From positions 1 through 64,000 of the forward strand of contig NW_026865226.1 in the NCBI RefSeq assembly GCF_026571515.1: 64,000 nucleotides of DNA. Reading direction: 5' to 3'. This DNA is from Ruditapes philippinarum. Its lineage: Eukaryota. Both the position numbers and the translations under genes were made by a program. The notes beneath the pieces are model-generated. The model did no database searches and had not been told where the DNA came from. It saw nothing but the letters and a program-made list of their open reading frames with translations. Below, piece by piece: positions 1 through 64,000 of the stretch (positions are counted from its first letter, which is position 1; each line of letters starts with the position of its first letter).

Positions 1-266
1 GTATGGTTGACATGTTCAGATGCTGCTCTAATCCTTGAGCATTTGTTATAAGAAGTAATTTAAAGTTTTTGAACTTTTAGCCGTTGAATTTATTTAACAA
101 ATGCACTAAGTGCATTGCATGAATGTCTGATATTTGTTGCGCATGTGCAATATTCAAAAAATCGAGTCGCGAATCGACGAGAGGAAAGCATATGTACCGT
201 TTGTTATTAATCCATCAAATAGTCTTCGCATCGTAAGATTTAATAATTTAATATTTAATGCTACAG

Positions 267-440
267 GGACTTGCATTCCGAAGCAGAAACATTATATTCG
301 AAACTACAAAAAGCTTGCGACGATTTGATGGACGATTTTTCAGGAGCAACATCACCCCTGGAAGTGCAGGGAGCAGGTGCTCGCAAAAATGTTTCTCCAG
401 AAGAAAGACAATTATCAACTGCTATTGTTAATGCAGAAAA
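267..440 (+). CDS. Copy 1 internal exon (174 nt, phase 2-2)
   Basis: ctacag|G...AA|gtaaat; reads DLHSEAETLYSKLQKACDDLMDDFSGATSPLEVQGAGARKNVSPEERQLSTAIVNAE with no stop. Confidence 0.75.
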
Positions 441-975
441 GTAAATTGCATTTTTTTGCTATGCAACAGTAAATGTTTTTAACCTTTTTGTTATGTGTGT
501 GTTTGAATAAAGGTCTTTCAAATGTTGTTTTCTTATCATAATAATCTTAGTACATGTAGATATGTTGAAAGTATGATGACTATAATTAATTTCAGATGAA
601 TTTCATTCCATAGTTCACCTGGAAATATAATAAAAGCTGATTTTGAAGTCATCAGCATTTTAGGTAGAGACATGATTATCTACAGCTATATACGTAAACT
701 CCATATTTTGTGAAAATGACACCTAAAAAAGAATAAAGATCTAGATCACCATAGATCACTCTTATAAAAAAAACAAAATCTAATGAATTGAATTCTTAGA
801 GTTCTATGTTAACAACAAACTATATTCATTGGCTTTGAAATTTGGAGATATTTTCGCTCTATTCTGTCTTACATTCATGTATACTCTTTATGTCCGCTTT
901 TCACATTACATGATTCACGCTTCACGAAAAATAATAATGTTTTTATCATAATTCTCTTTCGGTTTTGTTTTTCAG

Positions 976-1005
976 ATTGATTAATAAGGTTTCAGCAACA
1001 CGGCG
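976..1005 (+). CDS. Copy 1 micro-exon (30 nt, phase 2-2)
   Basis: Poly-pyrimidine tttttcag|...cg|gtaag; reads LINKVSATR; positional counterpart at 55884-55910. Confidence 0.7.
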
Positions 1006-1139
1006 GTAAGCACGTTTAAATTGTATACAAACTCTTTTGATACTCCTTAAACGGATCGGAATAAACATAAGTTTGGTTTCACTGATTTGAGAGAGTTAAC
1101 TATTAATAAAAATACATATTTGTATTTTACCATTTTCAG

Positions 1140-1235
1140 CGGGATAAAGGGCATTTACAGAAAGGCAGAAAAACAAAAACAAGAACAACAAATGCAAGAT
1201 GCAGTGCAAAAGGTAGAACAACAATGGAAATCGAA
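1140..1235 (+). CDS. Copy 1 exon (96 nt, phase 2-2), helical Q/E/K-rich
   Basis: ttttcag|...aa|gtaat; reads GIKGIYRKAEKQKQEQQMQDAVQKVEQQWKS. Confidence 0.75.
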
Positions 1236-1554
1236 GTAATCTCAAAATTACTATAAGTGCTTTTTACATAAAAAATAATTAGTTACTCTAAATATTAATT
1301 GAACACATTTATAACTAGTTTATACTATAATAACGTAGATAATATGTATACATAAATGTACAGAAACTGACAGAACCTTCAAAATGAAAGAAACATATAT
1401 TTATTATCAAATTATGATAGAGGTCTTTTTAAGAAAGTATTACATAGTCCTTACTTTTTAGCACAAACACAGGATCAGGTTATTATCATGAATTTAATAA
1501 CATTTATTTCAGGCAAAAAGTTTTTGTGATTTGCGAAACATTTTTTTATTACAG

Positions 1555-1737
1555 GTTTATTGACGTTATAGACTGGCTAAATACGCTGCTGCAGCAAATT
1601 TCTGACAGCAAATATGACGATAAAGTTTTTCTTAAGTCGAAAACCCTAGAGGGAAGTCGCGAGGAATTAAATAAATGCCATAATATCATTGTGGATTGTT
1701 GTAGAAAGCTGAAAAATGAAAATGATAGTAAAATGAG
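1555..1737 (+). CDS. Copy 1 exon (183 nt, phase 2-2)
   Basis: ttattacag|...ag|gttaga; lies within ORF 1526..1804; FIDVIDWLNTLLQQISDSKYDDKVF...NDSKM. Confidence 0.8.
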
Positions 1738-2272
1738 GTTAGAGTATTATATGTGTAAGATTTATTATTTCAATTTACTTAAATCTGTATCCACTTTTCG
1801 CTAGTTATGAAATTCATTCTATCGAAAAACTGATATTATATCTCTTAGGATTGTACTGTACACATGTACATGTAAAAGTCATGTTAATTTTCATACAATG
1901 TACATATATTTAACATTCTTTTTATAAAAATGCATCATTGATCATAATTTGAATAATGTGCTTAAATAAGAAGGCTATGATGGCCCTTGGTTCGCTCACA
2001 TAAGACACATTTAAAGAAAATGTCAAAATTCTGCAATGCGGAAGTAATACTGCCGAAATAAGACTCTAAATTAGAAACTAACAAAGCTTTCTACAATGGT
2101 GCTACTGAAAGCCTGGTTTCGTGGCATTGCCATGTTTCTTGTTAATATAATATATTACACTACTTCATTTATGATACAGGTTGTAATGTACATCATGTTA
2201 AAATGAATTTGTGAATGTTATGCATTTTGATTTATTCTATAAACAATTATTATATCAATTTATATTTTCAAG

Positions 2273-2428
2273 TGCCAATAAAGAAATAACATTATTACTG
2301 AAAGAAATTAAAGAATGGAATGATGTCAAAACTATCAATGAAGCTAAAGAAGATTGTAAAGATACAGATGTAAAAGCATTTCGAGAAGGTCGTTTGCAGG
2401 TACATAAATGGAAAAAAGAGTTTAAAAG
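2273..2428 (+). CDS. Copy 1 exon (156 nt, phase 2-2), repeat unit A
   Basis: ttttcaag|...ag|gtaaaa; ANKEITLLLKEIKEWNDVKTI...HKWKKEFK. Confidence 0.8.
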
Positions 2429-3033
2429 GTAAAACAATTTACATTTTCCGTAGCAGTTGGTAATCAGCCACTAATAAATGCATATACGAGAATGTATAAG
2501 CCTCTTCAAATGTTTTAATCGGTTATTTACGCAATTAAAACAGCAAAGTATTGAGTGATTTAACTTAATTTTCTTACAGTAAAACTGCATTTTGTTTCAA
2601 ATAGCTTATGTAGCAGAAGCTTGTTAAGCCAATATAATGAGCATGTTTTCCATTTAATACTTTTTTACGATTATCTGAAGGGGTAACTTTTGCTTTAATA
2701 GTCATATTATTTGTGAGTCAATTAAGTTAGCAAAAAATGTTGACAATTATTATTATTATTATAGTTATTATTATTATTATTATTAAATTATTATATGGCA
2801 TGACCAAAAGTTATTTTTAAATTTATCATTTACAACATTATATTTAGAAAGACATGCAAGAACAACAGAACATATCGTAAAAAATGTAGCATAGATTCCT
2901 AATTAAGACGAACAAACATTTTTGTATATTTTTTGTTTCATTTTAACAAAAACAAACAAAGCGATAGTTTAAGCGATAGAGCAACAGTCACTGATAGTTT
3001 AATTGTCGATATGATTATCTATAATTTTAAAAG

Positions 3034-3171
3034 CGCAAAACAAGAAGTTGATTGTCTTACAAAGGAGCTAAAGTCATGGGTTGAAGTGAAAGCTATTGAC
3101 GGAGAAGTAGATTCTGACTGTGAATTAGCAAGATCGATTCGTTCAAATCGTTCCACAATTTTTGATAAAAA
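3034..3171 (+). CDS. Copy 1 exon, repeat unit B (138 nt; alternative ancestral donor at 3186)
   Basis: ttttaaaag|...aa|gtaaga; AKQEVDCLTKELKSWVEVKAI...; similar to the previous exon. Confidence 0.7.
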
Positions 3172-3894
3172 GTAAGAGCTTCAAAGGTAATTTATTTTTA
3201 TATCTCATTTACCCATAGAAAGATGCGTTCAGTTTTATTTGACCTTTTGCCAATTTGAATGTCAGGACTAGTTAAGCTGTCATGACCTATTCTAACACGC
3301 TTCACACTTTTCCGTTATCAAACAGATAGGGCAAGCAAGTTTATTATTAAACAATTTTTACACAGAATTAAATAAATTGATTACACGTCATTCATACGTC
3401 AGATATATAGTCAATAACCCTGATGACGTCAGAAAAATTAATTGTTCGCTTATGTAGTTCAACAAATTTTAACCAATTATCTTTTCACTAAGATGCTAGA
3501 ATGATAATACATATCAATCTTTCTTGTATTATAGTACAATAGTGCACGGTTTTCGTTCAGTTTCTTTGTAATTTATCCAGAATGCCGATATTCCGACGCA
3601 TTGGAACTGCGGCCGTGCATTATTCTACAACAATACTTTCAATTTCTTATTTTTATTTCCTAATTGCATACATATGATGTTCTTCATCTTTGTTAATTAA
3701 ATCATTGTGCTTGTGACAGTTGTGTTTTTTTTTAGCTGTTTCAAATATAATTATTATAATTCTTTGCTGTAAAAGGCATAATCCTTTGTGTTTAAATGAT
3801 CCCATGTAGTTAAAAAAGATAAGTATGTTGAAATATTGTGTGGGACCACATCAGCGAAATATAACCAATTTAGTGTTTAAACCACGTGATATTC

Positions 3895-4547
3895 TGTTAT
3901 GTATGCATCATATTACATGTATATAATTTATGTCTGACCGGTTGGTATCTCCAATATTATCATTGTTCAATTTTTAGAACATTAACTACATGTATGTACT
4001 AGAACTTTCTTAACTGTTGTAGAAAACTCATGCATTATATTTAGATAGAAATTTCCGGAATGATCTTTATTGTTGAAGTTGCTAGATTATGATATAACAT
4101 AATAGACTTCTCTGGAATGTTCCTAGTTTATATATATATTACGGGATATTTTTCATTTGGGGTACCTTTTAAAGTCATCAGTGATCTTTAAGTCATCAGT
4201 TACCTTTTTTAGTCATCAGTGATCTTTTAAGTCATCAATATATTTGGAGTATTATTTAACTTGGAAATTAAGTGATTTATTGGAGCTTGGATTATTAATT
4301 ATTCTTGTGGATTTTATTGTGGGAATTTATTCTAAAGTGTTCTTGGATTTAACTTGGATTTAACTGTGCTATTGAAAAAGGATCATTCCAGGATCAGACT
4401 AGACATTTGTAATTTTTATTTGGACTTCAGGTATTTGTAAAGATAATTTGTTATTTTATTTTTCTTTAATAATTTTTCTGTAATAAATTTGTTATTGTTA
4501 CAAGTTTGTTGCTGGCTTTTCTTTCTCGTTACGCCTGGCTCGTAACA
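3895..4547 (+). repeat. 5' LTR
   Basis: Direct repeat of 9684-10336 with about 5 substitutions by eye; TG...CA ends; (TA)n TATA-like tract near 4130; AATAAA at 4482-4487. Confidence 0.97.
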
Positions 4548-4552
4548 GAAAT

Positions 4553-4570
4553 TGGGGGCTCGTCCGGGAT
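4553..4570 (+). promoter_or_regulatory. Primer-binding site complementary to the 3' end of tRNA-Pro
   Basis: TGGGGGCTCGTCCGGGAT, the canonical 18-nt tRNA-Pro PBS, 5 nt downstream of the LTR. Confidence 0.95.
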
Positions 4571-4744
4571 TGAATATTTCTTTTTGGCTACATTATTGGA
4601 AATTATTACCGTTTATTATATAGTTTATTATTACCGTATTTACTCATCTGAGTTGATATCATAGTTGTTCTATTAAGTGTACCTTTCATTTTGAAATTTT
4701 TGAAACACATCACTTTCTGAGTTTAAAACCAGCAACAAGCAGTC

Positions 4745-7700
4745 ATGTCTTTTAATTTAGAAAAGTTTGTAGCTGAACCTTCCCAGGAGGTATTAGATTT
4801 GGCTAAGAAAACTGATTTGCTCGATCTTGCAAAAAAGTATAATTTATTAGAAATTAAATCTTCAATGCGTAAACAAGAAATTAAAAATCTTCTGATTCAT
4901 TATTTTGTGGATGAAGATATTTTTGGAGAAGATGCACTTTCTCACATTGTTGAAAAACACTCTGAAATTTCTGAAATTAAGATAAAAGAGCTTGAACTTC
5001 AATTTAAATTTGAACTAGAAAAAATGCAATTAGAAAAAGAAAGGGAAGAAAGACAGTTAGAAAAAGAAAGGGAAGAAAGGCAGTTACTGTTAGAAAAAGA
5101 CAGGGAAGAAAAAGAAAGGGAAAGGCAGTTTGAAAAAGAAAGGGAAGAGAGAAAATTAGAAAAAGAAAGAGAAGAGAGAGAATTTCAGTTAAGAATGAGA
5201 GAATTAGAAATCAAAGAGAGAGCAAATCAGTTTGAACATAGAATAAATTCAAAATTTGATGTAACTAAAAATATTAGGCTTGTTCCACCTTTCCAAGAAA
5301 AAGAAGTTGATAAGTATTTTCTTCATTTTGAAAAGGTTGCTGAAAATTTAAAATGGCCAAGAGAGCACTGGACGTTACTTTTACAGAGCGTCTTAATTGG
5401 TAAAGCTCGTGAAATCTATACAAAACTTACTGTTGAACAAAGCTCTAATTATGATAATGTAAAAGAATTAATTCTGAAAGGTTATGAGTTAGTACCAGAG
5501 GCCTACAGGCAAAAATTCAGAAATTCTAAGAAAGAAATTGGTCAAACCCATGTCGAATTTGCAAGAGAAAAAGAACAACTTTTTGATCGGTGGTGTCTAT
5601 CTAAGAAAATAAGTAAAAATCATGAAAAGCTCAGACAGCTCATGTTAGTTGAAGAGGAGTTTAAACGTTGTATTCACTCTGATGTTAAATCTTTCTTAGA
5701 TGAAAAACAGGTTGAACTTTTAGAAGAAGCTGCCCGTTTAGCTGATGATTATTCTTTAACCCACAAAGTTTCATTTATAAATAAAGGGAAGTCCACACCC
5801 TCACATTTTAATTCCAAGTTCAGTTCTGGTAATCTATCTGGTTCATCTAGTCAGTCAAATACTCCCAAACCAAAGTCATCTGATGAACATAAAGGTCATA
5901 GTCCCTTATCTCGTCCTACATGCAATTATTGCAAGAAAACTGGACATCTTATTTCTGATTGCTTTACCTTAAAAAGGAGGCAACAACAACGTGATGAGGC
6001 CAAACCCACAGGTCTTACCACTTCAAGGTCTGAACCTCAGTCTTGTATTGATAACAATGCAATTTTGAAGGTCAAAGAACCCAAATCTGATTCTATAATG
6101 GAGATTTATGAACCATTCCTTTCGGAAGGTTCCGTGTCACTTATCGGTGATACTTGCCCACCTACTCCTATTAAAATTTTAAGAGACACAGGAGCTTCTC
6201 AATCTCTTATTTTAGCAGATACACTGCCTTTTTCTGAGAAGACTTCTTCTGGATCTAGTGTCCTTATTCAGGGTGTAGAGTGTGGTTTTTCTAATGTCCC
6301 TCTCCATAATATTTATTTGTCCTCAGATTTGGTAACTGGGCCAGTGGCTGTAGGTATAAGATCTTTCTTACCCTTTAAAGGTGTTCATTTATTGCTAGGT
6401 AATGACTTAGCTGGAGATAAGGTAGTGGTTAATCCACTTGTAACTGACACTCCTTGTGTGGATCAGATACCTGACCCCATTGAGCAGGAAATTCCTGACC
6501 TTTACCCTTCATGTGCAGTTACTCGAGCTATGGCTAAGAAGGCCATTCAAGAAGACAATTTTTGTTCAGATATTGACTTAGCTGATACTTTTATAGGTCA
6601 GTCTTTTGATAATGAAATAAATTTTTCTCACACTCCTACTCTGCCTGAAACTCAGACAGATTTTTCAATATCTGACTTCTCTACTCCAAGATCACAGCTT
6701 ATCCAGGAACAACAAAATGATCCTGAGATTTCTGTCCTTTTTCAAAAGGCTTTTAGTGAAGATGAAGCTTTACAAGTCCCTGTTTGTTATTATGAAAAGA
6801 ATGGGATTTTAATGAGAAAATGGCGACCGCCCGATGTCCCTGCTGAAGAGGAGTGGACAGTTAATCACCAAATTGTGGTCCCTAAATCATATCGCCAGGA
6901 AATATTAAGCTTGGCTCATGAAACACCCATGGCAGGTCATTTAGGTGTTAATAAAACCTACCATAAAATTCTCAGTCATTTTTATTGGCCTGGCCTTAAA
7001 GCAGATGTATCTAGGTACTGTAAATCTTGTCATACTTGTCAGATGGTTGGAAAACCTAACCAGACAATACCTAAAGCTCATTTACAGCCTATTCCTGCAT
7101 TTGATGAACCTTTTAGTAGAGTTATTATTGACTGTGTAGGTCCATTACCAAAAACTAAATCAGGTTCTCAGTACTTATTAACTATTATGTGTGCTTCTAC
7201 GCGCTTCCCTGAAGCTATTCCTTTAAGGAATATTAAAGCAAAAACTATTGTCAAGGCTCTTGTGAAGTTTTTCACATTTGTTGGTTTACCTAAATCAGTA
7301 CAGTCTGATCAAGGGTCAAACTTTATGTCTGGTATTTTCCAGCAGGTCATGCACGAGTTAGGTATTACTCAATATAGGTCTTCAGCCTATCACCCTGAAA
7401 GTCAAGGTGCATTAGAAAGATTTCACCAGACTCTGAAAAATATGATAAGGTCATATTGTTTTGACACTGAAAAAGACTGGGACGAAGGCATCCATTTATT
7501 GTTATTTGCTGTAAGAGAATCTGTTCAGGAATCTCTTGGCTTCAGCCCTTTTGAATTAGTATTTGGTCACACTGTCCGAGGACCCTTAAAACTTCTAAAA
7601 GAGAAATTCCTGTCTGAAGATGACATATCTTTAAATTTGCTTCAGTATGTATCCGATTTTCGAAATAGGTTGACTAATGCATGTGAGTTAGCTAGGGTCA

Positions 7701-8278
7701 ATTTAAAATCAACACAAAGTAAAATGAAATTAAGGTATGATGAGAATGCTCCGGAAAGAAGTTTTAACCCTGGTGATAGAGTACTTGCTCTTTTACCTAT
7801 ACCTCGAAAACCATTGCAGGCAAGATACTTTGGCCCTTATACTATTGAAAAGAAAGTCAGTGACCTTAATTATATCATTAATACTCCTGGGAGGCGAAAG
7901 CAAAAACAAATGTGTCACATAAATATGTTAAAAGAATATTTTGACAGAGATAGCACAATTAGTAAACCTATATCTGTTGTAAACTCTGTTCCACAAAATC
8001 AATGTTCAGTTGAATCTAATAGTTATGAAAATTTTGAAAAGTCTGATCCTGGTTCAGCAAAGCTTGAAAACTCTGATATTCTGAAAAATCTGGATGAAAA
8101 ACTTGCTCACTTAGAACCGTCGAAACGAGATGAACTGAAACAGCTTATTTATGAATATGAACACTTATTTCCTGATATACCCACACGGACTGACAAAATA
8201 CATCATGACGTCATTCTTGAAAACTCTGAACCAATAAAACAACATCCATATAGAACAAATCCTGTAAAACAAACCTAA
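4745..8278 (+). CDS. Gag-protease-integrase polyprotein (1177 aa)
   Basis: EKEREER coiled coil, capsid/SCAN-like region, CCHC knuckle CNYCKKTGHLISDC, protease LRDTGASQS, integrase HHCC (AHETPMAGHLG...CHTC), DDE core (IIDCVG, SDQGSNF, LERFH), GPY motif. Confidence 0.95.
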   Translation: MSFNLEKFVAEPSQEVLDLAKKTDLLDLAKKYNLLEIKSSMRKQEIKNLLIHYFVDEDIFGEDALSHIVEKHSEISEIKIKELELQFKFELEKMQLEKEREERQLEKEREERQLLLEKDREEKERERQFEKEREERKLEKEREEREFQLRMRELEIKERANQFEHRINSKFDVTKNIRLVPPFQEKEVDKYFLHFEKVAENLKWPREHWTLLLQSVLIGKAREIYTKLTVEQSSNYDNVKELILKGYELVPEAYRQKFRNSKKEIGQTHVEFAREKEQLFDRWCLSKKISKNHEKLRQLMLVEEEFKRCIHSDVKSFLDEKQVELLEEAARLADDYSLTHKVSFINKGKSTPSHFNSKFSSGNLSGSSSQSNTPKPKSSDEHKGHSPLSRPTCNYCKKTGHLISDCFTLKRRQQQRDEAKPTGLTTSRSEPQSCIDNNAILKVKEPKSDSIMEIYEPFLSEGSVSLIGDTCPPTPIKILRDTGASQSLILADTLPFSEKTSSGSSVLIQGVECGFSNVPLHNIYLSSDLVTGPVAVGIRSFLPFKGVHLLLGNDLAGDKVVVNPLVTDTPCVDQIPDPIEQEIPDLYPSCAVTRAMAKKAIQEDNFCSDIDLADTFIGQSFDNEINFSHTPTLPETQTDFSISDFSTPRSQLIQEQQNDPEISVLFQKAFSEDEALQVPVCYYEKNGILMRKWRPPDVPAEEEWTVNHQIVVPKSYRQEILSLAHETPMAGHLGVNKTYHKILSHFYWPGLKADVSRYCKSCHTCQMVGKPNQTIPKAHLQPIPAFDEPFSRVIIDCVGPLPKTKSGSQYLLTIMCASTRFPEAIPLRNIKAKTIVKALVKFFTFVGLPKSVQSDQGSNFMSGIFQQVMHELGITQYRSSAYHPESQGALERFHQTLKNMIRSYCFDTEKDWDEGIHLLLFAVRESVQESLGFSPFELVFGHTVRGPLKLLKEKFLSEDDISLNLLQYVSDFRNRLTNACELARVNLKSTQSKMKLRYDENAPERSFNPGDRVLALLPIPRKPLQARYFGPYTIEKKVSDLNYIINTPGRRKQKQMCHINMLKEYFDRDSTISKPISVVNSVPQNQCSVESNSYENFEKSDPGSAKLENSDILKNLDEKLAHLEPSKRDELKQLIYEYEHLFPDIPTRTDKIHHDVILENSEPIKQHPYRTNPVKQT

Positions 8279-9486
8279 GACAAGAAGTTCAGTATTTATT
8301 GGATAATGACTTTATTGAGCCAAGTCAAAGCAGTTACAGCTCTCCATGTATTCTGGTACCAAAATCAAATGGAACGTATAGAATATGTACAGATTATCGT
8401 AAAGTGAACTCTGTAACAAAAACTGATTCATTTCCTATACCAAGAATTGATGACTGTATTGACAAAATTGGAAAAGCAAAGTATGTAACAAAGTTTGATC
8501 TTCTAAAAGGATTCTGGCAAGTTCCACTTACTGATAGAGCTAAAGAAATATCAGCCTTTGTAACACCAGACGGCTTATACATGTATCAATATAAAGTCAT
8601 GCCATTTGGTATGAAAAACTCACCAGCAACTTTTCAGAGACTTATAAACATGGTAATATCTGGTCTACACGGATGTGACGCATACATTGATGACGCAATC
8701 ATCTACTCTGATGAATGGGAGGAACATCTCAAAACTATAAGAGCATTCTTCGACTGACTTAGTGATGCTAAATTGACAGTTAATCTTGCAAAAAGTGAAT
8801 TTTGTCATGCAATTTTAACATTTTTAGGACATGTAGTGGGACAGGGTAAAGTTAAACCAATAGAAGCTAAGGTCAAAGCTATCTCTGAATTTCCTGTGCC
8901 TACTTGTAAAAGACAACTGATGCGATTTCTTGGTATGGCAGAGTATTATCGTAAATTTTGTAATAATTTTTCGGTTATTGCAGAACCATTGACAAATTTA
9001 CTGAAGAAAAGAAACAAATTCATTTGGAATGACAAGTGTCAAATGGCATTTAACAGCCTTAAAGCTATACTTAAGAGTGCACCAGTTCTCTTGGCACCAG
9101 ATTTTAACAAAAACTTTAAGTTAGCTGTAGATGCTAGTGACATAGGTGCTGGAAGTGTATTGATCCAAGAAGACAACAATGGTGTTGACCATCCTGTTTG
9201 TTACTTTTCTAAAAAGTTTAATGAACATCAGAAAAATTACTCTACTATAGAGGAAGAGTGCCTTGCTCTTATTCTTGCTATTCAGCATTTTGAAGTTTAT
9301 CTAACTTCTTCAAAGTTGCCTGTTGTTGTCTTTAGTGATCACAATCCCCTCACTTTCTTGCATAAACTTAAAAACAAAAATCAAAGGTTGTTGAGGTGGA
9401 GTTTGTTTTTGCAAGAATATAGTCTTGACATTAGACACATTAAAGGGAAAGATAATTTGATCCCTGATGCACTTTCACGTGTCTAA
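8275..9486 (+). pseudogene. Reverse transcriptase + RNase H, disrupted by a frameshift (~8272) and a TGA at 8755-8757
   Basis: CTDYRKVN, FDLLKGFWQ, MPFGMKNSPATFQ, YIDD; RNase H LAVDAS, YFSKK, SDHNPL, DALSR; the frame continues through RAFFD*LSDAKLTVN. Confidence 0.93.
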
Positions 9487-9671
9487 AACTGATATTATAT
9501 ATTATATATTATGATTGTTTAATTTTACTTTGTTGTTTGCTATTGTTTATAATACACATATATATGATTTTATGTATAATATTGTTTAACATTTCTCCTA
9601 CGTTATTTGTAAGTTACATTGTTTGGATTTATGTAAAAGAAATATTCATTTTATTCATATTTCTTTTTCTT

Positions 9672-9683
9672 GAAGAGGGGAAG
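9672..9683 (+). promoter_or_regulatory. Polypurine tract
   Basis: GAAGAGGGGAAG directly abutting the 3' LTR. Confidence 0.9.
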
Positions 9684-10336
9684 TGTTATGTATGCAACAT
9701 ATTACATGTATATAATTTATGTCTGACCGGTTGGTATTTCCAATATTATCATTGTTCTATTTTTAGAACATTAACTACATGTATGTACTAAAACTTTCTT
9801 AACTGTTGTAGAAAACTCATGCATTATATTTAGATAGAAATTTCCGGAATGATCTTTATTGTTGAAGTTGCTAGATTATGATATAACATAATAGACTTCT
9901 CTGGAATGTTCCTAGTTTATATATATATTACGGGATATTTTTCATTTGGGGTACCTTTTAAAGTCATCAGTGATCTTTAAGTAATCAGTTACCTTTTTTA
10001 GTCATCAGTGATCTTTTAAGTCATCAATATATTTGGAGTATTATTTAACTTGGAAATTAAGTGATTTATTGGAGCTTGGATTATTAATTATTCTTGTGGA
10101 TTTTATTGTGGGAATTTATTCTAAAGTGTTCTTGGATTTAACTTGGATTTAACTGTGCTATTGAAAAAGGATCATTCCAGGATCAGACTAGACATTTGTA
10201 ATTTTTATTTGGACTTCAGGTATTTGTAAAGATAATTTGTTATTTTATTTTTCTTTAATAATTTTTCTGTAATAAATTTGTTATTGTTACAAGTTTGTTG
10301 CTGGCTTTTCTTTCTCGTTACGCCTGGCTCGTAACA
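9684..10336 (+). repeat. 3' LTR
   Basis: Direct repeat of 3895-4547, followed by TSD ATTC. Confidence 0.97.
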
Positions 10337-10729
10337 ATTCCTATAAAAATCATGACTTTATCTAATTGTATTAATTTAGCTTCGTTTCTATTTTCAGAGT
10401 TCATAACATCCATATCAAATGCATATCGTATCTTATTTGCAGAAACCAAAATATCTATATCAAATGCATATCGTATTTCATATAGCCTCGTTTTCATTTT
10501 CAAAGTCCAGAATATATATCGCACGTGATGATGTAAAATAAAGAGCTCACTATACATGTGTATAGTTGAGAACAATACTGATTCTATAAGACTCGTCCAC
10601 GGCAGACTATGCTACCGCCTCTTCCAGTATAGGTCTGACGGCTGTGAACTCTTCCAATAGAATTCAGAATTGTACTTAATCATATATAACAACCTTTTGT
10701 ATTGCTTTTGCAAAATTTATGTTATTCAG

Positions 10730-10903
10730 TGAAAAAAAGAAGAAAGAAGACACAAGAAAACTTACAAAACCCCAAGAACAGGCGATAAAAAATATTTGGA
10801 CAATAATATATAAAGGCAAGAATATTTCAGGCAAAGTAGATATCTCAAATTGTTTGGATGAAATAAAGCTACACGTGTCGGTTACACGGGAAAACTTAGA
10901 TGA
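10730..10903 (+). CDS. Copy 1 exon (174 nt, phase 2-2)
   Basis: ttattcag|...ga|gtaagt; EKKKKEDTRKLTKPQEQAIKNIWTIIYKGKNISGKVDISNCLDEIKLHVSVTRENLD. Confidence 0.8.
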
Positions 10904-11752
10904 GTAAGTTATTGTTTAAATAATATGCAAATGTAACTAATTATATACTTATAGTAGTGATGGAAGGTGATTTCGAATCTGAAAAAAAATGATAAAAACT
11001 GCTTAGTTCACACTCGAACAAGCATTTTTTTATAAAGTCAACAATTATAGAAAAAAACAAGCATTTACGCATTATATATAATTACTCGTTCACAGTTATA
11101 TTTTCCTAAACATTCCAATGAAAAGGCATTTATCAATTTCTATGAAACGATATTCGAAACCTTTTCACATATTCTTGTTCTTATTTACTAAAATGGCATC
11201 GAAGGATATTACGTGTGCGTAGATAATGTAGTTTCAAAGCATTGGAACAAGAGCAAAAAGGAAGGCGGTATTGCTATCAAAAACGTCATAACCTGTATTT
11301 TAAATCTTATGATTTTTCAATGATGCTAAATGTAAGCATTTTGTTTGTTGACATTATGTCTATGATAAAGAAAGCATTGAAAAAGGCATATTTTCATTTT
11401 ATGCATAGTGTCATCTGCATTAATCTACATAGTAAAATTTTTATGCATATTTAAAACAGTATGACAATCATTTAGCTTGTACGCCTTTTTAGAACATTGC
11501 TTAAATGCCAACGAACGATATTAAGCGTATACGTATATAATGTAGTTGTTTGGTCGAAGCGTTGTCAGTTTGATTTTTTTATATTACACCTGAGGAGATA
11601 ATATACTCGTAATGCATTAGCTAAACGATGAAGTGTATAGACTAGAATAACTGTCAACTGCTTTTGAAATGAGGGAATTTTTTATTTTGTTATTTTTCTT
11701 TAAACATTATATTTTTATACATTAGATCCGTTTTAAAAAAAGTGTTAGATTT

Positions 11753-13531
11753 CAGAGCTGCATTACTGGTACTGGTACTGCAGTACGTACTGCAGCGATT
11801 TCACAAGTACTGGCACTGATACTTAATTACTCTTACAAAATGTTGCTACTACTGGTACTGGTAATGCATTACTGTCTTAAAAAGTGGTACTGCTACTGCA
11901 TTACAAGGCAGTACTTTGGTTTTGATAAAAATGTCATCAATTTTTCTCAAAACTTAAAGCTGTAAATTCCATGTACGAGGGGTTATCCAAAAACTCGTTG
12001 ACTTTTTAAATATCTCTTGAACGTCATCGTGTATTGTAATGTAAGTTTAGCAGCATACATTGTAGAATATTATCAACACATTTTGAAAGGAACAGTTAAT
12101 TATGTCAATAAATGATGATTTTATATTGCTTTTAAATAAGCACATACACGACACCCAGTGCGTGGTAGAAAAGCGCAGTAAGTCATCGTATATTTCTTGC
12201 TTAAAAAACTAAAATATTAACGTAGAAAACTCGCTGAACATCGCATGTTTCTTCTATGATGTCATTTAAGTAATTCTTTAAAGTAATTGATGTCATTTCC
12301 GTTTATTTTTGTTGATATCGCTAAAAATGCCAGACGCCGTTATTGTTTATAACGGGAAAATGACGGACACGCGGTAATTAGAAAATCGCACGATCATAAA
12401 CGATCATTAATATTTGTTGTAATTTGGAAATGACACCTACAAAAACATTTGATAAAAATCAGCAGACAAACAGAGAAAATAAAATTTCACGATTATTAGT
12501 GTTAAAGTGGCATAAAACATTTAGCGATAGACATTACTTTGAGAAGCAGTAACCGTCATTGACTGCGTAACGTTGTTACAAGTTGTACGTTAATAGTATG
12601 ACGTTGCCGTCAATAACCTTTTGGAGTCCGCCGTTGTCGCCGACATGTGTTGATGTAAAATAAAATATTGTTGTAATGTAAGAAGCTACTCACATGAATT
12701 GTTCTGTGTTTATTTGTTAATAATTCTTCTAAGCAGTGTAAGAATTTCAAATTAATATCTCAAATATATTTTACGCAACAAAGAAAGTCCACGAATGTTT
12801 GTATAACCCCTCGTTTAATTTAATTATTGTGAAAAGGTAAGTTATCAATATTCCTTCAAATGTTAACATAATATTCATCATAAAAAGAGGCACCAAAGAC
12901 TTGAATAAAAAACTAAATTGAGATTTACACACTCAGTAACTCTTATATCTTAAAATATCCTAATTACAATATTTTATTACTGTGTATTTACTAGTACAAA
13001 AGAGCAAAATATATAAACACTAATTAATTGCTTCTATTCTAAATAATCCTATTTCAAGTGATCTTGTTAGCACCATCAAAAGTTATTTACTTTGGTATAA
13101 ATTAAACAGAGGTGTGAAGGTGTGAAAAGCAACAAAAGACTCTTGTGTTTTAAATGAAAGATGATTGCATTGTATTACAGTTGACTGGTTTACTAAACAA
13201 CAAGATATGACATGAATATATGTTGTAAATATTGTTTTAAAATGTATGATTAATCATTGAAGTTGTAAAAATGTAATTTTTAACTTTAAAGTAAGTTATG
13301 ATTTTATTTCTTTGCTGAATTATGTTTGCAATTATTTTGTTTGACACTGTGTATTTATTCAAACTTTGATGAATATATAAAAGTAATGGTAATGATACTT
13401 AATTACTTCCCCAAAAAAGTACTGGTACTGCAGTACCAAGCTAAAATCTAGTACTGGTATGATACTACGTAACTTGGCAAGTACTGGTACTGGTACTTAA
13501 GTACCAAAACCCTAACACTGATGCAGCTCTG
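11753..13531. mobile_element. Non-autonomous hAT-type element
   Basis: TIR CAGAGCTGCAT / ATGCAGCTCTG; 8-bp TSD TTAGATTT (11745-11752, 13532-13539); subterminal GTACT/AGTAC repeats at both ends. Confidence 0.9.
11976..12813 (+). mobile_element. Internally deleted mariner element nested in the hAT element
   Basis: About 30-bp imperfect TIR CGAGGGGTTATCCAAAAACTCGTTGACTTT, preceded by TA; decayed transposase N-terminal HTH at ~12360-12535 (CCNLEMTPTKTFDK...ISRLLVLKWHKTFSD). Confidence 0.82.
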
Positions 13532-13754
13532 TTAGATTTTAGTGATATACTTCTCACAGGTATTTATTGGTTGAATAAGGATAGATATGACAACAAATAT
13601 GGTGTCTGATATTTATAACGTCTCATAAGATCAAAAGACATGCATGTATTATAATATTATTTAACAAAAGCTACCAATATACTTACACGAAATGTGGATT
13701 TTGAGACCAGATCTGAATTTACGGTGGCCAAAAATTGACATACGTGTGTTTTTA

Positions 13755-13968
13755 TTTATCTCGTGCGCACGAAATGCTATGTCTTTGCCACGAGTTACTA
13801 AGTCGTGGCCACCAGATCGCTAAGTCGTGGCCACGACTAAGTATCTCGTGGCCACGACTTAGTTATCTGGTGGCCACGAGATACTATGTCATGACCACGA
13901 GTTACTAAGACGTGGCCAAGAGATAGCTAAGGCGTGGCCACGAGATAACTAAGTCGTGGCCACGATTA
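13755..13968. repeat. Array of about 21-bp units with a palindromic core CGTGGCCACG (MITE-like)
   Basis: About 9 diverged copies of ctaagtcgtggccacgagtta / tatctcgtggccacgac. Confidence 0.75.
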
Positions 13969-14216
13969 ATACTGGATTGTGTCGGAGGCTTCGGTCTGTA
14001 AACGTCGCCTTGCCTTCTTGATCTTTATTCTTATTTTATATTAAAAATTTGGTTCTTTCATAATACAATTAATACATCACTACAACAAATGTTCTTCAAC
14101 TCATTAAAATTTGGAAAAAAATAAAGATACAAATTGAATTTATTGTAAAATACATGAAAGATTTATTAAAAGTATTAATTTTAATCAAAAGTATATTTTA
14201 CTTTATATTTTCATAG

Positions 14217-14483
14217 CAAATAGAATCGGTACATAAGGACTGGTTTGTTCCGAAAAAGTTGGGAAGTTATACGACCCGTTGTATAGAGCTGTGTTGGTTA
14301 TTGCACGTACAAACTCCACCTGTTGTTATTGACACGTGCGCCAAGCCAGGATCCAACTTTGATACTAGCAGATATAGACACTATACAAAAGCTGGAAAGA
14401 AAATAGACTTCGTTGTTTGGCAGGTATTGTTGTTGGAAGAAAGGGGAGCTATTTTGTGTAAAGGACCTGCTCAAGGTAAATAG
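14217..14483 (+). CDS. Terminal exon encoding a MIEAP (mitochondria-eating protein/SPATA18-like) C-terminal domain
   Basis: tttcatag| phase 0; YTTRCIELCWLLHVQTPPV...FDTSRYRHYTKAGKKIDFVVWQVLLLEERGAILCKGPAQGK* matches my recalled family pattern C..LCW.M.VQ.PP...FD...Y..Y...G..V..VVWP.L....G..L.KG; AATAAA at 14716-14721. Confidence 0.85.
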   Translation, partial: QIESVHKDWFVPKKLGSYTTRCIELCWLLHVQTPPVVIDTCAKPGSNFDTSRYRHYTKAGKKIDFVVWQVLLLEERGAILCKGPAQGK

Positions 14484-17400
14484 TGACACCTATCAGCTTA
14501 ATACAGTTCCTGCAGCATATTCAAAAGCACTGGGATATACTCTTTTTACATATATTCAGTTAATAACATTTTCGCACACATTATCTTATTAAAAACCGTT
14601 TTTATAAACTACTGTCTACTCTGGAGTGAGCATATACATATTAGTTAGCAAACAGTTTGTACAGCTGTGTCTGTGAACTAGATTCACTTTGTATGTTTAC
14701 ATTCCTTTCCTTGGGAATAAATACATGTAACAATTGCATGTTTGAATCTTTGGTAAGCATGGAATAACGATTATACATGCATTCAATGTATAAATATTCT
14801 AATTTTAGTTTAAAACATGTTTAATTTTAAGGAATATAAATGTGACTGTTATCGTTTAAGTGTGTTGATAAATTATTTTTTTATTCATAATCAAATCAGT
14901 CAGTCATGGATTAAGTATTTCATTATAATTTTAACGTTGATTAGTTTCTTATGTCACTACATAAAGTGTTTGATAAAAATGTATGTATGTAAGTATGTAT
15001 GTATGTATGAGAAAATTTAAATTTGTGTATATCAAAAACCAAAACGATTTTTTCATGTAATTAATGTTTTAAATTTTGTATATAGCTATCTATTGTAGTC
15101 AATCGATTTCATCAACTATAAAACTAAATTTGTAAATGATTATAACTTTTAAGCTATAATTTTAATTAAAAAACATTTTAAGGTTATATCTTATTCTACA
15201 ATACAGTTCTGCTTACATGGTCATTTTTAATTGAATGTTATTTGTTTTGCAAATAATAAGGGTAACAAAATTCTATTATGTGTGTGCATTTAATGTACCA
15301 AAGAGTTTTGTATTTTAAGAAATCGTACTACAAGAACATGTTGTTGCCATTCTTTGTTATTTTCTAACAACTCTCCCTCATATCTCTGAAGCAATGCCGA
15401 GCCTATCCCAGCATTCAAGGCATCACACTGTAAAATGAATTCTTTCGAAAAATCAGGCAGTCGAAGAATTGGACTCTTGGTTAGTTGCTCCTTTAAAGTA
15501 TGAAAAGCTCTTTCTTGCTCATCTCCCCATCGTACCCTGTTTGGTAAACCTTTCTTCGTTAAGTCTGTAAGAGGTGCCGCAATCTCAGCAAACGATGGTA
15601 TAAATCTTCTGTAATATCCGGCAAGTCCTAAGAATGCTCTAACTTGTCTATTTGAACTATGCCATTTCCCACCATATGTCCTGTAAAACCAATGTTGTTA
15701 TATCCTATATAACACTCCGATGGCTTTATGGTAAGGTCTGCTTCTGCCAATCTTTGGAGGATCTGCCGCAGCATTGTCATATGTTCTGTCCAGGTTGTTG
15801 TATGCCCTAATCATATCGTCAACATAGTTGTCAACAAAATCACACCCTGCCAAATAACTTCCGCATCATTCTGTTGAATGTGGCTCCAGAGTTTAACCAT
15901 ACCGAAAGGCCATTTTCTTGAATTGATAACTCCCTCTATCCGTTTGCAAATGCTGTAAATCTGCGGCAATTTTCAGCAACTGGGATTTGCCAATAACCTT
16001 TGCATAAGTCAATCTTTGGTAAAATACTTAGCATCTTTTCAGCTTTGCCATGATGTCATCTACGCTTGCCATTGGTTCGGTGTCAAATTTGGTGACGGCA
16101 TTCAGTCTTCTAAAATCAATAACAAAATCGATTACTCTCATCTTTCTTCTTGACAATGACTATCGGTGCGTTGTATTCCGACACAGATGGTTCTATCACA
16201 TAGCCTTTATCATATCTTGTATTTCATTTTCAACAGCTTGTCTCCATGGGGTACTGTTTCACTCTCACAGGAATTCTTTGTCTGTTAGTTCACGTGGTGC
16301 TCTATCAGTGGAGTTGTTCCTGGTTCGCTTTCTGAAAAACACTTCGCAAAACTCTTGAAGTATGGCAAGGACTTGCTTGCCTCTGTTAAGGAGTAAGTCG
16401 CTCACTGATTGATTGACATCTTGGTTATGTCTACTCGCACTTTGTGTAGTTAGGGAAGTCCCAGGAGACATTATCGTCGTCCACCGCTGCCATCTGAATT
16501 ATCTTCAACGTCTTCTATGATCGTTACAACTTACTGCCATCTTTATTTGGCGTTCTTCATATTTCTTCAGCAAATTAATGTGGGAACGTGCTTCAGCTTG
16601 TCTCCAATCTTGATTCTGTTTAAATCAAATCTATTAATTACTTCGACAACTTGAAACAGGTCCTTTCCATTGAAGGCATGCAATCTTATTATTGTCCTGT
16701 GGGTAAAAGCAGTAAGACTTTATCTCCAACACGCAAAACATTGTTTCGAGCTCTACTTGTTATAGTGATGCTTTATAGGTATCCTTGGCTTTCCAACAGG
16801 CTTTTTCTTGCTATCTTGCATGTTTTCCTGCCAAGCGCTGCTTCAGGGTTGAAGCACATACAGGTATGTATTCTGTATCTCTGGGTCATCTCCTTTGAGT
16901 CCACATCGTCCTTAGTATTTGCATTGGCCTCTTTAACTGGTTCTTCCATACACTGCAACTCAAACGGGGAAAAATCCTGTACTCGCGCTGTGGTACCTCT
17001 GCTGTATAGCAAATAATAGCGGCCGGTAAGTATCTACCTGCAGTGCTTCGGTGCTTTCCTGGCTACATGTTCCGCAGCATATTCTTTTAAGGCACATCCA
17101 TCATCTGTATACCGCTCAACAGACAATGCCGTTGCAGCTTTGGATTGTTAAGGTGTTGTGAAGAGTTGGCTTCACGCAGGATATGTAGTCGGCATATGCT
17201 CTCTTTCATGAGGTCTGCTGTATAATTTGACTGCCTCTGTACTTAGTAACTTTGAAGGAAATCGCTCACCCTTATATATAAATTGCAAGGGCAGTGCTTG
17301 CATAACAATTGCTCTCGTGTCTATTTTCGCCATGGGCTTACGGCTTTCAGGTACGTGTGGCAAAATCCTTAAGGCCACCGTCTAGATATATTCTGTTGTC

Positions 17401-19746
17401 CCCCCCCCGGCCGCTTAGCTCCGACAGCTGGTATATATGCGGTCTAATCAAGTCTATTGCACTGCGATGAATTAATGGTTGATGCATCTACCGCGCATGT
17501 CTCACTAGGGGGTAGCCGTTGCTATGCCCTGCGCCGATTTTGGGACTGGTTCTTCCTGGCTCAAGCTAACGTCAGCAGCGAATCTACAAAACGTCCACAT
17601 CTCTACCGTTATTTCCGGCTGGGCCAATGGAGAGCTTGTCAGGATTCTGTCCTCTGTCTTCTTAGATGACAAATGTCCAGCTAACAATGGGATTGCATGG
17701 GGCATGTTCGCATCATCATCTTACAAGTCCTGTTGGAACTAAGCAATCTGTTTTGAGTCATCAACCATTTTTCTGAAAAGTAAACCTCTATACAAGGGCA
17801 GCACTACGCGTTTTGCGCAGCGCAACCGTATTTTAAACTTGCTCGCATGCTTTGGTTTGCAAGCTTCTTTTCTGCTTCTCTATTGGCTAAGTCGCCAAGA
17901 CTTTCTTCAATGAAGAGTCAGCTTCTGGTATTCCTTGCAATTTTGTCTATGTCAACTTCAGCTTCGCAGGAAAGAGTTTTTGGAACAGTGCAACGCTGCT
18001 AGTTGGACGGTCTGCTTCTCTGAAATGCTGTGCTCTTGTCATGACTGCTGCAACAGGCCGATGGTATCTTTCTGTCACTTCGCATTCAGGATCGAGGCTT
18101 ATCTAAGTACTTCCGGCAACGTTATGCAATCACTAATCAGCATATTAATGACTTAAGGCACGCATTGCTCTATGATCTGCCAACATAGTTATATGTTGCG
18201 GATCGAAACCCTCATTATTTTTTCGCCAAAGGTACTACTGGCATCCTCCATCAATTGTTATGCATCAAACATGTTCTTTACCCGTGAATGTTGTTCTCCC
18301 TTTCACAACTTCTTCTTATTACGCGCCGCTAACTCAACATACCATATCTGCTGCATACACTCTAACTGCTATTGCTGCGCAATCAAAGCCGCTTTTTCAA
18401 CTCGGCAGGTTTCTTTCTTCTTCTGCGCAATAATGCGAATGGTAGCAGCTGTCCCCGCGAGGATCGGGCAGCAGTCTTGCACGGCGACCTGGCTAACCTT
18501 CAACTTTCCTTATGCTATGCAGGTTCTTGGTCTAGTGGGATTAAGGTCTGCTTTGGCAGCATACGGCTGGCTACCTTGCGGTTCACTTCTTACACTTCTG
18601 ATTTTGTTTGCCGACAATCTTTTTGGGCAATATTCTGGCCGTCTTGTTGCAAATACAAGCAGCACCCTATGCGGTGGCTTGGCTTGCTGTTGTTTTGTCC
18701 GGCAGTCTCTGGTAGATGGTGCGCGCCTTATTAACATAATAAAGCATGTGCTTCATTGGCAAGGAATTTCTGTTTCTGCGTGTCATTCCTGCTTGTATGT
18801 CTGCTGAATTATTTCGGCTTGGCCTTAGAAACCATTCTGCCTTGTTATTGGAACTGGAGTTAGCCGTCTGGCAAAAGCAGAAGAAGCCCTTTATGCGCTT
18901 CTATGTACTTGCTCTGAAAGGCGTGTTAACTCTCTATTGATGTCTGGCAGCTCTCGTCTTTGCAGGAAGGCGGCAAATCTGTGGAACAGCGCGGCTCGAT
19001 GAACTGTTCTTGATTAAGTAGCTCGCTTATTCGGGCATGAAAGGTCTGGCTGCTACTCGCAGCTATATCTGTGCGGCACTTTGTGAAATATCGTCTCAAA
19101 GCGGGCTCTGGTCAATGAAACTGAAAAACAGCTCACCAGGTTAGTGGTCTGCTCTGCTGAACTTCACCGGTGCCTGAAGACGCCTGCTGCACTGCAACTG
19201 GTATTGCGTTTTTAAGTATAGCCTCTTTTCAAGGTGTCATCTCGTTGGCTTCTTTCAATAGGCAATTTGTGTAATACTTCAGACCTTGCGGCATGTAAGT
19301 AATTGAGTCTAAAGCTCCTGGCCCAAGGGTGTCCTCTCTTCCGGCTGTCGTTGGCTGATGGGCTAAATGTTTTCAATCTCTGCCAGAAAGATCTCATATA
19401 TCATTTGCTTCATCTCATGCAGAAGTCTTAGGTATTCTTGTCTGAGGGAGCTTGCTTCCCTCAGCTGGTGGTTAGCTTTGGCTGGATTTGATCGCGCTGT
19501 CATCTCTGAGTAATCTTTTTCCTTGCATGCTGAGGCTAACATGTTATTTCGCATGCTGTCTTCTTGCTCTTCACGGCGCTTCGGGCCTTTTCCTCTCTGG
19601 CTAGTGCACTCCTTGCTTCGGCTTCTCTTGAAAGAAACAGATAATAAATCGCTGCCAGCGATAAGCGCTAGGCTTGCTCTCCTATTCTTAACGCATTCCG
19701 TCGTAAAAACATATTGCTCAGTTTTATGCAAAAGCTCTTTAAAGTG

Positions 19747-19766
19747 ATGCCCGGACGAGCCCTCCT
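19747..19766 (-). promoter_or_regulatory. tRNA-Pro PBS of element 2, with two single-base insertions
   Basis: Reverse complement AGG[A]GGGCTCGTCCGGG[C]AT, 4 nt after an ...ACA LTR-like end. Confidence 0.7.
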
Positions 19767-19879
19767 TAATTGTCTAAGTTTGGTTTCAGCTTTTGCAGAT
19801 TTTTATCGATATGCTGAGGGGCGGTATTTTGTGAGTTATAAGTTAAGAATCGGCTGGTACTCCTGGAATTGCTGCAGTA

Positions 19880-20520
19880 TTCAGACTTGCTGGACTATTG
19901 GACTTGCTGCACTATTGGACTTGCTTGCACTTATTGCACTAGGCTACGCTTCTTAGACTTGCTGCGTGTGCTTGGACTTGCTTCTATATAAGTGTGTTGG
20001 CTGCGGCTTCTTGTACTTGCTGCACTATTAGCATCTAGCGCACGCTTTTTTTAGACTTGCTGCGCTTCTTGGACTTGCTGCAAGAAGTTCTTTGGACTTG
20101 CTGCGCTTCTTGGACTTGCCTGCGCTTCATTGGAGCTTGCTGGGCGCCTTCTTTAGTACTTGCTGCAACTCATTGGAACTTGCTGTCGCGCTCCTTGGAC
20201 TTGCAGCGCTTCTTGGACTTGCTGCGCTTCTTGGACTTGCTGCGCTCTTGGACTTGCTGCGCTTCTTAGACTTCTTGGACTTTGCTGCGCGTTCTTAGAC
20301 ACTTGCTGCGCTTCTCTTGGAAACTTGGGGCTGCATTTCTTGGACTGTGTGCGGGCGCTTCTTAGACTTGATGGCGCTCCTTGACTTGCTTCTTTTCTGG
20401 GAAGCGGACCGTTCTTGAGACTTGGCTTCTTTACTGGGAGCGGACTCGTTCTTAGACTTGCTTCTTTACTGGGAAGCGGACCGTTCTTAGACTTGCTTGC
20501 TTTACTGGGAAGCGGACCGT
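19880..20520. repeat. Minisatellites within the putative LTR of element 2 (18-bp unit, then about 35-bp unit)
   Basis: More than 20 copies of CTTGGACTTGCTGCGCTT, then about 4 copies of CTTAGACTTGCTTCTTTACTGGGAAGCGGACCGTT. Confidence 0.85.
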
Positions 20521-22859
20521 TGGTTAAGGCTCAACTCTTCACTAGAAAGCCGACGCACGTTTTCTAGACTTGCTGCTTTATTCGGTTCCCTCACTGGACC
20601 TGCTTCACCAACAAGGGAGACTTGCTGAAAATTAAGCTTTGACAAGTATATATAAAGGCTTTCTTTTGCGAAAATCGAATTTTTTTTGCTCTTTTTTATT
20701 TGCCAATTTGCATTTGCAATATAAATACACATAACGCCGAAGCCGGTATAGAACGCCACAATTGGTGACGTCACGTCAAAAACTAATAATATAGATATCA
20801 AAAATGGCGGGACATTTGTGTTTGCTTTCATAAAATAAAATGGCTATTTTGACAAGTAGGATGTATTATTTTGGTTATTAATAAGTTAGAATTATACAAA
20901 GTGCGCTTTTTAATGATATGATAAGTGAAGTAGCGGAAAGGCATAAGATTTATTAGCGGTTTCCTGGCATACACATTAGTGCTTAGTACTGCGCGCGGAT
21001 AAAGTTTTTTCTTAGTCTTGAATAAAGTCCGTCTGTTTTTCTTAGTAGGGCTCTTTAGGGCGTGGGATTACTAGTAGTGATTAAGAGTCGCTGATTTTAT
21101 CCTCGGGTAAACCGAAATTTCTCCCTGACAAATAAACTTGGACATTGATCCTTTAATCATTTGTCTCTCGCCACTTATTCCGAAATCATGTAGGATTAGA
21201 TTTTAGATAACATAGTTTTGTATTTATACATGAAAATACTTTGTCATAAAAAGCACAGTAACAATTATTCCCACGGAGCATGCCAGGCTTAAGTCATTGA
21301 GTATTACTTTTTTGTTAATCTAAATTGATCTGTCTTGACCATTTATCTTGTCAATCATCCTTTCCAGGTACAAAAGGCCAAACATTCAAAACTCTTGGTC
21401 ACAGCTAAGAAATATATTAGTATAATAATATATATAATATAATTTAAAATATACTTAAAGACTGTCTAGCTTCTAATCAAATGCGAACATGGACACAGTT
21501 CTATTGCCATTATCGTAGTTATTGTAGATAATATTTACTAATTTTAAGATAATTATTCTTACGAATTTACATTTTTTAAAGGAATGTTGTTTTACAAACT
21601 AACATTTATTTGTAAAAAAAAAACGCTAATCAATGACGCAAGATTTAGAAGTATGTTTAATAAAGGTACTCGGCCGGAGTACACCTCCCTTATTCATAGG
21701 TTATTTCTGAATTTTAAATACATGGAGAAATGTTTACAATGTTTAGAAATGAATACAACTGTTTCATTACTAAACACAAATTATTTATAGTCCAATTCAT
21801 TTTACTTGTTGAAGCCTGTTGCGAAATAAGATCAACATATCATTATTCAAAAACTATTTGTTTTCTTAAAAGGACAATGAACGGATTACATTAATATTTC
21901 GATTCATGTACAATACATTTTCCTCATTGTCTCCAAATTTCTATTTATAGTTTAGACATAAGTGTTTAAATGTATACCTGTTACATTTAAAGTGACATAA
22001 TTTTTCGCTGTCAAACTGAGTTCAAGTTGTAATATATTATATTTCAAACGTTTTGCAATTATTTTGGTCATTGACCAATAATTGATATAGAAAATTGATT
22101 ATGATACAGTATATATACTACCTGGATTATGAAAACAATTGTCACATATTTTTTAAACCGATACATTTGCACGATATTTATAGTAATTTATGGTAGTAAC
22201 GTGTTTTGTTTGTTACTATCATTTTCGGTGTTTAATATATTATTGAACAAATTATGGCAAAATGTCAATATTGTTTATCTTTACATGTTAACTAACAATT
22301 TTAACTTGAATGGGTATATGAGTTTAACAAAGCGTTCGCAATTTGTTCGATTCTAACATAATTTCTATTTTATCATACATAATATTAAACGGTCAAGTAT
22401 ACAAAAATAACAATGTATGGATTTTATAAGTATATTAATATATACATTCAAACTATTTTAATCAGATAAATATAATAAGGTAAATAAATACATAAAAAAT
22501 GAAGCAAATAACCTACTTATTTAATGTGTGTTTCAAATTTCTTGTTTTTATATAGACAAAAATGTTTTGATGTTGAGATGAATTTGTAATATATTTCAAT
22601 ATATGGTATTATTACGGGGACAGACGTACGATTGATTATAAAAAATGTTTATGATACAATGACTGTTTAGTAACTGCATTAATTATAAGACTGTTCCACA
22701 CTTCTAAAGTATTCAGCGTTACCGATACATTCTGAACTTTATTATAGACATTTCTGGTGATCATGTGGATTTTTTATATTTTTTCCATTGTAAAATATAA
22801 AATTGAACAAAGTTATGGCAAAATGTCAATTTATTTTTTTCCGCCTTTTTAAAGAATAA

Positions 22860-23640
22860 AGGGGGATGTAGACAGAGGCTCCGTCCGTAACAATGTCATC
22901 AAAGGAATTTGAAAATAACTTGGCACAAATGTTTCTTATAAGACGACGTGTTATGTGAAAATACGTGACTTCTACATCCCATGTCAAGGTCGCACTTGGT
23001 GATTTAAGCTCAGCATAATCTATTTGAGGGTATATGTCATATCTTGCCATACCTCCCACGGATGGATGTTTTAAGTTCATAATTTTCTCATCTATCAAGG
23101 CATTTTGAAATAACTTAGCAGAAATGTTCACAATAAGAAGATGTGTATCGTGCGTAACATCTAGATTCCTATCTTCAAGGTCAAGGTCACACTTTGTGAT
23201 AAAACATCAACATTGTCTGTTTGATCGTACTTTTGGTGTCTGTTCCATTACTTTTCATCTATCAAGGGCTTTTTAAATTTCATAAATGTTGGCAATAATA
23301 AGACATAATACGGTGTGTTATACCCGGATCGTTATCTCCAAGGTTAATGCCACTCTTTAAGGTCAACTCTTAACATGGTCTTATATATGATTTTGAAATT
23401 ACTTGGCACAAATGTTCACAATAATAGGACCATGTGTCATACTCAAAAACATTCAATATCAAGGTCACACTTGAATGCCAAAGCTTAACATAGTTAGTTT
23501 AAAGGTATATTTTATTTTGAAATAACTTGGCACAAATGTTTACAATAATAAGACTACATGTTATGCACAACATCCAGTCCCCTACCTCAAAGATCAAGGT
23601 CACACTTTGGGGTCAAAGCCTAAAATAGTCTATTACAGGG
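22860..23640 (+). mobile_element. Helentron-associated (HINE/pearl-like) element with diverged internal tandem repeats
   Basis: ccgtccgt head, then about 5 units containing gaaataacttggcacaaatgtt...aataag...tcaaggtcacactt. Confidence 0.6.
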
Positions 23641-24355
23641 TATGGTGCTAAGTCAGGTCCATGGAAATAAAATGTCATTTGTGAATTGCCCATATACCTT
23701 GATTGATGACTGAACACAAAATATACTGTGTCACGAACCATATCCATTATCAATTTTGTGTCTGTCACATTTTGTGACTTTGAAATGGTAAAAATAAGTA
23801 CACAAATGCATTTTTGTTGGCACATACACAGGAGTTATTTCATTATATTTCTTAATGAATTTGTTGTAAATTGCATATGCAGATTAAGCATTGATCAAAA
23901 TTCTGCACTGAAAATCAAGATCCATACCTCAATTTTTTGAACTAACACAGTTCTGTGCTTCTTGTAAAACTTCCCTTAGGCGGGGGACATTGGTAACTCT
24001 GTAACCAATTCTTGTTTATGTGTACATGCCCACTGACAATTTACACATAAAGGGCATAATGTAAATTCAACAAAGCGTCCGAAATTTGATAAATTTTTAA
24101 AAAAAATGCCATTTAACAATTTAAGATATAAAACGTTTGTCAGAAGAATGATCTGATTTAATCTTAGAAATATAGAAATAAAACATTGACCAATTTCCAA
24201 GAAATGGAGGCTGAGCGGCAACACCTGACTTAAAATTGAAATTTTCTCAGTTAAATAACTAGCATGTATTTGTTTAGTTAACACTCTATGTTTAAGGTCT
24301 TCTTACCTTATTCTATCACAAATGCATATATGCATTTATACAACAAACTTTGATC

Positions 24356-26015
24356 ATTACAAGGGGAAATAATTTTCAAAACAATGATGTATATTAAAGA
24401 TTCATATTTAATTAAGAATGGGAGTAATGGCTATGGCTCACATAACTTTAAGAATAATTTATGAATTATATTGTAATTTATCTAATAATGAAATAGAAAA
24501 AATAAAGCCCTTAGAACAGATGCTGACATCGCTCCTTTGAAATTACAGTGACAACAAAACATGCTGGTGGCGAATACTGAAAAACGCCACATGCAGATAA
24601 ACAATATCATAATATATAATTAAATATTTTTATCAAACACAAATGTTTGTTATCATACTATTTCATCACAAAAATGTCATTTTACTATTGGTCACTACAC
24701 CATCCTTTTGTTTTCTGTAATACCATCTGTAGATGTTTTCCGTTAAAAATAGTCAAGAATGCGCAGATAAGATTTCAACACTTTTCTTTGTTCATCATGG
24801 AATAATATCAATGTGATACAACAATGCGATTCTCTGAAATTAATAAAATAAACAAACTAAATACTGATAACAATGCATTTAAAATAAAATACAATAAATT
24901 GTCTAAAATAATAATGTTAATACAAATCATAAATATACGATATTACCTTTACAATAATAGACTTAAATCTATGCAAATAATAATGTTATTTTATATTTCC
25001 GCAAATAATTCCGTTTATAATTTAATTCACGGCAAATATTGTAAAGTTCATCATCATTTAAACAATACTGAATTAACTATTGAGATTCATACATAATAAA
25101 TAACTTGCTTACCGATTATGATCTACTTTCCATTGGAAAACATCAATAAACAAAACACATCAACAATTTAAGCACTTCCACCCAAGCCAAACAACATATC
25201 AAAGTAACGGTTAATGACGTCACCGTAAAACAATTTAATGACGTCTTTTTACGGGAAACAAAATAAGACGTTACGTTTGACGGAAATAGTGAAGCTATCT
25301 TAAATTGAAAGAGTCAAACAATGTCTTTAATAGTAAATACTATCGGAAAAATCAAACTTTGAAAATTATGTGATTATAATAAATAAAGATACAATTAAGA
25401 ACTATAATTCTTACACCATCCATTCTGTTCAGCATTTGAAATGGTTCATCCATACATAAATGTGAGCCATGACATGCGGTGTCAGTCTGAAAAGCAAACC
25501 AAAAACACGACAGCAAACACAAGTAGTGTTAATTTACAATTTATACCTCAATGAGGGAAAGGAGGGCAGGTGCCTAAAATAAATGTGTATATAAAACCTG
25601 AACATAAATATTCTACAAAATCTACACCGTCCGAAATTGAACCTTCCCCTATACAAACTGCGAAAGGGAAAGGACGTGCTAAATGTCGGTACGTCATTAG
25701 CTGGTACGTCTTTAGCCGTACCGCAAACAGAAATTTATTCCCCATGTAACCTGTTCAAGCCTTTAGTGCTTTAAAATATTACAAGGGGAAATAATTCACA
25801 AAACAATGATGTATATTAAAGATTCAAATTTATTTAAGAATGGGAGTTATGTCCATGGCTAACATAACTTTAATGATAATTTCTAAATTATATTGTAATT
25901 TATCTAATAATGAAAAAGAAAGAAGATAGTCTTGGGAACAGTTGCTGACTTCGTTCTTTTGAAATTACAGTAACAACAAAAAAGGCTGGTGGCGAATACT
26001 GAAAATCGCCACATG
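24356..26015 (+). repeat. Two diverged about 238-bp direct repeats (24356-24593 and 25778-26015), each ending in a GC hairpin
   Basis: attacaaggggaaataatt...GTGGCGaatactgaaaawCGCCACatg in both copies. Confidence 0.85.
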
Positions 26016-27049
26016 GCTGGAATGTAATTCAATGGAATTTAGCCATATCGCCACCACAACAACATTTATGTTTTGAGCCATGTACCATTTTCTCCGTCTA
26101 AAATAAAGTTTAGGAGTGTTTTTAGAATGAATAAACAGTTACAAAATGTATATACATAAGATAAACGAACAAATTTTCATCAAAGATTCCAGTAATTGTA
26201 TCAGAGTTAAATATTTTGCCTGCTTCAAATCTAAATATAATCTGTGAATGTCTATGACGTTCATGACGACCATTTTCATGACTGTACCTAAAATTACAGT
26301 TTTTTTTTCAAGAAAACCATGAAGTATTTCTAAGACATTGAAATAATTTTATTATGCAAATCAAGCTTTCCATCTATCATCAGCATGTTAAAAAATCCCG
26401 TCTTTTCCTAAGTACACATTTATTTCCACTTATAAGTAAAAATAATTGAGTTTAAACATTACCACTTGAATTTGTTTGAGACATACTACAAAGAAAAACG
26501 CTGTAGAACTGTGCAAAATAAATATTACATTAGAGAGTGTTCCAAAATTTGCTACACAGCTTAATATTAATATGTAGCTTGTTAAAAAAGTGAATAACTA
26601 AAAAAATTTACCACCTTTTACCTTTACCGGTTCCTATTCTATGTGATATAGCTAAAGATGAATATCTGTCACTTCAACTGTAAAAACATCTTTGACTGTA
26701 AATAATTACATAAATTGAATAATATATAATCAGTTCAATAAAACAAACGTTTTTATTTAGTTTTCGAAGTTTAGTCTTCTTCAAAAAAAAAATTGACGTT
26801 TATTTTTTTTTTTTTTTTTTTTTTAATAAATTGAATAAGAAATATTTATTATGTCAAGTATTTAGAGAGGATTAAATTGTTACCATCCATTTGTATTACC
26901 AACCAAGATCCACAACAAGATCAATCACAGAAGTAATATGCAAGCATGAACACATTCCTTTCACTAAAACATTCAAAATATGCAAGCAGGTTTAACATTT
27001 GCATCAAAGTAAAACCATCTGTATCAAAAAGGTTACGAACTTAAGCCAA

Positions 27050-28500
27050 ATAACAGTGTTTCTGGTCAATCAAATAAATCAATGCATATGTTCAAAAAAC
27101 CCAACCAACATACCATGCATGTATTTGCATGAATATCAAATATATATTACCAACAGAGCAAAATGAGCACATGTTTATGACCAATCGAAAATTCAATATA
27201 TCAAAAATCATCCCAAATATGCAATCAATCAGGCAAAACATTTGCATCAAATAGATTATTAACAGAGCAAAATAAGCACCTGTTATGAGCAATCAAATAA
27301 TTCAATATGTTAAATATCATCCCAAATGTGCAATCAATCAGGCAAAATATTTGCATCAAATAGATTACCACCTGGGCCAAATTAGCACCTATTATGGGCA
27401 ATCAAATTATTCAAAATGTCAAATATCATCCCAAATATGCAATCAATCAGGCAAAGACATTTACATTAAAAAGATTACCAACAGAGCAAAATTGGCACCT
27501 GTTATGGGTAATCAAATAATTCAATATGTAAAATATCATCCCAAATACGCAATAAATCAGGTAATACAAGTGCATCAAATAGATTACTATAAGAGCCAAA
27601 ATAAGCACTTCCTACGAGCTATCAAATAAATAATTCATTGTGTCAAATATCATCTCAAACATAGTCAGTCAAGCAAAACATATGCCAACAAAAGCAAAAT
27701 AAGCAAATATATCTTATGGGCAATTAAATAATTCAACATGTTAACATATCATCCCAAATATTCTATCAGGCTACCCATTTGCATCCAATAGATTACAAAC
27801 AGAAGCTAAAAACAAAACAAAACAATTGATTATGGGCAATCAAATAAATCAAAATGTAAAAAATTGTGTCAAATATATAAGCAGGCAGAAATCAGGCAAA
27901 GACATTTACATTAAATAGATTACCAACAGAGCAAAATTAGCACCTGTTATGGGTAATCAAATAATTCAATATGTCAAATATCATCCTAAATACGCAATCA
28001 ATCAGGCAAAATATTTGCATCAAATAGATTACCACCGGGGCCAAATTAGCACCTGTTAATTGGCAATCAAATAATTCAATATGTCAAATATCCCAAATAT
28101 TCAATCAATCAGGCAGATTGCAGAACATTTGCATCAAATATATAGATTACCAACAGGGCCAAATTAGCACCAATCAAAACAATTGATTATGGGCAATCAA
28201 ATAAATCAAAATGTAGAAAAAAAATTTCTCATTAAACTTATTACCATCAAAAGGCAAATAAGTAATTTAGCAACTGTTCATGGGCAATCATATAATTCAA
28301 TGTATCAAATATCATCCCAAGCAAACCATTCATAAAAAAGGTTGCAAACAGAAGCTTTGTATGCAACTGTTTACAGGCAATCAATTAATTCAATGTGTAT
28401 GCGACAAAAACAGAACCAACAAAATCACACAAAGAGGCAAAACATTTGATCAAACTGTTTTCCAATAGAAGCAAAATAAGCAAATATTTATGGACAAACA
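27050..28500. repeat. Satellite array, about 110-bp unit, about 12-13 diverged copies
   Basis: Unit caacagagcaaaataagcacctgttatgggcaatcaaataattcaatatgtcaaatatcatcccaaatatgcaatcaatcaggcaaaacatttgcatcaaatagattac recurs at ~27150, 27260, 27370, 27480... Confidence 0.9.
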
Positions 28501-29141
28501 AATACAAAGAAATATTTGAGAACTGGTATCACAGTAAATGACAAATTTAAATATGCCGGGTCAGCACAACAGACAGTGTCATCATTCAAATTATAGCAAA
28601 TATAAATTATGTCAGTTCCATGAAGAATAACAATTTAACAACAACACTTACTTTATAACAGAATACTAATAGTTATAAAGAACACTTTTCTGGCCAAGCA
28701 AATACTATAAATTGTTAAAGTACTGGAATCAAAATAGATATGTTGAAATAGCATATGCCTAGAGCCCTTATAAACATCACATGCAATAACATTTCCTTTT
28801 CACAATCAGCAACTAAATTGATGTCATGCTAGTTAAAATTATCAAGAAGAACTGCAAAAAAATAAAAATAATAGACTTATGTTATTTAAAAACACTAGTC
28901 TTTCAAATAGCCAACACCTTTACCAAGCTTACAAACTTCAGTCAAATTAGCCTAGCACCCAATTAAGAAATTAAAATCATTCCAAAGTAAACAAACATGC
29001 CTGAATCATTGAAGAAAATAAACATTTAAAAGCAAAATAAAGAATTAAATATTAATGTATGTGCATGGATACTGGAAATAGTCATGTAAAGGCACAATAT
29101 GCATGCTATAATAAGTTAATACATACATCAGTGTTATTACT

Positions 29142-29142
<1 letters not shown>

Positions 29143-29223
<81 letters not shown>
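29143..29223. repeat. (TAT)n microsatellite, about 27 units
   Basis: Perfect trinucleotide run. Confidence 0.98.
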
Positions 29224-30149
29224 CTATTTTTATTTTTTATTCTTTCAGTTTAAAAAAAACATTGAATTGCAATAATCTTGCAAATAAACAAAATATTTTT
29301 CAAAGTCATAAAGGCACATTTGATTCTACAAAAAATGCCAATTATCTGTCAGGGTATTTCTTCACAAATGCCCTCTTTTACTCAACAAAGAACATTTCAA
29401 TGCCTATTTGTTTTCATTGGAAAGGAAAATAAAGAAAATTATACCACCTTTTCCATCTTCACCTCTTGCTCCTTGGGAAAAAGCAGGGATGTAGAACTGT
29501 GATCCAAATCACTGTATGTATATGACTCATACATAACCACTTCAATAATGTTATTATAAACAATATAGCATTATTGTACTAAATACAATTCCAGGCTGGA
29601 TTGTTTTAGCCGCTCATTTGAAAGGATATCCCGTGTCTAAAACAATGGACCGAAAGGAGATCAGACGTCCTTTATATTTCACATTTACTTTTTGCTAAAG
29701 TCCCAGCACATACAAAAACACGCAAACAGTATCAAACAAACACAACGCAACGCAAAACACAGTGTTCAACAATCCAAAGGATTACCGCAAATGTCATCAA
29801 ATTGAAGATCCCATTCATCGCTTGGAACCCAATCGTATTAATAGAAACCATAACTGACGCCATCGTATGGCAATGCTATATACTGCAACGTTAAACTGGA
29901 ATTGCCAAGTACTACAGCAAAACCAAATAACGTCCAAACACATGGACAAACTGTATTATACTTCAGAAAGTAATTTCCTGATCATAGGTCGGCAAGCCCT
30001 GACGGGTATTTCGTCACGAGCAGTAGGACCATAAACAAGGTTTTAAGTTAAAATGTCAAACAAAACAATACAATGTGTAGATCCCATCTCGATCAAAAGA
30101 ATTTAACGGCCCGTATCAACTTATAAAAATGTATCCCCCAAATTCTTAT

Positions 30150-30710
30150 CGATAGACTGCTACAGTTTTAATGATACAATCTTTGAAGTAATATAGGAAG
30201 AATTCCAAACCAATATCATTCAGATTAACTCCGTCTGCCAGGAAACAGCAGTTTTAGCATCAATGTCCGGCTTAACTGTATCACATTTACCTGATGAATG
30301 ATCTTATTGACGGCCTATCCTGTTAACTCGTTTGCGTTTATTTTCAATAGCAAACCCTACCCTGTGGCATTATGCCAGGTCTGCTTCTGTATTATATTTA
30401 CCCAAATAAGTCCTGTTGTGGGGAAAGCTTCACGCAAGTAAAAAATCTCATCCCGGATTACATCTTTCAAAATTTACAACGGTAAATCTGCCAAAAGCAT
30501 AACCTTCGAAACGAACACTAATAATAGATGGTGGTGAAGAAAACAGCACCTGTAATTGATAGAGTGACGGAAGATCTGCCAACGAATGGGTCGAACACCC
30601 CACCAGGCTACTGTAAAATCTTTCATTTCTAAGTTAGTCTTGCCTGTGTTCTTTGCCCGCTGTCCAGCCCATAACGAAATTGAGTCACCCAGGACCAAAG
30701 CATCTAAATA
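30150..30710 (-). mobile_element. Decayed SGNH/GDSL-hydrolase ORF of an Ngaro-type tyrosine-recombinase retrotransposon
   Basis: VLGDSISLWAGQRAKNTGKTNL...VAWWGVR; QVLFSSPPSIISV; AIENKRKRVNRIGRQ; LADGVNLNDIGLEFFL (GDS and DGVHL-like blocks), with stops and frameshifts. Confidence 0.72.
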
Positions 30711-31084
30711 CACAGCATATGATATTGGTTGAATAAGAATCAATATCTAAAAACTAATATCAGGTCTAAACTGAGATGTCGATCTTCGAAAAGCCTTTAT
30801 TACTGATGCAAGGTAACCTTTGGCAGCTAAATCTGTGGCTCTGCCGATTCTAAAGCATTAGGATGTGAAAAGTACGTCAGAACTGCCTAAAACTGCGTTC
30901 CGTGAGGCATGATCAAAACGTTGTCGGTCCAATATACTTCTAGCCACTACACTGACATTTACATAGGATAAGTCGATACCGATATCTTATTGAAAATTAC
31001 TGCCCGAGTTACACGCGGGTTTAAACAGATTAAGTAACATTCAACACACTTCGATCAGTAGAAGAGTGTGTCATTTAGACCAAA

Positions 31085-31465
31085 TGGAAAAAGTTGTAAT
31101 CAGAGACGTTATTAAGTACCTCTGTAAGAAAGGGATGTCCCCCAAGAAAATCCATGAAGACATATGGATACCTTCTTATAGTCCCCTTCTTATAGCACTG
31201 TGAAAAAAAGGCTGCTGAATTGTGAGGGCAAGGAGAGCATTGAAGATGATGAGCTGCCATGACGGCAGAGATACAGGACCTGCGAAGCTAAGCTAGGTAA
31301 GTGGGTATAAGTGCTTCAGTTAAGGCAATTATGTCTTATGTTTATTGCATGTTTCCGCTAGATGGGTCCCCAGACAGTTGACTGACGACCAAACACATTT
31401 CAAGATTCCTTTTGTCTCGCTTCGAGGATGAACCTGGTTTTATCTACCGGAACGTAACTGAGGTC
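31085..31465 (+). mobile_element. Mariner transposase relic
   Basis: MEKVVIRDVIKYLCKKGMSPKKIHED...SPSYSTVKK.AAE...ESIEDDE...VSARWVPRQLTDDQ (WVPHEL-type motif), with deletions. Confidence 0.85.
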
Positions 31466-31556
31466 TGCTTCCGGTGCGAACTTTCTTAATCAAGATAGCT
31501 GAAACCAAGACATAGCAAAACAAATATTATTTGACAGCCAGTGAGATTATTAGCTT

Positions 31557-32540
31557 TAATTATGTCTCACAAAACTTTTGGGAGACATATTGATTTTGCA
31601 TTCGCCGTCTGTCTGTACGCCCGTCCGTCTGTCCGTACGTCTGTCCGAGCAAACATTTTAGGTTAAAGGGCTATATAACGGCAAAAGAACAAAGAGAACA
31701 ATAGGTTCATTCCGTGATCAAACGTTTTTGTGCTAGTAGCCCTCAAGAAAACAAAAGAAAATAACAACAAAAATAGCCCCTTAACCCCAAAATGTTTGAA
31801 CGTCCGTCCGCATGTAGCTTGTCCGGTCTTCACAGTTCAAACAATTGGTGAGATTTTAACAACACTTTACAGGAGTGATCAGTACTGTCCCTAGTTGTGC
31901 ACTCCACCGGCACGCTTCGCTTTGCTGCACAAAATGGCCGCCATAGCTAAAAATAGAACTATATTGTCTAGCCTACACAGGTTAAACTTCTGGTGGGATT
32001 TCAACCAAACTTTACAGGAGTGACCAGTTTAATTCTTAGTTGTGCACATCGCCGGCACGACCCGCTTCACTGCACAAACTGGCCGCCAGAGCTAAAAAAA
32101 GAAAACTATTGTCCAGCCTTCACAGGTTTAACTTCTTGTGGGATTTCAACAAAAATTTATAGGAGTGACCAGCAAAATCACTAGTTGTGCTCACCACAGA
32201 CAATTTACGCTTAGCTGCACGAAATGGCCACCAAAGCTAAAATAGAAACATATTTTCCGGCCTTCACAGGTAACACTACTTCTTGGATTTCAAAATCACC
32301 GGTACGCTCAGCTGCGCTCCACAGAATGGCCACCAAAGTTAAACATAGAAAACTCGGCTTTCACATGTCAAACTGCTCGTGGGATTTCAGCCAAAATTTA
32401 CAGGTTTGATCATTACTCTCGGTAGTTGTGTATATCGCTAAATATAGAAAAATCTTGTACGGCCTACACAGGTCAAATTTCTGGTGGGATTTCAACCAAA
32501 CATTACAGGAGTGGTCAGTATCATCCTTATTCTTGCACAT
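31557..32540 (+). mobile_element. HINE/Helentron-type non-autonomous element with about 150-bp tandem core repeats
   Basis: Terminal stem-loop atgtctc...gagacat; (GTCY)n microsatellite 31607-31647; about 5 units cttcacaggt...gggatttcaaccaaactttacaggagtga... Confidence 0.8.
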
Positions 32541-32546
32541 CAACGG

Positions 32547-32819
32547 GAGTGGGGCGTCCGTGGCCGAGTGGTTATGGTCGTTGACTTCAAACCACTTGCC
32601 CCTCACCGCTATGGGTTTGAGTCCTGACAGCAACTGGATTCTTTCATGTAAGGAAGCTATCCAGCTAGCTTACAGAACGTCGGTGGTTCTACTCAGGGCC
32701 CGTTCGTGCCTGAAATTATGCACGGAGGGGCACCTGAGGTCTTCCCCCATCAGTAAAGCTGGAACGTCGCGATATGACCTATACTGTGTCGATGTGACGT
32801 AAAACCCCATCAAAACAAA
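32547..32819 (+). mobile_element. tRNA-derived SINE with a V-type core (RUDI/BivaV-like)
   Basis: A box GTGGCCGAGTGG, B-box-like GGTTTGAGTCC, core ggaagctatccagctagcttac...gtggttctac...gcacggaggggcacctg, A/C-rich tail; imperfect TSD acatcaacgg/acatcatcgg. Family name from memory. Confidence 0.85.
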
Positions 32820-33488
32820 ACATCATCGGCACATGATGAACCATTCTGAAATCCACAGGTTTTTATGTAGCTTGACCATTCAATGAGTTCTCGACTCTAC
32901 TGGGGCTTGTCGCTTCCATGAACATTTACTGCCTTTACGACGCGGGGTTGAATTGTCTTGACTTTCGATGGTCTCTTGTGCATTTATCAGCATAAAACGC
33001 TCCTCTTGAGGAATTTCAGGTACTGTATTGAATGTATTATTAATCGTATAACACACGTATTATTACACCAGGGAGCACGCAGAAATTAACGCTTATTGTT
33101 ATTAAAGCCATATTATTGTATTAAATGTGCATTATAACAAAAGGGATATAATACTTTTGAATGGGCGTTTTGTGAACTTAGCCAGAGTTTTAGGGAATAA
33201 GTCGATTTGAACTATTGATAATAACTACGTTTAATAACAAACCACTTGAAATTTAATTGAATCGTATAATAAAGTCAGGGAGTGCGCGAAAATGACAAAA
33301 GATTAACAGGGGGGGGGGTGGTATGCTTAATTTTGATCGGTTAAAAAATGATACATTCTGATTGGTAAGTCAAACAGTTTTAAAACAGAATGAATTATGA
33401 AATTTAAAATTGTAAACCAGTCAAATGCTAGCAGGAATTGACCAACTGGCGGATACTTTGGTTGCGTAAGTAAGAAAGAGTTCAGATT

Positions 33489-33567
33489 GAATGAATGAAT
33501 GAATGAATGAATGAATGAATGAATGAATGAATGAATGAATGAATGAATGAATGAATGAATGAATGAA
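33489..33567. repeat. (GAAT)n microsatellite expanded in the left arm only
   Basis: About 19 units here versus about 4 (ATTC) units at 34368-34384. Confidence 0.97.
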
Positions 33568-33849
33568 CGTTATAAAATATGAGTCTAAATGTATATTGAT
33601 TTTCTCGAATTAAAGAACAAAAAATATGATAAAATAAACGTGACAATATTAAAAATTGAAATACAAAATAAAACGGAATAAATGCAATAAATGAAATAAA
33701 ATGAAATGTAATTGTTTAATTTTATTAACGATGCAAGAGCATATTTATTAATATTTTATACGATTCTGTCACAATGGTTTATGATTATTAAGACTAATGA
33801 TACAATTGTTTTGTAAATCTAGTCATTATTATTGTTTGATTATATTTGT

Positions 33850-34174
33850 CATTTAGTCACTATTAAGTGATCATTGTGTCTCTTCTGACGTAGATTAAAT
33901 TCTTTGATAATGTCTTTCATTGTTTGTCCCTGGTATCGTTTTATAACATAGTATGTGCAATCAAACCCACACGTTTGATAGAAAAACTCTGTGGTCGTTT
34001 ATTTTACAAGATATTTTCTTTCTTAAGTATCTTGTCAAAGCCAAATTAGCCAATGCCATAGCTTTCAGGGATATATACAAGTGAGTCAAAATATTCGTAA
34101 GGCCCGTGCTTAGGAAAATAGAATGCCACCCAATGTTCTCCTGGTCAATCACTCGTATCTGTGTTCGAAATCAC
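33850..34174 (-). pseudogene. Adenovirus-like (adenain, peptidase C5) cysteine protease remnant
   Basis: VISNTDTSD*PGEHWVAFYFPKHGPYEYFDSL, then after frameshifts NKRPQSF/LSNV(C)GL/(Y)CTYYVIKRYQGQTMKDII. Confidence 0.8.
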
Positions 34175-36904
34175 GAAATGACTCCTTTTAACGCGTAATT
34201 AAAATTAACATTTCTTTTGTTTTTATTTATTGTATTTATTCCGTTTTATTTAGTTTTTCTGTTTTCAATATTGTCACGTTTACTCTATCATAATTTTTTT
34301 CTTTAATTTGAGAATTTTAACACGCATTAAGACTCTTATTATAACGTTCTTAATTAATTAATTCAAACATTCATTCATTCATTCAATCTTAACTTTGTCT
34401 TATTTACGCAACCCCGAGTACCCGCTGATTGGTCAATTTCTGCTAGCATTTGAATGGTTTACAATTTTAAATTTCCGAATTCATTCTGTTTTGAAACTTT
34501 TTGAATTAGTAATCAGAAAGCGTCATTTCTGAACCGATCAAAATTTAGTATATCCCCCTTTTGTTAATCTTTACCGTCATTTTCTGCGCACTCCTTGATT
34601 TCAATTTCAAGTAGTTGGTTATTAAACGCAAATATTATCAATAAATTATATTGACTAATTCCTTAAAACTCTGGCTTAGTTCACAATACCCACATTCAAA
34701 AAAATTAGATTACTTTTCTTATAATGCACATTTAATATAATAATATGGCTTTATTAACGATAAGCGTTAATTTCTGCGCACTCCATGGTGTTATGATACG
34801 CGTGTTATTCTATTAATAATACAATACACACCAAAACGTAAGTAATTATATTATATTGCCGATTTGTTGCGCAAAAACGGTTGACTATTATTTTTCTTCA
34901 TTTTTTGGTTTTATATGAAAATTAAGTTTATGTAGCATCGAATTCATCTACTTAAGTCAAGTCATTACCATAATTTAAATCAATACTTTGAATTACCAGA
35001 CAATAAAACGGAATTTAATGAATACAACATTTTTACTGAGATTAGAAAATGTATCCATCATTCATGCTATAAAGCATATTTAGATTTAGATTCTTTTAGA
35101 GGTTATTTATTTCGTACTTTGGTATAAATAATAATCAGTTATATATTTTTTACCGCATTGTAATCTATTCAAAAGTGATATTCTGTAAAACAAACAGTAT
35201 TTAATATTTAAAATGTGACCAAAATCATAATTCATTATGTAAATTACACATACTTAAAACGTAAATATATTTGCTAAAATATCGCATTTTAATATTTTCT
35301 CATCGAAAAGTACAGTAGTTCAGTGTTATCATTTATACCTTATAAGAAACTATTCAAGAGGGATATCAGTATTCTGTATAACAAACAACATTTAATATCA
35401 AATTTGATCAAACCTTCAACCATATTTATTCTTCTTATTAGACCAAAAATTATAACGCTTTTATTTTATTCAAATTTGACATAATAATTACGGGTTTTAA
35501 TATAAATTTACCAGCACAAAAATTCTATTCTATTTTTTCCAAAAGCAATCATTTTATATATAATTTTAATAACCATTCCAAAATTCCCTCCCTTTGTCAT
35601 TATTATAATACACGTTTAACTAACAATACACCTATGTTCGTATTCTTATCCCCTTCGTTATAAAACGCGTTTATATAATACACACTACTTGATTAGGTAT
35701 CTTCGTATATACTTTAAATCAAAACCAACAAGAATTGCGGAATGCCATTCAAACTATAATCCAAAATAATCTCGCGCATACGCAGTGAGTGGGGTAAAGT
35801 GACCCCTTTACTACTCAACAGAAACTCGGGCTTTTTATATGATTAACAGCTGATTCTTTAAACACGGCCTTATACAGAAACGATCAGACAAACAAGGTAA
35901 CTAGTGTAATGTAAACAATCTAAAGATAATGACCGAGGTTCGCCTACTGCTTTAAACAAGGTAGCAGACGATTATTTCTCTAAAATAAATGGGATTATTT
36001 TAATTCTAACATGATATGAAACAATGTATCGCTGTAGAGAACTATTTACTTGTTGTAAAAATATATATCTACAGATAAACTGACAGCGTAAATGTATGCA
36101 AATATATGATAGCAATACACAATAATAACACTAGTAATAAGATTAAATTATTAAAATCACCAAATGGTTTAAGGGCCTTAAATCTGTCTAATCGAATTTT
36201 ATTGTAAATATATTCAGTATTTATCGGGTAACTTAGATAAATTATACGAAACTGTTGACATGTTTATTGAAATATAATAAAAAAAGGAACATATATCGCA
36301 AAGGTAATACTTTTTTCTTACATTTTATTTGTTACCATGAAAGCAGACATGGTAAGTTTTAAAGATTTTTGACAGGTTCCTTATATAGCGGTCGTTTGTT
36401 TGTATTTTTAACCAGAGCCACCAGAATCTGTCAAAAATCTTTCCTATACAACGAACTTTCTTTGAAAATTATTTCATAAAATGACAGCAGCCATGTGTAT
36501 AGTTTGTATAAACGTCACGATTTAAGCTATGAAAACCGAAGTTATAAACGCGCAGTATCATAAAGACATATTTTTAACATTTGTTCACCAGCTATTATTT
36601 ATTAAGAGGGAGTTGAATTTTCGTGAAATTAGCCAGACAGCCGGAGCAGCCGGAACAAATGTTTGTCTAGTCCGGCTGTGCCGGCTACTCCGCCTAGCAG
36701 GAATCCGGTTCCAGCTGAATCGACTAGCAAGAGAATATATAGTTAAACCTTTCGCAAAAGACCATTGGTTTATTCCATAATGTAGTTTAAAAATATTAAC
36801 AAGGATCACCTTGATCTCTGGCTATTCCGAAAATTAATGCTATCTAAGATATAAAATAGTTTATACGAAAACAGATTTATAAATATTTGTTTCGTGCAAG
36901 TTGT

Positions 36905-37490
36905 GATCGTGTGTCCGCGGGTATAGATGTATCCGTTTGGAAGATTCTGGTACTTTGCAAACGTTGAGCCAAAAATCGTTCCATAGACGGTAATTTCAGC
37001 TCATATCTGGTCAATTCAAGTGGGCCCCCTTGAGGCCCAGCCTCAATTCCACAGAACCCCATATAGTGGGATGGTTAGGGGGTCTGACAAGGTGTCCTCG
37101 GGTATAGGTGTGACCGTCAGGAATTCTCTGGTATTTCGCCGACATTGAGCTAAAAATCGTAACATAGACGGCCATTTCAGCTCATATCTGGCCTATTTCG
37201 GCTGGCCCCTGTGAGGCCCAGCCTCAATTCCAAAGAACCCAATATGGTGGGATGGTAAGGGGGTCGGACCGTATGTCCGCGGGTAAAGGTGTGTCCGTCG
37301 GGAATACTCTGGTATTTTGTCGACGTTGAGCCATAAATCGTACAATAGACGGTCATTTCAGCTCATATCTGGCCAATTCTGACTGACCCCTGTGAAACCA
37401 CGCCTCAATTCCGCAGAACCCCATATAGTGGAATGGTTAAGAGGTTTGACCGTTTGTCTGCGGGTTTTGGTGTCGGGAATACTCTGGCAT
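36905..37490 (+). repeat. GC-richer satellite, about 181-bp unit, about 3.2 copies
   Basis: gtgtccgcgggtatag... recurs at ~36910, 37092, 37273 and 37453. Confidence 0.9.
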
Positions 37491-38053
37491 CCTGCCTGCT
37501 TTTGTAAAAACATTTCATTGTCATTACCGCCAAGTTAACCTTCTTTTTACTATTGTGTTCGTTTCTTTAGAATTTAACCTTGAGTAAATAGATTTCACCT
37601 AAAAGACAAGATAACGACATATTTACAAATAATATTAACATCAAGTAAGCCTTTTTTGTACCATAGATAAACTTTGAAAATAAACATGTGCAATGAAAAT
37701 ATCTTGAAAAATAGTTTCGCACCTCCTTTTTATCACTATTCAGATTGTCCAGTAAACTTTTTAAATTAAAAAGCAAATTTACAAATTAGAACAGACATTA
37801 ATATATCACATGTTCTGTCTCAAAATATATTAAGGAACACCAATATTGTCCCAATAAGTTTAAAGACGATTCTTACCACAGAAATTTGAAGTAAATCTTT
37901 TTCAGTATAATTTAGGGTATTTTATCTCCATTTTCTCCTTTCTGTCCAGTATTTAATTTCTTTTTAATTCTTTGTTTTCATGATTTTTCGTTTTGAGTTT
38001 GTTCTTATTTGTTCTTCACTTCGACGAAATTTTCATAAACCGAATACTTTTTA

Positions 38054-39148
38054 AAACAAGAGCCCGGTTTGAGCGGGGTGATGCTCCCCGAATAGGTTTT
38101 GGACACAGGAAAGTACACCTCTTGTAGTTTCAGAGTTATGTCCCTGGAAAAAGTTCAAAGTGCAAAGTGCAATAATTCCAAAATTAAGCAAGGCAGAGTA
38201 ACTGTTCTTTGCACTGCACTTCTAATCAATGTGATCAATCAACCTACAAAGTTTATTGATGATATCTCTTATGATTTCCGAGTTATGTCCCGAACAACTT
38301 CAAAAAGTAAAGATAAACAAAGGGCAATTACTCCAGAATTAGGCAAGTAAGTGTTATGATTCTTGTGCTCTGCACATCTACCCGTTGATATGTATCTACC
38401 TACAAAGTTTCATGTTGATATCTCTTATAGTTTTACAGCTATGTCCTGGACAAGATTTTTCTAAAAGGGGAGATAATTCAAAAATGAGGCTTAACAGAGT
38501 TATGGTTCTTTTGCACTGTACCTTTACTCAATGAGATCTATCTACCTACTATGTTTCATCTTGATAGCTCTTATAGTTTTAGAGTTATGTTCCGGACAAA
38601 GTTCAAAGTGTTAAAATTAACAAAGAGAAAGAACTCCAAAATTAGGACAAAAAGAGTAATTGTTCTTATTCACTACACATCTACCCATTGAGATCTATTC
38701 ACCTACAAAGTTTCATGTTGATATCTCTTATAGTTTAAGAGTTATGCCCCGGACAAGATTTTTCTATAAGGGGAGATAATTCAAAAACCGGGCATAATAG
38801 AGTTATGATTCTTTGAAACTGCACTCCCCTCGATGCCCTCTACCACTGTATGAAGTTTCAACAAATTATCTCCAAGGGTTTTCAAGTTATGCTCCGGACA
38901 AGACATACAACGGACAGACGTACCAATTTTTCAGGTTTATGAGCTATTTCTATTGTTCTTTTCTTTTGTTTCCTTGTGGCCTAACTATTGTTTCATATTG
39001 AGCTAACTATTATTTACGGAATGAAGTCCTTTGTTCTCTTTTGTCACAGTGTACCGTTAGTTAGCTCATATACCTAAAATGTTTCTGCGGACAGACGGAC
39101 AAGGCGCCGACTATATGCTCCCCTGAAATTTTTCGGGGACCATAAAAA
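38054..39148 (-). mobile_element. HINE/Helentron-type element with about 150-bp alternating repeats
   Basis: Starts aacaagagccc...; units with agagttatgtccggaca; ggacagacggac microsatellite and terminal stem-loop atgctcccctgaaatttttcggggaccat. Confidence 0.82.
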
Positions 39149-40037
39149 TATTAATTTAAAATGTGTTGCTGCAAAATTACATTAAACTCAATTTTAGCTA
39201 CTATCCAACAAATTGTGGTATTGGCGTTTTTAAAATAAAATGTCATCAAAAGACAAAATTTCACGACAGGCTGGTACATTATTATTGAACAACAAGAAGG
39301 TGATTAATACATGTCCTATTCGACAAAAAAGTAAAGTTTTTGCAATGTTTATCATGCTGTCATTTTAAACCGTTGCAACGTTTTATTTTGGAAATATTGA
39401 CTAAAATTATAAACACAACAGTTGACTGGGTGCAAGTTGATCCGTTAGTTGCGGGTTGAGCATTTGTGCGCTTGGTAAGGTTTTTAATTGCTGCACAATT
39501 TATCGACATAAAGAGGAACATATCTCAATATTCCGGTATAAAACTAACATTAATATAGTAAGGTCTACCTGTATCAATCTGTCCTATTTACTACATGTTC
39601 ACGGGTGTGATAACAGGGGTGTTTATATCCCAAGTGAAACATAACAACCGTTAGGTCACAGTAATCTCTTGAAAACTGCAATGTTTACTTCTATGCCTTT
39701 TAAATAACTGTAAAGAGATATGTTGAAATAAACCCATTTTGTGTGGGAAATTAACTTAAGCTTTAAGAACGAAGTACACGATAATTATATGCCCAAGTAC
39801 ACAATAAATATATGCTTAAAATGATTTTTATTAGTTAAATTTATAACAAAAGAAAAAAATATTAACGGGGAAAGACAGCGAAGGTTAACATGGTCACCTT
39901 AAAATAAATAAATAAATAACATCTAACATGGCTTGATTTTAATAATAGTTTGTAACTCCATCTCTTCTGCGGCAATCCCAGCAAGATTATTATTGATACA
40001 ATTTAACTAGGAATATACTGACCGGTCCGATAAAAAC

Positions 40038-40888
40038 CATAGGAACTCGAGTACGGGACCGCTGATTGCGGCGCACATTTTCGATCGTGTAACGGTTTTT
40101 AAAAACGTTTCTGCTACATCTAAATATATTTAAGCATAATCCGAGCATATGGCCTCAAACAATATATTATCACTTGAACCCAATCTGTTACTTTTAAAAC
40201 TAGTCAAATTTTACTGTATTATAAAAAAAGACAAGGAGTGACATCCGCCATTTGCCGCAACGTTCGGCATGAGTTTTCCCCCTTTGGCTACACTTGATTA
40301 CTATTTTTTCAGAATTTTGTTCCCGTTATCGTTGTCAACTATCAGGTATCGTAACGGTTTATTGTTTACACGTGTTGACATGCACTAGTGTTTGACATGT
40401 ATAGTCGGCATTATAACGGGCGTATTCGTGTTATGATTTGTTTACATGGAGAAAACAGACACTTTAGTAATATGGTCTAATAGATTTTGCGTAACTGAAA
40501 AAAAGGAATATTAAAACATGATCCATAGATAAATATTCAAGGCACTCATCTGGTATTCCTTATTAGGAAATGTGAAAGTTTCCCATGTATTGAGTGACAT
40601 AAAGAGAGTACTAGAAAAATTAAAACAAAAATCAAGCATATCAAGGGGGATAACTTACGCCGAACGTTGCGGCAAATGGCGGATGTCACTCCTTTTCTTT
40701 TTTCAATATACCGTAAATTTGACTGATTTTTTAATTAGCAGATTATACTAAATTGAGATAAGATAATTAAAGACCATCCGCTCGTATAATATAAAAAGAT
40801 ATTCAAAGGTCGGACAAACAATATGTAAAGCTGGTACGGATTCGGATTTATGCGCCGCAATATGCGGTCCTGTTCCAGAGTTCCTATG
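40038..40888. mobile_element. MITE with about 250-bp imperfect TIRs and 8-bp TSD (P-like or hAT)
   Basis: Termini CATAGGAACTC / GAGTTCCTATG; TSD ATAAAAAC (40030-40037, 40889-40896); near-perfect inner inverted block aaggagtgacatccgccatttgccgcaacgttcggc. Confidence 0.9.
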
Positions 40889-41199
40889 ATAAAAACATGC
40901 CTTTAGTCACTACTCGACTTTTATACAATTGAATACTTTATAATGGAACTGCTTGTCAGAAAGTTATTGGTCTTTATGTTGGAAAAAAATTATTTTTCAG
41001 TCATTTCCTACATGAAGTTTCGGTTTTTGATAGTGAAAAACGGACGACACCATGATTAAACACAATATATACATTGAGCTTGCTAGATAATCTCTTTAAA
41101 AGATTGTAAAATAATTGGGTGGTGTATTGACTGTGCTTATCATTTTACCACATACTTCTTTCATGCAAATGTCCTTGAACATAACGGTATCTAAAGAAT

Positions 41200-43040
41200 T
41201 TTCATAAAGACATTGAGATTTCGATAATACACAACACAGTGACGTTATGTTTAAATGTCGACAAAATACCAGTCTTTATCTAACGGTCTAACTTGTACCA
41301 GCAAAAAAAGGTCTTTACCTTTGCAAATAGTTAACACAATAACATGCCAACACATGTGGTTCTGCAGAATTGAGCCTATAACTCACAGAAACAAATCGGA
41401 ATTTGCGACATTTGAGCTAAAATGACTACATTACTAGAAAAAACAGCAGACACACATCGGATCCTTTAATACCTCAGACCACCTTCTTATATCCTCGGGC
41501 TCATCTTCGCGAATTCACGATTGCAACTTCTCGAATGCACGATTTCAACTTTGTTATTCACGATGAATTCACAATTTCAACTGTATGACGATTTAAACTT
41601 CATCAATTCAAGATTTCAACTTCACGAATTCACGATTTAAACATCACGAATACACAAATTCAATTATATGACGATTTCAACTTCATGATTTCATGAATTC
41701 ACGATTTCAACTTCACGTATTCAAGATTTCAACTTTACGTATTCAAGATTTCAACTTCAAGAATTCAACTTTACGACTTCAAATCCGTGAATACACGATT
41801 TAAACGTCCTGAAAGTGAAATCTTGAATTGGTGCAGTTGAAATCGTGAATTCGTGAATTCCGTATGTTAAGTCAAAATCTTTCATTCATGAAGTTAAAAT
41901 TTTGATTTCATAAAGTTGAAATCGTGAATTCGTAAGGTTGAAATAGTAAATTCACGAAGTTGAAATCGTGAAGTTTAAATGATAAAATTTTGATTTTATG
42001 GAGTTTAAATTGTGAATTTGTGAAGTTGAAAGAGTGAATTCGTGAAGTTAAAACAGTGAATTTGTGAAGTTAAAATCGTGAAACTGAAATCGTTAATTCG
42101 TGATGTTGGTATGTTGCAAATGTAAATTCACGAAGTAAAATATGTGAATTCACGAGTTTAAGATGAAATAAGGTTTTCATGAAGTTGTCCGAACCAGCCT
42201 TTCATGCCTAATCATAAAACGTGGAACTCGGCTTTGGGATCACAGATTCAAGTTGAAAATGGCGAGATTTTAGCAGATATAACAGGCTTTATTCGGCTAA
42301 TTGTCCGCCCAAAATAGAGGATTCCAAAAAGTGCTCAAAGTAAATTGACGAGATATGAGCTGATATGACCATTTACCGTTCGATTTTTGGCTAAACGTCG
42401 GAAAAATACCAGAGTATTCGCGACGCAGACACCCAAGCAGAACGCTTAACCATCTCGCAATATTGAAGAATTGAGTCTATGGCTCACAAGGGGCAGCCAG
42501 AAATGTCGAGATATAAGCTGAAAACACCATTTTTCGACGGACACACGTATACCATCAACACTTACAATGCCAAAATATGGGATTCCGCGAAATAGAGCGT
42601 GTGCACACAGGTGCTAGTCAGAAATTGCGGGATATGAGCTAAAAGAAGTATTTACAGTTCAATTTTCGGTTCAACGTTGGAAAAATACCAGAGATATCAA
42701 GACGGCCACATCTAGATCTATACTAGCGGACACACAATCAGATCCCCAAACCATCCCACTATATTAGGTACTGCAGAATTGAGGCTTGGGCTCACAGGGG
42801 CTAGCTGTAACAGTGTATAAGCTTAAATGATCATTTATAATACGGTTTTCAGTTAAACTCGGCAAAATAACACATCTATACTAGTGGATACACAGGCAGA
42901 TCGATTAACCATCCCACCACATGGAATTCTTTGGAATCAAGGCGTGGGCTCACAGGGCTAACCGGATGAGGCGATATATGAGTTTTAATGGTCATTTATA
43001 GACGATTTTCGGCTACATGTCGACAAAATACTGGTAGATT
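41200..43040 (-). repeat. Decayed inverted copies of the 181-bp satellite
   Basis: aaaataccagagtattc, gatatgagctga, gaattgaggcttgggctcacagggg are reverse complements of motifs in 36905-37490. Confidence 0.75.
41505..42160. repeat. Foldback of about 22-bp repeats (direct in the left arm, inverted in the right arm)
   Basis: cacgaattcacgatttcaactt units to ~41805, then aagttgaaatcgtgaattcgtg units. Confidence 0.88.
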
Positions 43041-43478
43041 CTTAGAGTGTTGAATTATATTTTTCCGGATTGTAGCAGGGATCCAGGGGCAGGGTGGGGT
43101 GCGGTGTCCAAACACTGACAATGCCACCTGTGAGGAAATCAAGTTGAAAATCGAATTAAGTGTAAAAAGGAAAGGGACAACTAAACACTGAGCTTATGGG
43201 TCATGTAGAAGTGACATGAGATACCCTGACAAGCCAGAAATGGAACTCTTTTTCATACGATTTCCGAAAATAAAGACGTCGGAGAAATGCACTCGCTTGG
43301 CAAAAAACAACAACAAAAACTAAAGAAAACATCATATTGTTAGTTATTAAAAATATAGCTAAACCATCATTTGCCGATGAAATTAGGGGCCTAGTATATT
43401 TATGGTAATTTAGTATTTGAACGGAAGTCAAAATACTACAATCACATTTTGCTACTTTTATGACAAATCATTTCATAT

Positions 43479-43900
43479 GTGGCACGATAGCTCAGTTGAT
43501 TAGGGTGGCGCGATAGCTCAGTCGGTTAAAATATGATAAACAAGATCAACAAGGAAAGGAAAACCACTGGCTGTCACTCCTGAGGTCCCGGTTCGATCTT
43601 GGTATTATTGGATTTTTCAGGGACACTTTCAGTGTTTCCCACCTAACTAGAGGTGTACTGGTATGAAATCCAGGTAATCCTCGCATGTATCATCAGTGCT
43701 ATACACTAGGCATGTAAAAGAATCAAGGGGTTTTTTTTTTCAAAAAGAGCTAGGGACTGGTTCCCGGATTCCCTCGTATCTCATAGCTGTCTCTGAAGTA
43801 ACTAGTCTAGAGTCATGTCTACCAAGTCGGCCAAAGAAGGCCAGCTTAGCATTCTTGATGATGTTCCGGCCTGAATACTACATTACATTATTACATAACA
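43479..43900 (+). mobile_element. tRNA-derived SINE (Meta-domain-like) with a duplicated A box and a 32-bp insertion
   Basis: gatagctcagt twice, B box ggttcgatc, tatacactaggcatgtaaaagaatc-like core, (tacat)n tail. Confidence 0.75.
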
Positions 43901-44595
43901 AATTCATCTCAACTTTTTTCAGGTAACATTTGACCTATTCCTTTCCATTAAACCAATTCTTTCCCAGCCATTTTACGCTTCCGTAAAATCCTCACTTGTA
44001 AAACTATGTAATGATATTGCCTATAGGAGCTCTATATTGATTTTGTAATCGATATGCCGGTGTATGGTGACAGTGACACATGAAATACTTGTTTAATCAA
44101 GAGCAAGCGTCTCATTGGTATAACATTTTGAAATGTGTTAGTTATAATTCTTTTACCTAAATGTTAAATATGAATATAACTCATGACTGGTATAAAATAT
44201 ACGTATGTTTCTAATTAGACCACTTCTTAACAGAAAAGGAGTCAAAATATGATAAACAAGATCAACAAGGAAAGGCGGCGTTCAATGAACGCAACCCCCA
44301 TACGACCCAGCAACAAGAACCAGTGGCAAGGAGCCCAGGCGGACCCCAAACAAAAACAGGACAGGGCACAAGACAGAGCACGGACAGGTTAATCACTAAA
44401 TGATAAATAATAAATAACTGATTAGAAATTCAAAGAAAAAAAATAAATGAATGAAGTTCGTCCCATTTAACTGATTTTATGATATCATTGATTTAAAAGT
44501 TTTTTTAAAAGACTAAGAAAAGACAGTATTTGCTATTTGTAATGTCTGTAACTTGGTGTCTTCCTTAATATGTTAAATCTGGAGGTACGTCTTTG

Positions 44596-44626
<31 letters not shown>

Positions 44627-45920
44627 AATCCATCACATATGCTAATACACTACAAATTGCATATGGACTTCTGTAAAATTCATTTACATATAGCATATCG
44701 ATTTTAATATATTATCTTATTTACAACATAAATTTTGAATTCCATGTCGGATTTGTTTTATATGTTATTTGGTTTTGGAGTGATATATGTGGATATATAT
44801 TTTACTATCAGGCGGGGGTGATATTTTATCTTGGCAGCTAATATATCCACTATATCATTACAAAAACAAAAATTATAACTTTACAACCCTTCCCTTGCCG
44901 AGTAAGAAGATTATCACATAAATCATTGCAGTTTCAATTGAAACTATGAAATAAGATTCCCTTTAGGGCACGCCTTCACCACAACCTGACGTCACATAAA
45001 TACAGGAAGTACTTGCTTCCGTACCTAGCGAATGTAAACAAGAGCAAAGGAGTAGTCTGTTGAAGAAACTTATTTGTAATAGTATCAAGCTTTGACGAGG
45101 TCATATTTGTTTTCAATAATGATAAGAATATTGATCATTACTCTATTTTGGTAAATATTTTTTGTTTGACAGTTAAAATTTGCTCGTTTATCGGAATTCA
45201 CACGGCGAAAAATCGAACCGTACGCGCATCGCCACAGCGCATGTTGTTTACAACGTGGGGTACCCAATGGGGTGATTTAGTGATATATGGCTTGGTAATA
45301 TCAATTTCTTTTAACGAATCAATATCCAATCAAAAGGGGGGGGATCTGGAAAGGTTATAGAGCAATATATTTTTAAATCAGTCTCACAAAATAACTTACC
45401 TTATAATATATGTGTTTTCTTTTAATTCAAGCCAGCCGTATTGCTCATCCTTGCTTGACATTTATGGACGAGTAGATGATATCATTGACTCTTAGGAACT
45501 TAACAATCACTCCTGTGGATTTTACAAGTTTCGACAGCTTTCAAAGACTTGTGTTTCTGCAACAGTGCTTGAGTGTGCGGGAATTCGATATTCATCGTAG
45601 GAAAAACAACTTTTCATTTGTTTGATATAAAACTAAAGGATTACAACGGAAAAAAATATTTATGAGGCAAATAATAGTAAGTGATTGGTTTTAAATCAAA
45701 ATAGCAATATTTATTGCTGAAGATTAAGAAAATGTAACAGGGTGTATCGTATTTTAAAGCTATCAGTTTGTATATCAAGGGACGGAAACGGATATCAATG
45801 AAGGCAACTAGGTTGGAAAGTCGTAACATTTTATTAATTGATATCATTAGTCCCCTTTTTCAAAACTGAATTCCAAACTAAACACAATCTGGTAAAGATA
45901 CATAAGTAACACTATACAGA

Positions 45921-46309
45921 ATGGCAAAAAACAAGACAATTAATGAACCAGAACACACGGCGTCTGAAATAAGTGGCTTTATAAGCGTTCGAGGTCAGTC
46001 ACACTCGGGCAGCGTCTCAAAGGAACCGGAAGATTATCTGTATGTTTCTTCTAAAGTTATGTCTTCGATTATGAGAAGATGGGATATGGAGACACCTATA
46101 GCCTCTCCCTTGTGTGAATCACAGTGTGAATCATCTCCAATAGCTGACATGTGTACATTCTGTGCATCAAAGGGAATAGGTATAATCGCAACACATATAT
46201 GTCGAGACTGCAGCCAGTATGGAAGATACTTTTGTCAAAAGTGCTGGTACTGTCACAATAAGTTCTTACCCACTCATGATACACTATCACTTTCCGTTAG
46301 CAGTGAGAG
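45921..46309 (+). CDS. Copy 2 first coding exon with a B-box-type zinc finger
   Basis: ATG at 45921; CTFC-x12-CRDC-x7-CQKCWYCH-x6-H; donor ag|gtacgt. Confidence 0.82.
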
Positions 46310-49300
46310 GTACGTTGAAATAAATATTTTTTTTGAAACCTGATATCTTGAACGACTCGATATTGAGTCACTCCAGTCAAAAACAACATCACTTAAAGAA
46401 ATCTAGAAAACAAAAACTCTTTTTTTCATTCGAAGGGTCATATTTGTAACGTGTCAAATTATTATATATTTTGATAACATTATATAAATTGTGTTTAAAT
46501 TGATTAACAATGTCATATTGATGAAGAGCAATGTTTTATTTGTTCGGATTTTACCTTTTTTCTCAATCTTAAAACATTTAAATCAGATTGGTTAATAAGG
46601 GCTTTCATTGCCCTCTTGTTAGTTTGAATTTCGATTGATATTTTATTCAGATGAAATTCGACCCATACAAATAGAAAAATGATTAAAATATGTTCAAATG
46701 TACAAGCATGTATGGTGTGATTAAGGCTTGCCTAAATGTTCTTATTTATGATTAAGATTCAACACATAGTCATTTAAAATATTATTACTTATGAACATTT
46801 GCAAAATGATCCTGGCAAAATTCATAACTTGCAATATCCAACAAACAACTAGTCGAAATGAGTCCTAGACAAGTTTATTAACAATGTATAAGGTAATTGA
46901 AAAGAATAATTTAACTGTTTGATTAATTACTATACCTACCTTTATTTCGTATTATCCTTCGCCTATTCAAAGAAAGTAAGTTATAGAAAATGACCATGCT
47001 CGTCCGTCTGTCTGTCCGTCCATCTGCCAGTCTGTCCATACTTTCGATATGGTGCTTAATGTGGTCACAGAATCAATAGAAAACTATACCTTTTTCTCTT
47101 TCATGTCATTTATTTCTTAAAATGCCTACTGACAATAAACAGAACACAATGTTGCAGTGGGCAAGACTTCGAATGGTTTATTGCTGGAGGAATAAACTCT
47201 CTGCTTAAGCCTTAAGATTGCGTACCTAAATTCATGTCTGGCACGACTTACAATTTTAATTTGGTTACAATACATTCATGTGCGTGAGAGTGAATAAGCT
47301 TTTCTCTTTCAACGGAAACATCTCGAATCAGATCTGCATGCTGGACGGAACAAATATATATCCGAAGCGGCACATTTTTTGAAACTAAGTCAAACAGCTT
47401 CACTAAATGTTCTGGCAATAATATATCTTTCCTTTGTACATGACTAGAGTTTGTTCCTTTTGCACATTCAAGCATTCTTATCACCGTAGCATTCTTCCTG
47501 GGATCAGTTTAATCGTTAATTTCATGTTTCTACTTAATTGCGTAGACAGTGTCATTTTTTGTAAATCTGTTATTACATCCAAAAGATACATCGCTACATT
47601 GATAGGATAAGCTAGGAAAGTTTTAAATCCGTGTTTAGAACAAACTCTTTGCATTGTTTAACATGTAAATAATACTTTGAAAAAGTTCCATCCTCTATGG
47701 AATGTAAAATTTGACAAAACAGTATGCCCACTACATTGCCAATGTTTCTCACTGGAACTGTGGTATCCATAATTGCTTTTACGGATTTTGTGTGAGGCGA
47801 ACACCTGAAAATAATAATCACAATGGACAGAAGTTACTGTAATACACGTTTCCATCTTTTATGTGTTTTAGCGTTTATAGTTTGTACAGTTGCACCGCAG
47901 TGTCATCATTCTGAAAGAAAATGTTTCCTTGCTGCAAACGCTGTTGTTTCCGTTGCCCCTACAAACTGCACCTGTAAAGGGTAATACAAACGTATATTCA
48001 ATGAAATCTTTACATATTTCCTGTACATCTACCAATAAAGGCCAAAAGGGTGTAGACTTCACATTTGGAATAATAAGTGGACCAACACCCTTCTTAAACT
48101 ATTGTCTAAGCAACGACGCTTTGTGGTTAGACCATCCATATTTTTTCATTCTTCCACATTTGATCAAAGAAATTAATACCCTCTGTACCAGGTACTCAAC
48201 ATGACGAATTAAATCTCATAGGGTGTAGACCCCATATTTTATTTAAAAACTGAAATACATGATTGCTTACGTACCAGTCATCCGAGTCTAAACATCTACG
48301 TAAATGATCACCTCTACTTCATGTAAGTGCTCTTCACTACTAGCTGACTCAGAAATAAACTTTAAATTTCTGTTGTAAGTATAAACCTTTATACTCTTAT
48401 CACGTTATTTCGGAAAATTGTTTAACAACACCCTATACATTCTCTGATTAGATTATTTTGCATGCCATACGCCGACTTAATGTGATATTTCATATATACT
48501 ATGCGCTTCTAAAACGACTCTTTTGAAAAAAATGCTTCGCTACCGAACCCACAACTACTATGAGCCACTTCCGAGAGTCCGTCTATCCTCGTGTTTTATA
48601 CTTAAGAATTTTAACCTGACTCCACTTCCGGTTATACTATTAGTGTTAACTTCCGGATACAATTTTGTTCAGTCTACCACTTAAGTCTTGCTGTTCAAGA
48701 CTTACCCTGGACAAACTCAAGTTCACTTCCGGGGACCTATTTCTGAAGTTTTCTACTGAAGGCTTACGGTACAAGTTTCTCACCCTGTATGCTTTGTTTG
48801 AATCCACTTCCCAGGATCCCTTGCTCGAGTCTACATCTGGAGACTCAATGTTAACCACGTCCGGGAGCAACAGATTCGAATTCACTGCTTTCTTAAAATC
48901 CATACCTACGTGGTCATCAAATGTTTGGGCATACTTACTTCTTGTATATAATTCCTTGCTAAGATTGAGTATAAAATTCATTCTAGTATTTAATTAGTCT
49001 TTTATACAACGCTTTATTTTAAACTTTTATAGATACAAAATACAAAAGTATTTGTATACACACAGTCGAAGTCATTACATGTTATACAATGATTAAAAAT
49101 AGTAAATAAAGATCATGGTTTATACATTGTTAAAGCACTTAAATTTATGATATATCATTGTATATACATTTTAACATTCATCGTCGGATACCCACAATTG
49201 ATAAACATGTTACATAACCTGTAATCAACCGTGGGCAAAAATTAAATGAATCAAATGTCATTGATATAAAGCAACAGGTGCGTAAAATATCGACCAATGA

Positions 49301-52300
49301 AATCCTTTTTAGCAAAAGTTTTATTCTTCGACAGCAAAGGAAAACAACTACATGTATCAAAAACAAAGAAGCAGCGCCCACGGTGTAAATCTTTTTCACA
49401 TGTCTTGCCAATATAAAAGGCAAATTGAATACTATTCCCAAACTAAATTATTCCACAAGCAGAGAGCACAATAATAATATAGTAATATTTTTATAGAATT
49501 AACGTTTTACCAAACGTCGTATAATACGAGCGTTTCGATTGGTTTTAGTCTCCTCATGAAATCGTTATATATATTTAATATAACACACCTCGTAAAAAGC
49601 GAAACAAAAAGGGAAGAAAGTGGGGCGGTTGGTGGTCGTACAGAAAGCAACGCAACGCAAGCGATTCTATGAATGTGAATATCATATTTTATCATTTTTT
49701 CTTTCTCTGTACAGGACAGGAATAATTTTAAATTAACAAATTTTTGACTCCCTTTTATCACAGATAAACAGTTACTTATACTTGAATACAACAACTCTTT
49801 GTAGTACACCTTCAAGCAGACCATGTTAGATTTGACCTTTAAGATTTGTTTGAATTTTGCTAGCTATAACTATATTATTAATCACTGGGTTGTCTTAATA
49901 TCTAGGAACAACAATCATGTTAGGCATACCTATTATGAATGACCTCTTCTTTGAAATCATATTTCTGAATTTTGCTATATTTTCGCTATTATTGTCTGTG
50001 ATTTTGTTATTTTCGGATAATTAAACAAAAGCAGTTTGTGGGCAATGTCTTAAACAAGATTAAGTTTGTCATTGGCCCATTAACGGTCAAACTATAGACA
50101 TATCACCGTTTAAGTTTATAAGAAATAAATGGATTCCCCTTTTACTTAGGCACACCAATGCTTTGGACAAGACGAGAATATTCAATAAAACTTGAACTTC
50201 TCTTTTTATTTGACCATTACATTTTATGTCAAATTAGTGAAAATAGAATAATTGGCCATAGCAATGTTACTTATTTTTGGATTTGATTTATACTTCCAAA
50301 AACACTTGTGACAAAACAGGCTTGTTTAATAACATAAGTATGACCTTAATCTTTAAACGACCTTGACTAGTGAGGTCTAATTTTAAAAATTAAGCTAAAA
50401 TAAACAATACATTATTATTTTTACGGATTTCGTACATATTTGAACAAAATACTTTTTTGATGAACCGACATTTTGTAGATAATAAAATGACCTTGTCCTT
50501 CAAGCTCAAAAATTCAAAAATTGTTTTACTTATTTACAGAGTTGATTCATTCGTAGATAAAACGACACAAACGGTTAAACTTATTTGATGAATATTTCAA
50601 ATATGACCCGAGCCTTAAATGACCGTGAAAACAGGGTCATATTATTGAATTTTGCTGACCATTAAATGGTCATGATTCATGCTTAAACTGACAAACGCAA
50701 ACTTGTGAATAATTGAAATATGACCTCGACCCATAAATGACATTGACCTCAAAGGATGAATAATTAATATTTGCTAACTTGTTTAAATATTATGTTATTT
50801 TTTTACAGATTCGACCCATAAGAACATTTACGCACAAACCGAAATGTTGAATAATTCAAATATGACCTTAACCATAGATGTCAAATTATCAAATTTAGTC
50901 CAAGTCTCTGTTTTGGGGTATTTATTTATAACATAGATTTATGCTTGGACAAAAACGCATAAAGCACAATACATGTATTGAAAAGATAAAATGAACACGG
51001 CTGTTTATGTCAAATAATGGTATTTGTCTGTCACGTGTTTTTTACTGTTTTGATTTATATTTTGACAAAAAAACTCTCATTGCAAAACTGACATGCCATA
51101 TTTATCAAGTTTGACCTAGACCTCAGACTAATATTGAACGTTTAAATGTGTTTAAGTGTTTATATTTTGCATAAATTTCTATTACTGTGTTATTAATTAT
51201 AATTGACAAAATTGATTCGTACTGGTCCCTCGATATGTTTCATGTTTAGGTATAACCTTGATGTGTAAATGAAAGACCTTGTTTGTGAAGGTCATATATG
51301 TATTTTTAATCATATTCAATAAATGAAAATGATGTTTTCTCGGCGAATGCTTTACTCCAATATTCATCTTCTTAAGTTTTTGATTTAGAAATATTGGTGA
51401 TTGCTCGTGTAAAGATATCGCAGTATCATGTTAAAGTCATAAATGTAAATATTTTGAAAATAACAAACGATTGTGTAGAGTCAGAAAATGTTAAATATTT
51501 AGATGTAGAATTGCACATTTAACAGGATATTTATTTCAAATGATTAGATAAATGGTCAATACCAATTAAGGATGATGCGGATCTGGTGGAAAATTCTTAA
51601 GCTAATGGAACATGAGTTTCCATCATGTTTTTGAGGCACATATCTATTAACATTTGAAATAACAAATTCTAATATTTAATTTAATTTTATCCATCAAAAC
51701 GATATCACCATTTGAATAAATTGATCAAAATACTAGTTATTTGCATTAAGATATCTATTCATTCAGTTTCTACTTTCTTATAAACATTTGAACATTTTAA
51801 GGGAATGCGGTACAGATAAAAAAGTGAAAGTTGCAGGACGTATCCAAAGCAACGATAGCAGGTATTCGTAAGTGCCAACTATATTTTACTTTAGAATTGT
51901 AAAACATTAACACTGAATATATCTTTTGTAAAGTACGAGACATATCATAATATCATGCATGTAATTGATTTACAAATTATATATATTGCGTAGCAAAAAA
52001 AAGAAGGTTATGATTTCTTTTCTTGTACTGTGCTCATTCTTAAGTAGAATATTTTAATCACAGAAATGTATTTAAATCTATAAAATTATTACTTAATATG
52101 TCTAATGTGAAAAAAAGAATGAATAAACTATGTATTAGAAGCTGAGTTCTCTATAACGAGATAAGTGAAGTTCACTGTTGATACTTTTCTTGAAGAAACT
52201 GCTAGTTTTTAACGACATTATATACCGGTATTCCTTTTGTATCAACATATAAAGTTTTAAACATAACATATCTACTTCATGTGAAGTCAATGACATGTTT

Positions 52301-53295
52301 AGGTTATTTTGACAAAGAGACTGTGCAGAATTTACCAATATTTTTAATGTCAAATTTGATCATAATATACATGTATCTTTACATATTATTTGGTGCTTTC
52401 TTTAAGTTTTTCTCGACGACGAGGAACTGAAAGGAATAGAACAAAGACAGAGACACCACGAGAATCTAGCAGGTAAATATAACATTTTTAGTTCATTTAT
52501 TTGTATTAATGTAATATTCAGAAAGTTGCTTGGTCCTATAACCATTGCTGTGTACTTAATAGAGACTACTGAATTTTTATACAGACAGAATGAAAAACGC
52601 TATCATTGATTTTATTAACATTTGTATGGCTTTAGAATATTGTCAATAAATTATGTTTAGCAAAAAGGAAATTATAAGTTTTCTTTCAATAAACGACAAA
52701 AGCATAGTTCAATTTCAGAAATTATATTTTTGTATACTAAGGATCAAATAAGTTATAAATCAAATATATAAAAAGCACATATAAATAAATTACCTGTGTG
52801 TGATAATTTATATGTCATCTTCAAATACAATCCGAAATGCTTTGTCAGTCTGTGTGTACAATAATCATTCAAAGATGATTTTTCCATAAAGCCAAACCAA
52901 AGGCGAAACTTAAGGAAACAAAGCATTTGCATGTGGTCAAATACTTTAGGATTCGATTTCAGGTCTGTCGCTCATCCACTTCCTGTTTACCGACATTAAT
53001 GGTATGTTTTCGTAGCAATTTATTTAGCAACTACTTACTCTCTTGATATTTGGTATACAACATTGAAACGTGGTCGTCCTATACTGTGATGTTGATTTCA
53101 GGTCTGTCACTCATTCACATATTGTTTAACAACTTAGTTAAATGTTCGACAAATTTTCGACATTAATCGTGAATGGTAGACAATTTTCGTAACATCACAG
53201 CCACATGATATTTGGTGTACAACGGGTGTGCAGCCCTGCCATTTCTATCTTTGACCCATTTTTTATCCTTATTCTCGTTTAATTTTTTTTTTTGA

Positions 53296-53332
<37 letters not shown>

Positions 53333-56300
53333 AGAAATATTTCTATTTCTCTCAAAACAACAGCGTATCGAATGAAAGACATAAATACATTTTTTTTGTA
53401 ACATAGCTATTCTGGCTACACGCTTAGAAGTATCAATGGAAGAATTGGAAATGGTTTTCAGCTCCTCAGCAACAAACACATTTAATTCCAACTGATCATA
53501 TGTTACAGAACCTGTGACATACTAAAAATGGAGGCCAGGATGAGGATATTGTTGTCTGTTTACAACTTCATTTCCAGCTTTAGCCTAAATTCCAGACTTT
53601 GTTTTGTTTTTATTAAGTAATCTTAACATCATCTGAACTTTCAGAAGAACTTGATCAATTATTTTGACATGCTTTTTCAAATTAGCATGGTAAAAATTCA
53701 AAATAAAACTTGATTCTCATTCAAATACAAATGTATATCTATAACTATTTTGAGAATTTGGGATATAACTTTACGACGTAATTTTTCTTTTTTTTTTTTC
53801 TCAGATCTTTTATAGAAACTTGTTTAAAAGTAACATCAGTTGTTGGCTGAATGATCTTTTTATCACTATTTTGGAACAAATAACCTTATCTCTCAACTAA
53901 TTAATGTTTTTTTTTAAAACTTTTTATGATAATCGTCTCCTCAATTCCTCTGCTTCTGACAACTGTCAATTTCTTTTCTTTCCCCTGCAGAAATGATAAT
54001 TCCTATCACATTTGAAGATAATTCACAACGTCCCTGCTATCATCTCACATTTATTTGTTTTTGTACAGGCAGTTTTTCTGAATCCTCACTGGCAACTCCA
54101 GTCTGTAGCTGCATATCATCAAGGATTCCTGGACATTAGTTCCGAACTCATTTAACTGACGATACATGTAATTAGCTATTAACTAATTATTCTTGCCTCT
54201 CTAGGGTAGCGACTTATATGTACCGTATCTGTCTCCTTGTACGCATTTAACCCGAAGTTATGCTAATTACTACGTAGTAATTTTCGAAGAACGTCCACAC
54301 AAAAATTGTTAATTACAAAAACGAGCAAATCAAAAATCCTGAATCGTCTGGTGAACAAGACATGCCAGTTCATTTACAAAATTAAATTTCAGTAAAGTCG
54401 GAAAAATTTTCTGTAAATCAGATCAAAATGTCAATTATTTCTAAAGTATGTGATCCTTCGACTACAAAATACAGAATGACATTTTTTTCCAGATGAAAAA
54501 AAAGAAAATATTTTACCGCCAATGATATAAGCCGTTAATGAAACGTTTTTATACCAATCTGGTGCATCAATAAATTTAGATTAAAGAAAAGATTTGATTT
54601 TTTGTTAAGGTCATACAACTTGATAAAAAAAGTTATTTTTAGATAAAAAATAAACAAGATAAGGGGTTTCCGATCTTAAAACTAAATAATCTGCCTTTGA
54701 ATTTATGGTTTTTTTATGTCGTTGTTGCTATAACTATTGTTGTGTAAATGATAATTACTTAATGGGGATAAACTGAATTTGCATGACTTTAGAATATGAT
54801 CAAAAATTATTTTAGAAAAAACAGGTTAGGCTTCTTCGATCTTGAAATTAATTAATCTGCTTCTGAATTTATGCTTATTTTATGTCATTTCAAGGGCATA
54901 TGACTTAAAGTTTTAAACAATAGTTAAGACATTGCTCATTTTAATTTTTTATTATATACCCGTAAAATAAGCAATATGTGTTAAAAAAATATAACACCGT
55001 TATATGTTATTCTTATCACATTTTTGTATAGATCATACATTTTTTTTCGTATCATTGAAAATATAATAACATTCTATCATTTTATAAAATTGACTTCAGT
55101 TTCTTGCACCATGACAGTTATGTTTCCAATGATGAATCATTGCATAAACAATCACCTTATTATTCGATTTAAATCAGGACTACATTTTTGCCAAAGACCG
55201 CCTCCGTGGTCGAGGGGTTAGAGTCGATGACTTCTAATCCAGTTACCTCTCTGGCGTGGGTTCGATCCCCGGGATTGCTTTGGTATTTTTGCGCGGGGAA
55301 AGGTATTTATACAAAACCCCAGGACAATGGTTTTGGAAACACCCGCCTATATGACTGAAATACTGTTTGATAAAGGCGTAAAATCAAACAAACAAACAAA
55401 CAAACATTTTTGCCAAAATAAAAACATACATCGTCATAAAAAATTACTATTTTTTCCGGAAGGGAAAGGGTTTTAAAAGCGAAGTGAATGGAAAATAGAA
55501 AAATTGAAAGAAAACTGAATCGCAATGAAAAAAAAACTATATACGAAAAATTTAATTATAAACATCAGTTTTTGCAGGGAAAGAAAAAAAATCCCACTAA
55601 AAAAACAGTTTAAAAAGAAATGAACAGGTAGACAGGTACGACAGTTTTCCTTATGACGATAAAAATATTTCAATTATGAATAAGAACAAAAAAATGTATT
55701 TTTTAAATGTAAGATATCATTTCTTGATACAAGAATCAGACCTTTGAGCTATTGGGGGATTATAAAAGACACAGACATGAGTCTTTCACTTGAACAATAT
55801 CCAATAGAAATTACATGTTGATAAAAAATAGTTCTATTAAAACGTTTAGGTATATGTCTTGATATATAAATTTTCTTTTTCAGAATCATAACACATCTTG
55901 AAATGACAAGGTAAAACACATATTACACTTAACTTTAATTTCCTGAATATATCTTAACACACATATTTTATCAGCTTGTGAATTCATTGCGTACAAAATA
56001 ATTTACACATTAATGAGTTGATTCTTGTAAAGGAAATACTATGAAATGATGTGTTGCCTTTATGGTTCATTCTTGTTATTTCACATGTCAGCTGTATATT
56101 TCAGAGGCATGAGTAGCGTAAAAGGCAAATCCAAATTTAAACTCGTACAAAATGTCACAGAGAATGTACAACGTGAAGCTAAAGCAAGGTAATTCTTCCT
56201 ACTTACCAATATATTTCTAGTAGCTCTGTAAACAGAATTTTTATATTAAAGTTTGCTTTCCTAACTTAATATCAACTGTATGCATATTTTATTCGTATAA

Positions 56301-59300
56301 CTACCTCATATCAATATAGAGAATTTTGCCTTTTGTGATATAATTAATTGATTTCATAGTATAATCGCAGAGGTATAGTTTGATAATAATTGATAATAAT
56401 TGTTTTACATATTGACGACAATTTTGCTTTATTTACTAATAAGTAACATGGTATAAAACAACCGTTAAAAATAAGTCATTGGCGACATACACTTGCTTTG
56501 CATAGTTATAGTTATTAATGGTCTGAAAATATCACAGAAACTAAAAGATCGGTATCTGTTGTTAACAATGCAATTAATAATAATAGGTTGGGTATGCATT
56601 ATTCAATACAAAGGATATTAGAATAATCGGAACAAATTTGTTTCATTGTTTATTGTTCCTGAAATTTGAAAATTATGTCTCAAAAAATACATGATTACCT
56701 CCCAGCAAGTAATTATGAGAGTTCTATAATTATTAAAATGAAAATTATTTAAAACATTACACTAGAAGGAAATTCTGATATATTTAATTCTGATGTATTT
56801 TCGATAAGTAATTTATGTAATGTTTTAAAGAAAACAACAAAAACCTGGATTACTTACAGTAACCCAGCAAAACAATGACAACAGTCTACAAAATTCTTAA
56901 ACTTCCATCAACTACATATAAAATAGTTTAATAACTACTTATTAACATCAAAAAGGGGGCGTATGAGCTCATTATTATATTGTTGATTGCTTGTTAATGT
57001 CAAGCACACTTTTGATACAAGTTTTTTAAAGTGGGGGTTTCCGGCTTTTTTTTTTCAAAATTTAAATGTGAAACTTACAAAGATTACCAAACATTTCAAC
57101 ATTTCATAAAGATAGTTAAAACTGCATGCCTCCAGATGATCTAAACGTTTTCAAAATAATTAAACTTGAAAAAATATACTATGACTTCATGAAAATTAAA
57201 AGGATTCAAGAGATGGTTTGCATGTTTTGTTCAATTAATGACTGATTTTGCTGTATTTGTCACCACATTGATACTGCATTACTTATACAATACTTTCTTT
57301 TTTGGCATATTTTGACCGCTTTCTTGTTATCTACCTTGCCTGTAAGTGTTGTTTGCAATGTGTAATTAATTTCTTTGTAAATTTCATTAACTTAAGCATA
57401 AATCTGGAGGCATGCTGCTTTTATTCGAAGATAAGTAACGTTCAGCCCTTAATATATCTTATATATTCAATTAATAAGCAAATTCAGTATGTTGAGTCTT
57501 TTCTTATCAATATATGAGATGATAAATTTTATGTTGGTAAAAGTTTTGCACAAATTTAGTCTATTCTCGTCTATATCTTAGAATGAAAAAAGTCACTACA
57601 TGCCTAGAGAAGTTAAAAGTGCAAATAGACGCAAAACAATTTGACGCTCTAGAATTTCAAAAGCTAGGAGGAAGTCATGACGAGAAACAAATAAAGTCTT
57701 GTTTGGAAGATATTTGCATGAAAGTAAAAAACATTCATGATACAGGTAAATGGTAGGTGTCGTTTTTGTCTATAAACATTTTCTAGGACCTTTGGAATAT
57801 TTTCGATAAAGCGTTTGTTTCTTCAGAATTTTTGTTACAGAAAGTTAACAATATTGTTATTATATTGAAAAAAATAAAGCGTGCAGCTATATACGAGGAT
57901 CAAAATCCTCAACCACAATTCGTCTGTAACAATATTTAAGCTCAAATGTTAAATGTCTTATCCTACCAATTGAACGGTGGTAAAGAGATGAGTGTACGTT
58001 CGCTTGATTTGACCTCAAGCAATGACGCCCAACAGGCGGGTTACCTTTCTTGTTTCAAATGGCTACACAGAAATGATGGTTGTATGAATCCTTAGCACGT
58101 AATTCTTCTATTAGATATCAACAACCCTACAAGATTTCACCCGTCTTATGAAAAGACTTAATGATACGCTCTGCGATATGACATGTCCATTTCTTTTTTA
58201 TATTATAAAACGTTTTAATCGCATAAATTTATATGCATTTGTATATTTTTTTCCTAGGCTGAATGACATTCAGAAAATATTGAAAACAGAAATATCATCT
58301 CTTAAGAATGAAATTTCTCATTTTTGGGATACGGATGAACCTGCACTTGATTATGTCCAAGGGAACCATCCAAAATTAGTGAAAGACATACTTGATGCAA
58401 GACATATGCTGAATCAAAAGAAAAAAGAAGTTGCAAAGGAAGCATCAAAGAGGTAAATTTTTCTATAAAATGTTTTTTCATATTGTTTAATATACCGCCA
58501 TATTGTTATAGTATGACCTTTGCAAAGTTTAAAGAGTATTGTAGAATTCAAATGAATATTGTATAATTATCAATTATTTTATTATTTACATACTTGTGTT
58601 TCTATCACGTACTTTAAATTTACAAATAACCGTTTTCTTAATATATTCATGAATAGACGTAGTTGCGATTTATTAACATGACCAATGGCCACGTCGGGTA
58701 TTGATTAAAAACAGAAAAATGTGACTGCAAATACCGTTTAAAATTTATTAAGTTTTTGTTTAATTCAAATTGTTCAATTGTTTTTGGAATGATTTCATGA
58801 CATTTATGCTTTGTATAATTCTTTTATGTACTGTTCTATATAAAGTTTTGATAATAATATAAAAAAATGGCTCAAGGACAAAAAAGACCGTGTTGCATTT
58901 GTATACCAAAAATCATTAGGCTCAAAAATTAACTAAGATGGTAAACAGGGAGTGAATGACTGACAGACCAGAAATTGAATCCTACGGTATTGGACTACGT
59001 GTTATCTGTATACCAAATATCAAGATACTGTGATAAGTAGAAAAAATGTTACGAAAATTTCCTACCATTGACCATTAAAATCGAAAATTTAACAGGAAAT
59101 GGTTGAGCGGCAGACCTGAAATCGAATTCCAAGGTATGGGACTATATGTGTATGCTGTATATCAAATATTAATTGACTGATAGCAATCTCGTAAGGTTTT
59201 AATGACATCGTACAAATTTGGCAATACCATGATTTTGTATGCAATTGCTACGAAAACTGAAAAATATGTTTTAAATTGTTTATTTGTTAATGTAGTAAAA

Positions 59301-62300
59301 TAAATAGAAACTTATATCAAGTTCTAGTTATGCCTTGCAAGATGCAACTTCATTAAGTGAGGCACTTTGTGTAACCTTGTTTTCTTGCAGAAATTTTCTT
59401 GACATATTTTTGGTTAATAATTATTGTACACAAAATGAATTTTTAACGTCTGCCCATTAATTGCTGTGCGGAGAAATACGATATTCCAGAAATGCTTAAT
59501 ATAATTCCGTGTTTGTCTCGAGGCATATTTTCATTGATCGTTTGGCTAGGTATGTGTCCTTAACACAATAACGGGATAGTTTATCCGATTTGGGAGGGTT
59601 TCTAACTCTGATTTACTTTCTGAGGCCTCTTCAATACTTTACACTGTCATATGTCAGTGAATGACCAAAGAATTTAAGGTTTTGACAGCTGATTAAACAT
59701 TTGTCTTGGAGAAACAGTAAACACTTTACAACTGCTCGGGCCAAACGCGTGTCATGTTTGCATCATGCTCTTCGATGTTTGTGCAATTGCATAAAGATCG
59801 TCTACTTATGACATAAGACCAACCACGTCCTTTTAATATTCGTCAATTATTTTGAACAAAAATATCTCATTGGAACTGTTTATCCCCATTGGAAAGAGAA
59901 CATATCGGTATCTACCGAAGTTTCTATTTAATGCCGTCAAGACTGAGGATTTGGCGGTCATTGTTTTATCAATATCCTTTCATCGCGTTCAATACACGGA
60001 AGTTTTAAGCACCTGTTAATTGGTTTGTTATGCCTTTTATAATTGTCATTGGTTAAAGGGTTTGAAAATACAGACATTACGTGCTTTTAGGTCTAATCAT
60101 GCCATCAGCTCTCCATTGCTTGTTTTCTCCAAACAGACCTATAAATTTATCAATTCAGTCAGTCAAGTAAACATTTGGATACAACATTTCAATTCATTTT
60201 ATCAATAAACGGTTCTGTAAGGCATTGGCGGACATACCACATGTATAGCTTCTGGTTTTTAAATGTAAACTACATGTTCATTTGGTTACAAGCCTATGCC
60301 TTTGCATACATCATTGTAATTAGTCAAGCCTTTTGTTTTTCAAGGGTAACAGATTGTTTGTCTACGGATTCTATGTATTATCATTGCGTTCTATCTAGGA
60401 CCATCCAGAGAACATGGCATAAGTTTATGTTTTCATTGTCATTGATCGTTTGGATAGACAGGTCACAATGTTAACGGAACAATCCTGTAGGTTTAAGCGC
60501 TTCCGCATCATCTGCGTTTTAGGCTTGGTGAACGTCCTTGTCTGCCAACCTTCCATGCATCCTTGAGTATTTCATATTTTTAACAGTTTTCACTGATTTC
60601 ACTGATTTGTTTGATTGTAATTCTGAACCCTCATTTATAATCTATTCTCGTACTTTCAACGAATTTTTCCGACAGAATTGTGCGGTGCCGTATCGTTTCA
60701 TTTGCGTGTTTAAAACAACAGTCTCGTGCACAAGCTTCTAGACAAGAAAAAATTTATTCTTGTAAACTTGTATCTTGTGAATATTGGATACTTTGCTTGT
60801 ACAAAAAGGCAACATATTTTAATAAAATGTTTTACGAGACCACCGACCGTATTTTTAAAGATATGACATAAAAGTTAATTTTAGAGCTTTTATTTTTATC
60901 TTTTATTTGCCCGTCGACCTCTCTTACTCACTTCTGTTGAAATTTAAAGTTTAATAACATGGAATGGTACACTTTTTCACTTTACACGTTAACGTTTCAC
61001 TTTGTATTTGTTACCGATTCGTAACAGTATAACTTTGGTAAAGCAACGGAACTTACTAAATCTGAGCCTTTGAACTTTAAAATCAAGACACAAAAGGTGG
61101 AACAAAAGGGAAGGGCGATAACTTAACAAGCTTAAATCAAATATACCCTTGGCGAATATCACGCGACACCGGGTCACGGAAGTTCGCATAATACAACTAT
61201 GGCAATTTGTAAAATAACAAAAACAAGAAGACCATGTAATCACACAAGTGCTAGCCTACTAAGCTGTTACAACACACAGCCGGTAATTACCATCCGTTAC
61301 ACAATTTGATCTGAAGTCATCTCCGCGTTCAGAACAGTGATGAATAATGGACAAGGGATCAAAGGTATCAAAATAATCGAAGGACTTCGACATGTTTACG
61401 GTAATATTTTCTCGATTCAACACAGAATATGAGAAAACTTCAAGAAACATTAAAATTTCGACCCGTGTTTATGTTTTATAAAGAAATTTATAGGGGAATA
61501 AATCTGGACTTCCATTTTACTTTGACATACCGAGAAAATCGTGTAATCGAAATTTGACTCGTATGTGTTCTACTGAGAACTGATTGTGGTAAATGTTTAT
61601 TATGAATCTTTGAAAACAATTGATTTATTTATGCTACGAAAATGATACATTCCTAAAAGTTGTTTGGAGGAATTCTTTTTTAATTGTCGTCGTTTCTTGT
61701 TGAAATGCAAGGCTTCTTTATACTTGTACGGTACGCAGTCATCTATAACATTTATTAAGTTTATAAATGATATCATGTTAGGGAGTTATGTGTATTTTTA
61801 GACGTCTTGTTTACTTGATTTATACTTAATAAATTGGCCTGTTTTTAGTATGTAAGATTTTGAGCATTAGTCCTCTAAGATCTAAAAAAATTGCCTGTAA
61901 TAAAACTCCAACTTTGTAACAATGTATGCCATTTGATTTTCCATAGACAGTCTGTGGCTTTCATTTTAATCCATAATTTGAAATACGAATAATTTTCCGA
62001 AATTTCAAAATTTCTGCATATGCGGACCTAAGGACTTTTCAAACTGACATTGTACAATATGTTTGTACCCTTGTGGCTGGTTAAGATAGCTGACTTCAAA
62101 TCCTCTGCCTGTGATAATGTGGACAGGAACTTTGGAATGCAGTTTCTTTTTCTTCAGTTAGCTTATAATAAGTTGGTGGTTCTACCTGGTTGCAAGCTTG
62201 TGTCAGTAAAGCTTAAGAGTTACAATACGACCTTTTCTTGCATAGCAGACTGGCGTTTCCGTGAGGTTTTACCAATGCCGAAAATTTCATTTGTCATAGG

Positions 62301-63689
62301 GGTGCCAAATTAGTCGCGTGCCAAACAACAACGTCATTTTAGCGCACTTTAAGAATGAAACGCGTTAAAATGCCGTCGTTTTATAAGGGAAATATGTGCA
62401 TAGGATGACGTCATTTTGTTATTGTTATTTAAGTTTTAAGTTCATACGCTATTGTTAGAAAATAGTTTTGGATGAAATGACTTTAATTTCCATGAACATA
62501 TATCATATTGAGGTAAACTATTTTTAATATGAAATATTATGGCAGAATATGCAAGAAAAACATATCTGACATAATATCTGACATATGTTTGCGGATGGGT
62601 GGATTTCCTCAGGACGGATACTCCGATCCGAACCTCAACATATGATATATATTATTTTTCTGGAATCCGTTTAAATGAAGGAAATAAAGAAGGAATTTGG
62701 AGTTGTGTTGCATGTTAGCCCCCTAAGTGCAAAAAGACGAAACTAATACAAACTAGATCAGCATTAAATATTTACTAAAAACAAAAGCGAATGTGACTTT
62801 AAATGAATTTGTTTAGAATTATGTCAGAAAATACTTTAAAACTATTATTTGATTTTTATTACAAAATAAAATCTGTTTTTGGATTGTAAAGAAATGTATA
62901 AAAATAAAAAAGGTTTAAACTCTTTAGTAGTTTATTAATTATTTATTTATATTAGTATTTTGTTTCACTGTTGACTGATAAAAACTGAACTTTATTTTTA
63001 TAATTATTCATAAGCTTCAGGTAAATTTGTACATTCTTAGTGTATTTTGGGCACTAAAATAATCAAAATGAATTTATTATTTCGCTGTTGTTTTAATTAA
63101 CAATGTGCAATAATTCTGTTCGAGAAAAGATATGTCAATTGGTATCATTAGTCGAGATTACTTTTAAAAAGTTAATATTCTGACACCATCTAATATTGCA
63201 CGTTTTTTATGTAATGTAATTGAAAGAAACTTAATAACCTAAACATGTTATGTTAGATACATACTAGCATATACTGAGCATGTCCAAACAAGCATACAAG
63301 GGTCAGTTCATGTTCGGAAAGTATGATAATTCTACATTATGCTGAATCCTTATATCTTTATTTTAATGATAGAAGTCTTAATATAAGCTTTTCAATAAAT
63401 TTTGTGTAGAGACACATACGTGGGGGGAAGCTTTGCGTTCAAAAGCAACAGGAATTATGTTTTATAAGACTAAGATGAATCACTAAATTTGCCTTGTTTG
63501 CTTTGTCTTCATTGCAATTTTATTTTTTAATTATTAAAGGGAGTCGGGCGGTAGAGAAGCCAAACTTCAGCAGCATGTTGATGAATTATGGAAGTTGGCA
63601 TTTGATTCTGAAAACAATAAGACAGGCCGTAATAGTGACGAAGGAAATTTGCTGAACATGCTAGAAAAAATAACACCAGAAATAAAAAA
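45921..63689 (+). CDS. Gene copy 2 (partial): B-box zinc finger + low-complexity linker + helical/coiled-coil exons, paralogous to copy 1; continues beyond the window
   Basis: Exons 45921-46309, 51802-51861, 52407-52472, 55884-55910, 56105-56188, 57582-57752, 58258-58452, 63540-63689; all end in phase 2 with canonical AG/GT and join without a stop. Confidence 0.72.
47130..48200 (-). mobile_element. DIRS-type (tyrosine-recombinase retrotransposon) relic in intron 1 of copy 2
   Basis: KSTPFWPLLV...FVLP...VCRGNGNNSV...FRMM (end of pol/MT-like ORF), followed by the YR N-terminal segment IRMLECAKGTNSSHVQRKDILLPEHLVKL. Confidence 0.72.
51802..51861 (+). CDS. Copy 2 exon (60 nt, phase 2-2)
   Basis: ttttaag|...ag|gtattc; ECGTDKKVKVAGRIQSNDS. 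Confidence 0.6.
52407..52472 (+). CDS. Copy 2 exon (66 nt, phase 2-2)
   Basis: ctttctttaag|...ag|gtaaat; FSRRRGTERNRTKTETPRESS. Confidence 0.68.
53298..53325. repeat. (TG)n microsatellite
   Basis: Dinucleotide run. Confidence 0.95.
55196..55403 (+). mobile_element. tRNA-derived SINE, complete, with a 14-bp TSD
   Basis: A box GTGGTCGAGGGG, B box GGTTCGATCCC, tail atatgactgaaatactgtt...(AAAC)n; TSD ACATTTTTGCCAAA at 55182-55195 and 55404-55417. Confidence 0.92.
55884..55910 (+). CDS. Copy 2 micro-exon (27 nt, phase 2-2)
   Basis: ttttctttttcag|...ag|gtaaaa; IITHLEMT. Confidence 0.7.
56105..56188 (+). CDS. Copy 2 exon (84 nt, phase 2-2)
   Basis: tttcag|...ag|gtaatt; GMSSVKGKSKFKLVQNVTENVQREAKA. 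Confidence 0.75.
57582..57752 (+). CDS. Copy 2 exon (171 nt, phase 2-2)
   Basis: atcttag|...tg|gtaggt; MKKVTTCLEKLKVQIDAKQFDALEFQKLGGSHDEKQIKSCLEDICMKVKNIHDTGK. Confidence 0.75.
58258..58452 (+). CDS. Copy 2 exon (195 nt, phase 2-2)
   Basis: tttttcctag|...ag|gtaaat; LNDIQKILKTEISSLKNEISHFWDTDEP...KKEVAKEASK. Confidence 0.8.
59330..60750 (-). mobile_element. Old, internally deleted Ty3/gypsy relic with canonical RT-then-INT order (Mag-like)
   Basis: Fragments YNDVCKGIG, LKPEAIHVVCPP, ITNQLTGA*NFRVLNAMKGY, NRNFGRYRYVLFPMGINSSNEIF, NIEEHDANMTRV, LKFFGH, AFLEYRISP...LMGRR. Confidence 0.7.
62065..62205 (+). mobile_element. Decayed V-type SINE fragment
   Basis: gtggctggttaagatagctgacttcaaatc...cagttagcttat...ggtggttctacc resembles 32551-32700. 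Confidence 0.6.
63540..63689 (+). CDS. Copy 2 exon (150 nt, phase 2-2)
   Basis: attaaag|...aa|gtaaga; ESGGREAKLQQHVDELWKLAFDSENNKTGRNSDEGNLLNMLEKITPEIK. Confidence 0.78.
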
Positions 63690-64000
63690 GTAAGAAACTC
63701 ACAGAATATGTCTTTTATTTGTTAATTATCCACAAACTATGTTTGTGACGCTGCATGCCCTATTACTCATCACGTTTATTTGATCCTTACTTTCAACAAG
63801 AGTCGCTCATCAGAAACCACCGTTTTCAGTGTTGGAAATTATTTTTAAATAAACTTGCTGAAAGGCAAGTCCAGCTTTTTCGTCAAGTTCAGCTCAACTT
63901 TAACTTGCCCCTCTAGTAATATAATTCACAACACTGTTTGTTTTGAAAAGTATCAAAAGTAGGCCAGCAGATATCAAATCATCAGAAATTACACCCCTGG

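Follow-up and report, generated by a model that had tools for sequence, protein, structure and literature searches.

The Maverick/Polinton elements (polintoviruses, animal adintoviruses) typically measure 13-25 kb and have terminal inverted repeats (TIRs) of 100-1500 bp (10.1101/2023.08.22.554363), and they are present across mollusc genomes (PMC10294476). AGT-AGT is a published end motif of theirs, with (AGT)2 being the commonest form in vertebrate Mavericks (PMC8097293), and most animal contigs that bear adenain also encode PolB and integrase (PMC8502044). Among the reduced forms, Tlr1 has been called non-autonomous (PMC5499653), and a family named Polinton-1N1_DR is mentioned in the literature (PMC9341505). 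In butterfly polintons, hexon and adenain were described inside TIRs of ~2 kb, i.e., with a subterminal adenain gene (10.1101/2025.02.07.637071). A different kind of reduced genome occurs in RNA viruses, where copy-back defective genomes have one end duplicated in inverted orientation around a short unique loop. A search of titles and abstract openings gave no description of a protease-only or a copy-back Maverick.

The locus considered here lies in a window (the whole stretch of DNA that was analysed) of 64,000 nucleotides from Ruditapes philippinarum, and its features are given in Table 1. It shares with the Mavericks an adenain-type protease, a candidate (AGT)2 end, long inverted repeats and a state of decay, but differs in having no remnant of the polymerase, integrase, ATPase or capsid genes, a single end, no 6-bp target site duplication (TSD) and a length of 2.8 kb compared with 13-25 kb. 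It is not an autonomous Maverick; it is a Maverick-derived relic. Like the non-autonomous Polintons of the Repbase type, such as Polinton-1N1_DR (in which N1 presumably marks a non-autonomous family), it is short, gene-poor and bounded by inverted repeats. As in the butterfly polintons, the adenain gene adjoins the end of the element, but those are full-length mobile elements whose genes are intact and doubled, whereas this locus has one truncated copy between non-coding arms. The inverted duplication of an end around a loop is also that of a copy-back defective viral genome, although here in a DNA element that is integrated and old.

Table 1. Features of the locus (window coordinates).
Feature	Position	Strand	Remarks
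Left inverted arm	33024..33721	+	AT-rich, non-coding; outer end adjoins an unrelated repeat, without a terminus
Expanded (TGAA)20 microsatellite	33488-33567		Within the left arm
Non-coding tail past the protease stop	33722..33848	-	Common to paralogs; 128-bp in the proposed parent
Adenain-type (Peptidase_C5-like) protease pseudogene	33849..34198	-	Residues ~23-135 of ~150
Right inverted arm	34197..34828	-	85% identity to the left arm
Outer kilobase, multi-copy	34829..35815	-	Candidate true terminal inverted repeat; no left partner
Candidate Maverick end: AGTAGT, then a short GGGGT/ACCCC hairpin	35791..35815	-	Boundary suggested by a depth dip
Further multi-copy segment adjoining the candidate end	35816..36010	.	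Raw depth of ~29 (35880-35989); may continue the element or be a neighbouring repeat

The inverted arms of ~700 bp around a middle, which had been proposed in a first-pass annotation, were borne out by blastn (33033-33721 versus 34823-34197, 76% over 693 columns, E 4e-150, with the columns including the (TGAA)n expansion of the left arm) and by global alignment (33024-33721 versus 34197-34828, 85.0% identity over 627 columns, K2P 0.168). The enclosed middle measures 475 bp and not ~430 bp. Divergence between the arms is even along their length (46 transitions, 48 transversions), and beyond the arm ends, outward or inward, there was no likeness above that of shuffled controls. The outer kilobase resembles the arm: it is poor in GC and has a high CpG ratio and a C-skew. 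It has no partner on the left, where the annotation had assumed a loss of ~1 kb. The locus is a decayed palindromic Maverick/Polinton fragment, old and dead; such relics are common, and only its possible fold-back origin is unusual.

The window as a whole is AT-rich and full of repeats, an assortment that seems bivalve-like. Adjoining the locus on the left is an element of 145-bp tandem repeats (31557-33023) that contains a SINE-like insert (32549-32820) with a 9-bp near-duplication on either side; scans with Rfam and for tRNAs gave no match, including for this insert. Farther away, a MITE-like element (40207-40720) has 78-nt inverted ends that are 88% complementary, 22-bp tandem units in inverted orientation form a foldback at 41490-42080, and a GC-richer region (16000-21000, 41-46%) with a marked AT skew and, within it, tandem repeats of 17-36 bp at 19864-20521 is probably a second decayed retroelement. 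A Gypsy-type LTR retrotransposon occupies 4163-10279 with a 1183-aa ORF and two pol-like ORFs of 167 and 242 aa, where tandem repeats matching at 4163/9952 and 4458/10247 suggest the LTRs; the Gypsy and pol labels are assumed from motifs.

The middle had also been said to encode an adenain-like Maverick protease, and in this the annotation was right. The intact homolog P0004 aligned with the window over residues ~23-135 (tblastn, E 9e-33) and was itself placed with Peptidase_C5 clusters of Preplasmiviricota (atlas, 0.97). A search with the main frame retrieved seven homologs of 133-290 aa (55-61% identity), and a profile of eight intact homologs matched pS273R of ASFV (E 8e-7) and the adenovirus protease, adenain (E 0.009-0.03). 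The Peptidase_C5 family (PF00770) that the fragment had been expected to match was found in all seven homologs (E 9e-5 to 3e-3, two above the curated cut-off) but not in the fragment: Pfam matched neither of its two pieces, NCBIfam gave no match, and a PDB search returned only ASFV pS273R with an E of 0.45. We regard the Maverick origin of this remnant as nearly certain.

The gene is dead and cut at the edge of the arm. Matches to the window were obtained with 178 of the 181 proteins searched, 42 of the alignments beginning precisely at 34198, where the right arm has its inner edge, and only one farther out; no trace of profile positions 1-21 was detected within 32800-36200. Since the homology starts at this edge, the protease was cut at the arm. 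The words of the peptide that had been quoted for it do occur on the minus strand, spread over three frames: HW (34135), YFD (34093) and QS (33991) share one frame, while CG (33971), which includes the Cys codon, is in a different frame from the His and Asp codons. Its first 22 codons are missing (the N-terminus is gone at the edge of the right arm), stops interrupt the frame at 34147, 34048 and 34006, and the frame changes near 33990 and again near 33972, so that the pseudogene has retained no protease function; the truncation, three stops and two frameshifts rule out a functional protease, and the element cannot be said to have kept one.

Reads of four of the 24 runs listed were mapped to 33570-36869, a stretch that starts inward of the left junction, at 80% likeness. 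In two samples, the junctions at 33721 and 34828 are spanned by near-identical contigs of a single haplotype, and because these belong to the locus's own haplotype, the locus is real and an assembly artefact is ruled out; none of the contigs listed bridged the junction at 34197 by 31 letters to either side. Mean raw depth was 8.2 in the right arm (without the microsatellite bin), 7.5 in the 3′ half of the protease plus the tail, 21.2 in the outer kilobase, 34.6 in the protease core and 28.6 at 35880-35989, with a floor of 0.3 at 36100-36319; these bins are noisy (2-15 in the arm, 7-33 in the outer kilobase), and for diverged AT-rich repeats, whose conserved parts attract more subfamilies, summed depth is a poor copy count. 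Expressed in contig units, depth in the two samples was 9.4 and 6.7 in the arm, 13.1 and 9.0 in the 3′ half of the protease plus the tail, and 25 and 24 in the outer kilobase. According to the reads, the arms and the outer kilobase belong to a repeat family with some 5-25 diverged members. The two are contiguous in at least one paralog, a contig of which bridges them by 63 bases; another paralog contig contains the outer kilobase but lacks the arm, and one of depth 48 (33715-33951) contains the protease end and the tail up to the left-arm edge. Loose read ends at 34174 run into the missing front of the protease, and fuller copies of the gene therefore exist in the same species. Where right-arm reads vary, the left arm has the family letter at all four listed sites, which, along with the even divergence, argues that the arms were identical at origin and decayed separately. 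As arm depth is close to tail depth and well under that of the outer kilobase, the reads weakly suggest a single arm for each protease in most of the kin.

For the right end, the annotation had proposed an AGTAGT Maverick terminus beside a hairpin. Both are there (GGGGT-AAAGTG-ACCCC at 35791-35806, ACTACT at 35810-35815), and the hexamer is a published end motif, but no target duplication accompanies it and repeat depth continues past 35815 for ~200 bp, to ~36010, at a similar level. Taken alone, the hairpin and the AGTAGT are each within chance: the hairpin region has a z of -1.66, with 14 of 200 shuffles folding equally well, and the window contains 20 such hexamers (13 ACTACT, 7 AGTAGT), another of them at 35684. 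A boundary at 35815 is nevertheless plausible, as it fits a dip in depth (36 and 14 reads at 35780, 8 and 8 at 35832, 32 and 30 at 35902), the start of a depth-193 contig a few bases to its right and the end of the C-skewed tract, which stops at the candidate end. The segment 35816-36010 is homogeneous and multi-copy, and no pile of molecule ends at 35815 was seen among the listed reads. The suggested check for a 6-bp TSD was negative, as the hexamer to the right of 35815 is absent to the left of 33024; this is expected if the left end was lost. Nor could parents be traced by the terminus, which gave 0 matches in viral contigs in two scans.

Relatives of the protease were encoded at 79 metagenome loci and 3 MAG loci (the prokaryote genome search gave 3 distant loci, in MAGs), and viral contigs contained none with P0004 or the profile as the query and one distant relative with P0089, a protein considered below. 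The relatives lie in Maverick gene context, as expected of a Maverick-derived relic, with the capsid gene directly upstream of the protease in 66 of the 69 loci that had enough sequence. At least 1 kb of downstream sequence was available for 32 relatives, and as 27 of these carry another Maverick gene there (none was recognised in the other 5), elements with a subterminal protease are in the minority. L004, the closest relative with mapped genes (53% versus the first sequence of the profile), has its protease in a central position, so that a plain collapse of an element of this type needs two deletions. This locus also has an rve integrase, a double jelly-roll capsid (atlas 0.98), an A32-type ATPase and a polymerase-sized ORF of 1447 aa, which matched one of the five polymerase motifs tried and no Pfam polymerase. 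It is a near-complete Maverick (L004:664-13795) with PC4-like and TBP-like accessory genes; in three others (L007, L011, L013) PC4-like and TBP-like genes are located downstream of the protease instead.

None of these neighbouring genes has left a remnant in the window, where the 1321 ORFs of the 79 loci matched only the protease and the Gypsy integrase. No remnant of polymerase B or a Maverick-type integrase (the only integrase matches being Gypsy, at ~7000-7570), of the packaging ATPase, of either the major or the minor capsid gene or of the small gene upstream of the capsid gene in L004 was detected in it. Conversely, the 79 loci contain no arm or outer-kilobase DNA, only ~50-nt matches to the protease core. 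A 13-nt word common to the candidate end and L004 was dropped, being in a direct repeat and in the wrong orientation.

Two groups of apparently reduced elements were observed among the relatives. The first (L010:123-6013, also L009) is an element of ~6 kb that starts with AGTAGT and has inverted ends (403-828 versus 5691-6013, 94-100%), the contig ending inside the right repeat; it contains a capsid gene, the protease, a 495-aa ATPase-bearing ORF and two short ORFs, without polymerase or integrase, and was read as a mini-Maverick with the virion module only. The second is a cluster (with P0007, P0025, P0026 and P0027) in which, in four of six members, a small gene continues directly into the protease, without an intervening capsid gene; in L004 that small gene precedes the capsid gene, and P0183 has the usual order. 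A closely related protease cluster linked to this small-gene cluster has 104 members, on megabase contigs, which suggests that some eukaryote has an amplified Maverick family without a capsid gene.

Tentatively, the palindrome is best explained by one fold-back event at an end of a parent whose protease was subterminal. Such a parent would have had, in order, the protease, the 128-bp tail, a subterminal segment of ~700 bp, a ~1-kb TIR and AGTAGT. During strand-displacement copying of the linear element, a template switch at about codon 23 of the protease would have let the new strand fold back onto the same end, giving a palindrome of end, arm, protease piece, arm and end, a product that may be likened to a copy-back defective genome. 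The palindrome would then have been inserted by an integrase supplied in trans and decayed neutrally, by about 8% per arm, with the left terminal kilobase presumably lost later. The locus encodes no protein and has no function today, and the protease piece rides in the loop as a passenger. Of all this, the gene identity, the truncation at the arm, the common origin of the arms and the multi-copy family are established. The start of protease homology at the arm edge and the lack of any other Maverick gene remnant in the window speak for a fold-back, as do the initial identity of the arms, the paralog contigs described above and the subterminal adenain genes published for butterfly polintons; it is also weakly favored, over a collapse between two full TIRs, by the apparent single arm per protease in most kin. 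Against it, depth is a poor guide to copy number here, a subterminal protease is in the minority among the relatives, no listed contig bridges 34197, no pile of molecule ends was listed, repeat depth extends to ~36010, the target duplication is absent, and the full parent was not found among the 79 loci compared or in the reads.

The collapse to a defective TIR-protease-TIR form, which the first-pass annotation had favored, we consider rather unlikely. Here the parent would have had TIRs of ~1.6 kb that included the arm, and internal deletion (one if the protease was subterminal, two if it was central) would have left TIR, protease piece and TIR, with the left outer kilobase lost later. The geometry is the same and agrees with that proposal, the arm and the outer kilobase are alike in composition and skew, vertebrate TIRs reach 1,447 bp (PMC8097293), and the ~6-kb L010, with its AGTAGT start and long inverted ends, is an example of a gene-reduced element. 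Internal deletion, however, predicts an arm depth equal to that of the outer kilobase and twice that of the tail, whereas 8 : 21 : 7.5 was observed, and a paralog exists with the outer kilobase but without the arm. The TSD is missing as well, and in the reads mapped to 33570-36869 the complete arm-protease-arm form did not turn up a second time, nor was a shared 34197 junction visible in the rows listed.

It is improbable that no mini-element ever moved, and that host repair produced the inversion after integration, as a fold-back duplication within a Maverick end already in place, or that an unrelated foldback or MITE-type repeat captured the piece of protease. The absence of a left terminus and target duplication, the single locus seen, the second repeat abutting the supposed end and the decay of 96% of vertebrate Maverick loci (PMC8097293) would all fit, but the protease end, tail and arm edge are common to paralogs and an end motif lies at the point where the C-skew ends. 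A MITE-type insertion, moreover, should leave a duplication at the arm ends 33024 and 34828, where there is none; the lack of matching flanks at the arm ends and the one paralog that continues from the arm into the outer kilobase speak against a MITE.

Least probable is an amplified non-autonomous mini-Maverick, satellite- or segment-like, that moved on after its protease broke with borrowed polymerase and integrase: P0089, encoded on a JGI contig of 3113 bp, groups as the sister of the fragment (98/96) and, alone among the 188 proteins compared, leaves the frame at the same site near 33990, and the 104-member protease cluster, with the capsid-less order in four of six linked members versus a capsid-adjacent one in 66 of 69 loci, points the same way, but only this one copy shares the break, its placement in the tree is inflated by common out-of-frame letters, frameshifts recur independently (P0038), and the kin appear to possess a single arm for each protease. 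P0089 could be a paralog that was copied once decay had set in, or else the ortholog of a related species; used as a query, it retrieved only four further relatives, all intact.

As a single decayed locus, the finding is of little import, broken Mavericks being the rule, and younger, intact examples would lend themselves far better to testing. There is a small chance that the locus is the fossil of a copy-back defective Maverick genome, or else a capsid-less, protease-bearing mini-element of a split Maverick system, satellite- or segment-like, inserted in trans and copied after its protease broke; under such a reading, the capsid-less cluster, L010 and the frameshift of P0089 would be further traces of gene-partitioned Mavericks. 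If the fold-back is true, the palindrome would be the genomic footprint of a Maverick that replicated as a free linear molecule and made defective, helper-dependent genomes, and it would bear on whether Mavericks have a true viral phase.
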